Assembly (NCBI GenBank): GCA_003141715.1
Contig: PLNF01000140.1
Span: forward strand, 27,427 to 91,426
Reading direction: 5' to 3'
Source of the DNA: Bacteroidales bacterium
GTDB lineage: Bacteria > Bacteroidota > Bacteroidia > Bacteroidales > VadinHA17
DNA length: 64,000 nt
The notes under the pieces were generated by a model. The model did not search any database. It had not been told where the DNA came from and saw only the letters and a list, made by a program, of their open reading frames with translations. Both the position numbers and the translations under genes were made by a program. Positions 1-64,000 of the stretch are shown piece by piece. Each line of letters opens with the position of its first letter. The first letter of the stretch is position 1.

Positions 1-195
1 GCGACCTTTTCATTATGGGCAGCATGTTTTATTCTGACATATACATTCCCATTATTAAACCAGTTGTTAAAAGCATCAGGTACTTTCTGGCTGTATGGCT
101 GTATTTGTTTACTCGGATTCCTGTTTATTCTCAGAAGATTGCCTGAAACAAAAGGCAAGTCGCTTGAAGAGATTGAACATGAATTAATGAAATAA
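1..195 (+). CDS. C-terminal fragment of an MFS sugar-porter-type transporter (5' end lies outside the window)
   Basis: Frame 1 is open from base 1 to TAA at 193-195. The translation ...GTFWLYGCICLLGFLFILRRLPETKGKSLEEIEHELMK* shows a last TM helix followed by the PETKGxSLEEIE tail typical of sugar-porter MFS proteins. It is absent from the ORF track because it has no start codon. Confidence 0.6.
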   Translation, partial: ATFSLWAACFILTYTFPLLNQLLKASGTFWLYGCICLLGFLFILRRLPETKGKSLEEIEHELMK

Positions 196-196
196 T

Positions 197-236
197 GGCA
201 CAACGGCGCAACGGTACAATGGCACAATGGCATCCT
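197..236. repeat. Degenerate 8-bp tandem array, 5 units (GGCACAAC GGCGCAAC GGTACAAT GGCACAAT GGCATCCT)
   Basis: Read directly from the sequence. The period is exactly 8 bp, so it cannot keep a reading frame. It starts 2 nt after the transporter stop codon. Confidence 0.8.
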
Positions 237-266
237 ATAAAAAGATTCAAATGAATTTCTTTTTTT

Positions 267-298
267 GCCTTTTAGCCTTTACGCCCTTGAGCCTTTTA
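267..298. repeat. Degenerate 8-bp tandem array, 4 units (GCCTTTTA GCCTTTAC GCCCTTGA GCCTTTTA)
   Basis: Read directly from the sequence. It ends 12 nt before ATG 311 and has the same unit type as 53867-53914. Confidence 0.8.
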
Positions 299-310
299 AT
301 TAAAAAGAAA

Positions 311-3160
311 ATGAAAAGATTATTGTTCTTATTACTTGTACTAACCGGGTGCATCAGAGCGAACATTGAAGTAAGGGAAAGATTATCACTTGCAGGTGAA
401 TGGCAATTCAGAATTGATTCTCTTGACCAGGGAATTGAAAATAAGTGGTATAATGATCTGGCGGTTGAAACAATCAAACTTCCCGGATCAATGGCAGAGA
501 ACGGGAAAGGCGATGAGATTACTTTCAAAACAGACTGGACAGGTGAAATAGTTGACAGGTCTTATTTTACCGATAAAAAATATGAAAAGTATCGTCAGCC
601 GGGAAATATAAAAATTCCTTTCTGGCTTAAACCGGTAAAGTATTATAAGGGAGTTGCCTGGTATCAGAAAGAGGTTGATCTTCCCTCCGGATGGAAAGGG
701 AAGAATATTATATTATTCCTTGAAAGACCTCATTGGGAGTCGACAGTATATGTCAATGGGAAAAAAGCAGGTGTGGAGAACAGCCTTGCTGTTGCTCATC
801 AGTTCGATATAACTGATCTTCTCATTCCGGGAAAAAACCTCATCAGTATTCATATCGATAACCGTGTGGTAATACCTGTTGGCATAAATTCTCATAGTAT
901 AAGCGACCATACTCAGTCGAACTGGAATGGGATAGTTGGAGATATAAGCCTGAGAGCTACATCAAAAGTATTTATCAGTGATATAAGTGTGTATCCTGAT
1001 GTTCTGGGGAAAAAGGCAAAAATAATTGTTGCATTGATCAACAAATCGGGATCTCCTTTTAAGGGAGAAATTGCCCTTCAGGCTGAAAGTTTTAATTCAG
1101 GCACCTCTCAAAAACTGAAAAGCAAAGTCGTATCAGCCAATACTGTTTTAAATGAGATTCATCTTATAATTGACTATCCGATGGGAGATAAGATTGCATT
1201 ATGGAGTGAGTTTACACCTTCATTATATAAATTGTCTGTTAATCTTAAAGGTCAAAAAGGTGAAGTGCTTGACTATAAGTCGGAGGATTTCGGTATGCGT
1301 GAGTTTAAAACTAAAGGAACACGTTTCGAGGTTAACGGCCAACAAATATTCTTAAGAGGTACACTTGAATGCTGTATTTTTCCACTGACTGGTTATCCGC
1401 CTACTGATGTTAAATCGTGGGTCAGAGTACTTCAGACATTTAAGGATTATGGATTGAATACTGTAAGGTTTCATTCCTGGTGCCCCCCAGAAGCTGCCTT
1501 CATTGCAGCTGATAAACTTGGAATATATTTTCAGATAGAATGTTCATCGTGGGCCAATTCCGGAACTTCAATCGGTGACGGTGGAATTATTGATGAATAT
1601 ATTTATAAGGAAGGTGATAAGATACTTAATGCTTATGGAAACCATCCGTCATTCTGCATGCTTGCATACGGAAATGAGCCTGCCGGTATAAATCAGAATG
1701 CTTACCTGGGGAAACTCCTGACATACTGGAAAGCTGAAGATAATCGCAGAGTATATACTTCAGGAGCCGGTTGGCCGGTTATCCCTGAAAACGACTATAA
1801 CCTTACCTCTGAACCCAGGATACAACGATGGGGCGAAGGGTTAAAAAGTATAATAAACAGGGAAGCACCACAAACAATGTTTGACTATCATGACATTATT
1901 TCCAAATACACCATTCCAACTGTCAGTCATGAGATAGGACAATGGTGCGTTTATCCCGATTTTAAAGAAATAGCAAAATATACCGGGGTACTCAAACCTA
2001 CAAATTTTGAGATCTTCAGGGAATCGCTTGCAGAAAATAACATGGGAGATCAGTCAGAAGATTTTCTGATGGCATCAGGAAAACTCCAGGCATTATGTTA
2101 TAAAGCAGATATTGAAGCTGCTCTGCGCACTCCCGGATTTGCGGGATTTCATTTGTTGCAGTTACATGATTTCCCCGGACAGGGAACAGCCCTGGTAGGT
2201 GTGCTTAATCCTTTCTTTGAATCTAAAGGATATATTACACCCGAAGAATTCAGGATGTTCTGCAATGAGACTGTCCCTCTTGCAAGAATGCAAAAAATGG
2301 TTTACAATAATAATGAGTCTTTTAAAGCAAATATTGAAATAGCACATTTTGGTGAAAAACCGATTGAAAAGGCTGAAATTATATGTCAGGTCACTAATGA
2401 AAAAGGTGATATCATCCGTAAGGAGATCTTTACGAAGGATAGAATAGAAATTGGAAATTGTTCAGAAATCGGGTTATATCAAATGGATCTTTCGGATTTG
2501 AAAAAAGCACAGAAACTGACTCTTGAAGTGCTTTTAGCCGGTACACCTTATAAAAACAGGTGGGATTTCTGGGTTTACCCTGCAGGACAGGAGATGAATA
2601 ACAGAAATGTTTTAGTTACAGATAAGCTTGATAAAAATGCTGAAGCAACACTGAAGAACGGAGGTTCAGTATTGTTACTTAATTATGGAAAAGTCGGAAA
2701 AGAGAAAGGATCACAGGTAGCAATCGGATTTTCAACTGTTTTCTGGAACACAGCCTGGACTAATAATCAACCACCACATACGCTTGGAATTCTTTGTGAT
2801 CCCAAGCACCCGGTTTTCAGTGACTTTCCTACAGAGTTTCACAGCAACTGGCAATGGTGGGACCCGGTTTCCCATTCGCAGGTAATGATACTCGATGGTT
2901 TCCCGGCAAATTTAAAACCATTAATTCAGCCAATCGACACCTGGTTTGAGAACCGGCGGCTTGCCCTGGCTTTTGAAGCAAAAACAAACGGTGGCAAACT
3001 GATTGTTTGCAGTATAGATATGAAGGACATTTCTGAAGAGAGGCTGGTATCAAAACAACTATTCATCTCTATTTTGAATTATATGAACAGTGAGGCATTT
3101 AACCCTCAGATTGAAGTTGATATCAGTAAAGTGAAAGAGTTGATGGCCATCTCGAAATAA
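311..3160 (+). CDS. Glycoside hydrolase, GH2-like (clan GH-A) lipoprotein with an N-terminal sugar-binding domain
   Basis: ORF 227-3160. I prefer ATG 311 because it gives a lipoprotein signal peptide (MKRLLFLLLVLTGC) and because 227-310 is occupied by 8-bp repeats. It has a GH2-type N-terminal jelly-roll (LSLAGEWQFRID...GVAWYQKEV) and a TIM-barrel region with YGNEPAG and SHEIGQW motifs. Confidence 0.7.
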   Translation: MKRLLFLLLVLTGCIRANIEVRERLSLAGEWQFRIDSLDQGIENKWYNDLAVETIKLPGSMAENGKGDEITFKTDWTGEIVDRSYFTDKKYEKYRQPGNIKIPFWLKPVKYYKGVAWYQKEVDLPSGWKGKNIILFLERPHWESTVYVNGKKAGVENSLAVAHQFDITDLLIPGKNLISIHIDNRVVIPVGINSHSISDHTQSNWNGIVGDISLRATSKVFISDISVYPDVLGKKAKIIVALINKSGSPFKGEIALQAESFNSGTSQKLKSKVVSANTVLNEIHLIIDYPMGDKIALWSEFTPSLYKLSVNLKGQKGEVLDYKSEDFGMREFKTKGTRFEVNGQQIFLRGTLECCIFPLTGYPPTDVKSWVRVLQTFKDYGLNTVRFHSWCPPEAAFIAADKLGIYFQIECSSWANSGTSIGDGGIIDEYIYKEGDKILNAYGNHPSFCMLAYGNEPAGINQNAYLGKLLTYWKAEDNRRVYTSGAGWPVIPENDYNLTSEPRIQRWGEGLKSIINREAPQTMFDYHDIISKYTIPTVSHEIGQWCVYPDFKEIAKYTGVLKPTNFEIFRESLAENNMGDQSEDFLMASGKLQALCYKADIEAALRTPGFAGFHLLQLHDFPGQGTALVGVLNPFFESKGYITPEEFRMFCNETVPLARMQKMVYNNNESFKANIEIAHFGEKPIEKAEIICQVTNEKGDIIRKEIFTKDRIEIGNCSEIGLYQMDLSDLKKAQKLTLEVLLAGTPYKNRWDFWVYPAGQEMNNRNVLVTDKLDKNAEATLKNGGSVLLLNYGKVGKEKGSQVAIGFSTVFWNTAWTNNQPPHTLGILCDPKHPVFSDFPTEFHSNWQWWDPVSHSQVMILDGFPANLKPLIQPIDTWFENRRLALAFEAKTNGGKLIVCSIDMKDISEERLVSKQLFISILNYMNSEAFNPQIEVDISKVKELMAISK

Positions 3161-3623
3161 AAATATTTGTACTATAAAATGAATCTAAACTTCTACCCGA
3201 CATATTTATTTCTTATAGTTGTCTCATGAAGGGGAGTAGTTAAGAGCTTATTAATTGGGAAATGATAAAGAAACGATATAATGAATTTTCTAAAATGACG
3301 GTTTAGTTTATACTCTGTTAATTCTATGTTAAAGTGGTGCTATGACAGAATGATTTAAAATATTCAAATGTCTAATAAAAAAACACGAAGCGATTAAACC
3401 CGGGTAACCAGTCAGGATCAAATTAAGGAAAGGGTAGGTTGACTCATATTAAAACTAATTAATCATAAAAACAGTTATTTATTAATTTTAAAATTATGCA
3501 GCCATGGAAAACTTAATGATTAGAACAAAAAAAAGAAGAGAGTTGAGGGGATACGACCGACAGGATAACCTGTAAGATGTATTTTTTTACCCATCAGATC
3601 ATTATCAAATAATTTATATAATT

Positions 3624-4469
3624 ATGAAAACAATTATTGTTCCCCTGGATTTTTCAAATGAGTCACTGGAAGGTTTGAATATGGCGTTGATGCTGGCTAA
3701 AAAAACCGGGGCAAATGTTCAAATGGTACATGTTATCGGGAAAAATATCGATAATAATGTTGAGCTTCTTGAAAAGGAAAATCAGCTGGCAAACAGGAAA
3801 TTTGAAGAAATCCTGAAAAAATGCAAAGAGGGGGGAAATATTAATTGTGCCTTGAATTACACAATTAAAGAAGGTAAGATATTCAGTGAAATAACAGACC
3901 TGGCAGATAAGTTTGAAGATTCTCTGATAGTGCTTTCCACTCATGGGGAGTCAGGCTTTGAAGAATTGTTCATTGGAGGTAATGCTTACAAAATAACCTC
4001 CCATTCCAAGAATCCTGTGATCACAGTCAGAAAAAGCAAAATATCATCAAATATTGATAAAATAGTTTTGCCCCTGGATATTACCCTGCAGACACGCGAA
4101 AAAGTTCCATATACCGTAAAGTTGGCAAAGCTGTTTAATTCTGAAATTCACCTGATTACAGTAAGAGCTTCGCATTTAAAAAGTATTGAAAAAAAGCTTT
4201 ATAAATATACCGAACAGGTGTGCTCTTATTTTGGGGATCACGACATTCCATATAAAGTTGAGCATCTTACGGGTGGCAATCTGACTGATATAATCCTCGA
4301 TTATTCAGTATCTGTAAATGCTGACCTTATTTCAATAATGACCGAGCAGGAGAGGAGTGTTTCCAATTTGCTTTTGGGCACATATGCTCACCAAATGATA
4401 AACAAGGCCTGTATCCCTGTTTTATCCTTTCCAACATATCATTTGGGTAATTACGCAGAGGATTTATGA
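3624..4469 (+). CDS. Universal stress protein, tandem UspA domains
   Basis: 281 aa with two Usp-like halves (MKTIIVPLDFS... and KIVLPLDIT...). Each half ends in a G-rich ATP-binding-like segment (STHGESGFEELFIGGNAYKI; LLLGTYAHQMI). Confidence 0.8.
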   Translation: MKTIIVPLDFSNESLEGLNMALMLAKKTGANVQMVHVIGKNIDNNVELLEKENQLANRKFEEILKKCKEGGNINCALNYTIKEGKIFSEITDLADKFEDSLIVLSTHGESGFEELFIGGNAYKITSHSKNPVITVRKSKISSNIDKIVLPLDITLQTREKVPYTVKLAKLFNSEIHLITVRASHLKSIEKKLYKYTEQVCSYFGDHDIPYKVEHLTGGNLTDIILDYSVSVNADLISIMTEQERSVSNLLLGTYAHQMINKACIPVLSFPTYHLGNYAEDL

Positions 4470-4571
4470 CCTTCAGAATTACTTATAACACTCCGGCACA
4501 AGTATCCTCATAAAAAATGATTAACCAATGCATTAAAAAGGATTAATCTCATTTGCAATAATAAGCACATT

Positions 4572-5345
4572 ATGAAAATGATAAACTTTCGGCCTTCATT
4601 TCTGCAAATCTTATATTTGATAATTTTTATTATCCTCTTTGCTTTTATAATATATACTCCGACTTTAATTAAAGGTCCGGTGACATTGACTCCGAAACTA
4701 ATTTTAGAAGAGGAAACTTTCGAAGGGTGCCTTATCTGTATTTTATTTATTATAAGTATTTTAATATTCAATTTATATAAAAGTGAAGTTAATAAGCAAA
4801 AGGAAGTGATTAATAAAATTAATGGTGAAAAGAAGAAAGTTGAGGAGAGGCTTAATGATTCAGAACGATATATTGGCATTATGAATGTTCAGATACAGGA
4901 AATTAAATCAATTTTTAATAGTATTAACGAATATCCTGAAACAAAAGATGGTTTGAAAAAAGCTTTTAATTTTTTTGGTGAGCGTGTAATAGGAATTGTA
5001 AATTCAGAATGGGTCTTATTTAGAATAATTGACAGCAATACTCAGAGAACTATTTGCGAGCACTTTGGAACGAGGAAAGGATTTTCATATAGTTATCCTC
5101 ATGTCAGCAATAAAATGATCATAGAAAAACAACCTATTTTACCCTTTACCTACGTTATTTCCAATCCGGCAAATTTAAATATCCTTGTCTCTTGCATTAT
5201 GCCCATTGATAAAATCAGCAATGATCAGCATGTATTTATTCAGGCTATAATAAATGAAATTACCAAGCTTTTTGTTATTTTAAACTCCGTGTATTACAAA
5301 AAAGAAAGTAAAATTTTTATTGAGGATAATCCTGATAGAGAATAA
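4572..5345 (+). CDS. Hypothetical membrane protein (two N-terminal TM helices, coiled-coil, uncharacterised C-terminal domain)
   Basis: 257-aa ORF. It has hydrophobic segments LQILYLIIFIILFAFIIY and CLICILFIISILIFNLY followed by a K/E-rich coiled segment. I recognise no family. It is preferred over the antisense ORF 4508-4879. Confidence 0.45.
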   Translation: MKMINFRPSFLQILYLIIFIILFAFIIYTPTLIKGPVTLTPKLILEEETFEGCLICILFIISILIFNLYKSEVNKQKEVINKINGEKKKVEERLNDSERYIGIMNVQIQEIKSIFNSINEYPETKDGLKKAFNFFGERVIGIVNSEWVLFRIIDSNTQRTICEHFGTRKGFSYSYPHVSNKMIIEKQPILPFTYVISNPANLNILVSCIMPIDKISNDQHVFIQAIINEITKLFVILNSVYYKKESKIFIEDNPDRE

Positions 5346-5471
5346 TTTTCATCCGATAAAAAAGACCTGCCCTTATATCGGCAATTATCTGATGCCGTAA
5401 TAACATCAAACCAAAATAATCTAATTTTCAACTTAAATTGATTAATTTTATGTATACAAAAAAAATGTGTT

Positions 5472-6632
5472 ATGATAGCTTATTTCAGCAAAAAAAACGG
5501 CATAGTAATATTGATTCCAGCTTTGCTTTTATTTTCCTGTGGTGAAAAGAAACCTGAAAAAGCAATTACTCCAAAAGATTATGCCAGCCTTACGCTTCAG
5601 CCACGTCCAGCCACAACATATAATGATTTTCCTGCCACAATACAGGGTGAGGAGGTTGTTGAAATAAGGCCGATGGTGGATGGTTATCTGGAAGCAATTT
5701 ATGTAAAGGAAGGCTCCACCGTTATAAAAGGTCAGTTGCTTTTCAAAATAAAAAACCCGCAATATGATCAGGCTGTAATTACTGCAAATGCAGCCATTCA
5801 AATTGCTATTGCCGATGTAAATGCCGCCAAAATGGAGGTAGAAAAAGTGCGACCACTGGTTGAGAAAGATATTGTAAGCAAATTTGAATTGGAATCTGCC
5901 CAATTTACCCTGCAATCAAAAGAAGCATCACTGGCCGAGGCCGATGCCACATTAGCCAATGCAAAAACCAACTTGAGCTATACCATATTACGCAGTCCCC
6001 AAAATGGGATCATCGGTTCCATCCCTTACAAAATTGGCGCATTGGTGAGTAGCACTACATCCAGTCCTCTTACTATTTTGTCTAATATAAGCAATGTTTA
6101 TGCTTATTTCTCATGGAATGAAAAACAGCTTCTTTCTTTTTCAGACAATGTTGCCGGTAATACGATGCAGGACAAACTTAATCATCTGCCACCTGTAACA
6201 TTGCTGTTAGCAGACGGAACAGAATATGCTGAGAAAGGGAAACTTGAAACGGCAAGCGGGCTTATAACCACAGAAACTGGCACTGCCAGTTTCAAAGCCA
6301 TTTTCCCCAATCCTTTTGGCATCATCCATAGTGGCGCCAGCGCCACCGTAAGGGTACCCAGTACGGTGGATTCAGCATTGCTTGTGCCACAAAGTGCCTC
6401 ATATGAGATACAGGACAAGCGCTTTGTTTATACCCTTACCACTAACAACAGGGTGCTGGGTACGGCTATTATTTCCAAACCCACTAATGACGGGCAGTTC
6501 CTGATAGTGCAGAAAGGTTTAAAGAAAGGCGACAGGGTATTGATAAACGGCTCCAACCTGAAAGACAGTACACTGGTCATGCCTAAAAATGTAAATGCGG
6601 ATAGCCTATATAATCAAATAAAAAAGAACTAA
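5472..6632 (+). CDS. RND efflux periplasmic adaptor (membrane fusion protein)
   Basis: Lipoprotein signal (LLLFSCG). Biotinyl-lipoyl/hairpin architecture with typical motifs (VEIRPMVDGYL, LSYTILRSPQNGIIG). It sits directly upstream of the RND permease. Confidence 0.9.
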   Translation: MIAYFSKKNGIVILIPALLLFSCGEKKPEKAITPKDYASLTLQPRPATTYNDFPATIQGEEVVEIRPMVDGYLEAIYVKEGSTVIKGQLLFKIKNPQYDQAVITANAAIQIAIADVNAAKMEVEKVRPLVEKDIVSKFELESAQFTLQSKEASLAEADATLANAKTNLSYTILRSPQNGIIGSIPYKIGALVSSTTSSPLTILSNISNVYAYFSWNEKQLLSFSDNVAGNTMQDKLNHLPPVTLLLADGTEYAEKGKLETASGLITTETGTASFKAIFPNPFGIIHSGASATVRVPSTVDSALLVPQSASYEIQDKRFVYTLTTNNRVLGTAIISKPTNDGQFLIVQKGLKKGDRVLINGSNLKDSTLVMPKNVNADSLYNQIKKN

Positions 6633-6646
6633 TCATAATTGGTTTT

Positions 6647-9600
6647 ATGCTTAAAAGATTTATAGAACGTCCTGTGCTGAGTACGGTTATCTCAGTGCTG
6701 ATAGTCTTATTGGGATTATTGGGTCTGATGAAATTACCCATTGCACAATATCCTGATATATCGCCGCCTACAGTGCAGGTATCTGCCAACTATGCCGGAG
6801 CAAATGCCGATGTGGTACTGAAGAGTGTGATTGTGCCATTAGAACAACAAATAAACGGAGTGCAAGGTATGACCTACATCACATCTTCTGCCACTAATAC
6901 CGGCTCTGCCTCCATAAGTGTATATTTTGCTGTTGGGACCGATCCCGACCAGGCGGCGGTGGATGTGCAGAACAGGGTGTCGTCGGCTATAAGTTTATTG
7001 CCCCAGGATGTAATTAATACGGGTGTTACCGTTAGAAAACAACAAAGCAGCAACCTCCTGATAATCTCGCTCTACAGTGATAACCCTGCCTTCGACCAGA
7101 AATTTTTACAGAATTATGCAGCCATAAATGTAATTCCCCAGCTTCAACGGGTAAATGGTGTTGGGGTAGCTTCGGTATTCGGTTCAGCCATGACATACTC
7201 TATGCGTATATGGTTGAAGCCTGATGCAATGTCAGTTTACGGTATCATGCCAGCCGATGTTTCCTCCGCATTGAACGAACAAAATCTGGATGCGGCCCCT
7301 GGAAAGTTTGGTGAGAATGATAATCAAAGTTTTCAATATGTGATTACTTATAAAGGAAGATTGCAGACGCCAGAAGAATTTGGTGATATTATCATTAAGT
7401 CGACATCGCAGGGGCAGTACCTACGGTTGAAGGATATTGCAAGGATAGAACTGGGGGCACAAACTTATACCGGTTCCACCGCCACCGATGGCAAACAATC
7501 TGTAGGTGTTTCGATCAGCCAGACACCAGGGAGCAATGCAAGGGATGTAGTCAATGCTTCCAAGACGGTAATAGAACAGGTGGCACAATCATTTCCGGCA
7601 GGTATTAAGTTTGTTTACCTGGTTGACATCAACCAGTTTCTGGATGCCTCTATTAACAAGGTAATTCATACTCTCATAGAATGCTTCTTATTAGTTTTTT
7701 TAGTCATATTTATTTTCTTGCAGGATTTTCGTTCCACTATAATTCATGGCATATCTGTACCAGTGGCTATTACCGGTACGTTTTTCTTTTTATATCTGTT
7801 CGGCTTTAGCGTCAATCTGCTTACATTGTTCGCTCTGGTACTGGCTATTGGTATTGTTGTGGATGATGCCATTGTAGTGGTAGAAGCCGTGCATGTCAAA
7901 CTGGAAAGCGGTTACAAGTCGTCACGCAAAGCTGCAATAGACGCTATGAGTGAGATTTCAGGAGCCATTGTATCCATCACTCTTATAATGGCAGCGGTTT
8001 TTGTACCAGTAACATTTGTAACGGGTTCTGCAGGTGTATTTTATAAACAGTTTGGTATTACACTGGCCATTGCCATAATGATTTCAGCGGTAAATGCTCT
8101 GACGCTTTGTCCTGCATTGGCAGCCATGTTTTTAAGACCACCAGATCATGGATCAGACCTTCAAAATAAAACAGTTTTGAAGCGTTTTCGTGTGGGCTTC
8201 AATGCGGCTTATCTTGCCCTCACGGCTAAATATGCCCAATCTGTACGTTTTTTGTCAGCAAAAAGATGGATTGTTATACTATCAATCGGCCTTTTTGGTG
8301 CCGGCTTCTATATACTGATGAAATCCACGCCATCCAGCTTTGTACCAAGTGAGGATATGGGAACTATTTTTATAAACATCAGTCTTCCGCCAGCCTCAAC
8401 AATGGAGCGGGTGCAGTTAGTGGCTATTGAGGTTGACAGTATTTCACGCAGCATACCACAGGTGGCAAATACAATGCGTACAATGGGGCAAAATTATATT
8501 GGCGGCAGCGGCAGCTCTTACGGCATGGTGATAATACGGCTAAAACCCTGGGACCAACGCAAAGGGATAAGTAACGACGATGTGATAAAAGAACTTACTA
8601 AAAAAACATCTCATATACGGGAAGCAGATATCCGTTTTATGTCGCAGCCTACTATTACCGGTTTTGGAACCAGTGGCGGCTTTACCTTTCAGTTACAGGA
8701 TAAAGGCGGGCATACTACAGCTGAGTTTTATAAGGTGGCACAAACATTTTTAACAACGTTGAATAAACGTCCTGAAGTTCAATATGCCACCACTTCTTTC
8801 AATCCTAATTTTCCGCAATATCTTTTGGATGTGAATGTGGCGAAGTGCAAAGACGCAGGTATAATGGTAACTGATGTACTCAATGCCATGCAGGTGTTTT
8901 ATGGCAGCTCGTATATCTCCAATTTCAATGAGTTTGGCCAGCAATACCGGGTGATCATACAGGCCGACACCAATTACAGGGCAAGCCCTGCAGGACTAAA
9001 CAAGATAGGCTTAAAAACAAAGACTGGCAATATGGCCCCTATTAATGAATTTTTAACACTTAAGAGGGTTTATGGCCCCGAAAGCGTTACCAGGTTCAAC
9101 CTTTTCACTTCAATGTCGGTAACGGGTTCTCCCAATGATGGTTACAGCACAGGACAATCATTAACAGCTATCCAGAAGGTTGCGACACAAACACTGCCGG
9201 CAGGTTATGGCTTTGAATATTCTGGTATAAGCAGGGAAGAACAAAACAGCGGTTCACAAACACTTTACATATTTATTTTATGTCTGGCGTTTGTCTACCT
9301 TTTGCTGAGCGCACAATATGAAAGTTATCTGTTACCATTTGCAGTGATCTTGTCATTACCTGTAGGTTTGTCCGGAGTATATGTGTTTGCAAAAATATTT
9401 GGCCTTGATAATAATATTTACGTTCAGATCTCGGTAATCATGCTTATTGGCTTGCTGGCGAAAAACGCTATTTTAATGATAACATTTGCTTTAGAAAGAA
9501 GACGAAAAGGCATGACTATTTTAGAGGCGGCTATTGATGGAGCAAAGGTCCGTCTTCGTCCTATTTTGATGACTTCATTCGCTTTTGTTTTCGGATTAAT

Positions 9601-9817
9601 GCCGCTGATGTTTTCCACAGGAGTAGGGGCCCATGGTAATAATTCGATTGGCACAGGTGCTATAGGAGGAATGCTTTTTGGAACATTATTGGGCGTTTTT
9701 GTAATACCTACATTATTCGTGATTTTCCAAACTATTCAGGAAAAGTTCAGTGGCAATGCAAATACGATTAAAGAACCGGAAGATGACAGTAAGATCATAT
9801 CAACAGAAAAGAGTTGA
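6647..9817 (+). CDS. RND multidrug efflux permease (AcrB/MexB family)
   Basis: 1056 aa with a 12-TM AcrB architecture. N-terminus MLKRFIERPVLSTVISVLIVLLG, and conserved GIVVDDAIVVVE and LAKNAILM motifs. Confidence 0.95.
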   Translation: MLKRFIERPVLSTVISVLIVLLGLLGLMKLPIAQYPDISPPTVQVSANYAGANADVVLKSVIVPLEQQINGVQGMTYITSSATNTGSASISVYFAVGTDPDQAAVDVQNRVSSAISLLPQDVINTGVTVRKQQSSNLLIISLYSDNPAFDQKFLQNYAAINVIPQLQRVNGVGVASVFGSAMTYSMRIWLKPDAMSVYGIMPADVSSALNEQNLDAAPGKFGENDNQSFQYVITYKGRLQTPEEFGDIIIKSTSQGQYLRLKDIARIELGAQTYTGSTATDGKQSVGVSISQTPGSNARDVVNASKTVIEQVAQSFPAGIKFVYLVDINQFLDASINKVIHTLIECFLLVFLVIFIFLQDFRSTIIHGISVPVAITGTFFFLYLFGFSVNLLTLFALVLAIGIVVDDAIVVVEAVHVKLESGYKSSRKAAIDAMSEISGAIVSITLIMAAVFVPVTFVTGSAGVFYKQFGITLAIAIMISAVNALTLCPALAAMFLRPPDHGSDLQNKTVLKRFRVGFNAAYLALTAKYAQSVRFLSAKRWIVILSIGLFGAGFYILMKSTPSSFVPSEDMGTIFINISLPPASTMERVQLVAIEVDSISRSIPQVANTMRTMGQNYIGGSGSSYGMVIIRLKPWDQRKGISNDDVIKELTKKTSHIREADIRFMSQPTITGFGTSGGFTFQLQDKGGHTTAEFYKVAQTFLTTLNKRPEVQYATTSFNPNFPQYLLDVNVAKCKDAGIMVTDVLNAMQVFYGSSYISNFNEFGQQYRVIIQADTNYRASPAGLNKIGLKTKTGNMAPINEFLTLKRVYGPESVTRFNLFTSMSVTGSPNDGYSTGQSLTAIQKVATQTLPAGYGFEYSGISREEQNSGSQTLYIFILCLAFVYLLLSAQYESYLLPFAVILSLPVGLSGVYVFAKIFGLDNNIYVQISVIMLIGLLAKNAILMITFALERRRKGMTILEAAIDGAKVRLRPILMTSFAFVFGLMPLMFSTGVGAHGNNSIGTGAIGGMLFGTLLGVFVIPTLFVIFQTIQEKFSGNANTIKEPEDDSKIISTEKS

Positions 9818-9831
9818 AGAAAATTAGTATA

Positions 9832-11226
9832 ATGAACCTGAAATATAAAATAAGGACAATTAATACATTATGGCTTATGCTTGTAGCTATAATGATTTTA
9901 GTCTCTTGCAAGGTTACGGAAAACTATAAACGCCCTTCTGGTATTGCAGATATTAAACTATATCGCGATGTAAATACAACGGATACCACCACCATTGCTG
10001 ATATTCCGTGGAAGCAGATATTCAGCGATACTTTGCTGCAAGGATTGATACAGGAGGGAATTGATAATAATCTTGATCTTAAGATTGCCATGGCTCGTAT
10101 AAAACAAGCACAGGCCAACCTGCGGCAAACTAATGCCGCATTTTACCCATCGCTGTATGGACAGCTCAGCGCCACCGATCAAAAGCTTGCCAATACCGGG
10201 AGCAAATCGGAATTCTTTCAGCTGTACGGTAGTTCAAGCTGGGAAGCAGATTTATGGGGTAAACTGAAAAGCACCAAAAGGGCGGCCCTGGCAGCATTGC
10301 TTCAAAGCGACGCTTACAAAAAAGCCGTACTAACGCAGCTGGTTTCAGATATTGCAAATGATTATTATGAATTACTGTCTTACGATGCTCAGTTGCAGGT
10401 GACTCTAAAAACGGTTGAGAATAGGACACTTGATGTAGCTACCATGAAGCAGTTAAAGGAAAGTAATGTGGTGACCGGCGCTGCTGTGGTGCAAAGTGAA
10501 GCCAACCGTTATTCGGCCGAAGTGACAATTCCGGACCTGAGACAAAATATCCGGGAAACTGAAAATGCGTTAAGCATTTTACTTGGCCGAAACCCGGGTG
10601 GCATTGCAAGGGACAGTATTAATAATCAACGGGTTCGCATAGATTTACAAACTGGCATTGCTTTACAACTTTTAGCCAATCGACCCGATGTGCAGGAAGC
10701 CGAATATCAGTTACGTTATTATTTTGAATTGACTAATGTAGCCAGAGCATATTTCTATCCTTCATTGACAATTACGGCAGCAGGTGGTTTATCTAATGTG
10801 AATATTTCCCAGTTGTTCAGTGCATCTTCTTTATTTGGAAATATTATTGGAGGACTGGTACAACCCATTTTTAATCAGGGACTGAATAAACAACGACTAA
10901 GAGTGGCACAGGCACAACAGGAAGAATATATTGCATTATTTAAGAAAACATTACTGGCTGCCGGACAGGATGTATCAAATGCCTTATATAATTATCAGGC
11001 AGCGACGGATAAGATGAAAATCCGTTCTCTACAGATTGGTTTTTTGGAGAAATCAGTTGAATTTACCAAAGAACTGCTAAAATACACAGCAAATACCAAC
11101 TACACAGATGTACTTACTTCTGAACAGAGCCTTCTAGCAGCACAGTTGAGCAGTGTTAGCGACAAAGTACAGCAATTACAGGCTATGGTTGCATTGTACA
11201 GAAGCCTGGGTGGAGGATGGAAGTAA
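9832..11226 (+). CDS. Efflux outer-membrane factor lipoprotein (NodT/TolC family)
   Basis: The ORF starts at TTG 9814, overlapping the permease stop. ATG 9832 gives a signal peptide ending VSCK. It has the duplicated TolC-repeat pattern and the C-terminal ALYRSLGGGW motif typical of NodT-type OMFs. Confidence 0.9.
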   Translation: MNLKYKIRTINTLWLMLVAIMILVSCKVTENYKRPSGIADIKLYRDVNTTDTTTIADIPWKQIFSDTLLQGLIQEGIDNNLDLKIAMARIKQAQANLRQTNAAFYPSLYGQLSATDQKLANTGSKSEFFQLYGSSSWEADLWGKLKSTKRAALAALLQSDAYKKAVLTQLVSDIANDYYELLSYDAQLQVTLKTVENRTLDVATMKQLKESNVVTGAAVVQSEANRYSAEVTIPDLRQNIRETENALSILLGRNPGGIARDSINNQRVRIDLQTGIALQLLANRPDVQEAEYQLRYYFELTNVARAYFYPSLTITAAGGLSNVNISQLFSASSLFGNIIGGLVQPIFNQGLNKQRLRVAQAQQEEYIALFKKTLLAAGQDVSNALYNYQAATDKMKIRSLQIGFLEKSVEFTKELLKYTANTNYTDVLTSEQSLLAAQLSSVSDKVQQLQAMVALYRSLGGGWK

Positions 11227-11283
11227 TTAACTAAATCAAATTTAAATTGTTTAATTTACTAAACAGACAAATAAACGACTATT

Positions 11284-11898
11284 ATGAAAACAATTAAAAA
11301 ATCAGGGATTACCCTTATGAGTGTGATCTTTTTTACTGCTTTGACCAGTGTTTATTCTACTTCATTGCAAGCTCAGATCAGGCAATATACAAATCCGGCC
11401 TGGGCGCCTGCCTATTATTCAGGAGTGCGATATTATTATATTCCTGATATCGAAACATTCTATGATTTAGTGAACCAGGATTTTGTCTACCTCGATGACG
11501 GACAATGGCAATTCTCAGACGGATTACCTCCCATGTATAGCGGATTTGATCTGTATAATGCATATGTTGTGGCACTGGATCTGAATGTTTTCCAACCCTG
11601 GATGCATTTTCACCTTTATGTTTCAAATTATCCCAGATACTATTACCGAAACCTTTATAACAAGACTGATATAGCAAATATCAGAGGATTCAACGAAAAT
11701 CAACGGAAACCATTCTACTGGACACCGGAAGCCAAAACCAGGATAACAGAAGCACGTAAAACGAATGCACCAGTACAAAAAACCCGTACAACAAGACCTC
11801 CTCAAAATATAAACTACTATGGGAAAAATATCGGACAACCTGTAAAAGTCAGGTCACAAATGAAAGAAAATACACAGGCAGGACATGAAAAACGTTAG
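11284..11898 (+). CDS. Hypothetical secreted Tyr-rich protein
   Basis: 204 aa with a signal peptide (ending SLQAQ). The mature part is rich in Y/W (PAWAPAYYSGVRYYYIPDIETFYD). I can name no family. Confidence 0.55.
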   Translation: MKTIKKSGITLMSVIFFTALTSVYSTSLQAQIRQYTNPAWAPAYYSGVRYYYIPDIETFYDLVNQDFVYLDDGQWQFSDGLPPMYSGFDLYNAYVVALDLNVFQPWMHFHLYVSNYPRYYYRNLYNKTDIANIRGFNENQRKPFYWTPEAKTRITEARKTNAPVQKTRTTRPPQNINYYGKNIGQPVKVRSQMKENTQAGHEKR

Positions 11899-11926
11899 TT
11901 AATACTTTGACTATTAAAGTATAATA

Positions 11927-11971
11927 AAATGGAAATGCCTTATCAGATTTCCTGATAAGGCATTTCCATTT
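11927..11971. terminator. Bidirectional hairpin terminator between convergent genes
   Basis: Perfect 20-bp stem (AAATGGAAATGCCTTATCAG / CTGATAAGGCATTTCCATTT) with a 5-nt loop ATTTC. A/T runs on both sides. It lies between the stop at 11898 (+) and the stop at 11983 (-). Confidence 0.75.
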
Positions 11972-11982
11972 AAGTTTCCATT

Positions 11983-13203
11983 TTATTCATATCTCAGAGC
12001 ATCAATAGGATCGAGGCTGGCTGCTTTTCTTGCAGGATACCAGCCAAAAAATACCCCGATAACCGTACATACTGCAAAAGATAAAATTTCCGAACTTGGC
12101 AATACAACTATAGGCCATCCCATAGTGGATCCGATTATCTTTGATGCCGCAATACCCAATAAAATACCGATAATACCTCCAGTTATACTCAGTAAAATTG
12201 ATTCAGTAAGGAACTGCAGCAAAATATCAAATCCTTTACCCCCGATTGCCATACGCAGACCAATTTCCCTGGTTCTTTCTGTAACGGATACATACATTAT
12301 GTTCATGATTCCAATACCTCCTACCAGGAGGGAAATCCCGGCTATTGCACCTAGTAAAATTGTCAGGATATTACTTACCGAACTGAATGTGGATAATAAT
12401 TCCGTCTGGTTCCTTATTGTAAAGTCATCCTGGTCAGAAGCTTTAATTTTATGTTGTCTGCGGACAGTTTCTTCTATCTGTGTTGCGGCATCGGCGGTTG
12501 ATTTAGAATCAACGGCTGAAGTATAAATACTCTGTACCCATGTGATTGCAAGTACTCTTTTCTGAACTGTAGTATAAGGTGCAAGTATTAAATCATCCTG
12601 ATCCTGTCCGAAAGTATTCAATCCTTTTGAATCAAGTACTCCAATAACAAGGAACGGTATTTTTTTAAATCTTATAACCTGTCCGACAGGATCTGCACCT
12701 TCACCAAATAAATTTTTCACAACTGTCTGTCCCATAAGACATACTTTTGCGGCACTGCTCAGTTCTCTATCAGTAAACATACGGCCGTTGGTAACTGACC
12801 GCTCCCTTATCTGGAGGTAACTTTCATTTTCGCCGTAAAGAGATGTTGGCCAGTTTAATGCTCCAAATACGGCCTGTCCGTTGCCACGCACTTCAGGTGA
12901 GGCTGCAAGCACTGCAGGACAATCTGATAAAATTGCAGCAACATCTGTTTCTTTCAGACTTTGCATAGTTGAAGCTCCGAACTGTACTCCTCCTCTCTGC
13001 TGTGATCCGGGTACCACAGTAACAAGATTTAATCCCATTCCTGCTATCTGTTGCTGAATGCTGAGCTTAGATCCCTGACCTATTCCAAGCATGGCAATAA
13101 CCGAAGCAACACCTATAATTATACCGAGCATTGTCAGAAAGGCCCTGAGCTTGTTTCTTAACAACGCATTCATTGCAATTTTTAAAAGGTTTTTAATACT
13201 CAT
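11983..13203 (-). CDS. ABC transporter permease, MacB/FtsX family
   Basis: 406 aa. MacB_PCD-type periplasmic domain between TM1 and TM2, and a C-terminal FtsX domain ending ...ARKAASLDPIDALRYE. Confidence 0.9.
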   Translation of the reverse strand: MSIKNLLKIAMNALLRNKLRAFLTMLGIIIGVASVIAMLGIGQGSKLSIQQQIAGMGLNLVTVVPGSQQRGGVQFGASTMQSLKETDVAAILSDCPAVLAASPEVRGNGQAVFGALNWPTSLYGENESYLQIRERSVTNGRMFTDRELSSAAKVCLMGQTVVKNLFGEGADPVGQVIRFKKIPFLVIGVLDSKGLNTFGQDQDDLILAPYTTVQKRVLAITWVQSIYTSAVDSKSTADAATQIEETVRRQHKIKASDQDDFTIRNQTELLSTFSSVSNILTILLGAIAGISLLVGGIGIMNIMYVSVTERTREIGLRMAIGGKGFDILLQFLTESILLSITGGIIGILLGIAASKIIGSTMGWPIVVLPSSEILSFAVCTVIGVFFGWYPARKAASLDPIDALRYE

Positions 13204-13217
13204 TGTTCCTGTGTTAT

Positions 13218-13958
13218 CTAATCTGCTTCGAGTGGAATACTGGCAAGCATTTCGAGTGCATTAATTCTGTCTTTTACTTCACTCTCTCTCAATATTACAC
13301 CATCCTTAAAAATTATATTTCGGGTTGCACATCTGGCAATATCCGGTTCATGAGTTACGAAGACAATTGTTTTGCCTTTATTATTCAGCTCCTGAAAAAG
13401 AGCCATTATTTCATAAGATGTCCGGGTATCAAGGTTTCCTGTGGCTTCATCGGCAAGAATTACTACAGGATCATTAACAAGCGATCGGGCAATAGCAACT
13501 CTCTGTTGCTGGCCTCCTGAAAGTTGGTTCGGTTTATGATGCATCCTGTCAGAAAGCCCGACTGATTCAAGAGCCGATTTAGCTCTCTCAATTCTCTCCT
13601 TGGTTTTTACTGTTTTATTGTAAAGGAGAGGCAATTCGACATTGTCAAGTGCATTTGTTCGCGGGAGAAGATTGTAGGTCTGGAAAACAAAACCAAGTTT
13701 CTGGTTCCTGAGACCTGAAAGGTCGTTTTTACTAAGTGAGGAGATGCTGATACCGTCAAGAATATATTCTCCTTCAGTAGGTTTATCAAGACATCCTATT
13801 ATGTTCAGCATTGTTGATTTTCCCGAACCGCTGGCTCCCATTATAGCCACAAACTCACCTTCATTAACAACCATATCAACCCCTCTGAGGGCATGGACTG
13901 TTACTTCTCCTACATAATAGTCTTTTTTCAGCTTTATTATTTCAATCAGCTTTTTCAT
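13218..13958 (-). CDS. ABC transporter ATP-binding protein (MacB/LolD-like)
   Basis: Walker [10 protein letters not shown], signature [15 protein letters not shown], Walker [13 protein letters not shown] use ATG 13956-13958 ([14 protein letters not shown]). The ORF-track extension to 14069 overlaps the adaptor gene and is Q/L-rich nonsense. Confidence 0.9.
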
Positions 13959-13974
13959 AAATGTGATATCAGTT

Positions 13975-15303
13975 TTATCGTCCTCTTCCGCCTGCCGGTG
14001 GTCTTGTTGGCATAAATGGACTTGTTGTAGTTGGTGCAGCTGCAGTAGTTGTACTTGATTTTCCGCCAAGAGTCATTGAAAGAATAACCTCATCACCTTC
14101 TTTGAGGCCAAATTTTATTTCAGCATTACTGCCGTCTATAGCTCCGGTTGCAACACGAACGCGACGAACCTTGTCTCCTTCTTTTACCCAGACAATGACC
14201 GGTTTTTTACCTGTCTGACCACCTGCCTGGAATCCTCCGGGGTTAGGCTGGTTTGCTGCTGTTCCAGCTGTTCCACCAGTTCCTGCTGTTCCCGCTGTTC
14301 CTTCTGTTCCGGCTGGTCTGCCAGCTCCACCCGTTCCCTGTCTCTGTCCCATTGGATTATTCTTCATGTACTCAGCTAAAAAGGCTGCATCCGGAGTAAA
14401 TCTTAGGGCTTTCCCGGGTATTATAAGAACACTGTCTACCTTTTGAACAAGAACGGTTATGTTTGCAGTCATTCCGGGCATAAGTTTCTTTTCAGGATTG
14501 GGTGCGTTCACTATTACAGTATATGTGACGACATTTGATGTTACAATCGGCTGTAATCTGATCTGCCTTACATCTCCCTTAAATATCTCTGTAGGAAAAG
14601 CATCGACAGTAAAATCAACAGGTTGTCCCTGTTTGACCTGGCCGATATCAGCCTCATCGACATTTGCTTCTACGTGCATCTGCGTCAGGTCATTTGCAAC
14701 CGTAAACAGGTTCGGTGTACTAAAGCTGGATGCCACAGTCTGACCCTGATCTACGGCACGGTTAAGGACAACACCAAGGATTGGTGAAGTTATGTATGCA
14801 TAGTTCAGATTTACTACAGCTTTGTCATATCCGGCCTGGGCAGTCTTAAGGTTAGCGCGTGCTGTTGAATAATTGTATTTCACCTGGTCATAATCAGCCT
14901 GTGCTATAAGCTTTTTATCAAGCAAAGCCTGGTACCTTTCGAATGTTGCACTCTGAAATTCCATTTCACCTTTTGATTGGTCCAATGCGGCCTGAGACTG
15001 TCGAACCTGGGTCTGTAAAGGTGTTGTATCGAGCACTGCTAGAAGTTGATGTTTTTTTACAACGGAGTTGAAGTCTACAAATATTTTATTAATTACTCCT
15101 GAAACCTGTGTACCTATTAAGACTGTTGTATCAGCTTCCAGTGTTCCGGTTGCGGTAATGGTATTTATGATGGTACCCTTTTTAACCTGGGCGGTCTCAT
15201 AAGCGTACTCTTTTGATCCTTTCTTGCATGAACCGGCTAAAATGACATCCAGTGCAATTATTGCGACAATTACTGTCTTTGTAAAATTTCTTCTGCTCTT
15301 CAT
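13975..15303 (-). CDS. Efflux periplasmic adaptor (MacA/HlyD family) with a Gly/Thr/Ala-rich insertion and tail
   Basis: Lipoprotein-type signal (ILAGSCKK), coiled-coil hairpin and beta-barrel regions. Carries an unusual GTGGAGRPAGTEGTAGTAGTGGTAGTAA segment encoded by 9-bp tandem repeats at about 14261-14341. Confidence 0.85.
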   Translation of the reverse strand: MKSRRNFTKTVIVAIIALDVILAGSCKKGSKEYAYETAQVKKGTIINTITATGTLEADTTVLIGTQVSGVINKIFVDFNSVVKKHQLLAVLDTTPLQTQVRQSQAALDQSKGEMEFQSATFERYQALLDKKLIAQADYDQVKYNYSTARANLKTAQAGYDKAVVNLNYAYITSPILGVVLNRAVDQGQTVASSFSTPNLFTVANDLTQMHVEANVDEADIGQVKQGQPVDFTVDAFPTEIFKGDVRQIRLQPIVTSNVVTYTVIVNAPNPEKKLMPGMTANITVLVQKVDSVLIIPGKALRFTPDAAFLAEYMKNNPMGQRQGTGGAGRPAGTEGTAGTAGTGGTAGTAANQPNPGGFQAGGQTGKKPVIVWVKEGDKVRRVRVATGAIDGSNAEIKFGLKEGDEVILSMTLGGKSSTTTAAAPTTTSPFMPTRPPAGGRGR

Positions 15304-15326
15304 TATAATTCTGATTATTTAATTTT

Positions 15327-16700
15327 TTATTTATTTTTATTATTGAATGACAAAGGCTGACCTGCATAAAAATCAAGTATTTTGTAGCTAAAGATCAAAG
15401 CATATTTTGACTGAAGAAAAGTGCTTTGAGATGCAATAAAAGTCGTTTTCTGAATCAGAAAATCAACTGAACTCATTAAACCCCTGTCATACTTTTCACT
15501 TGACACATCGTAAGATTCCTTTACTGCCTGGTAAGCTTCAGCGCTCGCTTCATACTCAATCTGGTTTGATACTACATTCTGACATGCCTGTTCAATAGCC
15601 TTCCTGAGCATATCCTTTGTGTTTAGTTCATTCAGTTCTGCATTGTTTAAGTTCAGCTTTGCTACTTCGACTCCGGTTTTGACCTGTCTGTTCTGATATA
15701 TGGGAATTGAAGCTGAAAGTCCTATTGACGGGCTGATATTGTTTTTAAGCTGATCCCCGAATGTAGTTCCCGGTCGATAACTCGTTGAATAACTCGTTTG
15801 ATAACCTGAATATGAAGTTGATACGCCGGCATTCAAAGAAAGAGATGGGTAATAATTGGCCTTTGCAAGATCAATGCCGAACTGAGTACTTTTTTTGATG
15901 AGTTCAGCATTTTTCACTTCCGGTTTTATCCCCAGTGCAGTCTGATAAATTTCTACAGGATCAGGTATCCGCTTCTGATTGATAAGACTGTCAAGATTCG
16001 GATGTTGTATCTGAAAGTCGCTGGTTATAGGAAACTCCATTATCTGCATCAGTGCTATCCTGTTAATGGCCAGCTGGCTCTGGGCTGTGGCTAGAGTTTG
16101 TTTTTCCGTAGCCAACTGCGATTTTACCTGCAGATAATCTGAATTTGCTATAGCACCCAGCTTCAGTCTCTCACCTGCCAGGTTCAATTGTTGTGCCAAT
16201 GAAGCAATCTGATCTGTATCGTTTTTGACCTGTTCCTCCGAATAGAGAACCTGCAGATAGGCGTTCAGCACATTAAGACTCACAGTTTCTTTAATGACCT
16301 CAATATTATATTGAGAAGCTTCATAATTTGTTTCAGTTAGCTTTACATTATTACGAATCTTGGATCCGTTATAGATTGTCATTGCAGAACCGGCTGATAT
16401 ATTTACTCCGTCCGTTCCTTTGAAAGTAGTAGTTCCTGTTGTGGAATTTACTACATTGTTCCAGTTGTAACTCTGTCTTGCGGAACTACTCAGATAAGGA
16501 TACCATGATGCTTTTGCCAGCATCAGGTTTTCATTACTTATGCTGCTGCTTACCTGAGCCTGTTGCACCTGTATATTCTTCTCAAGGGCATACTGTATGC
16601 AATCATCAACGGTCCAGACTTTTTTCTGGGCATTTAAATAGCAACCGGATGTTATGCTAAAGAAACAAGATATTATTGAAATTGAAAATCTGTAATTCAT
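15327..16700 (-). CDS. TolC-family outer-membrane efflux protein
   Basis: 457 aa with a signal peptide and duplicated TolC repeats (WTVDDCIQYALEKNIQVQQA...). It is the first gene of the minus-strand TolC-MacA-MacB operon. Confidence 0.85.
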   Translation of the reverse strand: MNYRFSISIISCFFSITSGCYLNAQKKVWTVDDCIQYALEKNIQVQQAQVSSSISNENLMLAKASWYPYLSSSARQSYNWNNVVNSTTGTTTFKGTDGVNISAGSAMTIYNGSKIRNNVKLTETNYEASQYNIEVIKETVSLNVLNAYLQVLYSEEQVKNDTDQIASLAQQLNLAGERLKLGAIANSDYLQVKSQLATEKQTLATAQSQLAINRIALMQIMEFPITSDFQIQHPNLDSLINQKRIPDPVEIYQTALGIKPEVKNAELIKKSTQFGIDLAKANYYPSLSLNAGVSTSYSGYQTSYSTSYRPGTTFGDQLKNNISPSIGLSASIPIYQNRQVKTGVEVAKLNLNNAELNELNTKDMLRKAIEQACQNVVSNQIEYEASAEAYQAVKESYDVSSEKYDRGLMSSVDFLIQKTTFIASQSTFLQSKYALIFSYKILDFYAGQPLSFNNKNK

Positions 16701-17111
16701 TTCTTGTGATTTTGGTCCTTTTGTATTTAGAATTCGAGTATCTGTTTAAACTTCTGATTTTTTTGTTTCACTAAGTTAGCTGTTTTCAGTCAAAGTTCAT
16801 ATAAAGACATGTTCATTGGGAGTTTTATTCCTTTAAATTGAACAGGTGATGAAAGTTTAACGTATTTTAACAATTGTTACACTATTAACAAAAGAAGATG
16901 AAAAAGGTTTAAACCATGTGAAACAAAAAAACTTATCAGCTGTCATGTATTGTACTCTCCTGATGATTATACTTCAGCACAATGGGAAGGTATTATAAAT
17001 TGCATGGCTCCAAATACCAGTATATCGGCGTCAGAAATTTTATTGGTTACCAAGTACGTTTCCGGGGGGAAATAGTAACTTTAAGCTTTAAACATGTAAA
17101 GCCAAATTAAG

Positions 17112-18842
17112 ATGTCGACGAAAAATACTTTGAATAAGTTCTGGATTTCAGCGGTATTCTTTTTAGTATTAACACTTTTCAGTTTCAGCCAGGTAAAAGA
17201 AAATAATTCAGCTAAAGAAACTCGGACAAATCAGCTTCAGATTCCTCACCTGGAAAAGCAAGGTTCAGCTACCAGGCTTATCGTTGAAGGAAAACCATTA
17301 CTTCTGATCTCCGGTGAACTCCATAATTCCACTTGCGGAGGATTTGACTATATGAGACCAGTCTGGAAACAATTAGCCGGAAAGAACCTTAATTCTGTTA
17401 TTGCCACAGTTTCATGGGAACTTGTTGAACCTGAAGAGGGAAAATTTGATTTTGCATTGGTGGACAGCATAATAGCAGGAGCAAGAAAAGCAAATCTTAA
17501 GTTGGGATTAATCTGGTTTGCCAGTTGGAAAAATGGGAGTTCAGTCTATGCCCCTGCATGGGTGAAGAAAGATTATGAAAAATACCCCAGGGTGAAGGAT
17601 GAAAATGGTAAACCGCTTGACATTTTATCAACGTTCGGAAATGCGTCATGTGATGCAGATGCAAAAGCATTTGCAGCTCTCATGGGTCATATTAAAGAAG
17701 TAGATAGTGAAAAACAGACAGTAGTGATAATTCAGGTTGAAAATGAGATGGGAGTGGTTGATGCTTTAGGGAAAACTGTTGGAAATGCAAGGAGGGATTT
17801 CAGCGATCCGGCTAATGTGGCATTCCATGGCCCAGTACCTCAGATATTTATTGATTATCTTGTTAAACATAAAGATAGCTTGTTCCCTGAACTTTATAAG
17901 GTATGGTCGGCAAATGGTTTTAAAACATCCGGATCGTGGGAAGAAGTATTTGGTAAAAGCGTATTGAAACCTGAAATGAAAGACTGGCAATTTTACTCTT
18001 ATTATACTGAAGAACTTTTTATGGCATGGAATTATGCCCGGTATGTCGAAAAAGTTGCATCATCAGGAAAGAAAGAATATCCATTGCCAATGTACGTGAA
18101 CGCATGGTTAAAACAACCTTTCAGTTACTGGCCCGGAAAATATCCTTCCGGAGGTCCATTGCCTCAGGTCCTTGACGTCTGGAGGGCAGCCAATACTTCG
18201 ATTGATTTTATTGCTCCGGATATTTACATGGATGAATTTGGCTGGGTTTGCCAGGAATACACCAGAAACGGGAATCCTTTATTTATACCTGAGACAAGAG
18301 GTGGGGAGATTGGTGCCGCAAGGGTATTTTATGTCTTGGGGCAATACAATGCCGGATGTTTTGCTCCATTCGGTATTGATGACATTGTAAATGCAAAAAA
18401 CAATCCGCTTGAGGAAAGTTATGCGGTACTGCAAAATATGTCTGAGGCTATTCTTGAACATCAGGGCAATGGAACTATGAAAGGGATACTTGTTGATAAG
18501 AAATCACCGGTTCAAAGGTTCGAACTTGGAGACTATATAATTGAAGCCAGATTTGAAGGAGGAGAGAAGTCTGAAATTGCCGGAGGTTTAATAATACAAA
18601 CAGGTAAGCAGGAATATATTTGTGCAGGCAAAGGTCTTGATGTTCTTTTTATTCCTAAGGATGATTCAATGCATATAGCGCTGGAGGCTGTCTATGAAGG
18701 TACTTTTAAAGCCGGGAAATGGGTAAATGGAAGAAGGTTGAACGGAGATGAAATTCATACGAGCTTGTTTACCGGGACAGGTCTGAGAATTCCTGACAAC
18801 AAGGTAAGTATCCAGAAAGTTACTCTTTTCCGGTACAAATAA
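17112..18842 (+). CDS. Clan GH-A glycosidase, GH35/GH42-like beta-galactosidase with an additional C-terminal beta-domain
   Basis: Signal peptide. TIM-barrel with the acid/base-type motif IIQVENEMG. The C-terminal ~150 aa resemble the beta-sandwich that follows such catalytic domains in Bacteroidota. Family assignment is approximate. Confidence 0.6.
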   Translation: MSTKNTLNKFWISAVFFLVLTLFSFSQVKENNSAKETRTNQLQIPHLEKQGSATRLIVEGKPLLLISGELHNSTCGGFDYMRPVWKQLAGKNLNSVIATVSWELVEPEEGKFDFALVDSIIAGARKANLKLGLIWFASWKNGSSVYAPAWVKKDYEKYPRVKDENGKPLDILSTFGNASCDADAKAFAALMGHIKEVDSEKQTVVIIQVENEMGVVDALGKTVGNARRDFSDPANVAFHGPVPQIFIDYLVKHKDSLFPELYKVWSANGFKTSGSWEEVFGKSVLKPEMKDWQFYSYYTEELFMAWNYARYVEKVASSGKKEYPLPMYVNAWLKQPFSYWPGKYPSGGPLPQVLDVWRAANTSIDFIAPDIYMDEFGWVCQEYTRNGNPLFIPETRGGEIGAARVFYVLGQYNAGCFAPFGIDDIVNAKNNPLEESYAVLQNMSEAILEHQGNGTMKGILVDKKSPVQRFELGDYIIEARFEGGEKSEIAGGLIIQTGKQEYICAGKGLDVLFIPKDDSMHIALEAVYEGTFKAGKWVNGRRLNGDEIHTSLFTGTGLRIPDNKVSIQKVTLFRYK

Positions 18843-19007
18843 TAGGAGAACTGTGTATTAAAATGAAACAACATGATCTACAATCAATGGTATGTGATCC
18901 TTGAATCGAAGGGATTTTAAAAGCATAAACCATAGTATTATCGTTTTTCTCACTACCTTTATAACTTCCTTTTAATTTTTTAGTTACCATAAATAAACAT
19001 CAAAATT

Positions 19008-19907
19008 ATGACAGTAATAGTAGTAGGGATTATAATTCTCATTATCGGATTTGTGGCTGCAAAAGCAGATGAACCCATGTTGCGGAAATACAGATCAATG
19101 ATTAAAACGGCAGGTGTAATTGTCATTCTGATAGGAATGTCTATTGCATGTATTGTTCAGGTTGAACCCGGTCAGGTGGGTGTACAGAAGTTGTTTGGGA
19201 AAGTAAATAGCAATATCCTTGAAAGCGGGTTAAACATTATTAACCCATTGGTCCAGGTTGTTATGTTCGATGTAAGGACGGAAAATTATACCATGTCGGG
19301 GGTACAGGATGAGGGATCAAAACAAGGCGATGATGCCATTCGCGTTTTAACAGCAGATGGACTCGAGGTTGTGATCGACCTTACTGTATTGTACAAAGTT
19401 ATCCCTACCGAAGCGCCAAGGATTCTTAAAGAGGTTGGTACCGATTACCGGAATGTTCTGGTCCGTCCGATTTGCAGAACAAAAATCAGGGACAATGCGG
19501 TTTATTATGATGCTGTTGCACTTTACTCGACCAAAAGAGATGAATTTCAATCAAAAATATTTGCAACTATTGAAACAAACTTCAAAGAAAGAGGTTTGCT
19601 TCTGGAGCAACTTTTAGTAAGGAATATCACACTGCCCGCCTCGGTAAAAGCCTCTATTGAATCAAAAATAAATGCAGAGCAGGATGCACAAAAAATGCAA
19701 TTTGTATTGCAAAAGGAAACCCAGGAAGCTCAAAGGAAAAGAGTTGAGGCGCAAGGTATAGCCGATTATCAGAAAATATTAAGCACAGGACTTAGTGACA
19801 AGCTGTTGCAGTATGAAATGATTAAAGCCATTACTAATTCGCCTAATGCCAAGCTGATCTTTATGACAAACGGGAAAAACCTTCCAATGATGGTAGATAG
19901 CAAGTAA
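19008..19907 (+). CDS. SPFH/Band-7 (prohibitin/HflC-like) membrane protein
   Basis: N-terminal TM segments, then an SPFH core (VEPGQVGVQKLFGK...DAIRVLTADGLEVVIDLTVLYKV) and an A/E/Q-rich coiled-coil tail. Confidence 0.85.
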   Translation: MTVIVVGIIILIIGFVAAKADEPMLRKYRSMIKTAGVIVILIGMSIACIVQVEPGQVGVQKLFGKVNSNILESGLNIINPLVQVVMFDVRTENYTMSGVQDEGSKQGDDAIRVLTADGLEVVIDLTVLYKVIPTEAPRILKEVGTDYRNVLVRPICRTKIRDNAVYYDAVALYSTKRDEFQSKIFATIETNFKERGLLLEQLLVRNITLPASVKASIESKINAEQDAQKMQFVLQKETQEAQRKRVEAQGIADYQKILSTGLSDKLLQYEMIKAITNSPNAKLIFMTNGKNLPMMVDSK

Positions 19908-19918
19908 CTTCTGATTCA

Positions 19919-20054
19919 TAGCCCCCTGTCCCGCTGAGGCGAGACATCCCCCTTTCCTCGGCGAAGCTCGGAAGGGGGATTAATTTTGTGGATTTACCTG
20001 AATTACATTTGTGGGCAAAAATTAGCCCCCCTATAGGGGGGGACGGGGGGCTAA
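19919..20054 (+). repeat. GC-rich composite hairpin element (same family as 47311-47423, opposite orientation)
   Basis: GCCCCCTGTCCCGCTGAGG..., then an AT-rich spacer, then AAAATTAGCCCCCCTATAGGGGGGGACGGGGGGC. Matching anchors are found in the reverse complement of 47311-47423 (CTGCCCGCTGAAG; AAAATTAGCCCCTCTTGAGGGAGGTTGGGGGGC). Confidence 0.6.
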
Positions 20055-20055
20055 T

Positions 20056-20095
20056 AAAGTCCGAAATAACACTTGTTTGTTCCTACGGACTTTTT
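20056..20095 (+). terminator. Candidate intrinsic terminator after the SPFH gene
   Basis: 8-bp stem AAAGTCCG/CGGACTTT with a large 22-nt loop, followed by TTTTT. The loop size makes this uncertain. Confidence 0.4.
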
Positions 20096-20132
20096 GCAGA
20101 CTTGGACTTGAATTATGACCTGAAATTTGAAT

Positions 20133-21467
20133 CTAATTCAGATCAACGATTAAATCATTATCCTTAGGGGGTAGATCAGTATACAAACCATAAATTATAT
20201 TTGCCAGATCGGGTGAAATTGCAGCAATTGCCTGAATCTCTGTATTTGTCTCAGCCGAAAGAGTCTCATCTCCCCCAAAATGTGTCAGCATAGCCTCAGC
20301 AAAAACAGGAGAAATCTGAGTTGCAACATCTTCAGGCACATTATAAGGTGCGCTCATGAGCATATATTTAGCCTGAATTTCAAACCCATTCAGTGAAAAG
20401 GCTTTTTCATATTCGGGGAAGGGAACCCCATTTAATCCAGGGTAGTTTATGTGTTCAATATGTTCTGTTTTGATATATAGCTTATTATTAACCAGATTTA
20501 TCATTCTGTATGGAGAAGCATAAATCACGGGAGAGCCTGTCTCTATATCAACCAGTGACAGGTTACCAAGAATGCGTTGTGTAGCATCGTTTGCATGGAA
20601 ATGACCCGTAAACATTACTTTTAAGCCTGCCTTCATAAACTCATCGGCCCTGGCACCCCAGTTATCGACAAGATAGTCGGGAAATATTACTGATTCACCC
20701 ATGAAATGCTCGACGATTCCATGATGCATCATTCCAATAACGGTTTTGCCCTTCGCTCTGGCATCAGCGAGCTGTTTCTTTGCCCATTGCATGGTAGCGT
20801 CTTTAATATTCCCGGCCACTACACAGTAAAGCGGTGTATTGTTATAATATTCATTGGCATCAATGGCCAGAATGCGCAGGTCTTTAAAAGGTTCCGAAAC
20901 ATAACTCAATGAGGCGGGATCTTTCGCTATAGCAGTCTTGTAACCATAATCTGCATACAACGATTTAAAGTTGTCTGGTGTGATGGTTGGTACCGGGACA
21001 GTATTATCTCCATTAAATAGTTTTGCGTCAGGATTGTTAATGTCATGGTTCCCTGGTATAACTAGAACCTTAATATGGTTTAAGCTTAAAATCTGTAATT
21101 GTTTTATAATCGATTTGTGGCTTATAAGCTCGCCATCTTTGGTAAGGTCGCCTGAAATTAATACCAGATCAGGCTTTTCAACCAATAACCTGTGTATGAT
21201 CTCATGCAGAATGGCTCCACTTTCAGCCAATAATTTTGGGTCCTGCATAAGGTACATCTGAAATGCACTTCCGTCTTCCTTAAGCAATGATGGGTCCATA
21301 TAGTGCAGGTCAGATAAAACGGCAATTTTCAAGGTGTTAGGACTGAAAATAAAGTTGTTATCATTGGATTTTGGCGCTGGTTGAAAACACAGTTCCTGGT
21401 CCTCTTTGTTACAGGCGACAATGGCGAGTAACATAAAAATGGGAACAAAAATTCTAAATTTTTTCAT
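20133..21467 (-). CDS. Metallophosphoesterase (calcineurin-like) lipoprotein
   Basis: Signal peptide with Cys (LLAIVACNK). Phosphoesterase motifs DLHYMD, GDLTKDGE, GNHD and GHFH. Preceded by regulatory module copy A. Confidence 0.8.
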   Translation of the reverse strand: MKKFRIFVPIFMLLAIVACNKEDQELCFQPAPKSNDNNFIFSPNTLKIAVLSDLHYMDPSLLKEDGSAFQMYLMQDPKLLAESGAILHEIIHRLLVEKPDLVLISGDLTKDGELISHKSIIKQLQILSLNHIKVLVIPGNHDINNPDAKLFNGDNTVPVPTITPDNFKSLYADYGYKTAIAKDPASLSYVSEPFKDLRILAIDANEYYNNTPLYCVVAGNIKDATMQWAKKQLADARAKGKTVIGMMHHGIVEHFMGESVIFPDYLVDNWGARADEFMKAGLKVMFTGHFHANDATQRILGNLSLVDIETGSPVIYASPYRMINLVNNKLYIKTEHIEHINYPGLNGVPFPEYEKAFSLNGFEIQAKYMLMSAPYNVPEDVATQISPVFAEAMLTHFGGDETLSAETNTEIQAIAAISPDLANIIYGLYTDLPPKDNDLIVDLN

Positions 21468-21500
21468 AGGAATAGTTTTTAGTCAGTCTACTCGTATAGC

Positions 21501-21729
21501 TTTTCGACATTCGCTCCCTACTCTTTAAAGGATTTTCAGGTACCTCCTTATATTCCTGCATTTAAGCAGGCAACTTTACATAAGTTAGGGATTTAAGTTA
21601 AAGGGGTAATTCAATAATCGGGCCAATTCATATATCTATGTGACACACAGATGTTTAAAAACAATCAGCATTTTTAGTTGAGTTATTTTTGTAGCGTTTT
21701 GCTACAGTGAGCTGATTCAGAATACTACA
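21501..21729 (-). promoter_or_regulatory. Regulatory module copy A (sigma-54-like -24/-12, TGTAGC dyads, conserved leader)
   Basis: Alignable end to end with 24447-24679. Minus strand reads TTGGCCCGATTATTGAA at 21626-21610. TGTAGCGTTTTGCTACA at 21690-21706. CCTGC-N6-GCAGG at 21555-21570. The conserved leader block 21501-21550 ends 34 nt before start codon 21467. Confidence 0.6.
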
Positions 21730-21784
21730 TTAACACCTGATTGCCGACACATCCAGCATTAATGGATTTACCTTTTAGAGGAAA

Positions 21785-22291
21785 TCATTGGAAATTAATT
21801 AATAAAGTCAATCCAACAGAAACTTCATTATTAAACTTGAAATAGTCATAAGAACCCACGTATGGCAATAACTGAAAGTTAAATGTCGTTTTGACCTGAT
21901 CTCTGAATACCATATTATTCACTTTGGCTACATGAATAGCGTCAAAGAGCGACCAGAGATGAAGTCCCCCCAACACCCAACGCACTGTATTAAGCGATAT
22001 TACGTTGCTAAAAGATCCACTGAAAGGCCTCTTTCTGATTCTATATTTAATAATATTTAAACCAACAAAGCCTCCAAAAAAACCGAAACCTCTGGCTGTT
22101 TCGCCCTCCAGAATCTGACCTAACCCGGGTATAACAAAAGAAGCAAACCCCATAACTCCGGGATTAAAAGGATCCCCATACTGATAATGGTAAGCCTTAA
22201 GATCATACTTCGTTTTATTGATGCTGTATTGGGCATCTGTCATCAGGTTAAGAATAATTAGTCCTGCTATTATCAAAGCTAAAATTTTCAT
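21785..22291 (-). CDS. Hypothetical envelope protein, PGLGQ-motif family (paralog of 22362-23126)
   Basis: ATG 22289-22291 gives the signal-like N-terminus MKILALIIAGLIILNLMTDAQ; the ORF-track TTG 22384 overlaps the upstream gene. Shares GDPFNP...IPGLGQ... and LWSLFDAIHVAKVNNMVFR blocks with the neighbour. Confidence 0.6.
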   Translation of the reverse strand: MKILALIIAGLIILNLMTDAQYSINKTKYDLKAYHYQYGDPFNPGVMGFASFVIPGLGQILEGETARGFGFFGGFVGLNIIKYRIRKRPFSGSFSNVISLNTVRWVLGGLHLWSLFDAIHVAKVNNMVFRDQVKTTFNFQLLPYVGSYDYFKFNNEVSVGLTLLINFQ

Positions 22292-22361
22292 AAACAGAGG
22301 TATCAGACTGTTGACAAATCGAAAATAAATATTCTCATCTGTTAATTCATATCTGCCAAAT

Positions 22362-23126
22362 TTAAAAGGTAACCTTAAAACCAAGAGCTATAGGAATATT
22401 GTGTTTAAGACCATAATCAGGCGTGTTCAGGAAGGGCTTAATATTAAGATTATATGAGGATCTGTGCTTGATTCTCAGGACTAAATTATTGACTTTAGCC
22501 ACGTTTACAGCATCTGCTATGGACCATAGATCGATACATAAAGCGCCAACGAGTCCGGCTTTGAATACCTGAAATGGGTCCACACCATAATTTCCACCGG
22601 CGCTTGACCAATACTTAAATAATCCCTCTGCTGAAACTGCCAGACAACCTGTGAAACCCGTAAGGAATAGTACTCCTCTCCCTGGTTTTCCTGATATCAT
22701 TTGGCCCAGTCCGGGAATTATCAAAGATGCAATACCGGCACTGATTGGATTAAATGGATCACTCTTTTTAAAGGAGTATGCCCTGGTGTCGATTGAGATT
22801 TTCGTAATACCATCAAGCGGAATGCTTATTTCATCGTTATTTATTCTTATTAACGAATCATTTGAGACATATATTTTGAACTTTTCATCTATTGAATAAT
22901 TACCCTTGCCAAAATCTACTTTGCCTGAAATTCTCCCGTTTGAGATTACGGCGTTTTTGACAAAGGTGTAAGTTGATTTTTTCCCGTGAAATGAATAATT
23001 CCCGCCAGAAACGGGCAGATCAGTTTTATTAATAAATTTTGCGCTGTAACAACCTGTTATTTGTAAAAACGTTATGAAGATCACTAATTTACAGCTGATC
23101 TTTAGAAGTTGTGAATGATTTCTCAT
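22362..23126 (-). CDS. Hypothetical lipoprotein, PGLGQ-motif family
   Basis: Lipobox FLQITGC. N-terminal beta-rich domain, then SDPFNPISAGIASLIIPGLGQMISGKPGRG and DLWSIADAVNVAKVNNLVLR. Ends ...ALGFKVTF, an OMP-like aromatic C-terminus. Confidence 0.6.
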   Translation of the reverse strand: MRNHSQLLKISCKLVIFITFLQITGCYSAKFINKTDLPVSGGNYSFHGKKSTYTFVKNAVISNGRISGKVDFGKGNYSIDEKFKIYVSNDSLIRINNDEISIPLDGITKISIDTRAYSFKKSDPFNPISAGIASLIIPGLGQMISGKPGRGVLFLTGFTGCLAVSAEGLFKYWSSAGGNYGVDPFQVFKAGLVGALCIDLWSIADAVNVAKVNNLVLRIKHRSSYNLNIKPFLNTPDYGLKHNIPIALGFKVTF

Positions 23127-23173
23127 TTCAGATGATTTTAAAATAATCCGTACAAAAATTAAGGTATATTGAC

Positions 23174-23653
23174 TCAGAAACTGTAAGTTAAGCTAAATCC
23201 TGAACAATATGATCGTGTATAACTGTTTAAGATTATTGCCGGAGAGATATTCACCGATCCTAACGATGGATAATTTCTACTGATTACTGATTTAATCGTG
23301 CCGATCCGGCCGAGACAAACTATGCTGGCAATTGAACCTGCGATAAATGTTCCTGCACCGATTATCATTCCGACATCATCTACCCCTTCATCACCAAGCA
23401 GTTGTTCAAAGAAAGATGGATCATCGCTCATTCCCGGATGCAGGTACTTGCAAATAAGAAAGATAGCTCCTCCTGTCCCTGCAAATCCGGCAGCAAGCTT
23501 AAGACCGGTTTTTGAATGCACTAATGATTCTTCAAGCTGGCCTCTTGTAAGAAGATTAATATCTGTGACCTGATACCTTTTAACATACCATTGCCCTGAC
23601 GAATTAATAACATAGATTAACAGGAGAAATGCTGATATAAATACTTTTTTCAT
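23174..23653 (-). CDS. Hypothetical secreted/membrane protein
   Basis: Signal peptide MKKVFISAFLLLIYVINSSGQ. Two Gly-rich hydrophobic segments (LAAGFAGTGGAIFLI; MIIGAGTFIAGSIASIVCL). C-terminus ...GFSLTYSF. I recognise no family. Confidence 0.55.
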   Translation of the reverse strand: MKKVFISAFLLLIYVINSSGQWYVKRYQVTDINLLTRGQLEESLVHSKTGLKLAAGFAGTGGAIFLICKYLHPGMSDDPSFFEQLLGDEGVDDVGMIIGAGTFIAGSIASIVCLGRIGTIKSVISRNYPSLGSVNISPAIILNSYTRSYCSGFSLTYSF

Positions 23654-23755
23654 TTGATGCTGTTGTAAGTTATTTATATTTAGAATATTAGAACAAAGTC
23701 AAGAAAGACGCCTTCTTTTTCAAAAACAGGCGCGAGCCCCGGCAAAATGAAGCAT

Positions 23756-24412
23756 CTAGTTGGAACCCAGTAACACCGTGAAACCAAGTTTGAAAGCTAT
23801 CGTTCCCTGGACTGTCCTTTCATCATTCGGATTATTTTCTTTTGCTTTTTCTGATGTCGAATTATAACCAGCCATCATATCGAATGTAACTTTATCACCA
23901 AGTTTTACGGCCAGCCCGGCTCCTCCTCCAAATGACGTGAGACTGTTCTTGTTTGAACTACTGGAATATGGATCTTCATATTTGTTTGTCTCTGATCCAA
24001 ATAGACTACTTATCTCAAAGAAAGGCATAACCTTACTTCCGGAAATGTAATATCGAATAAATGGTCCCAGACCGAAAGAAGTCATAGTGCTTTTCCCGCC
24101 ACTCTTAGGTTTATCTATGGAAGTTCCAATACACAAATTCAAACCCAGAGCCAGATTGTTAAAGAAAAAATATCCAAACTTAGGTAAGAGATTTAAGGTC
24201 GTTACCTTTAGAACGTCAGGATCTACATTAGTTAGTAAGTTTGCTTTGTATTTAATGCTGGAAAATCCCAGGCTCATCAGGTCCGATCCATAATTGATAT
24301 ACCCAAATGATGTTGAAAGACCAATTAGTGATCTGCCTTTGCTTACTTGGGCTTCGGTCACTGATAAAGCAATTAAGCACAAAACCGTAATTAAAATAGT
24401 TACTTTTTTCAT
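23756..24412 (-). CDS. Small outer-membrane beta-barrel protein (OmpW/OMP_b-brl-like)
   Basis: ATG 24410-24412 gives MKKVTILITVLCLIALSVTEAQ. Alternating amphipathic beta-strands with G/S/N/D turns. The ORF-track start at 24460 falls inside the conserved leader block, which is interrupted by an in-frame stop in copy A. Confidence 0.65.
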   Translation of the reverse strand: MKKVTILITVLCLIALSVTEAQVSKGRSLIGLSTSFGYINYGSDLMSLGFSSIKYKANLLTNVDPDVLKVTTLNLLPKFGYFFFNNLALGLNLCIGTSIDKPKSGGKSTMTSFGLGPFIRYYISGSKVMPFFEISSLFGSETNKYEDPYSSSSNKNSLTSFGGGAGLAVKLGDKVTFDMMAGYNSTSEKAKENNPNDERTVQGTIAFKLGFTVLLGSN

Positions 24413-24446
24413 TGTCTGAAATATTGCGTTTTGCTTACTCTTAAGT

Positions 24447-24679
24447 TTTTCAGCATTCACTCCCTACTCTTTAAAGGATTTTCAGGTATCTCCTTAATTG
24501 CCTGCATCCAAGCAGGCAATTTTAATCAGGTTAAAAACATACTATTGATAAAGGAGGAATTCAATAATCGGGCCAATTCATATATTTATATGACATACAG
24601 TCATTTAGAAGCACTGATCATTTTCAATTGAATTGTTTTTGTAGCGTTTTACTACAATTAATTGATTCAGAACGCTACA
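24447..24679 (-). promoter_or_regulatory. Regulatory module copy B (sigma-54-like -24/-12, TGTAGC dyads, conserved leader)
   Basis: Minus strand reads TTGGCCCGATTATTGAA at 24576-24560. TGTAGCGTTTTACTACA at 24640-24656. AACGCTACA at 24671-24679. Perfect ATTGCCTGC-N6-GCAGGCAAT at 24497-24520. The leader block 24447-24496 ends 35 nt before start codon 24412. Confidence 0.6.
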
Positions 24680-24696
24680 ATTATTATCTTTACTAA

Positions 24697-24719
24697 TATT
24701 TGCCTGTTGACAGCAAATA
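24697..24719. promoter_or_regulatory. Near-perfect palindrome TATTTGCCTGT-TG-ACAGCAAATA, 19 nt upstream of the response-regulator ATG
   Basis: Read directly from the sequence. It shares the TTGCCTG half-site with 24497-24520 and 27648-27671. Confidence 0.4.
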
Positions 24720-24737
24720 ATCATTCATATACCTTAT

Positions 24738-26123
24738 ATGAAATCAGACAGATCTGGTAGCGTATTGGTCGTTGACGATGATAATGATGTTTTATATACG
24801 GCACGGCTTGTATTAAGAGGCCTGTTTGGCAAAGTTGATACGCTTGATCGTCCGGGTTTAATACCTGATTACCTGAAAACATGCAAGTATGATGTGATTT
24901 TACTTGACATGAATTATACCCGCGGCTGCACATCAGGCAAAGAAGGATTGGAATGGCTTGAAAAAATACTTAGTATTGATCCCACAGCCTGCGTGTTAAC
25001 CACTACTGCTTACGGTGAAATAAACCTGGCTGTTCAGGCTATGAAAAAAGGTGCAGTCGATTTCATTACAAAACCATGGAACCGGGAACAGCTTGTTACA
25101 TGTGTAAGTAATGTTTTGTCAATGGAACCTGGGGAGAGAAGTGTCAGCAAGGTTAAGGGTAATCACACCAGACCAGTAAATCAGGGGAACAATAAATACC
25201 CTGAAATTATCAGCAGGTCTCCAGTCATGGCTAAAATAATGGAAACCATTAAAACAGTTGCTGCGACAGATGCCAATGTTTTAATCCTCGGGGAAAATGG
25301 AACAGGCAAGGAGCTGGCAGCCTGGGCTTTGCACAGGGAATCATTAAGAAGTCAGAACTCCTTCGTTCACGTTGATCTGGGCTCTATTCCTGAAACTCTT
25401 TTTGAAGCTGAATTATTCGGCCATACACGTGGTGCTTTTACAGATGCAAAGGAAGACCGGGCTGGAAGATTTGAAGTAGCTTCCGGTGGAACATTATTTC
25501 TCGATGAGATAGGAAACCTCAGCATGCCATTACAGGCAAAGATTCTTACTGCGATTCAGAACAGGGAAGTGGTCAGGATAGGAAGTAACCATCCAGTACC
25601 TGTAAATATCAGGCTGATATCAGCCACTAATATGCCTTTGTACGAAATGGCTGATGCGTTCGAATTCAGGCAGGATCTCCTCTATCGTATTAACACAGTT
25701 GAGATAATGCTCCCCCCACTAAGAGAAAGAAGAGAAGATATCAGCCTCCTCGCAGATTATTATCTTGAACTTTTTTCCAGGCAATATGGCAAACAAGGAA
25801 TAAAACTTAAGGAAGATACATTACAGAAACTGAAAGAGTACCACTGGCCGGGAAATATCAGGGAACTTGCGCACACCATTGAAAGAGCGATCATCCTGTG
25901 CAAATGCAGTACCCTAACACCTGATGATTTTATGCTGCGGGTAAAATCTTCACGTGGTCAACTTACTGATGAACCTGCAATCAGTGTTGAAGATTATGAA
26001 AAAAAAGCAATCAGCACAGCTATGAACAAACATAATGGGAACCTTTCGAAAGCAGCGGAAGAAATAGGCATTGCCCGGAGTACCCTGTACCGGAAGATTG
26101 CCCGATTCGGGATAGAAACCTGA
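24738..26123 (+). CDS. Sigma-54-dependent response regulator (NtrC family enhancer-binding protein)
   Basis: REC domain (VLVVDDDNDV...DVILLDMNY), AAA+ sigma-54 interaction domain (Walker A GENGTGKE, GAFTDA variant of the GAFTGA loop, LFLDEIG), C-terminal Fis-type HTH (AAEEIGIARSTLYRKI). Confidence 0.9.
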   Translation: MKSDRSGSVLVVDDDNDVLYTARLVLRGLFGKVDTLDRPGLIPDYLKTCKYDVILLDMNYTRGCTSGKEGLEWLEKILSIDPTACVLTTTAYGEINLAVQAMKKGAVDFITKPWNREQLVTCVSNVLSMEPGERSVSKVKGNHTRPVNQGNNKYPEIISRSPVMAKIMETIKTVAATDANVLILGENGTGKELAAWALHRESLRSQNSFVHVDLGSIPETLFEAELFGHTRGAFTDAKEDRAGRFEVASGGTLFLDEIGNLSMPLQAKILTAIQNREVVRIGSNHPVPVNIRLISATNMPLYEMADAFEFRQDLLYRINTVEIMLPPLRERREDISLLADYYLELFSRQYGKQGIKLKEDTLQKLKEYHWPGNIRELAHTIERAIILCKCSTLTPDDFMLRVKSSRGQLTDEPAISVEDYEKKAISTAMNKHNGNLSKAAEEIGIARSTLYRKIARFGIET

Positions 26124-26202
26124 TCAATGTCCAATAATTAACGGAATTAAACAATACTTTATCCGGATAGATTGTCAGTAAAAAATTAAAGAAACATTAA
26201 GT

Positions 26203-27618
26203 ATGCAAAAACTCTGGAATTATATTTCAAACCTTGGAACGACCGGAGAAGATAAACAGTTGAATAACAGAACCATTGTTCTTAGTAATCAGCTCAATTT
26301 TGTGATGTTCTTCTCTATGTTTTTATTGCTACTAACAACTATTGTTACTCTTCTGCTAACAAATGATACTATTTATTATGGAACACTACGGGTGGCGATC
26401 CTTCTGATTGTTACCTTTTTGAACATGCTACTTGCACGATATGGTTTTATTCAACTTAGCAGGCTCTCTCTTATCTATCTGCCTCCAATAGTATTCCTGC
26501 TTGGCCCGACATTGATAGGATATGTAGAGGAGGAAAGTTATACTTATTACCCTTACGTCTTGATTTGTGTCTCGATAATCCCACAACTTTTACTACATCC
26601 AAAGAATGAAAAACTTCTCTATTGGTTTTCTCTGGCTTATTATTTTGTTTTAGTCATATTCATTGACAAAATAATGGTTAAGTTTGGAACAACCAGTTTC
26701 CCGATTGTCGACAGGATTAATACTTTTTATCCTTTCTACAAAATTGCGCAAATAGGACTTTTCATGTTTATAAACGCCAGCATCTATTACCTTCGGATGC
26801 TTAATTTCCATTTTGAGGAGATATTGAACTCTAAGAACAATGAACTTGACCTGCAAAATATAGAGTTGAGAGCTCAGAAAGATGAGATTGAACGGCAAAA
26901 GGATGAACTGGTCAGTAAAGAGATCAATACATGGCAGAAACTGGTAAATATTATATCTCACGAGATAGTGAACTCAGCCATCCCGATTACCAATCTTGCC
27001 GGGATGACTGCTCAAATGCTTGAAGATGAGTCGGGGGTAGTTCAGAAACCCGATAAAATCGGCGAGGAGGTTACCGAAGATATTCACTACAGCTTAAGAA
27101 TTATTGAATCCCGTACGCAGGGATTGATTAATTTTGTAAAGGCTACAAAAAGTCTTACTGATATTCCTAAGCCAAACCTGCGGAAGATTTTCCTGCGTGA
27201 TCTATTCGAACGGGTTTTTATACTTTACAAGGCTAAGTTTAAGGAAACAGGCGTAAAGTTTGAAATGGAAATTATTCCCCCTGCCCTTTTTATTGAGGCC
27301 GACCTGGAACTTATTGAGCAGGTAATCATAAATCTTTTTCAGAATGCACTGGAAGCTATGCTGGAAACTTCAGATCCCGGACTTTCAATAATTGCGAGAA
27401 AAAATGAATCAGGTCATGTACAGATATCAATTTCTGATAATGGTAAAGGCATTAGTGATGAAGTACTCGAACGGATATTCCTCCCTTTTTATTCTACAAA
27501 AGCTAATAACTCGGGAATCGGCTTGAGTCTGTCACAACAGATAATGATGCTGCATCATGCCCGTCTCGAAGTAAGTTCCACTATAAATAAGGGTGCAACT
27601 TTTATAATGATATTCTAA
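26203..27618 (+). CDS. Membrane sensor histidine kinase
   Basis: About 6 N-terminal TM helices, a coiled-coil, the H-box IISHEIVNSAIPITNL, and an HATPase_c domain (NLFQNALEA, SDNGKGI, GIGLSLSQQI). Confidence 0.85.
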   Translation: MQKLWNYISNLGTTGEDKQLNNRTIVLSNQLNFVMFFSMFLLLLTTIVTLLLTNDTIYYGTLRVAILLIVTFLNMLLARYGFIQLSRLSLIYLPPIVFLLGPTLIGYVEEESYTYYPYVLICVSIIPQLLLHPKNEKLLYWFSLAYYFVLVIFIDKIMVKFGTTSFPIVDRINTFYPFYKIAQIGLFMFINASIYYLRMLNFHFEEILNSKNNELDLQNIELRAQKDEIERQKDELVSKEINTWQKLVNIISHEIVNSAIPITNLAGMTAQMLEDESGVVQKPDKIGEEVTEDIHYSLRIIESRTQGLINFVKATKSLTDIPKPNLRKIFLRDLFERVFILYKAKFKETGVKFEMEIIPPALFIEADLELIEQVIINLFQNALEAMLETSDPGLSIIARKNESGHVQISISDNGKGISDEVLERIFLPFYSTKANNSGIGLSLSQQIMMLHHARLEVSSTINKGATFIMIF

Positions 27619-27647
27619 TATCCAATGAATCCAACACTTTATGCAGC

Positions 27648-27671
27648 CTATTTTGCCTGGCAGGCAAATAG
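27648..27671 (+). terminator. Palindrome CTATTTTGCCTG-G-CAGGCAAATAG after the kinase stop (candidate terminator or protein-binding dyad)
   Basis: 11-bp arms with a 1-nt centre, 30 nt after the stop at 27618, followed by TTGATTTTC. The half-site is shared with 24697-24719 and 24497-24520. Confidence 0.4.
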
Positions 27672-27748
27672 TTGATTTTCACTTGAAATATGATATTTAT
27701 TATAGTTGTCGATGGACATATTAGATTTTTGGTACTTTTGCCGACCAG

Positions 27749-28675
27749 ATGGGATCAGGTTTACATCAATATCAAAATACTGAAAAATCACTTTACCATT
27801 TTAGCTTCCTAGGGGATATTAAAGTGAATGGTATTTACTTTAATAGTTTTGCAAAATTTTTAAACCTCTATTATTTCATGAGGAAGGAACATACTCAGGA
27901 TTTTTACTCTATTATTTTATTTACCGAAGGTTATGGCAGTATAATAATCAATAATGTGAGTTATACTATTCAACCCCAAACCATATGCCTTGTTGCCCCG
28001 GGCCAGTTGCACTCATTTGAGGGTCTTGAAGATGTTGAGGGAATTATCTTTTTCTTTTGTCAGGATTTTTATGTTGAAGAATTCAGTTTTATACGGCTGT
28101 TAAATGTATTTTCATATACATCACAAACAAGCGTTAATGTTTGTAATCCCTGCTTTGCTTTATCTGACAGCGAGTTCAACCTTTTCATTTCCACAATAAA
28201 ATCGATAGAGAGCGAATACGAGTCTTATACCCCTTCCAATAATTCTGCTATTATAATTCGTTCCCATTTGAATATCATGCTGTTAAAACTTACTGAGCTG
28301 TATGAGGCAAAATCAGGAAAATCAAATAATAACGACAGCATCCTCATCCATTCCTTGTCGCATATGGTGGATTCTTACTTTATTCAGGAACAACAATTAG
28401 GGTTTTATACTTCGGCATTTAATATCTCTGAAAGCCAGCTAAATGATTTATGCAATCAGCATTTTAACTGTGGATTTAAAAAAATATTACAAAACAGGCT
28501 TATGCAGGAAGCAAGAAGACTGCTTTTATCCTCTGACCTGTCAGTTTCAGAGATTGCCTATAAGTTGAATTTTGAGGATAATTCCTATTTCAATAAGGTT
28601 TTTAAAAATAAAACGGGCCTTACCCCTAAAAGGTTTCGCGATATTCACAAAAGATTAGTACCACAAAAACCCTGA
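27749..28675 (+). CDS. AraC-family transcriptional regulator
   Basis: N-terminal cupin-like sensor domain (HTQDFYSIILFTEGYG). C-terminal double HTH (LSVSEIAYKLNFEDNSYFNKVFKNKTGLTPKRFR). Confidence 0.85.
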   Translation: MGSGLHQYQNTEKSLYHFSFLGDIKVNGIYFNSFAKFLNLYYFMRKEHTQDFYSIILFTEGYGSIIINNVSYTIQPQTICLVAPGQLHSFEGLEDVEGIIFFFCQDFYVEEFSFIRLLNVFSYTSQTSVNVCNPCFALSDSEFNLFISTIKSIESEYESYTPSNNSAIIIRSHLNIMLLKLTELYEAKSGKSNNNDSILIHSLSHMVDSYFIQEQQLGFYTSAFNISESQLNDLCNQHFNCGFKKILQNRLMQEARRLLLSSDLSVSEIAYKLNFEDNSYFNKVFKNKTGLTPKRFRDIHKRLVPQKP

Positions 28676-28734
28676 TTTTTACCATTTTCAATAGTCTTAC
28701 CATTTTACTTTTGCATCATAAAATTGTAAGAATT

Positions 28735-29328
28735 ATGAAAAAAACTGTTTTTTTGTCAGCGATAATTATTGTCTCATTTTTCGCCTGTAAAAAGGAAGAT
28801 ACCAAGGCGCCAATTCAAGCTCAGACTTTTGAAATAAATTCCACCGGTTCAACTGCCTGGAAATACTTTAGTTTTGCCAGTAATGACACTATAAACGTGC
28901 CAGACCCCGCCAACTCAGCGGCATGGGATATTGCTTTCCAGCGTTACCGGATCAAAACCAATGGGGGGAAATCGGGCAGTGGCTCCGGAAGTGCTGCAAA
29001 TTCTTATCAGAAAGGGCTAATCGGTTTTGATGCATTAAAGATCGTTTCAGATACCGCAACATTTGCATCGGATGATTCAATAAGTATTGCAATTCAGCAA
29101 GGCTATGCCTACTATGTGGTTAATCCCGTATTATATACTTGGTTCACCCTGGAGTTTGCAACCCAGGGAACGCAGATCGTACCAACCGATTACATATTTA
29201 TTGTTAAAACCGGTACAGGCAAATATGCGAAGGTCTGGTTCAAAAGCTACTACAGTCCTGAAAATATATCAGGTTATGTCACTTTTCAGTATAAATATCA
29301 ACCGGATGGATCAAAAAATCTTGAATAG
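28735..29328 (+). CDS. hmuY: HmuY-family (haem-binding-like) lipoprotein
   Basis: ATG 28735 gives MKKTVFLSAIIIVSFFACKK. The WDIAFQRYRIKTNGGKSGSG block is characteristic of HmuY-like proteins. It is immediately followed (TAG-ATG abutting) by a TonB-dependent receptor. Confidence 0.65.
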   Translation: MKKTVFLSAIIIVSFFACKKEDTKAPIQAQTFEINSTGSTAWKYFSFASNDTINVPDPANSAAWDIAFQRYRIKTNGGKSGSGSGSAANSYQKGLIGFDALKIVSDTATFASDDSISIAIQQGYAYYVVNPVLYTWFTLEFATQGTQIVPTDYIFIVKTGTGKYAKVWFKSYYSPENISGYVTFQYKYQPDGSKNLE

Positions 29329-31431
29329 ATGCTGAGAATATTAAAGCCGGTTATTTTTTTATTATTTATTCCTTCAATCGCTTTTTCCCAGGGAGTCAGC
29401 ATTTCCGGCCATGTTACCGGAACAGACAGCAGTCCAGTTACAGGGGCAACCATTACATTAAAAGGAACTACATTCGGAACGGTAACAGATAAAAAAGGAT
29501 TTTATAAAATGAACAAAATAAAACCGGGGACATATACATTACGTGTATCGTTTCTGGGATTCGAGACACTGGAGCGGTCGGTTGCAATTCTTAAAGAAAA
29601 TAACCATGTCGATTTTTCCCTCAATGAATCAAATATCGATTTAAACGAGGTTGTGGTGACTGGTACGAAATCAGAAAAAGCATTAAAAAATGTTCCTGTT
29701 ATTACACAGGTAATCAGTGCCCGTAAAATGCTTGAATTGGGTATTACCAATGTTACTGATGCACTTCAGAATATGGTACCAGGATTTAATGTGAGCCATT
29801 TCGGGACGTTGACTTCAGTTACACTTCAGGGGATGGATGCAAAGTATGTCTTATTTCTTATAGATGGAGAAAGGATAGCCGGGGAAGTAAATGGGGATAT
29901 TGATTATTCAATGCTTAACCTCGAGAACATTGACCGGATTGAGGTTATCAAAGGCGCTTCATCGTCTCTTTATGGTTCCAATGCCATAGGGGGTGTCATA
30001 AATATTATAACTAAAAAGATCGATGATCCTTTTGATGCAAAGTTCTATTCCCGATACTCAAAATATAATGAATTGTACTCAGGTGGAAGCGTTGGCCTGA
30101 AACAAGGAATTATCGGATCAAGGACAAGCTTTAATCTCAGTCATACCGATGGTTACGACATCACTCCGGAGACTTCACACGACTGGACCCAGAATCCATA
30201 TTCTTCATTCAGTATAAGTCAGAAATTTGAAATTACACCTTCCTCGCGTCTTTCTATTGTTCCTTACTTTACCTATTATCAGTTTGAACGAGGTAATGTA
30301 AGCGCTCGACCTGCCCATGACCTTTATATTGACCTGAATGCCGGTTTGAAAGGACAATACTATTTCGAAAAAAATTCCATCGATTTTTCATATTATCGCG
30401 ATCGTTATAACACTTACGATGTCCTCGAACTTTTGAATAACAAAAGGGATACTGCTTCCTATGATTTCATTCAGACAGTCAGAACGCAGGGGAATTTTCA
30501 TCTTTCTGATAAAAACAACTTAACGGACGGACTGGAATATAATTCTGAACGTCTCTTCTCAATAAGAGTAGCGGGAGGATTGAAAAGTGCAGGGGAGTCC
30601 GTGTTTTATGTACAGGAAGATATTGGTTTTGGAGAACACTGGGATCTGATTGCTGGTATGCGGGTAAGCTATCACAGTAATTATGGTTTGAATGCCGCAC
30701 CCAAGATATCAGTAATGTTCAAACAAGGGTTCTTAAATTTCAGAGCTTCTGCCGGGACAGGTTTCCGTTCTCCCGCCCTGAAAGAGTTATACTTCAACTT
30801 TGACCATTTTGGTGAATTTTATGTAATTGGCAATCCACAATTAAAGCCTGAATCATCAAAGTATATATCCGGATCAGTTGAATTTTCAAAACCGTGGAAC
30901 AACTTATCGGTCACAGTTTACAGGAATGTTTTGTCAAATATGATAACAAATCGTTGGCTACCCGATACCGTGCAGCTGATCCAACAATATGAAAATGTTT
31001 CCAGCGCTTCAGTTAATGGGATTGATTTCATATCGAAACAAAAGATAATTAATGGATTCTGGCTGAGCGCAGGATATAGCTATGTTCATTCACACGACAA
31101 TGAGACACAGCTTCAATTGTATGGTACGACAAAACATTCGGGGAATATTGCAGCAGATTATAATTTCAGAAAAAAGGATTATTCTTTCACGGCTCAAATA
31201 TATTGTAAGCTGATGGGGCAAAAATTCTATGAGATTACTACAGACGGAACTTCTCAGGACAGGCCGTATGCTGACTGGAGGATAACTATTTCGCAGGAAT
31301 ATAAGCGGCTTCGGATATCAACAGGACTGGATAATATATTCAATATAGTAATTCCGCAAAACATAGATTTTATTTCGCCCGGAAGACGTTTTTTTGTTGG
31401 CATGAATATTGATTTTGGAAAAATAAAGTGA
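29329..31431 (+). CDS. TonB-dependent receptor (HmuR-like) with an N-terminal CarboxypepD_reg domain
   Basis: Signal peptide, carboxypeptidase-regulatory-like domain (ISGHVTG...TITLKGT...GFYKM), plug domain (IEVIKGASSSLYGSNAIGGVINIITK) and a beta-barrel ending ...FFVGMNIDFGKIK. Confidence 0.9.
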   Translation: MLRILKPVIFLLFIPSIAFSQGVSISGHVTGTDSSPVTGATITLKGTTFGTVTDKKGFYKMNKIKPGTYTLRVSFLGFETLERSVAILKENNHVDFSLNESNIDLNEVVVTGTKSEKALKNVPVITQVISARKMLELGITNVTDALQNMVPGFNVSHFGTLTSVTLQGMDAKYVLFLIDGERIAGEVNGDIDYSMLNLENIDRIEVIKGASSSLYGSNAIGGVINIITKKIDDPFDAKFYSRYSKYNELYSGGSVGLKQGIIGSRTSFNLSHTDGYDITPETSHDWTQNPYSSFSISQKFEITPSSRLSIVPYFTYYQFERGNVSARPAHDLYIDLNAGLKGQYYFEKNSIDFSYYRDRYNTYDVLELLNNKRDTASYDFIQTVRTQGNFHLSDKNNLTDGLEYNSERLFSIRVAGGLKSAGESVFYVQEDIGFGEHWDLIAGMRVSYHSNYGLNAAPKISVMFKQGFLNFRASAGTGFRSPALKELYFNFDHFGEFYVIGNPQLKPESSKYISGSVEFSKPWNNLSVTVYRNVLSNMITNRWLPDTVQLIQQYENVSSASVNGIDFISKQKIINGFWLSAGYSYVHSHDNETQLQLYGTTKHSGNIAADYNFRKKDYSFTAQIYCKLMGQKFYEITTDGTSQDRPYADWRITISQEYKRLRISTGLDNIFNIVIPQNIDFISPGRRFFVGMNIDFGKIK

Positions 31432-31432
31432 T

Positions 31433-31504
31433 GTCTTGTTGTCTTGTTGTTCTCATAATCTTCCAGTCTTCCAGTCTCCAGTGTCTTAGTCACTTGGTCT
31501 CTTC
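31433..31504. repeat. Degenerate ~8-bp tandem array, 9 units of GTCTTNNN type
   Basis: GTCTTGTT GTCTTGTT GTTCTCAT AATCTTCCA GTCTTCCA GTCTCCA GTGTCTTA GTCACTTG GTCTCTTC. It fills the convergent gap between the stops at 31431 (+) and 31490 (-) and runs into the last codons of the permease. Confidence 0.75.
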
Positions 31505-32860
31505 AACTTCATCAGTACTTTCGAGTTTTGCAAATTGAAGTGGTTTTTTAAAGAAGTTTGTGCGGTAGGCACCATAAATCAGACCCACAGAAAGCCAGCT
31601 TATTCCTACAATCTTGGCTTTTAATCCCAGACTGAGCCAGAGGTAGAGACAAATTGAAAAGCCGAGAAGAGGAACAATAAAATATGTGAATTTTTTGTGT
31701 TCACTGCGTACAAAATAGCGCATGAATGAGGAAATATTGACACCCATAAATGCAACCAGGGCCCCAAAGTTAAGAAGCTGAGCCCCCAACGGATAGCTTA
31801 AGAGGAAAACACCACCCAGAATTATTACACCAATCAGAATTATATTGTTAGATGGGATGCGTGTCTTTGGATTTATTGCTGCAAAGAACTTACCGGGAAT
31901 AGCATTGTCTCTCCCCATTCCATAAAGCAGACGTCCGGCTCCAAGATGAGCACCAGCCCCAGACCCTATTGTTGCAACAAGCAAAGCAATATTGACTGTA
32001 TGGAAAAGCCAGTGGCCACCTGCCTTGCCGGCAATATAACAAAAAGCAGTATCCTGGTCGGGAAAGTTGGTCCCTGGCCATACTAGTTGAGCGAAATAAA
32101 CCTGTACAGATGCCAAAATACCTGTTATGATACAAACCAGTACTGTTGCCAGCAGGATATTGCGACGCGGATTATGCACCTCTTCTGACAAGGTTGAAAT
32201 GCCATCAAAACCAATATAAGTAAGAACTGCGAGTGATGCACCAGCTGATACTGAGGGAAACGTAAATGTTTTAGGATCATAAAAGGGCCTTGTCCATTCT
32301 CCTGCATTAGCAGGAGGATTTAAAAAGAGATAACGGACTGCAGATCCCAGGAAAAGAATAATAACCACACCCAAACCAGTCGCAATAATAGAATTTGTAC
32401 GTGAACTTGATTCAATTCCGCGGAGGTTCATCGCTGTAAACAGACATGTAAAAGCAATGGCATAAACTCCGAAAGGTATTTCAGGAATTAAGTTTATAGC
32501 AGCTTTGCTTATCCAGATCACACATATAATAGGGTTCATTATATAATCGAAAATCATACCCCAGCCGACAAAGTAACCAAGTGAGGGATGGATTTCCCTG
32601 CTTACATATGTGTATGCCGAACCGGCACTGGGATAAGCATTTGCCATACGACCGTAACTGATAGCCGTGAATAGCATAGCAACCATACCAATCAGTATCG
32701 TTGTAACAACATGACCATGTGCCAGGGTTGCTGCAGCTCCATATAATGGCATAGGAGCCGTTGGCTGAATAAGGATAATCCCGTATAGTACCAGTGCGGA
32801 GAGTCCGAGAACACGTTTCAAACCCGGACCGGGAGGAGATGAAGTATTGGTGTCACTCAT
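31490..32860 (-). CDS. APC-superfamily amino acid/polyamine permease
   Basis: 456 aa, about 12 TM helices, N-terminal LKRVLGLSALVLYGIILIQPTAP typical of the APC family (PuuP/YkfD-like). Confidence 0.85.
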   Translation of the reverse strand: MSDTNTSSPPGPGLKRVLGLSALVLYGIILIQPTAPMPLYGAAATLAHGHVVTTILIGMVAMLFTAISYGRMANAYPSAGSAYTYVSREIHPSLGYFVGWGMIFDYIMNPIICVIWISKAAINLIPEIPFGVYAIAFTCLFTAMNLRGIESSSRTNSIIATGLGVVIILFLGSAVRYLFLNPPANAGEWTRPFYDPKTFTFPSVSAGASLAVLTYIGFDGISTLSEEVHNPRRNILLATVLVCIITGILASVQVYFAQLVWPGTNFPDQDTAFCYIAGKAGGHWLFHTVNIALLVATIGSGAGAHLGAGRLLYGMGRDNAIPGKFFAAINPKTRIPSNNIILIGVIILGGVFLLSYPLGAQLLNFGALVAFMGVNISSFMRYFVRSEHKKFTYFIVPLLGFSICLYLWLSLGLKAKIVGISWLSVGLIYGAYRTNFFKKPLQFAKLESTDEVEETK

Positions 32861-32973
32861 ATGGCTAACTTATAAAAAAGATAATGACCATAAACCTAAT
32901 AATTATAAACAGAATTCAAATAGTTGATCGCAATAAAAATAAAAAATGAGTTTCGGTAATCAATTTAAACCAT

Positions 32974-33013
32974 GAGATTCCTCGCTTCTGCTCGGAATGA
33001 AATGAGGAATCTC
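32974..33013. repeat. REP-like hairpin (GAGATTCCTC ... GAGGAATCTC)
   Basis: 10-bp perfect stem with a 20-nt loop containing GCTCGGAATGA. This resembles the CGAGGAAT/ATTCCGAG-type extragenic hairpins common in Bacteroidota genomes (from memory, not searched). Confidence 0.55.
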
Positions 33014-33194
33014 GCATCTAATGACAAAATTGGGAAAAGATAGAGAGAATATAATTGAATTTAAAACATGATTCTGGATATTCATAAACAGAAAGAAATT
33101 TTATGAGGCTATTTTATTGTAATTCCTGTCAATTTATTTAACTAACTTTATTATTCATGAAATGAGTTTTTTATTAACTATTATAGCCTGCAAT

Positions 33195-35780
33195 ATGAAA
33201 ACACGTATTGTCATCACTTTCAGCTTATTGGTTACTTTTACTATTAACTGCCTCGCACAAATTCCTGCGAGTGGGAAACTTCTGCTCAAAGATAACTGGG
33301 CAATCCAGTCTTCAAAAGAAATAAAATCAGATGCGAAGACCATTTCAACAATTGGTTTCAAAACCGAGGGTTGGTATCCTACATCTGTTCCAACAACCGT
33401 TCTGGCTGCATTAGTATCCAATAAAGTTTATCCCGATCCTTATTACGGGACCAATATCAACAGTCTTCCGGGTCAAATTCCTTATCCGAAAAGGGAAATG
33501 CCCGATGGCAGTCCGTATAAAGTTGCCTGGTGGTACCGCACCGAGTTCAAAATTCCTGCCGATTATAAAAATATGCATACATGGCTGCAATTCCACAGCA
33601 TTAATTACAAAGCGAATATCTGGCTGAACGGCAAACTTATTGCTGATACAACCACAATTGAAGGCGCTTATCGTCTCTTTAACCTTGACATTTCAAAAGC
33701 AGCCTTGCCAGGTGATAATAATTGTCTGGCTCTCGAGATATTTCCTCCAAAGAAAATGGATCTTACCATAACATGGGTTGACTGGAATCCAACGCCACAG
33801 GACAGGGGTATGGGCATCTGGTATGATGTATCAATTCATGCGACAGGTAATGTGGCAATTGAAAATCTCCACGTAGTGACAAAGCTAAATCTTCCGTCAA
33901 CCGATCAGGCCAGATTGACTGTCACTGCAGAAGTACGGAATGCTGAAGCGAAAAAGATAACAGGCATATTAAAAGGGACTATTGAAAATATTACTTTTTC
34001 ACAGGTAGTTTCCATGGAAGCCGGTGAAACGAAGCTGATAAGCTTTTTACCGGAGAAATTTCCGCAATTAGTTATAGCCAATCCCCGCCTCTGGTGGCCC
34101 CATACCATCGGACCACAGAATCTTTATGAAATGGATCTTAGTTTTGAGGCTTCGGGCAATGTGACAGACAATAAAATGGTTCGCTTTGGAATTCGTGAGA
34201 TCACAACATGGATGAACGATTTCGATAAACAGCACACAAAAGTTTTCCAGATTAATGGGAAGAACATTGTGATCAGGGGTGGAGGCTATGTGCAGGACCT
34301 GATGTTACGGTCATCCAACGAACGCATAGACGCTGACTTATTATATGCAAAGCACATGAACCTGAATGCTTTGAGGATGGAAGCCCCACGCGGTTCGGAC
34401 TATCTGTTTGAAAGATGCGATGAAGAAGGCATTTTGCTGATGGTCGGCTGGTGCTGCTGCAGTTCATGGGAAGGATGGAAAAAATGGACACCTCATACAG
34501 GAGATGTTGCTGAGGCGAGCTGGAAAGATCTGATTGTCCATCTGCGCAATCACCCTTCTGTTTTTACATGGTTGTACGGGAGCGATAATTTTCCGCCTGC
34601 TGATGTTGAAAAACGATACTTAAAAGTATTAGATGAATATGACAACACCCGGCCTTATGAATCTTCAGCCACTCAGGCTCCCAGTTCAATTGCAGGGATA
34701 ACAGGGGTTCATATGGGACCATATCCGAATGTTTATGCATATGAAACTCCTTCATTCTGGTATACAAAACTTGAATTTAATACGGAAGCAGGTCCGACAG
34801 GCGAACAAATTCCTCCAATAGAGACAATGAGAATGATGATGCCTGAAAAGGATCTTTGGCCAATGAGCGCCTCATGGGATCTGCGTCTGCATAAAGCATT
34901 TTATCCGATTGCCAGGGCAGCTCTTGAATCGCGTTATGGTAAACCAGCCAGCGTTGAAGAGTATTGTGTGAAATCACAGGTATTTCAGAATGAGGCTGTT
35001 AAAGCAATGTTCGAAGCTTTTGCAGGTAATAAATACCGTTCCAGCGGGATTATTTACTGGATGTATAACTCCGCATGGCCCAAAATGTACTGGCAGTTGT
35101 ACGACTATTACTTTATGCCCAACGGAGCTTTCTATGGAGCAAAGACTGCCTGCGAACCCCTTCATATACAATATTGCTATGATGACCACTCAATTAAAAT
35201 TGTGAATTGCTTCTATCATGATTTTGCCGGATTGATAGCAAAAGTGAGAATCTTTGATTTTAATATGAAGGAAGTCATGTCGACCATGATGGATGCCAGA
35301 GTAGCTTCTGATGGGAGCGAGAAAATTTTCACCATCGAAACTCCGAAGGATATCACAAAAGTTTATTTCCTGAAACTGGAATTGCAGGATGCTTCAGGAA
35401 AACAATTATCATCTAATTTTTACTGGTTAAGCTCGAATGGTGATGAGAAGGCCGATTTTACCGATCTCAGCAAACTTTCCTCAACGAATATTAATGTTAC
35501 TGCATCTCCGATTCAACAGGAAGGAAATAAATGCAAGCTCACGGTTACAATTGAAAACCCCGGTACAGGACTCGCTTTTGCCGTTAACCCAAAGATACTG
35601 AAGCTTACATCAAAAGAACCTGTACTTCCGGTATTCTGGGAGGACAATTATATATCTCTGCTTCCAAAGGAAAAGAGAGTACTGCAGGTTGAATTCGACC
35701 TGAAAAATTTGGATGGTGAAAAACCTCTTCTGAAAGTTGATGGATGGAACGTGAGTGCAATAGAAAAGGAGATTAAATAG
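33195..35780 (+). CDS. Glycoside hydrolase family 2 (beta-mannosidase / exo-beta-glucosaminidase-like)
   Basis: ATG 33195 gives the signal peptide MKTRIVITFSLLVTFTINCLAQ. GH2 N-terminal sugar-binding domain (LLLKDNWAIQSS...WWYRTEF), Ig-like domain, TIM barrel (NLNALRMEAPRGS...GWCCCSSWE) and C-terminal beta-sandwich domains. Confidence 0.75.
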   Translation: MKTRIVITFSLLVTFTINCLAQIPASGKLLLKDNWAIQSSKEIKSDAKTISTIGFKTEGWYPTSVPTTVLAALVSNKVYPDPYYGTNINSLPGQIPYPKREMPDGSPYKVAWWYRTEFKIPADYKNMHTWLQFHSINYKANIWLNGKLIADTTTIEGAYRLFNLDISKAALPGDNNCLALEIFPPKKMDLTITWVDWNPTPQDRGMGIWYDVSIHATGNVAIENLHVVTKLNLPSTDQARLTVTAEVRNAEAKKITGILKGTIENITFSQVVSMEAGETKLISFLPEKFPQLVIANPRLWWPHTIGPQNLYEMDLSFEASGNVTDNKMVRFGIREITTWMNDFDKQHTKVFQINGKNIVIRGGGYVQDLMLRSSNERIDADLLYAKHMNLNALRMEAPRGSDYLFERCDEEGILLMVGWCCCSSWEGWKKWTPHTGDVAEASWKDLIVHLRNHPSVFTWLYGSDNFPPADVEKRYLKVLDEYDNTRPYESSATQAPSSIAGITGVHMGPYPNVYAYETPSFWYTKLEFNTEAGPTGEQIPPIETMRMMMPEKDLWPMSASWDLRLHKAFYPIARAALESRYGKPASVEEYCVKSQVFQNEAVKAMFEAFAGNKYRSSGIIYWMYNSAWPKMYWQLYDYYFMPNGAFYGAKTACEPLHIQYCYDDHSIKIVNCFYHDFAGLIAKVRIFDFNMKEVMSTMMDARVASDGSEKIFTIETPKDITKVYFLKLELQDASGKQLSSNFYWLSSNGDEKADFTDLSKLSSTNINVTASPIQQEGNKCKLTVTIENPGTGLAFAVNPKILKLTSKEPVLPVFWEDNYISLLPKEKRVLQVEFDLKNLDGEKPLLKVDGWNVSAIEKEIK

Positions 35781-35787
35781 TTCCTTA

Positions 35788-36912
35788 CTATTTTACACCA
35801 TCTATATACCTGTTATTGACAATTAATTTTCTCATTTCCAACATGTTGACAGGACCCTGAATACGGAATATCACATTGCCGCCCTGTTCTACCAATAATG
35901 TGTAAGGAAGTGCTCCCGACCACTTAGGGTCAACAGCTTCAACCAATGCAGAATTATTGTCGCTGTTGAAAATGTAGTTTTTGTTAGATGCCTCATTCTT
36001 TTGGAGGAACTTCAAAACATTGTCTTTTCTCTCCAATTTATCAGCATTGATTGATATGAATTCAAACTGGCGGCTTCGATAAATTCTGTCAAGAATTACC
36101 AGGTCAGGAAATTCCTGGACACATGGACCGCACCATGAGGCCCAGACATTTATAAGCCGCAATTTATCAGATTTGTTTCTTATGAGCTCTCTTATTCCAG
36201 AGGAATCTATGTTTTCTATAGTAACAGGCAGTTCCGACCATTCTTTATAAAGCTTTTTTGTTCCTTCGGTTTTCCATACCCATTTTATAGAACATCCAAA
36301 AACTTTTGTTACAGGCTTCTCAATCTTCCTGCCTTCAAGAACTGCATCTATTGCATTCTGAAGTATTTCTCCTTTTCCGTTTTCCATCGATTCATCAATG
36401 CAGCCAACATACTGAAGTTTTCGGTTCTTATCAAAAACGTATGCATGAGGAGTTGCCATAGGACCATACGCAATGGCTGTTTTTTGATCATCTCCGTCGT
36501 ACAGATAAGGAAACTTAAAACCTTTGTCTTTTGCACGTATTTTCATCTCTTCAAATGTGTCACCCAGATCGGACCAGCCCTGTTCCCATAAATTGAGCGA
36601 TTTGGAACTGTTTGATGATATTACAACCAATGCCACACCTTTTGATGTGTACTTGTTGTATATATCAATCAGTCTGTCCTGGTAGGCCTGTGCAGTAGGG
36701 CAGTGGTTGCAGCTGAAAACGACAACCAGTACTTTTGATGAAGCAAAGTCAGCCAGAGAGTATGTCTTATCATCGACCCCTTTCAGCCTGAAATCAGGAG
36801 CTTGAGACCCTATTTCGAGAGTTTTAGGTTCAGGATGCACATCCTGACCAATTGTGACATATCCGGAAAATATAATTGGCAGAATTGCAAGAAGTAATTG
36901 TTTCGTTTTCAT
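35788..36912 (-). CDS. Secreted double thioredoxin-fold protein (redoxin/TlpA-like)
   Basis: Signal peptide. First domain has VVVFSCNHCPTAQ. Second domain has the classical WASWCGPC active site. Confidence 0.8.
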   Translation of the reverse strand: MKTKQLLLAILPIIFSGYVTIGQDVHPEPKTLEIGSQAPDFRLKGVDDKTYSLADFASSKVLVVVFSCNHCPTAQAYQDRLIDIYNKYTSKGVALVVISSNSSKSLNLWEQGWSDLGDTFEEMKIRAKDKGFKFPYLYDGDDQKTAIAYGPMATPHAYVFDKNRKLQYVGCIDESMENGKGEILQNAIDAVLEGRKIEKPVTKVFGCSIKWVWKTEGTKKLYKEWSELPVTIENIDSSGIRELIRNKSDKLRLINVWASWCGPCVQEFPDLVILDRIYRSRQFEFISINADKLERKDNVLKFLQKNEASNKNYIFNSDNNSALVEAVDPKWSGALPYTLLVEQGGNVIFRIQGPVNMLEMRKLIVNNRYIDGVK

Positions 36913-37067
36913 CAGGTTAAATATTTATTACAATTAGGTTTTTATGTAGACAACTCTTCCCATATATTGTGAACTTCTAAATCGGAAATCCTTGTAAAGT
37001 TAAGTATATCCATCAATAAAATCATACTGCTGTCTGTAGCCAGCTATTTGTTTCTGCCGCAATATTC

Positions 37068-37586
37068 TTACAGAAATTCAACGACCTCTTCCACGGGATT
37101 CCTGTTCTTTATTGCTGACTTTTTATACCCGGCTTTTGGATATCCCAGGGGTGTAATACTGTATATCATCTGTTTTTCATCAAGTCCGAGCGCCTCCCTC
37201 AACAGGGCAGGGTCATAGGCTGCAATCCAGCAAGTACCTACCCCTTCATTTGTTGCAGCTAGTATTATATGTGTCATTGCAATTGCAACATCAGTTTCCA
37301 GCGAGTTGTATCCGTCGTAACTACGGGTCCATGCCTTGTCTTTCAATCCGATTATAATAAGAATATGAGGTGCATTACTTAACCATTCGCGCCTGTAACA
37401 GTTTTTTACCTTTTTAAGCATTTCAGAGGAAGAGATCACGAGGAATTTCCATGGCTGATAGTTACATGCTGAAGGAGCTAATCTTCCCGCATCCAGTATT
37501 TTAGACATAACCTCATAGGGAACGGGCCGGTCGGGATCGTAATTACGAATACTCTCACGAATCCGAATTAATTCTGTATATTCCAT
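37068..37586 (-). CDS. Nitroreductase-family protein
   Basis: ATG 37584-37586 (MEYTELIRIRESIRNY...). Typical RLAPSACNYQPWKF and GTCWIAAYD motifs. The ORF-track N-terminal extension looks non-coding. Confidence 0.8.
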   Translation of the reverse strand: MEYTELIRIRESIRNYDPDRPVPYEVMSKILDAGRLAPSACNYQPWKFLVISSSEMLKKVKNCYRREWLSNAPHILIIIGLKDKAWTRSYDGYNSLETDVAIAMTHIILAATNEGVGTCWIAAYDPALLREALGLDEKQMIYSITPLGYPKAGYKKSAIKNRNPVEEVVEFL

Positions 37587-37761
37587 ATTGTTTTTAAATT
37601 TTTGATGCCACTTCAAAATTAACCATTTTGTGAATAAGAAGGAATTTTTGTTGGCAGACGCAGCTTTATACATAAAGAGGAAGTCGATGAGATTGGGAAA
37701 AAAACCCTTACTTTTGATATTTTGTGTGTATTTATTGAAATCATTAATTCTATAAAGAGTT

Positions 37762-38244
37762 ATGTTAAAGATATTAACTCTTCCCTTATTTATTTTTTTT
37801 CAGCAAATGCCTGTAACATTTACCGGCATTGAATATATACAGGGTACTGATTCACTTAAAGTATCTGTCAGGATCAATTATGAACTTTTTCTCCGCGATT
37901 ACCAGCAGACTATATTTGATGATCTTGATCTTGAGGCTTTGCGTAGTTTCCAGCCTTTCCCTTCTGATTTGGCCAACAATTACCTAAACTCAAAAATAAA
38001 CATCTTTGTCAACAAAAAACTGATTTTTGGGAAGTTGCTAAAGTTCGAAGAGTATGACGGGGATGTCAGGTTTAGTATGCTGTACCGTGTGGAGAAGAAG
38101 CTGAAAAGCATTACTGTGAGAAATACCATTCTCACCGGATTATACAGCAATGTGGAAAATCTCACTATTATCAGGAGCAGGAATTATGATTCAGAAATGA
38201 AGTTTACCCAGGAACACAACGAGGAGACTTTCTTTATAAAATAA
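37762..38244 (+). CDS. Hypothetical small secreted protein, paralog 1 (His motif lost)
   Basis: 160 aa, similar over its full length to 38381-38860 (MLKxLxL..., DSLKVSVRINYELFLRDY vs DTLKVFFRMYYDDFLRDY). Position-equivalent QQMPVTF replaces HPVHVTL. Confidence 0.5.
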   Translation: MLKILTLPLFIFFQQMPVTFTGIEYIQGTDSLKVSVRINYELFLRDYQQTIFDDLDLEALRSFQPFPSDLANNYLNSKINIFVNKKLIFGKLLKFEEYDGDVRFSMLYRVEKKLKSITVRNTILTGLYSNVENLTIIRSRNYDSEMKFTQEHNEETFFIK

Positions 38245-38380
38245 CAAAACGATGGTGACGAATTACATTGACACAATGAATTGTAAAAGTTTTGATATTG
38301 AAGACATTAATGAGAGGGGAAACAGAATAAAATAACCAGACTATAAATATTCCGTCATTTTGACCTGAAATCAAAGTAAG

Positions 38381-38860
38381 ATGTTAAAAGTCTTAATTTT
38401 AAATGCATTGCTTTTTTTTCATCCTGTGCATGTTACCCTGATAACTATTAACCAGGCTCAGGAAAGTGATACTCTGAAAGTATTTTTCAGAATGTACTAT
38501 GATGACTTCTTAAGGGACTATAAGTTGTATAACCCTGCTTTTAAACCTGAGAAAAATGGTGAAAATGAAAAAATTCCGGATGAACTGATCAAAAAGTATT
38601 TCAGCGACAGAGTTCAGATTTACATTAATCATAAGCTGCTTTCGGGCAGTCTGTCTAAGGTCTCAACAGACAGTTATGAAATCCGTCTTGACCTTCTTTA
38701 CCGATCAGATAAAAAGCCAAGGAATTTCAAAATCAGGAATCAGATTCTAATCAGCCTCTATAGTGACCAGTCTAATATGGTCTATTTGAATATAAACAAA
38801 TATGAGAATGCAATAAAGCTTACTGTTGATCACATTGAGGAAGAGCTCAAACTGAAGTGA
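38381..38860 (+). CDS. Hypothetical small secreted protein, paralog 2 (HPVHVT motif; resembles the Bacteroidota DUF6702-type family, from memory)
   Basis: 159 aa. The N-terminal hydrophobic segment is followed directly by HPVHVTLITINQAQESDTLKVFFRMYYDDF. Confidence 0.5.
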   Translation: MLKVLILNALLFFHPVHVTLITINQAQESDTLKVFFRMYYDDFLRDYKLYNPAFKPEKNGENEKIPDELIKKYFSDRVQIYINHKLLSGSLSKVSTDSYEIRLDLLYRSDKKPRNFKIRNQILISLYSDQSNMVYLNINKYENAIKLTVDHIEEELKLK

Positions 38861-38895
38861 AAAGATACATGTTCAGATAAAGGTGTTAAGTACAG

Positions 38896-38918
38896 AGGGA
38901 TTGCCTTCGGCGATCCCT
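38896..38918. terminator. Short hairpin between the paralog-2 stop and the tRNA 3' end
   Basis: AGGGATTGC-CTTCG-GCGATCCCT (9 bp including one G-U). Only a weak T-tract (TTATT) follows on the plus strand. Confidence 0.35.
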
Positions 38919-38922
38919 TATT

Positions 38923-39011
<89 letters not shown>

Positions 39012-39077
39012 TTATTAATGCAATGGGGTCAAAAAACAGGGGCGCAAAATACAAAAATATTTTTACAAAACTACCTC

Positions 39078-40112
39078 TCATGAGATTTCTCCTGCCAATG
39101 ACATATTCAGAGATTGTACAACTTTTTCCTTCGACGAATATCTTCCGAGCAGATGCATCAGCTTGGTAACAGATGCTTCCGATGTAATATCTCTTCCGCT
39201 AACCACTCCGGCAGCAAGCATCTGCCTGCTCGTTTCATATAATCCCATCTCAACACTTCCTCCATGACATTGAGTGACATTAAATATTATTCCCCCTTTA
39301 TCAATATATTGTTTCAGATCCTCTAAAAACCATTGATAAGTTGGTGCATTACCCGATCCGTACGTCTCAATTATAAGTCCCCGTAATCCCTCGGTTTTGG
39401 TAATTGCATCTACCAGTTTTCTGTTGAGGCCGGGGAAAAGTTTAAGAATGGCAACATTAGTATCAAATTCTTTATGAACAATAAGTTTCTGATCTTTATC
39501 CGGATAACTGATAAGATTATTATAATATTTTAAATGTAATCCAACTTCCGCAAGGGGATGATAGTTCGGAGAATAGAATGCATCGAAATGCTCTGCGCTC
39601 ATCTTGGTTGTACGGTTGCCACGGGTAAGTTTATTATCGAAAAAAATACAAACTTCCGGAACAGCCGGCAACCCATTTTCCATGGCTGCGGCTATCTCAA
39701 TTGCCGTTATCAGGTTTTCCCTTCCGTCTGTACGCAATAGGCCGATAGGCAATTGCGAACCGGTAAGTATAACAGGTTTCGCGAGGTTTTCCAGCATAAA
39801 GCTTAGTGCAGACGCAGTATATGCCATTGTATCAGTTCCATGAAGGATCACAAAACCATCAAAATCATCGTAGCTCTCTTCAATAATCTCGGCTATTTTA
39901 ATCCATACACCGGGATCAATATTTGAGGAATCTTTAACCGGATCAAAAGATATAGAGTGAAGATCATAGCCGAATTTACGAAGCTCCGGTACGTGATCTG
40001 AAATATGCCGGAAATCAATTGGGACCAGCGATCCGGTATTAGGATCGTGTACCATACCGATAGTTCCTCCGGTATAAATAATGAGTATGGAGATTTCCTT
40101 TTTATTTTTCAT
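39078..40112 (-). CDS. ansA: L-asparaginase, type I
   Basis: N-terminal ILIIYTGGTIGM and HGTDTMAYTASAL catalytic motifs; 344 aa. Confidence 0.9.
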   Translation of the reverse strand: MKNKKEISILIIYTGGTIGMVHDPNTGSLVPIDFRHISDHVPELRKFGYDLHSISFDPVKDSSNIDPGVWIKIAEIIEESYDDFDGFVILHGTDTMAYTASALSFMLENLAKPVILTGSQLPIGLLRTDGRENLITAIEIAAAMENGLPAVPEVCIFFDNKLTRGNRTTKMSAEHFDAFYSPNYHPLAEVGLHLKYYNNLISYPDKDQKLIVHKEFDTNVAILKLFPGLNRKLVDAITKTEGLRGLIIETYGSGNAPTYQWFLEDLKQYIDKGGIIFNVTQCHGGSVEMGLYETSRQMLAAGVVSGRDITSEASVTKLMHLLGRYSSKEKVVQSLNMSLAGEIS

Positions 40113-40887
40113 TTTTTTTCTGACAAATTGAAAAGCCTGACGGAATTTGAATATGTAATGGACGCTATCTCTTCTTCGCTCAATCCAAAAATATCAGCCA
40201 GTTTTTTATTTATGATGCAAATATATGAACTCTCATTTCTTTTTCCTCTGTACGGTGCAGGGGCAAGATATGGAGCATCAGTTTCAAGAATAAGGTTCTC
40301 AGTGCCAGTCTCTTTTACTATTTTATCCAGTCCGGAATTCTTAAATGTCACAATGCCACCAATCCCGAGTTTAAATCCCATATTAATAGCTCTATCCGCA
40401 TCTTTTAAGCTGCCGGAAAAGGCATGGAAAACGCCGGTTAATGGTTTTTCCTTAAATTCATCCAGCACTGAAAAAACCTCTGGAAATGCTTCTCTTGAGT
40501 GGATCACAACAGGTAACCCATTGTCTGACGCAAACGCAAGTTGTCTTCTGAAAGAAACGAGTTGTTCTTTCAGATAAGTTTTATCCCAATAGAGATCGAT
40601 TCCGATTTCCCCGATCGCAACAAATTTATGTTTTATGAACAGTTTTTCAAGATTATCAAGCTGTAAGAGATAATCCTTTTTGACCGATGTGGGATGAAGG
40701 CCTGTCATTGGATAACAGATACCCGGGTATCTGGTTACTGCAGAAAGCATCTGGTCAACAGACTGTATATCAATGTTTGGTAAAAGCATTTTTGAAATAC
40801 CGTTACCCACAGCCCTGTTTACCACTTCATCCCTGTCGGCATCGAATTCAGTTAGATAGAGATGTGTATGAGTATCAATAAACTGCA

Positions 40888-40888
<1 letters not shown>
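40109..40888 (-). CDS. TatD-family metal-dependent hydrolase
   Basis: MQFIDTHTHL start, internal GEIGIDLYW and HSREAF motifs. 4-nt overlap with ansA and 1-nt overlap with gdhA. Confidence 0.85.
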
Positions 40889-42243
<1,355 letters not shown>

Positions 42244-42271
42244 TTAAAGGTTAATTGGAGAGCTAAAAGTA

Positions 42272-42306
42272 TAAAAAAAAAAGGACAATGATATCATTGT
42301 CCTTTT
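42272..42306 (-). terminator. Intrinsic terminator after the BNR-repeat gene
   Basis: Minus strand reads AAGGACAATGATATCATTGTCCTT followed by a run of about 9 T (plus-strand A-run 42273-42282). Confidence 0.75.
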
Positions 42307-42324
42307 GCTCTATTCCGGGTTTAT

Positions 42325-45300
42325 TTACTTAATTATTTTTGGGATATCAGTCTTTATCATTGCATCAATTTTCGTTTTAAAATCCTTAACCTGTTTCTCA
42401 TAATTATCCAATGCCTTAATTTGCAGGTTAGTAGGTTTCCCGGCGTAACCTCCTACAGCACTGTAAACTTCAGCAATGTTTTCACGCAATCTCACCTGTC
42501 CGGTAATTCCACCTTCTCCGGCTTGAGTGGCTGATATCTGTCCATGCATTTTATCACAACTGGACATTAGTGCCTGGATTTTTTTCAGATTCGCACCTTT
42601 AAATGTTGAGGACTTTATTTTGAGTTCATCCCGCGTATTAAGTATAAGCTGATCAACTCCTGCAAGTTCTTCAAGCATGTTATATGCTTTCATCAGAGTC
42701 TCCCTCTGCAGTTTTCGGTCTTCTGCAGAATGTTTAAGCTCAGGATTATCATTAAGAGTAAGATTTGTGGCATTTGTTTCGTTACCCTTAACCAGCTTCA
42801 ATATATAAGTTCCTGCCAGATAATCAGGTCCAAATGCAGCCTCCCCAAGAATATTGGGTGATTTTGGGACTTTAGGCGGGTCCATCGATGTTGCCACCCT
42901 TACAACATTAATCCCTTTCCGGTTACCGGCAGGCAGCTTTTTAAGGAATTTGCCATCAGGATCATAAATATCAATATACATATCCCCAAACACATGCCGT
43001 TTCTTCAGATAATAACAGACAGTGGCAGCGGTTGTCGGATTAGGTCCTGTAAATTCAGCATCACCCGGATAGTCCTGACTGCCGGAACCAGATGGGAAAT
43101 AGTATGTCCGTGTGGGCAAAAATGCAAAATCCTGATCCATTACTGACTGTGTGAAACTTCTGATTGGAGTAAGGTCATCAATGATAATGATACCTCTTCC
43201 GTGAGTTGCAAGAACAAGATCATTTTGTTTAGTCTGGAAGGCCATATCATAAATGCCCGTTTGGGGGACTTTATTTTTAAACCTCACCCATGTTTTACCA
43301 TGATCAAGACTTGTGTATAAACCCATTTCAGTTCCCAGAAATATCAGGTTACTATTTACAGGATCTTGTTTTATGACATGACAAAATCCTTTAATATCGC
43401 TGGTTCCCAATGATGTCCATGTTTTTCCAAGATCATTTGTATAATAGACATAAGGATTCATATCACCGTTTCTATGGGCATCAACAGTTATCCATGCTCC
43501 GTTCTTGTCAAAGTTATCAGCATCAATATGTGAAATAAATGCCAGAACAGGTAATCCCTGGATATTACCATTGAGCTTCGACCAGCTCTTTCCCCCGTCA
43601 GTTGTAAGCTGGATATTTCCATCATCGGTCCCGGCCCATACAATATTTTCATCAAGAGGAGATTCGCATAAAGAATAAATAGTGGTATTGTTTTCTGCTG
43701 TACTGTTATCAATTGTCAACCCTCCCGATTTCTCCTGCATCTGCCTGAGAGGATTATTGGTGGTCAGATCAGGTGAAATTCTTTCAAACAAATCACCTTT
43801 ATCTTTTGAACGGTACAGGTATTGTGACCCGACATATAACCATCCTGATTTTTTGCCGAAGACAGTCGGAGTATTCCAGTTAAATCTCAGATCTTCAGTG
43901 CCTTCTTCTGGAAATGGTTTCAGGTACTTGCTTTCTCCGGTACGTTGATTGGTCCGGTTTATTCTTCCTCCCTGGTACTGCGAGTAGGTTACATCAGGAT
44001 CGGAAACATCGCAATAAGCATAGAATCCATCTCCATAGCCTATATTTTTCCAGTCAGAATTTCTTATGCCCCCGGGTTTTTTTGATGGCCCCATCCAGGA
44101 ACCATTATCCTGCAAACCACCATAGACATTGTATGGATCCTTATTATCTACACTTACGTGATAAAATTGTGAAACCGGCAGGCACTGAACAAAGCGCCAG
44201 GTGTTTCCCTTATCTGCCGAAATATAAACACCTCCGTCTGTTCCCAGATATATGAGGCGATTGTTTATCGGGCTTACCCAGAGGGCATGGGTGTCGCTGT
44301 GATAGTTACCTCCTTCAATTGAAGGAGACTGAAACAGCTTGCCTCCGTTTGAACTTACCCACAAAGAGGTACCGGGTTTGTAGATGCGATCCGAATCCCG
44401 TGGATCTGGTACAATTAAACTAAAATAAAAAGGTCTGTCTCCCATCATTATCTGGTCACTCATTTTCTCCCAGGAGGATCCCTGGTTGGTGGAACGGTAC
44501 AGAGCTGATTTTTTTGATTCAACCAGTGCGTACAGGTAATGAGGTTTGACCGGAGATATGGCAATTGCAATTCTGCCTAGAGTATCTGCAGGCAATCCGT
44601 TCTGTATCTTATTCCAAGTTGTTCCGCTGTCAGTGGATTTATAAAGCCCGCTTCCTGGTCCTCCTGATCTGAAGGTATATGCCTTGCGCCTGAAATCCCA
44701 CATTGATGCATATACCACTGAAGGATTTTCGGGATCCATAGCCATATCGGCACAACCGGTTGATAGATTGACATATAGCAGTTTGTTCCATGTCTTTCCT
44801 CCATTAGTAGTTTTATATACACCTCTCTCCTGGCTATCACCCCATAATGCACCGGTTACAGCTGCATAAACAATATCAGGATTGGAAGGATCGATGAGAA
44901 TACGACCAATGCGCTCACTGTTTGGAAGTCCCATGAACGCCCATTTTTCTCCTCCATTGGTTGTTTTATAGACACCTGTTCCGATGGATACACTGTTGCG
45001 TGTCCATACTTCACCCGTCCCGACCCATACTGTATCAGGGTGGTTTTGATCAACAGCAATTGTTCCTACTGACTGACTGTATTCATCAAAAACATCTTTA
45101 AAAGTAGTTCCCTGATTGATAGATTTCCAGACTCCACCTCCGGCTGCACCAACCCAGACAACATCAGGGTTTTTATTTACAGCATCAATGCATGAGATGC
45201 GTCCGCTCATTCTGGCAGGACCAATCTTTCTGCCTTCAATGTCGCCGAATGTTGCATCGGTTATCTGTCCATGAAGTGAAGATATGCAGGCCAGAAAGAA

Positions 45301-45330
45301 AATGGCTAAGTTTATAAGCTTTAATTTCAT
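42325..45330 (-). CDS. Secreted BNR/Asp-box repeat protein (sortilin/VPS10-like beta-propeller)
   Basis: 1001 aa with a signal peptide. Many Asp-box motifs (TTNGGEKW, TTNGGKTW, STDSGTTW, STNQGSSW, SADKGNTW, TTDGGKSW, TNDLGKTW, SLDHGKTW). Confidence 0.8.
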   Translation of the reverse strand: MKLKLINLAIFFLACISSLHGQITDATFGDIEGRKIGPARMSGRISCIDAVNKNPDVVWVGAAGGGVWKSINQGTTFKDVFDEYSQSVGTIAVDQNHPDTVWVGTGEVWTRNSVSIGTGVYKTTNGGEKWAFMGLPNSERIGRILIDPSNPDIVYAAVTGALWGDSQERGVYKTTNGGKTWNKLLYVNLSTGCADMAMDPENPSVVYASMWDFRRKAYTFRSGGPGSGLYKSTDSGTTWNKIQNGLPADTLGRIAIAISPVKPHYLYALVESKKSALYRSTNQGSSWEKMSDQIMMGDRPFYFSLIVPDPRDSDRIYKPGTSLWVSSNGGKLFQSPSIEGGNYHSDTHALWVSPINNRLIYLGTDGGVYISADKGNTWRFVQCLPVSQFYHVSVDNKDPYNVYGGLQDNGSWMGPSKKPGGIRNSDWKNIGYGDGFYAYCDVSDPDVTYSQYQGGRINRTNQRTGESKYLKPFPEEGTEDLRFNWNTPTVFGKKSGWLYVGSQYLYRSKDKGDLFERISPDLTTNNPLRQMQEKSGGLTIDNSTAENNTTIYSLCESPLDENIVWAGTDDGNIQLTTDGGKSWSKLNGNIQGLPVLAFISHIDADNFDKNGAWITVDAHRNGDMNPYVYYTNDLGKTWTSLGTSDIKGFCHVIKQDPVNSNLIFLGTEMGLYTSLDHGKTWVRFKNKVPQTGIYDMAFQTKQNDLVLATHGRGIIIIDDLTPIRSFTQSVMDQDFAFLPTRTYYFPSGSGSQDYPGDAEFTGPNPTTAATVCYYLKKRHVFGDMYIDIYDPDGKFLKKLPAGNRKGINVVRVATSMDPPKVPKSPNILGEAAFGPDYLAGTYILKLVKGNETNATNLTLNDNPELKHSAEDRKLQRETLMKAYNMLEELAGVDQLILNTRDELKIKSSTFKGANLKKIQALMSSCDKMHGQISATQAGEGGITGQVRLRENIAEVYSAVGGYAGKPTNLQIKALDNYEKQVKDFKTKIDAMIKTDIPKIIK

Positions 45331-45362
45331 AATCTTAAGATAGGGGAGTTTAATGAATGACC

Positions 45363-46088
45363 TTAAAGTTTTTTTGCTGGTTTTTCAAACAGGCTGTCAG
45401 GCAGTACCATATTCAGGTCCAACGTATCAATTACTATCGTACCCATCAGCTGATCATGAACTTTATTTTCAACTTTCCCCGGGACGGCCATGCCGTGGAT
45501 CTGCATGTAGTTACTATAATAAGAATCCGCCTCTGACTCATTTCCCATAATCTTAATTTTAGAATTGGTCCTCAGCATTATATATGAATCAGAATCAATG
45601 TAATAGGTGAAAGTATCACCCTCTTCAGTGACAACTTTAATCTTATGACACGAGGTACCTTGCATATCTTCTTTTCCTTCATACGTGACGGTATAACCTT
45701 TGTTTTTCCAATTCCAGAGCATACCATCCATATCCGCCTGGTATTTCATGGTTTTAAGTTCATCTTCAGACATAGGCTGAGGATCTGTTGCACCTGTAAA
45801 AGGATTGAGACTCCATCCCTCTTTGCCATTATAGGTCTGAACAAAGGTCAAATCCTGAAATGTTCCCTGCACGCGCATTTTATCAGGTCGTTTGGCCATC
45901 TGAATAATAGGAATTTCAACACCGCCCTGAACCATCTTACCTTTAAGTCTTTGGGTATTAACTTTTAATAGACTGTCCTGCCCAATGGCAGAAAAGTGAT
46001 CTTTAAGAATATCATCTAAAGATTGAGCCTGTACCAGATTTGAGGTAACCAGTAGTAAAACTGATAAAATTTTTAAAATGTTTTTCAT
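45363..46088 (-). CDS. LolA-fold / outer-membrane lipoprotein-sorting-like protein
   Basis: ATG 46086-46088 gives the signal peptide MKNILKILSVLLLVTSNLVQAQ. About 240 aa and beta-rich, as in LolA-like domains. The assignment is tentative. Confidence 0.5.
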   Translation of the reverse strand: MKNILKILSVLLLVTSNLVQAQSLDDILKDHFSAIGQDSLLKVNTQRLKGKMVQGGVEIPIIQMAKRPDKMRVQGTFQDLTFVQTYNGKEGWSLNPFTGATDPQPMSEDELKTMKYQADMDGMLWNWKNKGYTVTYEGKEDMQGTSCHKIKVVTEEGDTFTYYIDSDSYIMLRTNSKIKIMGNESEADSYYSNYMQIHGMAVPGKVENKVHDQLMGTIVIDTLDLNMVLPDSLFEKPAKKL

Positions 46089-46160
46089 AAAGTTAGAATT
46101 TATTAGAATTAATATTTCCAAGTTATTAGTTTTTGGGGAATTAAGCAAGTAAAAATAAAC

Positions 46161-47267
46161 TCAATTAATCCGATACAAATTTCCGGGTGAGCACTTCAAT
46201 AGTCCTTTGAACTCCATTTGGAGAAGAAGAGATGATAATTTATAAACCGGAATATCGAGTGACCTGCAAATTGTATCAATAGTCAGTTCCCCTTGTTTTG
46301 AAAGCAATTCAAATATAATCTTTTCAGTCTCATCAAGCTCGGAAAATAGTGTTCTCTGTATAATAGGCTTTGACTTTTCAGGTTTCCAGTTAAGGAAGTA
46401 TTCAATATCATCAGAACATTCGGTAAGAAATGCTTTGTTACTCCTGATCAGGCTGTTGCAACCGGCAGACCATTGATCATCCGGCCGTCCCGGTACGGCA
46501 AAAACATCACGGTTATACGAGTTTGCAATGTCCGCCGTTATCAGTGCACCTCCTTTAATTCCCGATTCGACAACAAGTGTTGCATCTGAAAGTCCGGCAA
46601 TAATACGGTTTCTTTTCAGGAAATTATTGCGTTCCGGTAGTGCATCTGAGAGGAAGTCGGTCACAAGGCCACCTTTGTCCAACATTGCCTTTGCAGTTGA
46701 AGCATGAATGGCAGGATAGGTGGTCTTAAATCCATGAGCCAGGACACCAATTGTCAGCAGGTTATTGGCGAGAGCTGCTTTATGTGAAGCGATATCAATT
46801 CCGTAAGCCAGACCGCTGACTATTATAAGGTCAGGATGACCCACTGCCAGTCCTTCAATGATCTTTTCACACAATTCTCTTCCCCGTATAGTGGCATTTC
46901 GTGTGCCAACTACACTTAAAATTTTTGAAGCATCCAGATTACAGTTACCCTTGAAGAAAAACACAACTGGTGAATCATCACATTGTCTGAGTCTGAATGG
47001 ATAATCATTATCGAGATAAAAGTGGGTTCTGATATTGTTCTTCGTTACATATTCCGCCTCTTTTTCCGCAACATCGAGATATGCTCTGTCACTTATGTAT
47101 TTTGCAATACCTGAGCCGATCCCTGGTATTTTGATGAGATTTCTGTACGGTTCATGAAATATTGCTTCAACGCTTCCAAAATGCGAAACCAGTTTTCGGG
47201 CATTAATATCCCCGATACGCGGGATCAGACCTAAAGCAATTTTATGCTTAAGCGGCACCTCTGACAT
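46161..47267 (-). CDS. dprA: DNA-processing protein DprA (Smf)
   Basis: The ORF-track start is TTG 47291; ATG 47265-47267 (MSEVPLKHKIALG...) is preferred. Rossmann-like core with SGLAYGIDIASHKAAL and a C-terminal winged-helix-like tail. Confidence 0.85.
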   Translation of the reverse strand: MSEVPLKHKIALGLIPRIGDINARKLVSHFGSVEAIFHEPYRNLIKIPGIGSGIAKYISDRAYLDVAEKEAEYVTKNNIRTHFYLDNDYPFRLRQCDDSPVVFFFKGNCNLDASKILSVVGTRNATIRGRELCEKIIEGLAVGHPDLIIVSGLAYGIDIASHKAALANNLLTIGVLAHGFKTTYPAIHASTAKAMLDKGGLVTDFLSDALPERNNFLKRNRIIAGLSDATLVVESGIKGGALITADIANSYNRDVFAVPGRPDDQWSAGCNSLIRSNKAFLTECSDDIEYFLNWKPEKSKPIIQRTLFSELDETEKIIFELLSKQGELTIDTICRSLDIPVYKLSSLLLQMEFKGLLKCSPGNLYRIN

Positions 47268-47310
47268 AGCACAAGAAATTGAGACATACAAATATAATAA
47301 AATATTTTTT

Positions 47311-47423
47311 GCCCCCCAACCTCCCTCAAGAGGGGCTAATTTTCACTTGACGGGTTACTTGTTAAATTATACGGATTTAGGCCCCCTTCAGCGGGCAGGC
47401 CCCGCTTAGCAGGGCCGGGGGTG
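47311..47423 (-). repeat. GC-rich composite hairpin element (same family as 19919-20054)
   Basis: On the minus strand it begins immediately after the GDH stop (47424) and reads ...GGGGCCTGCCCGCTGAAGGGGGCC, then an AT-rich spacer, then AAAATTAGCCCCTCTTGAGGGAGGTTGGGGGGC followed by AAAAAA. Confidence 0.6.
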
Positions 47424-48761
47424 TTAGATCACCCCCATATCAAGCATTGAATTTGCAACTTTCAGGAATCCTGCAATATTGGCGCCCTTCACATAATCAA
47501 CATAGCCATTTTCCCCTTTGCCATGGTTAACACACTGGCCATGGATATTGCACATAATTTCATGTAACCGGCCATCAACCTCCTGACTGTTCCAGCGAAG
47601 CTTCATTGAGTTCTGGGTCATTTCCAGTCCTGATGTGGCAACTCCACCCGCATTTACTGCTTTACCAGGAGCAAATAAAATATTATGTTTATGAAACTCC
47701 TCGACAGCTTCAGGAGTACAACCCATATTTGATACTTCAGCTACAAGGATAACACTGTTTTTGATCAATTTTCTCGCATCTTCACCGGTAAGTTCATTCT
47801 GAGTTGCACAAGGGAGTGCTATATCAACTTTAACATCCCATGGGCGTTTCCCTTCATGAAATTCAACTCCTTCGAATGCATATGAATAAGGTTTTACAAT
47901 ATCTTCATTGGAAGAACGAAGTTCAAGCATAAAATCAATTTTCTTTCCCGAAATACCTGCCGGATCATAAATATAACCATCAGGACCTGAGATAGTAACA
48001 ACTTTTCCTCCAAGTTCGGTGGCTTTAAGAGCAGCACCCCAGGCTACATTGCCAAATCCTGATATTGAAATTGTTTTACCCTTAAGTGTTTCATTTTTTG
48101 TAGCCAGCATTTCCTTGGCAAAATAGATCCCGCCAAAACCGGTAGCTTCGGGACGTATAAGAGAGCCTCCCCAGTTACTTCCCTTTCCTGTTAAAACGCC
48201 AGTATGTTCACCGGCAAGTCGTTTGTACATGCCATATAAGAAGCCTATTTCACGTCCGCCAACTCCAATATCTCCTGCCGGAACATCAGTTTCCGGACCG
48301 ATGTATTTCCACAGTTCAAGCATAAATGACTGGCAGAAACGCATTACCTCGGCATTAGATTTTCCTTTCGGATTAAAATCAGAACCACCTTTGGCACCTC
48401 CCATGGGAAGAGTTGTAAGCGCATTCTTGAAGATCTGCTCAAATCCGAGGAACTTCAGAATTGAAAGGTTAACACTTGGGTGGAAGCGCAGACCTCCCTT
48501 GTATGGGCCTATTGCGTTATTGAACTGAATACGGTAACCAAGATTTACCTTTACATTTCCTTCATCATCAACCCATGGAACTTTAAAAGTAATAGCTCGG
48601 TCAGGCTCAATAATACGCTCAATAATATTAGCGGATTCAAACTGCGGGTTTTCGTTATAAACCTCTTCGATGGACTCCAGTACCTCTCTTACTGCCTGTA
48701 AATACTCAACCTCTCCGGGATGCTTTTTCTCGAGGTTGTTCATGATTTTATCTACATTCAT
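47424..48761 (-). CDS. Glutamate dehydrogenase, NAD-type signature (second paralog)
   Basis: Same catalytic motifs ([28 protein letters not shown]). The dinucleotide fold SGFGNVAWGAALK...VVTISGPDGYIYDP resembles the NAD-specific clostridial/Bacteroides GdhB type. Confidence 0.85.
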   Translation of the reverse strand: MNVDKIMNNLEKKHPGEVEYLQAVREVLESIEEVYNENPQFESANIIERIIEPDRAITFKVPWVDDEGNVKVNLGYRIQFNNAIGPYKGGLRFHPSVNLSILKFLGFEQIFKNALTTLPMGGAKGGSDFNPKGKSNAEVMRFCQSFMLELWKYIGPETDVPAGDIGVGGREIGFLYGMYKRLAGEHTGVLTGKGSNWGGSLIRPEATGFGGIYFAKEMLATKNETLKGKTISISGFGNVAWGAALKATELGGKVVTISGPDGYIYDPAGISGKKIDFMLELRSSNEDIVKPYSYAFEGVEFHEGKRPWDVKVDIALPCATQNELTGEDARKLIKNSVILVAEVSNMGCTPEAVEEFHKHNILFAPGKAVNAGGVATSGLEMTQNSMKLRWNSQEVDGRLHEIMCNIHGQCVNHGKGENGYVDYVKGANIAGFLKVANSMLDMGVI

Positions 48762-48866
48762 TATTTTAATTTTTAGTTATGATTTAGTCTATAAATAAGT
48801 GATTCAAATTTGAGATTGTTTCAATTCATTTAAAATGATAAATCTCATGTTATCAGATGATAACCT

Positions 48867-49349
48867 TCACATGGGAGGGGCGTACAGGTTTAACGATTTA
48901 ATGACTTTTCCCTTCTCTTCCTGAGTCAGGGCACTAATATAAACAGGTGGATACTTAGCAACGCCTCCCTGTACCTTCTGAAGAAGGTTGATACTTTGTA
49001 TAAAACCAAAAAACCTGGTTTCAATTTTATAACCTGAAAATGATATTTTATTTATTTCGACAGAGTTCTTCTTTCCACCAACTATACTGGCTGTAAAGTA
49101 TCTGAAAATTATAAAATCTCCTTCATCAGAGTAGCTGATAAACTGATAGTTTAAAACCATAGGCATAAAAGCAAGAATGAACCAGATTCCCATAAGTATT
49201 ATAGTCCAGGCAGTATCATCCATATTAAGGAGAGGAAATTTTATCAGCTTAACTACATATGCAAGAGCCAGGTAAGCCAATAACACAACAGTTACTCCGA
49301 AGAGTTTTATTCTGAGACTAATTATTGTCCTGCTGTTATCGAAAGTCAT
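48867..49349 (-). CDS. Hypothetical membrane protein (two TM helices plus a small soluble domain)
   Basis: 160 aa. Hydrophobic segments LFGVTVVLLAYLALAYVV and WTIILMGIWFILAFMPMVL. I recognise no family. Confidence 0.45.
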   Translation of the reverse strand: MTFDNSRTIISLRIKLFGVTVVLLAYLALAYVVKLIKFPLLNMDDTAWTIILMGIWFILAFMPMVLNYQFISYSDEGDFIIFRYFTASIVGGKKNSVEINKISFSGYKIETRFFGFIQSINLLQKVQGGVAKYPPVYISALTQEEKGKVIKSLNLYAPPM

Positions 49350-49382
49350 ATGGAATATTTTATATAAAATTAATACTTTTTC

Positions 49383-49826
49383 TTAACCACGCCGGCTTTT
49401 AAAAAATCGCAACAGAAGTTCCCTGCATTCTTTCTCCAGTACTCCCGATTCAACACTGGTTTTAGGGGGTAGTAATGAATCAGATATGGTTCTGTATCCT
49501 TTCTTCTTATCTGCAGCTCCAAAAACAAGAGATGAGGCCTGGCTCCAGCCAATAGCTCCGGCACACATTGCACATGGCTCGAGAGTCACATAAATGGTAC
49601 AATCTGCAAGATATTTACCTCCAAGCCAGTTTGTGGCAGCTGTAATAGCCTGCATTTCAGCATGAGCAGTAGGATCTTTAAGGGTTTCCGTAAGATTATG
49701 AGCCCTGGCAATAATCATATCGTTACATACCACTACAGCACCGACAGGGACCTCCTGTTTGTCAAAAGCTTTGTTTGCTTCAGCGAGGGCTGCTCTCATG
49801 TAATGCTCTTTATTGTCATTGATCAT
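49383..49826 (-). CDS. tadA: tRNA adenosine(34) deaminase
   Basis: CDA zinc motifs HAEMQAI and PCAMCAGA; 147 aa. Confidence 0.9.
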   Translation of the reverse strand: MINDNKEHYMRAALAEANKAFDKQEVPVGAVVVCNDMIIARAHNLTETLKDPTAHAEMQAITAATNWLGGKYLADCTIYVTLEPCAMCAGAIGWSQASSLVFGAADKKKGYRTISDSLLPPKTSVESGVLEKECRELLLRFFKSRRG

Positions 49827-49929
49827 TTTGAATGATTTTGATCTATAAATGTATAAAGATTATTGGGAATAATGTTTCTCTCTTCAATATGATAATTTTC
49901 TTACTTTTGCTGAAACCAATAATAAAGAA

Positions 49930-51699
49930 ATGTACAGGACAAACACATGTGGCGAGCTAAACATGCACAATACCGGGCAGGATGTTATTTTATGCGGCTG
50001 GGTTCAGAAATCAAGAGATCTGGGCGGGATGACATTCGTTGATCTTCGCGACAGGTATGGAATAACCCAGCTTGTATTTAATATGGAAACCAATAAAGAG
50101 ATATGTGAAAAAGCCCGTAAGCTGGGACGTGAATTTGTAGTACAGGCTATAGGTAAGGTGAGAGAAAGGAGTAACAAGAACCTGAAGATGTCTACAGGTG
50201 ATATAGAGATAGAGGTTAATGAGCTTAATATCCTGAACAGGAGCGAGATTCCTCCTTTTACAATTGAAGAAGAGACAGATGGCGGGGAGGAATTGAGAAT
50301 GAAATACCGTTACCTCGACCTCAGGCGAACCACTGTTAAGAACAATATTTTACTTCGGCATAAAGTATCACAGGAAGTCCGTAAATACATGGATTCCATT
50401 GGTTTTATCGAGGTTGAAACTCCCATACTTATTAAATCAACGCCTGAAGGGGCACGCGACTTTGTTGTACCTTCAAGAATGCAACCGGGTACTTTCTATG
50501 CATTGCCTCAATCACCCCAGACTTTAAAGCAGCTGCTGATGGTTGCAGGTTTTGATAAATATTTTCAGATAGTCAAGTGTTTCAGAGATGAAGACCTGCG
50601 GGCCGACAGACAACCTGAGTTTTCACAGATTGATTGTGAGATGTCTTTTGTTGAAAGAGATGATATCCTCAATACATTTGAAGGTCTTGCCAGGTACCTT
50701 TTCAAACAAATAAAAGGCATTGAATTCAAAGAGCCGTTCCTTAGAATTTCATATTGTGAGGCAATGGAATTTTATGGGACAGATAAACCTGACCTTCGTT
50801 TTGGCATGAGGTTCACAGATTTATCCGGATCAGTCAAAGGGCATAATTTTGCAGTATTTGACACTTCAGAATATATTGGAGGGATATGCTCTGAGAATTG
50901 TTCAGAATATACCAGAAAACAGATTGATGAACTGACTGAGTTTGTGAAAAGGCCACAGATAGGAGCAAAGGGGCTTATATATTTAAGGTATAATGTAGAT
51001 GGGACATTAAAATCGTCGGTAGACAAGTTTTATTCCCAGGAGGATTTGAAGAAATGGGCTGATATAATGAATGCGAAACCCGGAGACCTCATTCTGGTAC
51101 TGGCAGGGGATAAAAAGAAAACGTTGACCGCGCTTTCTGAACTGAGGCTAGAAATGGGAAACAGGCTGGGATTGAGAACGAAAGACAAATTCTTCCCATT
51201 ATGGATTGTCGATTTTCCTCTTCTTGAGTGGGATGAGGAGTTGAAGAGGTTCTATGCTATGCATCACCCATTTACATCTCCCGTACCTGAAGATCTTCCT
51301 CTAATGACAACAGATCCGGGGAAAGTCAGGGCTAATGCATATGATCTTGTAATCAATGGAGTTGAGATAGGAGGAGGTTCAATCAGGATTCACGATGCTG
51401 CAGTTCAGAAATCAATGTTCAAAGTCCTTGGATTCAGCGATGAAGAGGCAAATGAGCAATTTGGCTTTCTCCTGAACGCTTTCAAATTCGGCGCTCCGCC
51501 TCATGGAGGAATTGCTTTCGGATTTGACAGGTTGGTAGCTATGTTCGGAGGTCAGGATTCAATCCGTGATTTCATCGCATTCCCCAAAAACAATTCGGGA
51601 CGTGATGTTATGCTTGATACTCCGTCACAGATATCCAATAAACAATTAGATGAACTGCAGCTTATTATAGGAGGGAAAAATAAGAAAAAACTCCTTTAA
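49930..51699 (+). CDS. aspS: Aspartate--tRNA ligase
   Basis: 589 aa with an OB-fold N-terminus. Class II motifs [22 protein letters not shown] and GFDRLV. Confidence 0.95.
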
Positions 51700-52403
51700 T
51701 CGTTCTGCATCTTGGTTTTGATAATGATTACTCCGCCGTACCCCCTGCTTCCATACATTGCTGCAGATGTGCCCTTAAGAACCTCAATTGATTTAACTGA
51801 TGTAGGAGGGATATTAGGAAGTTCATCCATATAAACACCATCCACTACAATGAGAGCATAGACACTGCCAAACAGATCTTTAGAGTCTTGAATTATTACG
51901 GATAAACCATTCATCCGAACGCCCGAAACTTCTCGTTGGATCATGTCAGAAATTGAACTATACGATGCATATTTTTTGTTTGTTCCGTCAATCTTATTCA
52001 CATCGGTAGTAAGGTTTTTGTTTTTAACATTGCCATACCCAACATTAACTCCTTGTTCGCCAGGTGCAATAATTTTATCCGTAGTTTGTTGAGTTCCTGT
52101 TGTTCCAAAATTAAAATTAATCTCTGTCCTTCCGTTTATGGCTTCTTCAAATGTTCCATTGCCAAAGGTGAAGACACCTATTTTTAATGCATCGGGCTTA
52201 ACTTTAACTTTATAGTTTCCTTTAGAATCGGTTATTGAATTTGTTTTTTGGTCATCTATCATAATTATTGCATTTACAATAGGTTCCTTTGCACTATTCA
52301 AAACAGTCCCCGTTATTGTTATCTTCTTATTGCTTTTTTGCGCAGTTATACTGGCAGTACACAAAACAGATAACAGAATTAAAAGGCATAGTCTTATTCT
52401 CAT
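51696..52403 (-). CDS. Stand-alone CarboxypepD_reg plus plug-like domain protein (no beta-barrel)
   Basis: Signal peptide, [24 protein letters not shown]...GNYKV (CarboxypepD_reg), and a C-terminal [30 protein letters not shown] plug-type motif. It then ends at 235 aa. Its stop overlaps the aspS stop (convergent, 4 nt). Confidence 0.6.
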
Positions 52404-52470
52404 TTTTTGCAGGTTTAAAATAAAAGTGCAAGTTATTTAGTTTAGAAGAGAAGTGCAAATAATTCAGGGG

Positions 52471-53793
52471 TTAAATACACTTGCCTATCAGTGTTGCCGA
52501 AGTACATCTTTCAATTAAAACCTTAACGTATTCTCCCTTCGTAAGATCACCTCCTGGAAAAACAACAACCTTATTCTGTGAAGTCCTGCCTGATAAATAT
52601 TCAGCAGATCTCTTTGAAAATCCTTCAACCAGAACATCAAAGACCATACCAATATCACTTTTTTTCGATTTTGATGAAAATCGGTTCTGAATTGAGATCA
52701 TTTCACTTAGTCTTTCCGACTTTAAAGATTCGCTGACATCATCTTTAAATTTTCTTGCAGCTTTTGTTCCGGGTCTTTCACTATACTTAAACATATAAGC
52801 AAAATCAAAGCAAGCCCACTCCATAAGTGAGAGAGACTCTTTATGATCTTCTTTTGTTTCAGTACAAAATCCCGTTATCATATCGGTCGATAAGGAACAT
52901 TCAGGAATAATGGTATGTATGGCATTTAAACGGTCCATATACCACTCCCTGGTATATTCACGATTCATAAGTTTAAGAATGCGGCTACTTCCACTTTGTG
53001 CCGGAAGATGAATGTGTTTACATATATTCTTATTCCTGGCTATAGTGTACAGAAGTTCATCTGAGATATCTTTTGGATGGGAAGTTGAAAACCTTACCCG
53101 TAAGAGTGGATTAATCAAAGCAACTTTTTCCAGAAGTTCAGCAAATCCGATTATACCGATATCATGATTCCAATTATATGAATCTACATTTTGACCAAGC
53201 AGCGTCACTTCCCTGTAACCCATCTCAAATAGCTCTTTTACCTCTTTCATAATCGACTCGGGATTTCTGCTCCTTTCAGCGCCACGCACATAGGGCACAA
53301 CACAATATGCGCACATATTATTGCAACCACGCATTATTGAAACAAATGAGGAAACCCCATTCTTATCCATCCTCACTGGTGAAATATCAGCGTAGGTCTC
53401 TTCTCGTGAGAGAAGAACATTTACTGCTTTGTGACCTCCCTCAGCTTCAGTTACAAGAGACGGGAGATCCCTGTAAGCATCAGGCCCTACAACAATATCG
53501 ATCAGCTGATCGGTCTCGATCAGCTTCTCCTTAAGCCGTTCTGCCATACATCCTATTATTCCTACTTTCAGATCATTTTTCTGTTTTTTCAGATGACTGA
53601 TTGCTTTAAGACGACCCCAGATTCTTTGTTCAGCATTATCGCGGATTGAACAGGTATTTATTAATATTAATCCTGCATCTTTAATATTTTCGGTCGGTTC
53701 ATATCCGGCCTTGGAAAGTATTGACACAACAACCTCAGTGTCAGCGACATTCATTTGACAACCATATGTCTCTATATATACTTTCTTGCTCAT
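52471..53793 (-). CDS. miaB: tRNA-2-methylthio-N6-dimethylallyladenosine synthase (radical SAM methylthiotransferase)
   Basis: N-terminal VYIETYGCQMN (UPF0004), radical-SAM cluster CNNMCAYC, C-terminal TRAM domain. Confidence 0.88.
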   Translation of the reverse strand: MSKKVYIETYGCQMNVADTEVVVSILSKAGYEPTENIKDAGLILINTCSIRDNAEQRIWGRLKAISHLKKQKNDLKVGIIGCMAERLKEKLIETDQLIDIVVGPDAYRDLPSLVTEAEGGHKAVNVLLSREETYADISPVRMDKNGVSSFVSIMRGCNNMCAYCVVPYVRGAERSRNPESIMKEVKELFEMGYREVTLLGQNVDSYNWNHDIGIIGFAELLEKVALINPLLRVRFSTSHPKDISDELLYTIARNKNICKHIHLPAQSGSSRILKLMNREYTREWYMDRLNAIHTIIPECSLSTDMITGFCTETKEDHKESLSLMEWACFDFAYMFKYSERPGTKAARKFKDDVSESLKSERLSEMISIQNRFSSKSKKSDIGMVFDVLVEGFSKRSAEYLSGRTSQNKVVVFPGGDLTKGEYVKVLIERCTSATLIGKCI

Positions 53794-53813
53794 ATTTATC
53801 TCTTTAAATAAGA

Positions 53814-53845
53814 GGCTTAAAGGCTCAACGGCTTAACGGCAAAAC
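53814..53845. repeat. Degenerate 8-bp tandem array, 4 units (GGCTTAAA GGCTCAAC GGCTTAAC GGCAAAAC)
   Basis: Read directly from the sequence. It lies in the divergent miaB/yebC intergenic region and has the same unit type as 197-236. Confidence 0.8.
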
Positions 53846-53866
53846 ACATTATTTGATATATTACCA

Positions 53867-53914
53867 GTCTTTACGCCTTCATTCCTTTATGCCTTTACGC
53901 CTTTATGCCTTTAC
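53867..53914. repeat. Degenerate 8-bp tandem array, 6 units (GTCTTTAC GCCTTCAT TCCTTTAT GCCTTTAC GCCTTTAT GCCTTTAC)
   Basis: Read directly from the sequence. It lies 21 bp downstream of the GGCNNAAC array and has the same unit type as 267-298. Confidence 0.8.
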
Positions 53915-53994
53915 TTCGGCACAAATCTATAAACTATGACCGAGGTTTGAAAGAATTATTTAATTTTGCATTCTGTATAATAAATATCTAAAGT

Positions 53995-54738
53995 ATGTCA
54001 GGACATAGCAAATGGTCAACCATAAAGCGGAAAAAAGGAGCAATAGATGCTAAAAGGGGAAAAAAATTCACCAAAATTATCAAAGAGATATTAATTGCGG
54101 CAAAAGAAGGTGGTAGTGATGCCGAATCTAATGCACGGCTCAGGCTTGCAGTCCAGAATGCAAAAGGCGCCAATATGCCTAAAGATAATATTGACAGGGC
54201 AATTAAAAAAGCTACGGGTGCCGATGCTGAAAGCTTTACCGAAACTTCATTTGAGGGTTATGGCCCATGTGGGGTTGCAGTATTTGTAGAGTGTCTGACA
54301 GATAACAATAACAGAACAGTAGCATCGGTAAGGTCGGCTTTTAATAAGCATGGAGGTAATCTTGGAACAAACGGATCTCTTACTTTCCTCTTTGAAAGAA
54401 AAGGGATATTTACAATAAAAAATGAAGGATTAACTCTGGAGGATGTCGAACTTGAAATGATCGATGCCGGTGCAGAAGATTTTGAAGTTGACGGTGATAT
54501 GCTTACTGTAACATGTGCTAAGGAAGATTTCGGAAACGTGAACAGAAAACTTAATGAGCTTGGGATAGAACCTGAAGAAGCAGGGCTGAAAAGAATTCCT
54601 CACGACACTAAAAAGTTGGATATTGAATCTGCTAAAAAAGTTCTCAGGCTTATCGATACACTTGAAGATGACGATGATATCCAGTTTGTATATCATAATC
54701 TTGAAATGACTGATGAACTGGCTGCAGAGCTGGGATAG
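53995..54738 (+). CDS. yebC: YebC/PmpR-family transcriptional regulator
   Basis: Canonical N-terminus MSGHSKWSTIKRKKGAIDAKRGK; 247 aa. Confidence 0.9.
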   Translation: MSGHSKWSTIKRKKGAIDAKRGKKFTKIIKEILIAAKEGGSDAESNARLRLAVQNAKGANMPKDNIDRAIKKATGADAESFTETSFEGYGPCGVAVFVECLTDNNNRTVASVRSAFNKHGGNLGTNGSLTFLFERKGIFTIKNEGLTLEDVELEMIDAGAEDFEVDGDMLTVTCAKEDFGNVNRKLNELGIEPEEAGLKRIPHDTKKLDIESAKKVLRLIDTLEDDDDIQFVYHNLEMTDELAAELG

Positions 54739-54760
54739 AAATTTTTGCTACTTTTGCAAC

Positions 54761-55246
54761 ATGATCAGAAAATTCTTTTTGATATCAGTTATTCTTTGTT
54801 TTTCAACCATGATCGTCCGGTCACAGTCTTTTGTCAGATCATCGGATCTTTTTACAAGGACTGATGGCAACTCAAAGGCAGGCCAGCTTAATATCATTCA
54901 GGATCCGGCATTAGATACCCTTATAAGCAGATATATTCTTGGATACAAGAATCTGGAAGAGAAAAATGGCTACTCCGGTATGGAAGGATTCAGAATACAG
55001 ATATACAGCAGTTCCAATAGAAATGCACGGGAGGAATCAGGCAAAGCTAGAGCTGAATTTATGAGCAAGTTTCCTGACATTGTTTCTTATCCTTTATTCG
55101 CCGAGCCAGGATATTACAAAATCAGAGTTGGCGACTTCAGAACAAAAACCGAAGCGACAAGGTTGTTTTTATTGATCAGTAAGGTATTTCCCGATGCATA
55201 TATCGTCCCTGATATTATAAATTTCCCGGACCTGAATATTAAATAA
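54761..55246 (+). CDS. SPOR-domain (peptidoglycan-binding) protein
   Basis: ATG 54761 gives the signal/anchor MIRKFFLISVILCFSTMIVRSQS. C-terminal SPOR-like GFRIQIYSS...YYKIRVGDFRTKTEA. Confidence 0.7.
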   Translation: MIRKFFLISVILCFSTMIVRSQSFVRSSDLFTRTDGNSKAGQLNIIQDPALDTLISRYILGYKNLEEKNGYSGMEGFRIQIYSSSNRNAREESGKARAEFMSKFPDIVSYPLFAEPGYYKIRVGDFRTKTEATRLFLLISKVFPDAYIVPDIINFPDLNIK

Positions 55247-55248
55247 TT

Positions 55249-57150
55249 ATGAGCGATAACATCAAACACGAATGTGGCATTGCAATGTTAAGATTGCGTA
55301 AGCCGATGGAATTCTATATTAAAAAATATGGTACCTGGAGCTATGGTCTGCAGAAGATGTACCTGATGATGGAAAAACAGCATAACAGGGGTCAGGATGG
55401 AGCAGGTATTGCAGGAATTAAGCTGGATGTTCCACCGGGCAACAGGTATATTTTCAGACAAAGATCAAACAAAGCAAATCCTATTAAAGAAGTTTTCGGG
55501 CTCATTTATCAGGATATTGATGCATTAACTAATTCACATCCTGAAGGTTTTAAAAATCCTGATTTTATTAAAGAAAATGTTCCGTTTGCCTGCGATATCT
55601 ATCTTGGACACCTGAGATATGGTACTTATGGAAATTATAATATTGACTACGTACATCCTGTGAGCCGTGAAAATAACTGGAAGTCAAAAAACCTTGTTAT
55701 GGCCGGTAATTTCAATCTTACAAATGTCGGAGAAGTCTTTAGCAGCCTGGTTGAGCTGGGTCAGAATCCTGTTGATTTTTCGGATACTGTTACAATTCTC
55801 GAAAATGTCGGGCATAGGCTCGATGAAGAAAACGAGAGATTATTCCGCAAATTCAAAGAAGAGGGTTTTTCGAAAAAAGAGATATCCCCGTTGATAGAGA
55901 AAAACCTGGATGTTACTTCAATTCTGAAAAAAGCAAGCCGTAACTGGGATGGCGGTTATGCAATGGCCGGCATGGTAGGCCATGGCGATGCATTTGTAAT
56001 GCGAGACCCTGCAGGCATCAGACCGGCATACTACTATATTGACGATGAGGTAGTTGTTGTTGCTTCTGAAAGACCTGTTATTCAGACAATTTTTAATGTA
56101 AGAACCGATAATGTCCTGGAACTTCCACCTGCAAGTGCTATTATAATTAAGGCATCAGGAGAAACAACCATTGAAAAGATCAGGGAGGCAACCGAACCCA
56201 GGAAATGCTCATTTGAACGAATATATTTCTCAAGAGGAACTGATAAGACAATATACCGAGAAAGAAAAAAACTCGGGGAACTGCTCGCGGATAGTGTTCT
56301 GAAGGTCGTTGACTATGATCTTGACCACACGGTGTTTTCCTATATCCCCAACACTGCTGAAAGCGCATTTTACGGACTGATAAAAGGAGTCGAGAATTAT
56401 CTCAACCAGGTAAAAATTGATCATATTCTCAGCAGGGGAAAGTACCTGGAAAGAGAGGAACTTGAAAAAATTATTAACCAGCGACCCAGAGTTGAAAAAA
56501 TTGCGGTAAAGGATGCAAAGCTGCGTACATTTATAACAGAAGACACAAGCCGTGATGATCTCGTCGGGCATATTTATGATGTCACTTATGGTGTAATCAA
56601 ACGAAATGTAGATAACCTGGTAGTTATTGACGACTCGATTGTAAGAGGTACTACACTGAAGAAAAGCATAATCAGGATCCTTGATAAACTTGATCCGAAA
56701 AAGATAGTTGTCGTCTCTTCATCACCACAATTGAGATACCCCGATTGTTACGGAATTGATATGGCTAAGCTTGGTGATTTTATTGCATTCAAAGCAGCCA
56801 TTGAGCTTTTAAAAGATACAGGAAAAGAATCAGTGATTCAGTCTGTCTATAATGAGGCATTGTCTGAGCTTCAGAAGCCTGTTGATGAGATGAAAAACCT
56901 CGTATGCGAAATCTATAAACCATTCTCTACCGAGGAGATATCAGCGAAAATTTCATCGATGCTTAAATCAGACGAAATAAAATCAGAAGTTGAAATTGTA
57001 TTTCAATCAATTGAAGGTCTTCATGAAGCTTGTCCCGGACATCTGGGTGACTGGTATTTTACGGGCAATTATCCAACCCCCGGCGGTAATAAGGTTGTAA
57101 ACCAGTCTTTCATTAACTACGTGGAAGGAAGGAATATCAGGGCTTATTGA
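55249..57150 (+). CDS. purF: Amidophosphoribosyltransferase (long Bacteroidota-type class II GATase)
   Basis: N-terminal ...HECGIAML Ntn-Cys, the PRTase loop VVIDDSIVRGTTLK; 633 aa. Confidence 0.85.
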   Translation: MSDNIKHECGIAMLRLRKPMEFYIKKYGTWSYGLQKMYLMMEKQHNRGQDGAGIAGIKLDVPPGNRYIFRQRSNKANPIKEVFGLIYQDIDALTNSHPEGFKNPDFIKENVPFACDIYLGHLRYGTYGNYNIDYVHPVSRENNWKSKNLVMAGNFNLTNVGEVFSSLVELGQNPVDFSDTVTILENVGHRLDEENERLFRKFKEEGFSKKEISPLIEKNLDVTSILKKASRNWDGGYAMAGMVGHGDAFVMRDPAGIRPAYYYIDDEVVVVASERPVIQTIFNVRTDNVLELPPASAIIIKASGETTIEKIREATEPRKCSFERIYFSRGTDKTIYRERKKLGELLADSVLKVVDYDLDHTVFSYIPNTAESAFYGLIKGVENYLNQVKIDHILSRGKYLEREELEKIINQRPRVEKIAVKDAKLRTFITEDTSRDDLVGHIYDVTYGVIKRNVDNLVVIDDSIVRGTTLKKSIIRILDKLDPKKIVVVSSSPQLRYPDCYGIDMAKLGDFIAFKAAIELLKDTGKESVIQSVYNEALSELQKPVDEMKNLVCEIYKPFSTEEISAKISSMLKSDEIKSEVEIVFQSIEGLHEACPGHLGDWYFTGNYPTPGGNKVVNQSFINYVEGRNIRAY

Positions 57151-58115
57151 TTCTCGTGTGAAAACCAGGTGATTTCAAAATCTTTCTTATACGAAGAGAG
57201 GTGCCTGTTAATCTTTTCAACGTAAATATCCCTGAGTGTGATCATTATTCCGGTCTCTTCCACATTTCCGAATTTATGGTTTATGAAGGTACCAAAAGTT
57301 CTCATCGTGGGAGACAAATTCATATAAGCATTAATCAGAGGAGGAATATTCTCGTTGAGGTTTCTGACCTCTCTTGAGAGAATCTTATAGTTTTCTTTAT
57401 ATCTTCTCCATCCCCATGCCCTGAAGAGCTTTTTCATTTCCTCAGTATTCAAATTAATATCGGCGGGGTCGATTGGAGTAACAAGGCCGTCAGGATCGTT
57501 GAAATGCTTCTTCAGAAAATAAAGTATCATGTTTCTGGCTTTCTGATTGAAATGAGGATACATGGTTACCTTTCCGAAAAGGTATTTAAGATGATGATTA
57601 TCAATAATTACTGCACCAAGTCCATCCCAAAGGTTATCAAGAGCAAACATGCTTTTCCTGCCCATAGAACGCGACTGATAATCGGGATGAACAAATGACC
57701 TGCCAAGTTCCATCAGATGAGGATAATACTTATGGAGGAATTTATCAGAAAAATGGAAATAAGCAGAGGAAGCAAGTTTGGTAATATCGCAGTCAGTACA
57801 TCCTTTTTCGGGGGAATAAAAACGATATCCGCCAATCATCTCTTTATTTTCAGGATCCCATACAATCAGCTGTTTTTGAGGATCAACTTTAGCGGTGTCA
57901 AAATCGTCTATATCTATCTCATTCCCTGTTCCGCCTCCGGCATGTCTGAAGGTAAGTTCTCTGACCCGGCCTACTTCGTGCATGAGGGCAGGAGAATTAT
58001 TATTATCAAATACATAAACCTCATTGTTACCGTTGTTGGTCTTGCGCAGGAGCTTATCACTTGTCAGTTCAGCAATAATCTGATCCTTTGGTAATTGAGC
58101 AACAACTGGTTTCAT
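57144..58115 (-). CDS. GNAT-fold lipid N-acyltransferase (OlsB/GlsB-like, hemolysin-like family)
   Basis: 323 aa. RELTFRHAGGGTGNEIDIDDFD and a GNAT-like core. It is paired with a PlsC-type acyltransferase, as in the glycine-lipid (glsB-glsA) locus described in Bacteroides. Confidence 0.65.
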   Translation of the reverse strand: MKPVVAQLPKDQIIAELTSDKLLRKTNNGNNEVYVFDNNNSPALMHEVGRVRELTFRHAGGGTGNEIDIDDFDTAKVDPQKQLIVWDPENKEMIGGYRFYSPEKGCTDCDITKLASSAYFHFSDKFLHKYYPHLMELGRSFVHPDYQSRSMGRKSMFALDNLWDGLGAVIIDNHHLKYLFGKVTMYPHFNQKARNMILYFLKKHFNDPDGLVTPIDPADINLNTEEMKKLFRAWGWRRYKENYKILSREVRNLNENIPPLINAYMNLSPTMRTFGTFINHKFGNVEETGIMITLRDIYVEKINRHLSSYKKDFEITWFSHENQ

Positions 58116-58175
58116 TTAATATTAGAAAATGGGGGTGATATATCCGAATATTATTTTCACAAAATCTGACGCAAT

Positions 58176-59045
58176 TTAATCTTTTTTTTTGTTTAACGGT
58201 AATCCGGAAATAAATGATTCAAGATCGTACGATTTTGACTTTACCCAATCCGCCCATTCCAGTGCTGATCTTGTTTTATCAAAGGTTTTCCAGGGAATTG
58301 GTTCACCGAAAACCAGACTTATCTCTTTATCCTTTTGTTTGAACATCTCATCAGCAAGATACAGCATTTCAATATTTGTTTTCAGACCCAGGAACTTTCT
58401 GGTATTGGCAAGATTGTAGAAAAAATTGGAATTTCTACCGGAGAAAAATGCCGGAACAATATCTCTTTTGTACTGTATAGATTTAGTTATGAAGCTTTTA
58501 TGCCACTGCAGGTCCTTTATAACCCCGCCTTTTTTTCTTGAACATAATCCGGCAGGGAAATAAAGGATCTGGTTGTCGGACGCGTATGCTTCCTCAATCA
58601 TTTTGGCTGCATCCTTTGCCTGCGCTCCGTGTTTATTTACAGGAAGAAAGATGCCTGACAGATTTTTAATATTGGTAAGTATATCATTTACCGGGAATTT
58701 AATGTCATGGAAATGTTTCGATAATTCATAAATAAATACCAGTCCGTCGAGTCCTCCAAGCGGATGATTTGAAACAAATATATACCTGCCTGATTTAGGG
58801 ATATTCTCATTTCCACTGACCTTGAATTTAATTTCAAAATGCTCCAGACCGGCAGCAATTAATTCAGAATCTCTCAGGTGACCAAATTTTTTCAGGAATT
58901 CATTTAATTCATCCTGATGGACAACCCTTTTCAGATAATTTATAATAAAGTCTGGAATGGCCCTCGCGAGCGCCGGATTTTTTGAATAGAGGACATTTTT
59001 GACATCTATTTTCTGATTTTCATTATTCCCCGAAGCACTATCCAT
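58176..59045 (-). CDS. Lysophospholipid/1-acyl-glycerol-3-phosphate-type O-acyltransferase (GlsA-like)
   Basis: HX4D motif SNHPLGGLDG and FPAGLCSRK. ATG 59043-59045 is preferred over the ORF-track TTG 59066. Confidence 0.7.
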   Translation of the reverse strand: MDSASGNNENQKIDVKNVLYSKNPALARAIPDFIINYLKRVVHQDELNEFLKKFGHLRDSELIAAGLEHFEIKFKVSGNENIPKSGRYIFVSNHPLGGLDGLVFIYELSKHFHDIKFPVNDILTNIKNLSGIFLPVNKHGAQAKDAAKMIEEAYASDNQILYFPAGLCSRKKGGVIKDLQWHKSFITKSIQYKRDIVPAFFSGRNSNFFYNLANTRKFLGLKTNIEMLYLADEMFKQKDKEISLVFGEPIPWKTFDKTRSALEWADWVKSKSYDLESFISGLPLNKKKD

Positions 59046-59143
59046 TTTCCCGGCGATTAAAAACAATGGTCCAAAATTAATTAAAAAAATTTGGAAGCCA
59101 CAGATTTTTTCTGACCACTCCAGATTATATATCTCTTTTCAAC

Positions 59144-59380
59144 TTGGCTCTGAAAGAGCCAAATATGAATAACCCCCGGTGTCAGCAGGGGGTCAAACGA
59201 CTACGGATCTTTGGCAGCTCTGAAAGAGCTGAACATTATAGCAAAAACTTCTCATCCGGTGTAATAATTCTTAGTTCAGATCCAATTATATTAAGCCCCT
59301 TCAGGGCTATAGATCAGTGTATTAGCTGTTACCCCCGGCTGGCGACGGGGGTAATTCATATATAGCCACATTCGTGGCTA
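59144..59380 (+). other. Array of six short GC-rich hairpins (candidate structured RNA or nested REP cluster)
   Basis: H1 59144-59162 TTGGCTC-TGAAA-GAGCCAA. H2 59172-59193 ACCCCC-N10-GGGGGT. H3 59215-59231 CAGCTC-TGAAA-GAGCTG. H4 59294-59308 AGCCC-CTTCA-GGGCT. H5 59331-59352 ACCCCCG-N8-CGGGGGT. H6 59363-59380 TAGCCAC-ATTC-GTGGCTA. 59163-59178 is complementary (15 of 16) to 59346-59361. Confidence 0.5.
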
Positions 59381-59477
59381 AGTCGGTTCAAATCTAGGAC
59401 TCTTGAAGACAAACGAGTAATTAATGGATATCGCGCTTATATTTCTTCTTCTAAAAGTTATTAACAAAAAACGAAAA

Positions 59478-59504
59478 AATGTGGAGCAAAGTGGAGCAAA
59501 GTGG
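59478..59504 (+). promoter_or_regulatory. Three direct 10-bp-phased GTGG boxes (AATGTGG, AAAGTGG, AAAGTGG): candidate MraZ operator
   Basis: aaatGTGGAGCAAAGTGGAGCAAAGTGGATAT lies 29-44 nt upstream of the mraZ start. It matches the published pattern of MraZ-binding direct repeats (TGGGN x3 with 5-nt spacers in E. coli; AAAGTG[G/T] boxes in Mollicutes). Confidence 0.7.
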
Positions 59505-59532
59505 ATATTTTTTCCTTATTTTAGCCTTTTAA

Positions 59533-60015
59533 TTGAAAAAAGCGAGGGTGGCCACATTCATTGGTGATTACACATGCAAGGTAGATGTCAAAGGGAGGAT
59601 AATACTTCCGATGGCATTTAAGAAGCAGATGCCGGCTGATGCACAGGATCATTTTGTGGTACGGAAGGATATCTTCGAAAACTGCCTTGTACTATATGCC
59701 ATAGAAGACTGGAACAGACAACTGGAGAAAATCAGAAAAAAAATCAATCCCTATAACCGTGAGCAAAATATGTTCCTCAGGAATTTTTTTAAAGGAACTG
59801 CAGAACTCTCGCTTGATAACAATAACCGCATGCTTGTACCGAAAAGATTAATGGATCTGATCGGAGCTGACAGGGATGTCGTTCTTGCCGGACAGGATGG
59901 AAGGATTGAGATATGGGCGGCTGACATCTATGATAAAATTGATATGCCTGCTGAAGATTTTGCCAAGCTGGCTGAGAAACTGATGGGTGGAAGTATAAAT
60001 GAGCCTGAAAAATAA
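59533..60015 (+). CDS. mraZ: Division/cell-wall cluster transcriptional regulator MraZ
   Basis: Two SpoVT-AbrB halves (FIGDYTCKVDVKGRIILP and ELSLDNNNRMLVPKRL). The ORF starts at TTG 59533. In-frame GTG 59548 (MATFIGDY...) is an equally plausible start. Confidence 0.9.
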   Translation: MKKARVATFIGDYTCKVDVKGRIILPMAFKKQMPADAQDHFVVRKDIFENCLVLYAIEDWNRQLEKIRKKINPYNREQNMFLRNFFKGTAELSLDNNNRMLVPKRLMDLIGADRDVVLAGQDGRIEIWAADIYDKIDMPAEDFAKLAEKLMGGSINEPEK

Positions 60016-60911
60016 TGGTTTACCATATTCCCGCACTGCTCAAAGAGAGTATTGACGGGCTGAACATCCAGCCCGACGGGATTTATGTCGACGTAACATT
60101 CGGAGGAGGAGGGCATTCAATGGAAATTCTTAAACGTCTTAAAACCGGTAAACTAATCGCATTTGATCAGGATGAGGATGCCTTGATAAATACTCCGGCT
60201 GATGAAAGGTTTCTCTTTCTCAACCAGAATTTCAGATTTCTGAAAAACAATCTGCTGTTCAATAACATTAAATCAATAGATGGACTGATTGCTGACCTGG
60301 GAGTCTCATTTCATCAGTTTGATGAACCGGAAAGAGGATTTACTTTCAGACAGGATGCTCCTCTTGATATGAGGATGAATAAAAATGGCATTGTAACAGC
60401 TGCCCACATTCTTAAGACAATGGATGAGGTATCCCTCGCTGATATTTTTTACAGATATGGTGAACTTTCAAATTCAAGAAGGATAGCCAGGGAAATTGTC
60501 GCAGCCAGAGTCCAAAAACCAATGGAAACTGTTAACGATCTTATTGATACAATTGGGAAACTGGCGCCTTTCCGTCAGGAACATAAATTCTATGCAAAGT
60601 TGTTTCAGGCTCTGCGTATCGCTGTCAATCACGAAATTGATTATCTGCAGGAGATGCTTGAACAGGCTCTTTCAGTATTGAATAAAGGCGGAAGACTCGT
60701 TATCATCAGCTACCATTCGCTCGAAGACAGAGTGGTCAAAAATTTTATGAAAACAGGCAATTTTGAGGGAGTAGAGAAGAAAGATTTTTATGGAAATGCA
60801 GAAACTTCTTTCAGGATAATAAACAGGAAGGGAACAACACCCGATGATGAAGAGATCGCGATAAATAACAGGGCACGGAGTGCAAGACTCAGGATAGCTG
60901 AAAAGATCTGA
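60015..60911 (+). CDS. rsmH: 16S rRNA (cytosine1402-N4)-methyltransferase
   Basis: HIPALLKESIDGL, VDVTFGGGGHS and SYHSLEDRVVK motifs. The ATG overlaps the mraZ TAA (TAATG). Confidence 0.95.
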   Translation: MVYHIPALLKESIDGLNIQPDGIYVDVTFGGGGHSMEILKRLKTGKLIAFDQDEDALINTPADERFLFLNQNFRFLKNNLLFNNIKSIDGLIADLGVSFHQFDEPERGFTFRQDAPLDMRMNKNGIVTAAHILKTMDEVSLADIFYRYGELSNSRRIAREIVAARVQKPMETVNDLIDTIGKLAPFRQEHKFYAKLFQALRIAVNHEIDYLQEMLEQALSVLNKGGRLVIISYHSLEDRVVKNFMKTGNFEGVEKKDFYGNAETSFRIINRKGTTPDDEEIAINNRARSARLRIAEKI

Positions 60912-60914
60912 CAA

Positions 60915-61286
60915 ATGGAAGATATTAAGGAAAATATTAAAGAAAATAATAATAAGCAGATAAAACCCGGAAGTTTCATTAAAGAACTCCTGAGCGGGAG
61001 TATGGTTTCTGAAAAGATCATTCTTAAAAACCTTGGTTATGTTTCGCTGCTAACCTTCCTCACTGCAGTTTACATTGGAAACAGGTTTCATGCTGAAAAA
61101 ATAACCAGAGAAACCACAAGGCTTCAGAGAGAGGTTAAAGACCTGAGAGCTGAGTCACTTTCAACTTCAGCCGCTCTTATGGATATCAGTAAGCAGTCTG
61201 AAGTATTCAGCATGGTCAGGGAAAAGGGGTTGAACCTTGAAGAGCTGAAAACTCCACCATATAAATTATTGGTTAACAGGAAATAA
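60915..61286 (+). CDS. FtsL-like small bitopic division protein
   Basis: 123 aa with a single TM (LGYVSLLTFLTAVYIG) followed by a coiled-coil. It occupies the conserved position between rsmH and ftsI. Confidence 0.6.
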   Translation: MEDIKENIKENNNKQIKPGSFIKELLSGSMVSEKIILKNLGYVSLLTFLTAVYIGNRFHAEKITRETTRLQREVKDLRAESLSTSAALMDISKQSEVFSMVREKGLNLEELKTPPYKLLVNRK

Positions 61287-61290
61287 AGGA

Positions 61291-63399
61291 ATGGCAAAGA
61301 GGGATGAAATAATATGGCGTGGAGCTCTGGTATATTTTATAATTGGATTACTGGCTGTGGCACTGCTTGTACGCATCCTTATTCTGCAATATGTTCAGCG
61401 TACCAAATGGGCAGATATGAGTGAGAAATTTGTCTTTAAAACTGCCGAAATGCCTGCAAACAGGGGCGATATACTTACCAGTGATGGGCGCCTCCTTGCA
61501 AGCTCGGTTCCATATTATACAATCTATATGGACACCCGAAGCAGTGGAATGTCTTCTGCTACATGGTCGACTGGAATTAACGGATTATCCACAGGACTGG
61601 CTCAACTCTTAGGCGAAAGATCCGCTTCAGGTTGGAAATCAGAAATATCAGAGGCCAGGGAAAAGGGTGATCGCTATTTCCTCATTCAACGGAAAGTTGA
61701 CTATGAAACACTTAAAAAGCTGAAAGAACTTCCAATATTCAGAGAGGGTCAGTATAAAGGGGGCATGGTACCTCAGGCTGAAAACAGAAGGATACTCCCG
61801 GGTGGTGATCTTGCAGCCCGGACCATCGGTTATCTCAATCTGGGAAGTGAAGGCAATGAGGTTGGCATAGAGGGTGCTTTTGATAAAGATCTGGCAGGGA
61901 AAAACGGTGTTGCTATGAAACAAAGGCTTACAGGAGGCGACTGGATAACTGTTGATGGTCCAAACAGTGTTGAATCGAAAGACGGGAATGATATTGTAAC
62001 TACTCTTGATCTCGATCTGCAGGATGTAGCAACTACTGCGCTTCTGAATCAGCTCAGGAAAAATGACGCTGACCATGGCTGCGCGGTACTAATGGAGGTT
62101 TCAACAGGAAATATTAAAGCCATTGTTAATCTTGGTCTTCAAAGCGATGGGAAATATCACGAATCATATAACTACGCCATTGCCGAGAGCACCGAACCGG
62201 GTTCAACATTTAAGCTCCCGTCTCTTATGGCCGCAATTGAAGATGGGGTAATTGATACAGGTGATATTGTCGACACCGGTAATGGAAGTGTGAAATTCTA
62301 CGACAGGGTTATCAAGGACACAAAAGAACATGGCATAATAACAGTCAAACAGGTATTTGAAGAATCATCTAATGTGGGAACCTCTAAGCTTATCTACGAG
62401 CATTACAAAGACAAACCTAAAGATTTCGTGAACCGGCTTTATGCCATGAGATTGAATAAGCCACTTGATCTGCAGATAAAAGGGGAAGGGGAACCTCTTA
62501 TCAGATATCCCGGAGATAAATTATGGTCGGGAGTTTCATTGCCGATGATGTCACATGGTTACGAAGTACAGCTGACACCATTGCAAATACTAACTTTCTA
62601 TAATGCCGTAGCAAATGACGGGAAAATGATGCGCCCGCTTTTTGTGACTGCAATCATGAGAAATGGAAGCATTATAAAGAGCTTCGAACCTGAGGTCATA
62701 ATCAACTCGATAGCATCTCGTTCAACAATACGGAAAGCTAAAAAAATGATGGAGGGAGTAGTTGAACGCGGTACTGCAACTAATCTTAGAAACCCCAATT
62801 ATAAAATTGCAGGAAAAACAGGGACCGCTCAGATAGCAAAAAATAAGTATGGTTACAAAACCGGCACAAGCGTATCGTATTCGGCCTCTTTTGTAGGGTA
62901 TTTTCCTGCTGAGAATCCTCTCTATTCCTGTATAGTTGTAGTTAATTCCCCTTCAAACGGGGTTTATTTCGGAAACGTGGTGGCAGGAACCGTCTTCAAG
63001 GAGATCTCTGATAAGGTTTATGCAACAAGGTTTTTCAGGGATTTCAAACCCGAAAAAAAAGATGAAATAAAACCATCTGCTCCTGATGCCGGTAACGGAT
63101 ACAGGGCCGATATAAACGAAGTGCTTAAAAACCTCGATGTCAGGTATCGGCGTACTGCTGATGATGACTGGGTTGCTACCCGGGAAAGTGGCGATACTGT
63201 AAGTCTGGCGGGTGTGAAGATACTGCCTGGTCTTATACCTGATGTGAGAGGAATGAGTCTGCGTGATGCGGTCTATCTCCTTGAAAACAATGGGTTAAGA
63301 GTTAAAATCAGTGGAAAAGGAAAGGTGCTGAGACAATCTCCTGAACATGGTGCAAGGTACAATGAAGGGACAGTCGTTTCTCTCGAGATGAATATGTGA
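61291..63399 (+). CDS. ftsI: Penicillin-binding protein (FtsI/PBP3-type transpeptidase) with a C-terminal PASTA domain
   Basis: N-terminal TM, dimerisation domain, transpeptidase motifs STFK (GSTFKL), SSN (ESSNVG) and KTGT. The C-terminal PASTA-like segment is VRGMSLRDAVYLLENNGLRVKISGKGKVLRQSP. Confidence 0.9.
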   Translation: MAKRDEIIWRGALVYFIIGLLAVALLVRILILQYVQRTKWADMSEKFVFKTAEMPANRGDILTSDGRLLASSVPYYTIYMDTRSSGMSSATWSTGINGLSTGLAQLLGERSASGWKSEISEAREKGDRYFLIQRKVDYETLKKLKELPIFREGQYKGGMVPQAENRRILPGGDLAARTIGYLNLGSEGNEVGIEGAFDKDLAGKNGVAMKQRLTGGDWITVDGPNSVESKDGNDIVTTLDLDLQDVATTALLNQLRKNDADHGCAVLMEVSTGNIKAIVNLGLQSDGKYHESYNYAIAESTEPGSTFKLPSLMAAIEDGVIDTGDIVDTGNGSVKFYDRVIKDTKEHGIITVKQVFEESSNVGTSKLIYEHYKDKPKDFVNRLYAMRLNKPLDLQIKGEGEPLIRYPGDKLWSGVSLPMMSHGYEVQLTPLQILTFYNAVANDGKMMRPLFVTAIMRNGSIIKSFEPEVIINSIASRSTIRKAKKMMEGVVERGTATNLRNPNYKIAGKTGTAQIAKNKYGYKTGTSVSYSASFVGYFPAENPLYSCIVVVNSPSNGVYFGNVVAGTVFKEISDKVYATRFFRDFKPEKKDEIKPSAPDAGNGYRADINEVLKNLDVRYRRTADDDWVATRESGDTVSLAGVKILPGLIPDVRGMSLRDAVYLLENNGLRVKISGKGKVLRQSPEHGARYNEGTVVSLEMNM

Positions 63400-63400
63400 A

Positions 63401-64000
63401 ATGAAGAAGATTGAGGAAATATTAAACGGAATTGAAATTGTTTCTGTAATCGGAACAAAAAACAGAGTTATATCCGGTATTGAATTTGATTCACGGAAGG
63501 TGGGAAAGGATTCCCTGTTTGTAGCGGTTAAGGGATATAAAAGCGATGGGCACGATTTTATTAACTCTGCAATAGCTTCAGGTGCCTCTGCTGTTATCTG
63601 TGAAATACTTCCTGAAAAACCCGACAAAAGTATCTGCTGGATAAAAACAGGTGATTCTGCAAAAGCACTGGGATTGGCGGCATCCAACTTCTTCGGAAAT
63701 CCTTCATATTCACTTAACCTGGTTGGTGTTACAGGAACAAACGGTAAGACAACAATTGCTACTCTGCTATACAGGATGTTCCTGCGGCTGGGTTATAAAT
63801 GCGGATTGTTTTCAACTGTTTGCAATTATATTAATGAAAAGGAACTTGAGGCGACACATACAACACCCGATCCTGTTCAGCTCAACAGACTTTTATCAGA
63901 GATGGTCAGCGAGGGATGTGATTATGCATTTATGGAAGTCAGCTCTCACTCTGCTGATCAGAAACGGATAGCAGGGCTAAAATTTGTCGGAGGTATTTTC
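63401..64000 (+). CDS. murE: UDP-N-acetylmuramoyl-L-alanyl-D-glutamate--2,6-diaminopimelate ligase, N-terminal 200 codons (3' end lies outside the window)
   Basis: ATG 63401; the frame is open to the window end. Translation MKKIEEILNGIEIVSVIG...LVGVTGTNGKTTIATLLY...FMEVSSHS shows the Mur ligase P-loop. It is not in the ORF track because no stop codon is present. Confidence 0.9.
   Translation, partial: MKKIEEILNGIEIVSVIGTKNRVISGIEFDSRKVGKDSLFVAVKGYKSDGHDFINSAIASGASAVICEILPEKPDKSICWIKTGDSAKALGLAASNFFGNPSYSLNLVGVTGTNGKTTIATLLYRMFLRLGYKCGLFSTVCNYINEKELEATHTTPDPVQLNRLLSEMVSEGCDYAFMEVSSHSADQKRIAGLKFVGGIF

Follow-up and report, generated by a model that had tools for sequence, protein, structure and literature searches.

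A twice-present upstream module with a candidate sigma-54-type promoter and a DUF805b pseudoknot leader beside a two-component system of an uncultured Bacteroidales lineage

The 64-kb stretch of DNA that was analyzed (the window) harbors two ~230-bp copies of a module, which share ~82% identity, lie in the same orientation and stand ahead of minus-strand start codons at 21467 and 24412 (Table 1). Copy A precedes a metallophosphoesterase gene and copy B a cluster of four genes, while a response regulator and its cognate sensor histidine kinase are encoded divergently from copy B. In the regulator, Pfam detected Sigma54_activat (4e-62), Response_reg, AAA lid and HTH_8 domains. This enhancer-binding protein adjoins copy B, an adjacency which holds in all relatives, and the kinase is found next to the regulator in every relative.

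Table 1. Coordinates of the module features and neighboring genes in the window.
Feature	Position	Strand	Description
UAS2 (outer upstream site), copy A	21713..21729	-	TGTAGTATTCTGAATCA; read from sequence
UAS1 (inner upstream site), copy A	21690..21706	-	17-bp palindrome TGTAGCAAAACGCTACA; candidate NtrC-type regulator site
Sigma-54-type promoter (predicted), copy A	21610..21625	-	TGGCCCGATTATTGAA; GG at -24, TTGA at -12; within core 21608-21635
Predicted transcription start, copy A	21599	-	12 nt downstream of -12 position; leader ~132 nt
Leader hairpin, copy A	21555..21570	-	CCTGC-TTAAAT-GCAGG
DUF805b unit 1, copy A	21515..21549	-	Rfam RF02914, 44.4 bits, model 1-35 of 35
Unit 2, copy A	21486..21516	-	GAGC GAAT GTC GAAAA GCTA TAC GAGTA GAC; ends 18 nt before ATG
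Metallophosphoesterase, copy A target	20133..21467	-	444 aa; lipoprotein-type signal sequence; Pfam Metallophos 1.4e-14
UAS2, copy B	24663..24679	-	TGTAGCGTTCTGAATCA; conserved in module stack
UAS1, copy B	24640..24656	-	TGTAGTAAAACGCTACA; palindrome
Sigma-54-type promoter (predicted), copy B	24560..24575	-	TGGCCCGATTATTGAA; within core 24558-24585
Predicted transcription start, copy B	24549	-	from promoter geometry; leader ~137 nt
Leader hairpin, copy B	24497..24520	-	ATTGCCTGC-TTGGAT-GCAGGCAAT; stem extended to 9 bp
DUF805b unit 1, copy B	24461..24495	-	Rfam RF02914, 42.6 bits, model 1-35 of 35
Unit 2, copy B	24433..24462	-	GAGT GAAT GCT GAAAA ACTT AA GAGTA AGC; ends 20 nt before ATG
Copy B target cluster	21785..24412	-	four genes
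OMP beta-barrel, copy B cluster	23756-24412	-	
Exported protein, copy B cluster	23174-23653	-	159 aa
Lipoprotein-like protein, copy B cluster	22362-23126	-	254 aa
Membrane protein, copy B cluster	21785-22384	-	152-199 aa
NtrC-family response regulator / sigma-54 enhancer-binding protein	24738..26123	+	receiver + AAA+ + HTH_8; divergent from copy B
Cognate sensor histidine kinase	26203..27618	+	Pfam HATPase_c, NCBIfam kinase families

Alignment of 21401-21829 with 24347-24779 by MAFFT resulted in continuous homology from ~21487/24433 to 21729/24679. A repeat search of the 64-kb window detected two gapless blocks, 21498-21587 versus 24444-24533 (83% identity) and 21599-21729 versus 24549-24679 (82% identity), and no other long repeats. 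The twice-present ~230-bp block that had been described in the initial annotation is real, and its 28-nt identical core was located in both copies (AATTCAATAATCGGGCCAATTCATATAT, at 21608-21635 and 24558-24585). Both copies also point at minus-strand starts as described, but the distance of 34-35 nt to the start codon only marks where the earlier alignment had stopped: weaker homology runs on toward the start codon, and another structured RNA unit lies within it (21516-21486 and 24462-24433). At the other end, the limit of homology (21729/24679) falls precisely on base 1 of the outer upstream site. Overlooked at that stage were the homology beyond 34 nt from the start, the membership of the gene-proximal block in Rfam DUF805b and the composite make-up of the module.

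Each minus-strand copy consists of a promoter part (~120 bp) and a leader part (~135 nt). In the promoter part, TGGCCCGATTATTGAA, a sigma-54 -24/-12 look-alike within the identical core, is preceded by two upstream sites, TGTAGYRTTCTGAATCA and a palindromic one, TGTAGYAAAACGCTACA. Canonical sigma-54 promoters carry GG at -24 and TTG(C) at -12, and their TGGCAC and TTGC blocks are separated by 4-5 bases. The core fits TGGC-N7-TTG at this canonical spacing; in TGGCCC-GATTA-TTGAA the GG, the spacing and the TTG are as expected and the -12 GC has A instead of C. The -12 element reads TTGAA or TTGGA (TTGRA) in 13/13 related modules and TTGC in 0/13. A literature search retrieved no Bacteroidetes-specific sigma-54 consensus, and the fetched loci comprised one unrelated enhancer-binding protein against which TTGA as a Bacteroidota -12 element could be gauged. 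Predicted transcription starts were placed by standard sigma-54 geometry, ~12 nt past -12.

The 17-bp palindrome was found twice in 64 kb, at the two modules only. From the start of UAS1 to the TGG of the promoter the distance is exactly 81 nt in 11 of 13 modules, which come from 9 loci, and differs by a single base in L132rr and L135rr. The second upstream site lies 23-24 nt beyond UAS1, the pair is kept in 13 modules, and stacking of these modules gave TGTAGyrTTcTGAATCA as UAS2 consensus. Activator sites of sigma-54 promoters are expected ~80-150 bp upstream, a range into which both sites fall. The initial annotation had tied the two transcription units to the neighboring two-component system, and the adjacent sigma-54 regulator together with a palindrome 81 nt from the core argues for such a link, with the two units as a putative regulon. 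In the window regulator, as in 117/120 orthologues, the predicted sigma-54-contact loop reads GAFTDA instead of GAFTGA, and the recognition-helix region ARSTLYRKI is kept in those orthologues whose loci carry the modules.

In relatives with a regulator 73-85% identical to that of the window, the promoter part was found 13 times, each time before a gene start and followed by an unrelated leader. Here the region from the regulator to the divergent operon retains UAS2, UAS1 and the promoter, with different spacers and leaders. Extra internal modules, all aimed at gene starts, are present in L130, L132, L127 and L128, and a lipid-type operon is among the targets. In six more distant relatives the arrangement of palindrome and core is kept beside the orthologous regulator, with diverged DNA between the elements. 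The island-like conservation that had been noted between the two window copies is thus seen in relatives as well, where the same islands are kept. Since the promoter part recurs with unrelated leaders, promoter and leader parts are separable, and judged by its sequence the module is a composite of the two. A metagenome scan with the 20-nt core, covering contigs of other species, yielded three loci. L129 was discarded as a module locus, as it represents a chance match of the 20-nt core within a coding region.

The leader part contains a hairpin, the stem of which differs in length between the copies. It is gone from module A of L127 and missing in the OMP leader of L130, and is therefore probably dispensable. 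Downstream, unit 1 of both copies matches RF02914, the DUF805b RNA of clan CL00115, over the complete model and above the gathering threshold of 35.6 bits; hits above this score were also obtained in L127 and L130. Unit 1 of copy A is compatible with the pseudoknot pairs, and in both copies unit 1 ends 49-50 nt before the start codon. Folding of the whole leaders by minimum free energy was only weakly better than that of shuffled sequences (z -1.1 and -2.5) and was uninformative. In the leader of L127 module A, the 5' part has 80% similarity to the B type and only 60% to copy A of the window, whereas the 3' part matches copy A without a difference, a mosaic which shows recombination or gene conversion between copies.

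Between unit 1 and the start codon a divergent unit 2 of the same architecture was recognized. Matches of the structural pattern in the window were exactly the four units, with 0 in 50 shuffles, and unit 2 of copies A and B differs by three compensatory pair changes. No Rfam match to unit 2 was obtained for either copy, even at E<=10; its assignment is based on the structural pattern scan and the compensatory changes, in two paralogous types plus close orthologues.

DUF805b reportedly came out of the 2017 screen of Weinberg et al. as a candidate cis-regulatory motif of Bacteroidota. Our literature search found no description of its function. The main text of Weinberg et al. 2017 (PMC5737381) does not mention DUF805b. 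The motif is distributed across Bacteroidota. Among 124 pattern matches in other Bacteroidota (L007-L126), it mostly ends 19-29 nt before the ATG. In 98 sequences, pairs 5-18 and 10-34 showed 38 double changes each, with an observed score reached by 0/500 shuffles, and pair 5-18 was paired in 97% versus 50% expected. In addition, L132 and module A of L127 show a compensatory change in P1 (2-5 with 18-21), with AUGG/CCAU in place of AAGG/CCUU. This covariation supports an H-type pseudoknot. Tandem arrangements were observed in several lineages. Upstream of the 124 matches sigma-54-like sites were no commoner than in random windows, by which DUF805b as a general sigma-54 leader was rejected; exact TAnnTTTG is enriched 10-80 nt upstream of DUF805b in these Bacteroidota. 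The genes downstream of 103 instances are mixed (short peptides, lipoproteins, DUF805, rhodopsin-like; median 131 aa) and lack the common pathway context of a metabolite riboswitch.

Taken together, each copy is probably a complete regulatory region made up of activator sites, a sigma-54-type promoter and a DUF805b pseudoknot leader. Sequence anatomy, conservation in relatives, regulator domains, Rfam membership and pseudoknot covariation were computed, whereas activator binding, sigma-54 dependence, the start site and action of the RNA are inferred. That the module is a promoter and leader and not a selfish repeat, as had been proposed, is borne out by the sigma-54-type core, the upstream sites and the placement of all relatives' copies before gene starts. 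It is very improbable that the copies merely stem from a recent segmental duplication or represent a small dispersed or mobile repeat, with similarity of historical and not functional origin. Recombination or gene conversion between copies, as in the mosaic of L127 module A, could alone keep stretches identical, but the conserved islands match those kept in relatives at 73-85% regulator identity, with the remainder diverged, and promoter and leader parts are found separately in relatives. Moreover, the boundary of homology falls on the candidate outer binding site, and neither terminal inverted repeats nor target duplications were seen at the repeat. When the window and 120 unrelated Bacteroidota loci (1.06 Mb in total) were scanned with a profile HMM built from the promoter part, the two window copies were recovered and nothing in the 120 loci. 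Instead of the many copies away from gene starts expected of a MITE-like element, there are two in the window, and 13/13 copies in relatives precede gene starts.

TAnnTTTG is the housekeeping -7 element of Bacteroidetes. A promoter of this sigma-A class or of ECF type could drive the module, with core and palindromes as operators of a conventional activator or repressor. The canonical GC missing at -12 in all 13 modules would be in line with this, as would the near-matches to TAnnTTTG, TAAAGTTG and TAAAATTG, immediately upstream of the leader hairpin, and the TAnnTTTG that DUF805b leaders elsewhere often have 10-80 nt upstream. Yet neither module contains an exact minus-strand TAnnTTTG, the near-matches are not kept in relatives, whose leaders are unrelated, and the conserved core, in which the spacing is exactly that of sigma-54 promoters, is always found beside a regulator with sigma-54 activation as its only known output. 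We therefore regard this explanation as unlikely. A generic sigma-70/terminator scan, the models of which do not represent Bacteroidetes promoters, gave nothing exceeding shuffles. It is hardly credible that the gene-proximal block is coding, be it as extra N-terminal residues of the OMP (234 aa from a GTG at 24460) or as a uORF from the ATG 6 nt past DUF805b, even though the 234-aa form is what many gene callers predict, AEKLKSK (the translation of copy B unit 2) is invariant in 22 orthologues, and the ATG in both copies opens an ORF of 15-18 codons ending at or over the main start. The extension would stand before a canonical signal peptide, the upstream ATG is missing in orthologues reading VKAEK or MSAEK, and the uORF peptides of copies A and B are unrelated. 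The corresponding block of copy A is interrupted by stops and does not share the reading frame of its gene, in agreement with the non-coding character assigned to it before. The invariant stretch corresponds to the GAAAA / P1 / GAGUA core of RNA unit 2, in which differences between A and B types are pair-compensating. On frame, stops, missing ATG and compensatory pairing, both coding variants were rejected.

In the preferred reading, that of a sigma-54-type promoter joined to a pseudoknot leader, the kinase would phosphorylate the NtrC-type activator, which would occupy the palindrome TGTAGYAAAACGCTACA and its half-degenerate neighbor, centered at ~-98 and ~-121. The bound activator would then spend ATP to open the sigma-54 RNA polymerase complex on TGGCCCGATTATTGAA, and transcription would begin ~12 nt further on, around 21599 and 24549. 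One signal would therefore turn on the OMP cluster and the metallophosphoesterase gene jointly, neither of which would have its own promoter of sigma-A type. The leader would fold into a canonical DUF805b H-type pseudoknot directly followed by the divergent unit, the 3' end of which, ~20 nt from the start codon, has the spacing usual for this RNA class. It may act post-transcriptionally on translation initiation or mRNA fate, with a small ligand, a protein or the ribosome as effector.

The promoter part resembles NtrC/ZraR/AtoC-type sigma-54 regulons in its receiver-AAA+-HTH_8 regulator with adjacent kinase, its two upstream sites near -100 (here a 17-bp dyad, 6-N5-6, with centers ~98 and ~121 nt upstream), the canonically spaced GG (at -24) and TTG (-14 to -12), and the divergent layout with the first target and several target promoters nearby. 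It differs by a -12 dinucleotide that is GA or GG in every instance and not GC, by GAFTDA in place of GAFTGA, and by its host, an uncultured Bacteroidales lineage, with uncharacterized envelope proteins and, in relatives, a lipid-type operon as targets. With RF02914 DUF805b the leader shares the full 35-nt model match, the position 5' of a gene, a Bacteroidota host and the P1 and loop-tail pseudoknot pairs. Unlike the usual 19-29 nt, unit 1 ends 49-50 nt from the start, the gap being filled by unit 2; the promoter is predicted to be of sigma-54 type, whereas elsewhere there is no sigma-54-like excess upstream, and the genes downstream are those of an OMP and a metallophosphoesterase in place of DUF805. 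Riboswitches built on a small H-type pseudoknot, such as preQ1-I, are similar in size (~34 nt), in the short P1, the loop-to-3'-tail P2 and the highly conserved A-rich loops; they too lie close to the start codon and sometimes occur in tandem. DUF805b shows no sequence similarity to them and no common metabolic theme downstream. Bacteroidota rely little on Shine-Dalgarno pairing, and therefore the usual sequestration mechanism is not directly transferable to DUF805b.

More tentatively, DUF805b-type pseudoknots may represent a promoter-independent, phylum-wide control of translation initiation, of which the tandem units here would give a sigma-54 envelope regulon a second gate, acting after transcription, with promoters and activator having co-varied away from the -12 GC and GAFTGA. 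If true, they would sit at a fixed ~20 nt from start codons in organisms largely without Shine-Dalgarno pairing, and would serve either as an enhancer that recruits the ribosome or a protein, or to sense a global signal. The cassette itself is ordinary but well-built and does not overturn current understanding. An anonymous two-component system of an uncultured Bacteroidota lineage gains a testable regulon, for which a probable operator, the promoter and two or more target units can be named. These targets, with the lipid-type operon in relatives, fit the published idea of sigma-54 governing the cell exterior; its use in Bacteroidota is documented (PMC12316311) and it has been linked to envelope functions (PMC3162934). 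For the orphan DUF805b, the analysis adds the covarying pseudoknot, the tight start spacing, the lack of a bond to one promoter class and the tandem occurrence. The motif also causes systematic mis-annotation of a 16-codon N-terminal extension.

Judged from sequence, copies A and B each appear to be a sigma-54 enhancer-dependent promoter joined to an Rfam DUF805b leader, both of known kinds; their deviations from these kinds, a TTGRA -12 element, a GAFTDA loop and tandem pseudoknots, are moderately interesting. As the initial annotation had claimed, the copies align over their full length in the same orientation, and homology in the MAFFT alignment is unbroken from ~21487/24433 to 21729/24679. 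A repeat search of the 64-kb window yielded gapless blocks of 90 nt (83% identity) and 131 nt (82%), and the copies were its only long repeat family. The 28-nt identical core described before was located at 21608-21635 (A) and 24558-24585 (B), and each copy indeed lies upstream of a minus-strand ORF (starts 21467 and 24412). Of the proposed extent of the module, the repeat itself stood but not its end short of the start codon, as weaker homology runs on toward it.

On the minus strand, each copy opens with TGTAGYRTTCTGAATCA, the outer upstream site, followed after 23-24 nt by a perfect 17-bp dyad, TGTAGYAAAACGCTACA, which occurs at no other place in the window. Exactly 81 nt past the dyad start, within the identical core, lies TGGCCCGATTATTGAA. 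Its GG, its TTG and their spacing are those of a sigma-54 -24/-12 promoter, whereas the C at -12 is replaced by A. This geometry would place the transcription starts near 21599 and 24549, with leaders of ~132 and ~137 nt. A housekeeping TAnnTTTG element was not detected on the minus strand within either module by pattern search. The -12 element reads TTGAA or TTGGA (TTGRA), never TTGC, in all 13 modules from the window and its relatives, and the sigma-54-contact loop of the regulator divergent from copy B (residues ~231-236) is GAFTDA in place of GAFTGA, both here and among its orthologues (117/120). Both deviations weaken the sigma-54 reading, and no rpoN gene was seen in the DNA analysed. 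Promoter, sigma factor and activator may have co-varied. Sigma-54 is in use in Bacteroidota and non-canonical -12 elements are tolerated (PMC12316311); sigma-54 promoters also vary naturally at -11/-12 (PMC3162934).

Features of the two copies, their neighbouring genes and related loci
Feature	Location	Strand	Basis or detail
Metallophosphoesterase	20133-21467	-	Pfam
OMP beta-barrel	23756-24412	-	Pfam, weak match
Response regulator, divergent from copy B	24738-26123	+	Pfam: receiver, Sigma54_activat (4e-62), AAA lid, HTH_8
Histidine kinase	26203-27618	+	Pfam
Leader hairpin upstream of DUF805b, copy A	21570-21555	-	
Leader hairpin upstream of DUF805b, copy B	24520-24497	-	
DUF805b (RF02914, cis-regulatory) unit 1, copy A	21549-21515	-	Rfam 44.4 bits, gathering score 35.6
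DUF805b (RF02914) unit 1, copy B	24495-24461	-	Rfam 42.6 bits, gathering score 35.6
Unit 2, copy A	21516-21486	-	Pattern scan: GAGC GAAT GTC GAAAA GCTA TAC GAGTA GAC
Unit 2, copy B	24462-24433	-	Pattern scan: GAGT GAAT GCT GAAAA ACTT AA GAGTA AGC
Mosaic comparison	L127 2479-2744		Versus window 21468-21729 and 24413-24679
Five-gene operon	L130 3374-9797, L132 3380-9795, L133 3353-9793		YegS-family lipid kinase, PEMT-DUF3419 fusion, unknown gene, Orn/Arg decarboxylase, class II aldolase

Probably, the kinase would signal to the activator, which would bind the tandem upstream sites and drive sigma-54 polymerase at both promoters; with one activator driving both, the two units would form one regulon. 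The tandem pseudoknots would act in cis near the start codon, after the promoter step. The sequence analysis supports the initial reading of a shared promoter/leader and one putative regulon beside a two-component system. A scan for further copies had also been proposed, and searching 1.06 Mb with a profile HMM built on the promoter part gave no further match.

The promoter arrangement was compared with contigs carrying regulators 73-85% identical to that of the window (L130-L135) and with loci found by a metagenome scan with a 20-nt core (L127, L128). The identical regulator sequence is present on several metagenome contigs, and its homologues carry the labels Bacteroidales or Bacteroidota. 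At every relative locus an operon is transcribed divergently from the regulator-kinase pair, and upstream of it both upstream sites and TTGGCCYGRTWRTTGRA are kept at equal spacing; spacers and leaders, unlike these sites and the promoter, are unrelated among loci. Additional modules precede internal genes in L130, L132, L127 and L128, and 13/13 modules lie upstream of gene starts. The first target differs by locus: the OMP cluster in the window and L127 (the three window ORFs after the OMP gene matched no Pfam family), a 243-259-aa protein plus metallophosphoesterase in L131, L134 and L135, and in L130, L132 and L133 a five-gene operon, which is missing from the window. We take its PEMT-DUF3419 fusion to be BtaA-like; the operon and the metallophosphoesterase hint at membrane-lipid remodelling.

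The OMP and metallophosphoesterase genes of L130 retain the pseudoknot leader, each without its own promoter module; in L132 this holds for the OMP gene, and the metallophosphoesterase has no pseudoknot leader. Since leaders occur there without an adjoining module, the promoter and leader parts are, by this comparison, separable units which happen to be joined at both window sites. Segment identities of L127 module A are mosaic: its 5' leader is 80% like the B type and 60% like window copy A, yet no differences from window copy A occur in its 3' part. This pattern suggests gene conversion or recombination between the copies. Because copies would recombine, an identical core within a single genome does not by itself prove selection; the argument for selection comes from the cross-species stack of modules, which shows its conservation.

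Within the leader, a pattern of P1 (the DUF805b stem), loop, P2 strand, GAAAA, P1 strand, GAGUA and P2 strand (P2 being the loop-to-3'-tail pseudoknot stem), with complementarity required, had exactly four matches in the window versus 0 in 50 shuffles. Two are the Rfam units; the others, divergent DUF805b-like pseudoknots termed unit 2, each adjoin unit 1 with one base in common and are missed by the Rfam model even at E<=10. Compensatory changes were found at three predicted pairs between unit 2 of A and of B. Tandem units, abutting or nearly so, also occur at the unrelated Bacteroidota loci L074 (7754-7816), L078 (1196-1258), L053 and L063. On the plus strand, the hairpin at 24497-24520 followed by TTTTA resembles an intrinsic terminator, with spurious weak Rfam sRNA matches (rseX, AsxR), and no plus-strand gene reads into it.

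The gene-proximal block might be taken as coding, as the OMP start is often annotated at a GTG within unit 2 (window 24413-24460; orthologue proteins P0121-P0169), giving 234 aa, 16 codons longer, and all of 22 orthologues carry AEKLKSK unchanged, with the remainder of the OMP diverging to 56%. This reading was rejected, as the corresponding copy A block is out of frame; a short upstream ORF was likewise rejected, its ATG being absent in several orthologues. Both points agree with the earlier claim of a non-coding block. The sequence behind AEKLKSK is the core of RNA unit 2, and in our reading the 'conserved peptide' arises where annotation pipelines translate an RNA element.

Scanning one genome per species with the DUF805b pattern gave at least 120 loci spread over Bacteroidota (L007-L126). 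Among the matches listed, pair 5-18 was paired in 97% (~50% expected) and pair 10-34 in 89% (~45% expected), with double changes in 38/98 each and the observed score reached in 0/500 shuffles. This covariation supports an H-type pseudoknot; the cmscan structure line shows a hairpin alone. Also among the matches listed, the 3' end mostly lies 19-29 nt ahead of an ATG; the canonical window unit lies 49-50 nt from it, and unit 2 brings back the usual spacing. Exact TAnnTTTG elements were enriched 10-80 nt upstream and sigma-54-like sites were not, again among the matches listed, where downstream genes were heterogeneous and short (median 131 aa), about half with signal-peptide-like N-termini. The tight ATG spacing, promoter-class independence and heterogeneous gene context argue for a role of the DUF805b RNA in control of translation or mRNA fate, as against a pathway-specific metabolite switch. 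Many downstream genes among the matches listed encode very short cysteine-rich or GG-leader peptides (RiPP-/bacteriocin-like), others rhodopsin-like proteins, DUF805 proteins or lipoproteins.

Two paralogous minus-strand ORFs of 199 and 254 aa (21785-22384, 22362-23126) share a C-terminal DPFNP...IPGLGQ...RG...membrane domain and match nothing in Pfam or NCBIfam; in L127, a close relative, neither gene is present between the 159-aa gene and module A. Downstream of the kinase (27749-31431, plus strand) lie genes for an AraC-family regulator, an HmuY-like protein and a TonB-dependent receptor; L131 and L132 preserve their synteny with the two-component system, and L130 and L133-L135 lack them. 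An 88-nt tRNA with a long variable arm (38924-39011, minus strand; Rfam tRNA, 54.8 bits) is syntenic in L130 and L135.

Follow-up and report, generated by a model that had tools for sequence, protein, structure and literature searches.

In the zraP-zraSR system, a two-component activator controls a divergent sigma-54 target that encodes an envelope protein, and the sites of the activator lie in the shared intergenic region. At glnAp2, NtrC, a phosphorylated response-regulator AAA+ activator, binds two adjacent 17-bp dyads that precede a GG-N10-G(C) promoter by ~100-140 bp. For Bacteroidota, sigma-54 regulons have been predicted (PMC12316311), with rpoN in 27 of 27 Bacteroidia genera based on the S1 Table columns as we read them and ~9 activators per genome reported for Bacteroidia. 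The promoter table of that 720-promoter compilation contains no entry for Bacteroides, Flavobacterium, Porphyromonas or Cytophaga (PMC12316311). Here we describe a locus within a window of 64,000 nucleotides (the whole stretch of DNA that was analysed) from an uncultured Bacteroidales bacterium, where two copies of a control module share a sigma-54-like promoter element and upstream dyads. Both modules are very probably genuine enhancer-dependent sigma-54 control regions. We infer the use of sigma-54 from the footprint of the element in orthologous loci, the fixed distance of the dyad, a strand bias of 27 to 0 sites and the domains of the activator. The most likely targets of the two promoters are genes for envelope proteins and a phosphoesterase.

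The features of the locus are collected in Table 1. The two modules are each ~265 bp long, reaching from the outer CTACA box as far as the start codon of the minus-strand gene that lies downstream, and are 83% identical. Because the two copies in the window are a recent duplication, they count as one observation and are not independent. On the minus strand, TGGCCCGATTATTGAA is found at 24575-24560 and at 21625-21610, with a T before each copy. Both copies contain the invariant GG of the -24 element, in the form of TTGGCC, and the G of the -12 element follows 10 nt after the GG, so that the coordinates, the strand and the GG-N10-GA spacing of the original prediction all match the sequence. In P_B, the GG occupies -25/-24 and the TTGA -15 to -12. 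Based on the -24/-12 geometry, transcription from P_B is predicted to start near 24549; the predicted start of P_A is near 21599. Two positions deviate in the window promoters: the base after TGGC is C instead of A, and the -12 base is A instead of C in both copies. A close relative, L069, likewise has two promoter copies, the second of which is CTGGCCTGATTATTGAA.

Table 1. Features of the locus, with positions in the window (PWM, position weight matrix; UAS1 and UAS2, the two upstream elements of each module).
Feature	Position	Strand	Remarks
P_A target, 444-aa predicted lipoprotein, calcineurin-like metallophosphoesterase	20133..21467	-	PF00149, 55.4 bits
DUF805b RNA motif (Rfam RF02914), copy A leader	21515..21549	-	44.4 bits; gathering threshold 35.6
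Sigma-54-type promoter P_A	21610..21626	-	17-mer identical to P_B
Putative enhancer dyad UAS1, copy A, TGTAGCGTTTTGCTACA	21690..21706	.	perfect palindrome
Second conserved box UAS2, copy A (minus strand TGTAGTATTCTGAATCA)	21713..21729	.	
Operon B gene 4, ~168 aa, paralogous C-terminal domain	21785..22291	-	start codon uncertain
Operon B gene 3, 254-aa predicted lipoprotein	22362..23126	-	C-terminal domain paralogous to gene 4
Operon B gene 2, 159-aa exported protein	23174..23653	-	no family match
Operon B gene 1, 218-aa protein, signal peptide, weak outer membrane protein (OMP) beta-barrel match	23756..24412	-	PF13505, 26.7 bits, below the cut-off of 28.7
Degenerate second DUF805b-like unit, GAAUGCUGAAAAACUUAAGAGUAAGCA	24432..24460	-	from sequence; below Rfam threshold
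DUF805b RNA motif (Rfam RF02914), copy B leader	24461..24495	-	42.6 bits; gathering threshold 35.6
Copy B leader hairpin, UUGCCUGC-UUGGAU-GCAGGCAA	24498..24519	-	predicted fold; just 5' of DUF805b
Sigma-54-type promoter P_B, TTGGCCCGATTATTGAA	24560..24576	-	kept in register in 13 orthologous loci; PWM score 13.9 bits
Putative enhancer dyad UAS1, copy B, TGTAGCGTTTTACTACA	24640..24656	.	centre ~-99
Second conserved box UAS2, copy B (minus strand TGTAGCGTTCTGAATCA)	24663..24679	.	centre ~-122
Response-regulator enhancer-binding protein (activator)	24738..26123	+	PF00072, PF00158, PF25601 and PF02954 above cut-offs
Cognate histidine kinase	26203..27618	+	

The genes of the activator and its kinase are divergently transcribed from the modules as originally predicted, and the domain searches confirmed their assignment. 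The activator consists of REC, Sigma54_activat (PF00158, 209 bits), AAA_lid_14 and HTH_8 domains, with D57 as the predicted phospho-acceptor, a GAFTDA loop and a Fis-type HTH whose recognition helix reads ARSTLYRKIA. In all 75 relatives examined, the sigma-54-contact loop is GAFTDA, GSFTDA or GAYTDA and not GAFTGA. In D. vulgaris, GAFTDA counts among the listed loop variants that permit activity (PMC4641369). The activator stays below every NCBIfam equivalog cut-off (best match PrsR, 367 versus 502.6 bits; AtoC, 338 versus 714; ntrC, 321 versus 558.6) and therefore belongs to an unnamed subfamily; with 305 bits against a cut-off of 760, it is not ZraR. The N-terminal half of the kinase has hydrophobic segments and, judged by eye, no evident periplasmic domain; it looks like a multi-pass membrane-spanning region.

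To score the promoter element alone, a PWM was constructed from 52 sigma-54 promoters, 24 from E. coli (EcoCyc) and 28 from Desulfomicrobium baculatum (RegPrecise), all taken from S2 Table of PMC12316311. With 13.9 bits, the focal 19-mer falls at the 27th percentile of the 52 training sites when these are scored leave-one-out, the A at -12 costing 2.2 bits and the C after TGGC 0.3 bits. Such a score, proposed as a check in the original prediction, fits the sigma-54 reading but decides nothing alone, since ~1.2 sites per shuffled 64-kb window score at least as high. The single sequence is thus not significant by itself, and its significance comes from the conservation in 13 other loci and from the strand asymmetry across 76 loci; the cross-species comparison, and not the PWM, appears to be decisive. 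Within the window the two copies are tied for third rank. The only two better matches, 61514(-) and 31396(+), were rejected as promoters, being located inside genes with nothing downstream to transcribe. An earlier PWM derived from promoters of paralogous activators was biased by the selection of its sites with TGGCA[CT]; it placed the window sites only ~13th in the window, the scores it gave were lower than for shuffled sequence, and it was replaced by the PWM of published sites. It should be mentioned that the fliK site of D. baculatum, TTTGGCCCGCCTTTTGATC, has the exact TGGCCCG...TTGA form of the window promoters (S2 Table, PMC12316311). Other compiled promoters without C at -12 are pspA and pspG of E. 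coli (TTGT) and, with the same TTGA as fliK, zraP and lpxC of D. baculatum (PMC12316311). The C at -12 in sigma-54 promoters is usual, not obligatory.

Relatives of the activator form more than 100 clusters at 72-91% identity, with Bacteroidales or Bacteroidota as the source-given names, and a metagenome scan for such relatives yielded 80 loci. Thirteen of the loci (L056-L066, L069 and L082; activator identity 65-89%) were used as the ortholog set. All 13 contain [T/C]GG[C/T]C[C/T]G-N4-TTG[A/G] in one register and in the divergent direction from the activator gene, with GG, C, G and TTG being invariant. The spacer letters vary among the orthologs (GATAA, GATTG, GGTTG, GATAG, GGTTC and GCCCC), and the sequence 3' of the TTG does not align among the 13 loci, nor is the set of target genes conserved. 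In the 12 orthologous loci with a dyad, the start of the dyad is 64-66 bp from the promoter T. The dyad is within two mismatches of TGTAGC-N5-GCTACA in 11 of the 13 loci, weaker in L065 and degenerate in L064, and a TGT..C-N5-GA.TCAAT box 23 bp further upstream is also kept. The predicted transcription start precedes the start codon in every ortholog, leaving leaders of at least 17 nt. The -24/-12 element and the enhancer geometry of the original prediction are thus both supported across species, by an element that stays in register around a variable spacer and always points away from the activator, and by a dyad held at a fixed distance upstream of it.

A wider sample of the activator family gave a consistent picture. 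When the 500-nt regions upstream of the activator relatives (76 loci) were searched for the strict pattern YTGGC[AC][CT]-N5-TTGN, 27 loci had a site on the divergent strand and none had one on the activator strand; shuffled sequences predict 0.18. The -12 base of the 27 sites is G in 17, A in eight, T in two and C in none. The GA at -12, originally regarded as a real weakness, is indeed a deviation, yet it represents the norm for this activator family given the absence of C. A paralog group with 51-54% activator identity has canonical TTGGCAC-N5-TTGG promoters, in which G replaces the C at -12. These promoters are located 40-150 nt upstream of ~415-aa genes, with N-termini like MDKKIAKKKWT, and of ~790-aa genes, with N-termini like MLKNYFKIAWRNL; from these N-termini we take the products to be HlyD-like and FtsX-like, respectively. 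These loci of Bacteroidota would thereby place HlyD/FtsX-type ABC transporter genes behind sigma-54 promoters; an enrichment of COG0577 has been reported (PMC12316311).

The conserved TGGCC.G-N4-TTG block could also be the operator of some other protein, or a promoter of a non-sigma-54 type (ECF-type or an unusual sigma-A), its likeness to a -24/-12 element then being coincidental. We consider this unlikely. The PWM score is not significant alone, two usually conserved positions deviate, and a regular-expression search for the RpoN box gave no match in the window or in 1.08 Mb of locus sequence, all of which would fit such an explanation. However, the block conserves two short stretches, holds the GG-to-G spacing at 10 nt and leaves the spacer free, which is the layout of a -24/-12 element and not of a dyad operator, and it always points away from the gene of a sigma-54 activator, on the 27-to-0 count given above. 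The paralog loci, moreover, carry the canonical TGGCAC together with the same TTGG. As for other promoter types, a span of 16 nt leaves no room for a -35/-10 promoter, and none of the 16 promoter regions searched has a TAnnTTTG box on the target strand between 60 nt upstream and 200 nt downstream of the conserved element.

The putative UAS1 dyads, found at the positions given in the original prediction, share the form TGTAGCGTTTT(G/A)CTACA, and the distance from the dyad centre to the GG is ~75 bp. The further CTACA copies noted in the same prediction, ending at 21729 and 24679, are also present; each of them belongs to a second conserved 17-bp box, UAS2, which had been missed. The centre of UAS2 is 23 bp from that of UAS1, and the ortholog alignment shows almost no variation in its TGT, half-site C and GA.TCAAT. 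The adjacent activator would bind the dyads, and UAS2 may provide a second site for it. The paralog group offers a comparison. Its loci have tandem dyads, TGTCCGCA..CGGACA and GTTCACA..TGAAC, 65-90 bp upstream of the promoter, and the recognition helix of its activators is TRSSLYRRLE, versus ARSTLYRKIA in the focal group, each helix being invariant within its group. The dyads and the helices differ between the two groups while the geometry is the same, so that dyad and HTH covary, as is expected if the dyads are the binding sites of the activators.

In another explanation, only the dyads would be functional, serving the autoregulation of the activator-kinase operon, and transcription of the target genes would come from a housekeeping promoter that has escaped recognition. 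The dyads are indeed only 60-100 bp upstream of the activator start codon, and a conserved plus-strand stretch, ATCTTTACTAATATTTG, lies between them and the activator ATG. Against this, it is on the target side that the distance is fixed, at 64-66 bp from the dyad to TGGCC. Copy A, furthermore, combines the same dyads and promoter at a distance of ~3 kb from the activator gene, a place in which autoregulation would be senseless. The searches of the target strand gave no housekeeping-type box, and the 13 sigma-70-type matches in the window region are no more than chance would give (12.4 expected). We regard this explanation as quite improbable. A neutral origin of the likeness between the two copies, left over from the recent duplication without regulatory meaning, is very hard to believe: the modules are 83% identical throughout, including stretches that are unconserved in other species, but these elements persist in 13 loci in which the surrounding intergenic sequence can otherwise no longer be aligned.

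The original account of the modules, supported as to promoter and dyads, had missed an RNA element between promoter and start codon. In both copies the 5' leader contains the DUF805b motif (RF02914), described by Weinberg et al. 2017 (PMC5737381). The hairpin that precedes the motif in copy B has a shorter version in copy A, at ~21555-21570. The copy B leader is predicted to fold with -31.9 kcal/mol (z = -2.8), and the copy A leader has a z of -0.9. The degenerate second unit of copy B ends ~21 nt before the ATG; a tandem form of DUF805b is also present in L007, L017, L029 and L065. Among the orthologs only L069 reaches the Rfam threshold, in both of its copies, while the leader of L065 is tandem and recognisably homologous but sub-threshold. 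Other DUF805b loci of Bacteroidota, collected as a control set with a pattern that took only a variant with a 1-nt-longer loop and not the form of the window, have a sigma-54-like site upstream in 1 of 46 cases, which is the chance level; Rfam confirmed DUF805b in 17 of 19 tested loci from this pattern scan. Given this chance level, promoter and leader are separable modules that are joined here. TAnnTTTG boxes, once considered for most of the other DUF805b loci, were dropped from consideration (7 of 46 versus 3.4 expected). The sequence GCCCGATTATTTGCAAG, upstream of DUF805b in L023 (Dawidia), resembles the promoter core, but it has no GG and one extra T and was dismissed as a coincidence.

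The four proteins of operon B have signal-peptide-like N-termini and none of them reaches a Pfam or NCBIfam threshold; genes 3 and 4 share 36% identity over 143 aa. The metallophosphoesterase of the window is 84% identical to its counterpart in L061. The genes behind the conserved promoter vary by species, with the metallophosphoesterase lipoprotein as the most recurrent target: Pfam identifies a Metallophos gene behind the promoter in L058 and L061, and the sequences indicate one in L059, L065, L069 and L082. An OMP-like protein of ~250 aa is encoded downstream of the promoter in L058, L059, L082 and L065, with the metallophosphoesterase gene directly after it in the first three and further downstream in L065. 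In L061, a 272-aa protein is followed by a 461-aa metallophosphoesterase. The window and L069 share an arrangement in which the metallophosphoesterase gene has a whole control module of its own. The pairing of envelope proteins with a phosphoesterase, proposed originally as the target set, therefore recurs in orthologous loci. In L057, L063 and L064, the downstream genes encode a YegS/DAGK-type lipid kinase and a PEMT-DUF3419 fusion, with a PLP-dependent decarboxylase next in L064 and, by sequence, also in L063. In L060, a short-chain dehydrogenase (SDR) and a DUF362 protein are found. DUF3419 is the BtaA-type family of betaine-lipid synthesis, and the targets that contain it may hint at lipid remodelling. 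With low confidence, we suggest an envelope- or membrane-lipid-related response, for which the signal is probably an envelope or membrane cue.

Based on these sequence comparisons, the following sequence of events may be envisaged. Sigma-54 RNA polymerase would bind TTGGCCCGATTATTGAA as a closed complex, with the GG at -24 and the TTGA at -12. The membrane-embedded kinase (26203-27618) would phosphorylate the response regulator (24738-26123), whose Fis-type HTH would bind TGTAGC-N5-GCTACA at ~-99 and TGTAGC-N5-GAATCA at ~-122; after oligomerisation, the regulator would open the promoter through DNA looping and ATP hydrolysis. Transcription starting near 24549 would then proceed through operon B (24412-21785), which encodes the OMP-like barrel and three exported proteins, and transcription starting near 21599 through the metallophosphoesterase lipoprotein gene (21467-20133). 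Both mRNAs would begin with a leader of 130-137 nt that contains the hairpin and DUF805b, presumably adding a post-transcriptional layer of control.

The design of the locus is that of a textbook sigma-54 system, and its regulon is conserved and uncharacterised. The C at -12 appears to be dispensable in the family of this activator, and a conserved, putative Bacteroidales sigma-54 regulon is well defined by the comparison. Since C is absent at -12 among the activator relatives, Proteobacterial PWMs will under-call such promoters. We suggest only tentatively that sigma-54 promoters served by GAFTDA/GSFTDA activators use TTGG or TTGA, and not TTGC, at -12 in at least a large clade of Bacteroidota. 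If true, the fork-junction element would have shifted or become relaxed in the lineage as a whole, in a form that standard PWMs under-score, and the present locus would be one well-footprinted example of TTGG/TTGA promoters. The locus also presents a conserved activator-proximal enhancer/promoter cassette behind which different species have different targets, and which is fused to a DUF805b leader here. As a test case, it combines a footprinted promoter and two candidate activator sites with a cognate two-component pair and with targets that recur.

We have compared the locus to the described systems that it resembles. E. coli zraP-zraSR, where ZraR (HydG) acts in envelope stress, has an activator with the same REC, AAA+ and Fis-type HTH domains and the same layout as the present locus, and the zraP site of D. 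baculatum in the compiled table has TTGA at -12 as well. In contrast to ZraR, the regulator gene of the window precedes the kinase gene, the kinase N-terminus appears to be multi-pass instead of a periplasmic sensor, and the targets are unrelated to ZraP. Unlike in zraP-zraSR, no sigma-54 site faces the regulator operon. With respect to PrsK/PrsR of the PEP-CTERM system, PrsR is the best NCBIfam model for the activator, at 367 bits over the full length, whereas PrsK, also among the kinase matches, covers only the catalytic part at the C-terminus; neither PEP-CTERM nor exosortase genes were seen in the vicinity. The loci of the paralog group are similar in having the same family of activator (GAFTDA or GSFTDA) and tandem dyads upstream of the promoter, but their -24 element is the canonical TGGCAC, and their dyads, recognition helix and target genes are different. 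Elsewhere in Bacteroidota, DUF805b is likewise preceded by a hairpin and occurs in tandem or several times per locus. It was named for its location upstream of a DUF805-domain gene, while the genes downstream in the window encode OMP_b-brl or Metallophos proteins and no DUF805; unlike at other DUF805b loci, the motif here is located behind a sigma-54-type promoter. In architecture the locus is like NtrC at glnAp2, with dyad centres at ~-99 and ~-122. It differs from that system in the TGTAGC-N5-GCTACA sequence of the dyad, in the GAFTDA instead of GAFTGA loop and in the TTGA at -12, and its regulon appears to be envelope-related, in contrast to the nitrogen-related regulon of NtrC.

The −24/−12-type promoters of TTGGCAC-N5-TTGG(C) form adjoin genes for paralogous activators (51–54% identity) in loci L067-L135, for example L077, L093, L098 and L130. 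Downstream of these promoters lie genes of ~415 and ~790 aa, which we take, judging from the N-termini alone, to be HlyD-like and FtsX-like, respectively. Among 31 distinct sites of the paralog type, the −12 base is G in most and only rarely C, which points to a TTGG version of the −12 element as a putative clade-wide feature. At 65–90 bp upstream of the promoters, the paralogous group also carries a distinct tandem pair of enhancer dyads, TGTCCGCA-N-CGGACA and then GTTCACA-N-TGAAC (L073-L130). These dyads covary with an HTH recognition helix unlike that of the focal group.

Behind the conserved promoter of the orthologous loci, a lipid kinase (DAGK_cat + YegS_C) and a PEMT-DUF3419 fusion are encoded in L057, L063 and L064. 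A ~355-aa protein of unknown kind, in L063 and L064, and a PLP-dependent decarboxylase, in L064 and (assigned by sequence only) L063, are also found downstream of this promoter. Taken together, these genes hint at a regulon concerned with membrane-lipid modification.

Each of the two leaders behind the duplicated promoters of the window carries a DUF805b RNA motif, and a tRNA gene is the sole other Rfam match in the window.

RNA features in the window
Feature	Position	Strand	Remark
DUF805b RNA motif	24461-24495	-	leader of promoter copy B
DUF805b RNA motif	21515-21549	-	leader of promoter copy A
tRNA gene, 88 nt	38924-39011	-	Rfam match

In other Bacteroidota loci with this motif (L007-L055), the distance from AGAGTAGG, at the 3' end of the motif, to the start codon is almost constant (20–31 nt, mode 24), and the genes downstream frequently have signal-peptide-like N-termini. 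Several loci contain two or three copies (L010, L052), and tandem units are present in L007, L017 and L029. The spacing, the downstream N-termini and the multiple or tandem copies suggest that DUF805b is an element tied to translation initiation. In the Dawidia cretensis locus L023, GCCCGATTATTTGCAAG (about 4050-4075), 25 nt upstream of the motif, is similar to the promoter core of the window; the GG is absent from it, and the likeness is probably a coincidence.

Between the enhancer boxes and the activator ATG, ATCTTTACTAATATTTG is kept across orthologs and may contain the promoter of the activator operon itself; an exact match to TAnnTTTG is absent from this stretch (24680-24737, + strand). 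The interval that separates the enhancer from the −24 element (24577-24617, − strand, and equivalents in L056-L082) also has a few conserved positions in fixed phase: TA, TG and TA, at 32, 24 and 9 positions upstream of the T of TGGC. Several orthologs have TATCTTAT.GTTA here, which bears a loose likeness to an IHF site; this stretch may be a binding site of a DNA-bending protein.
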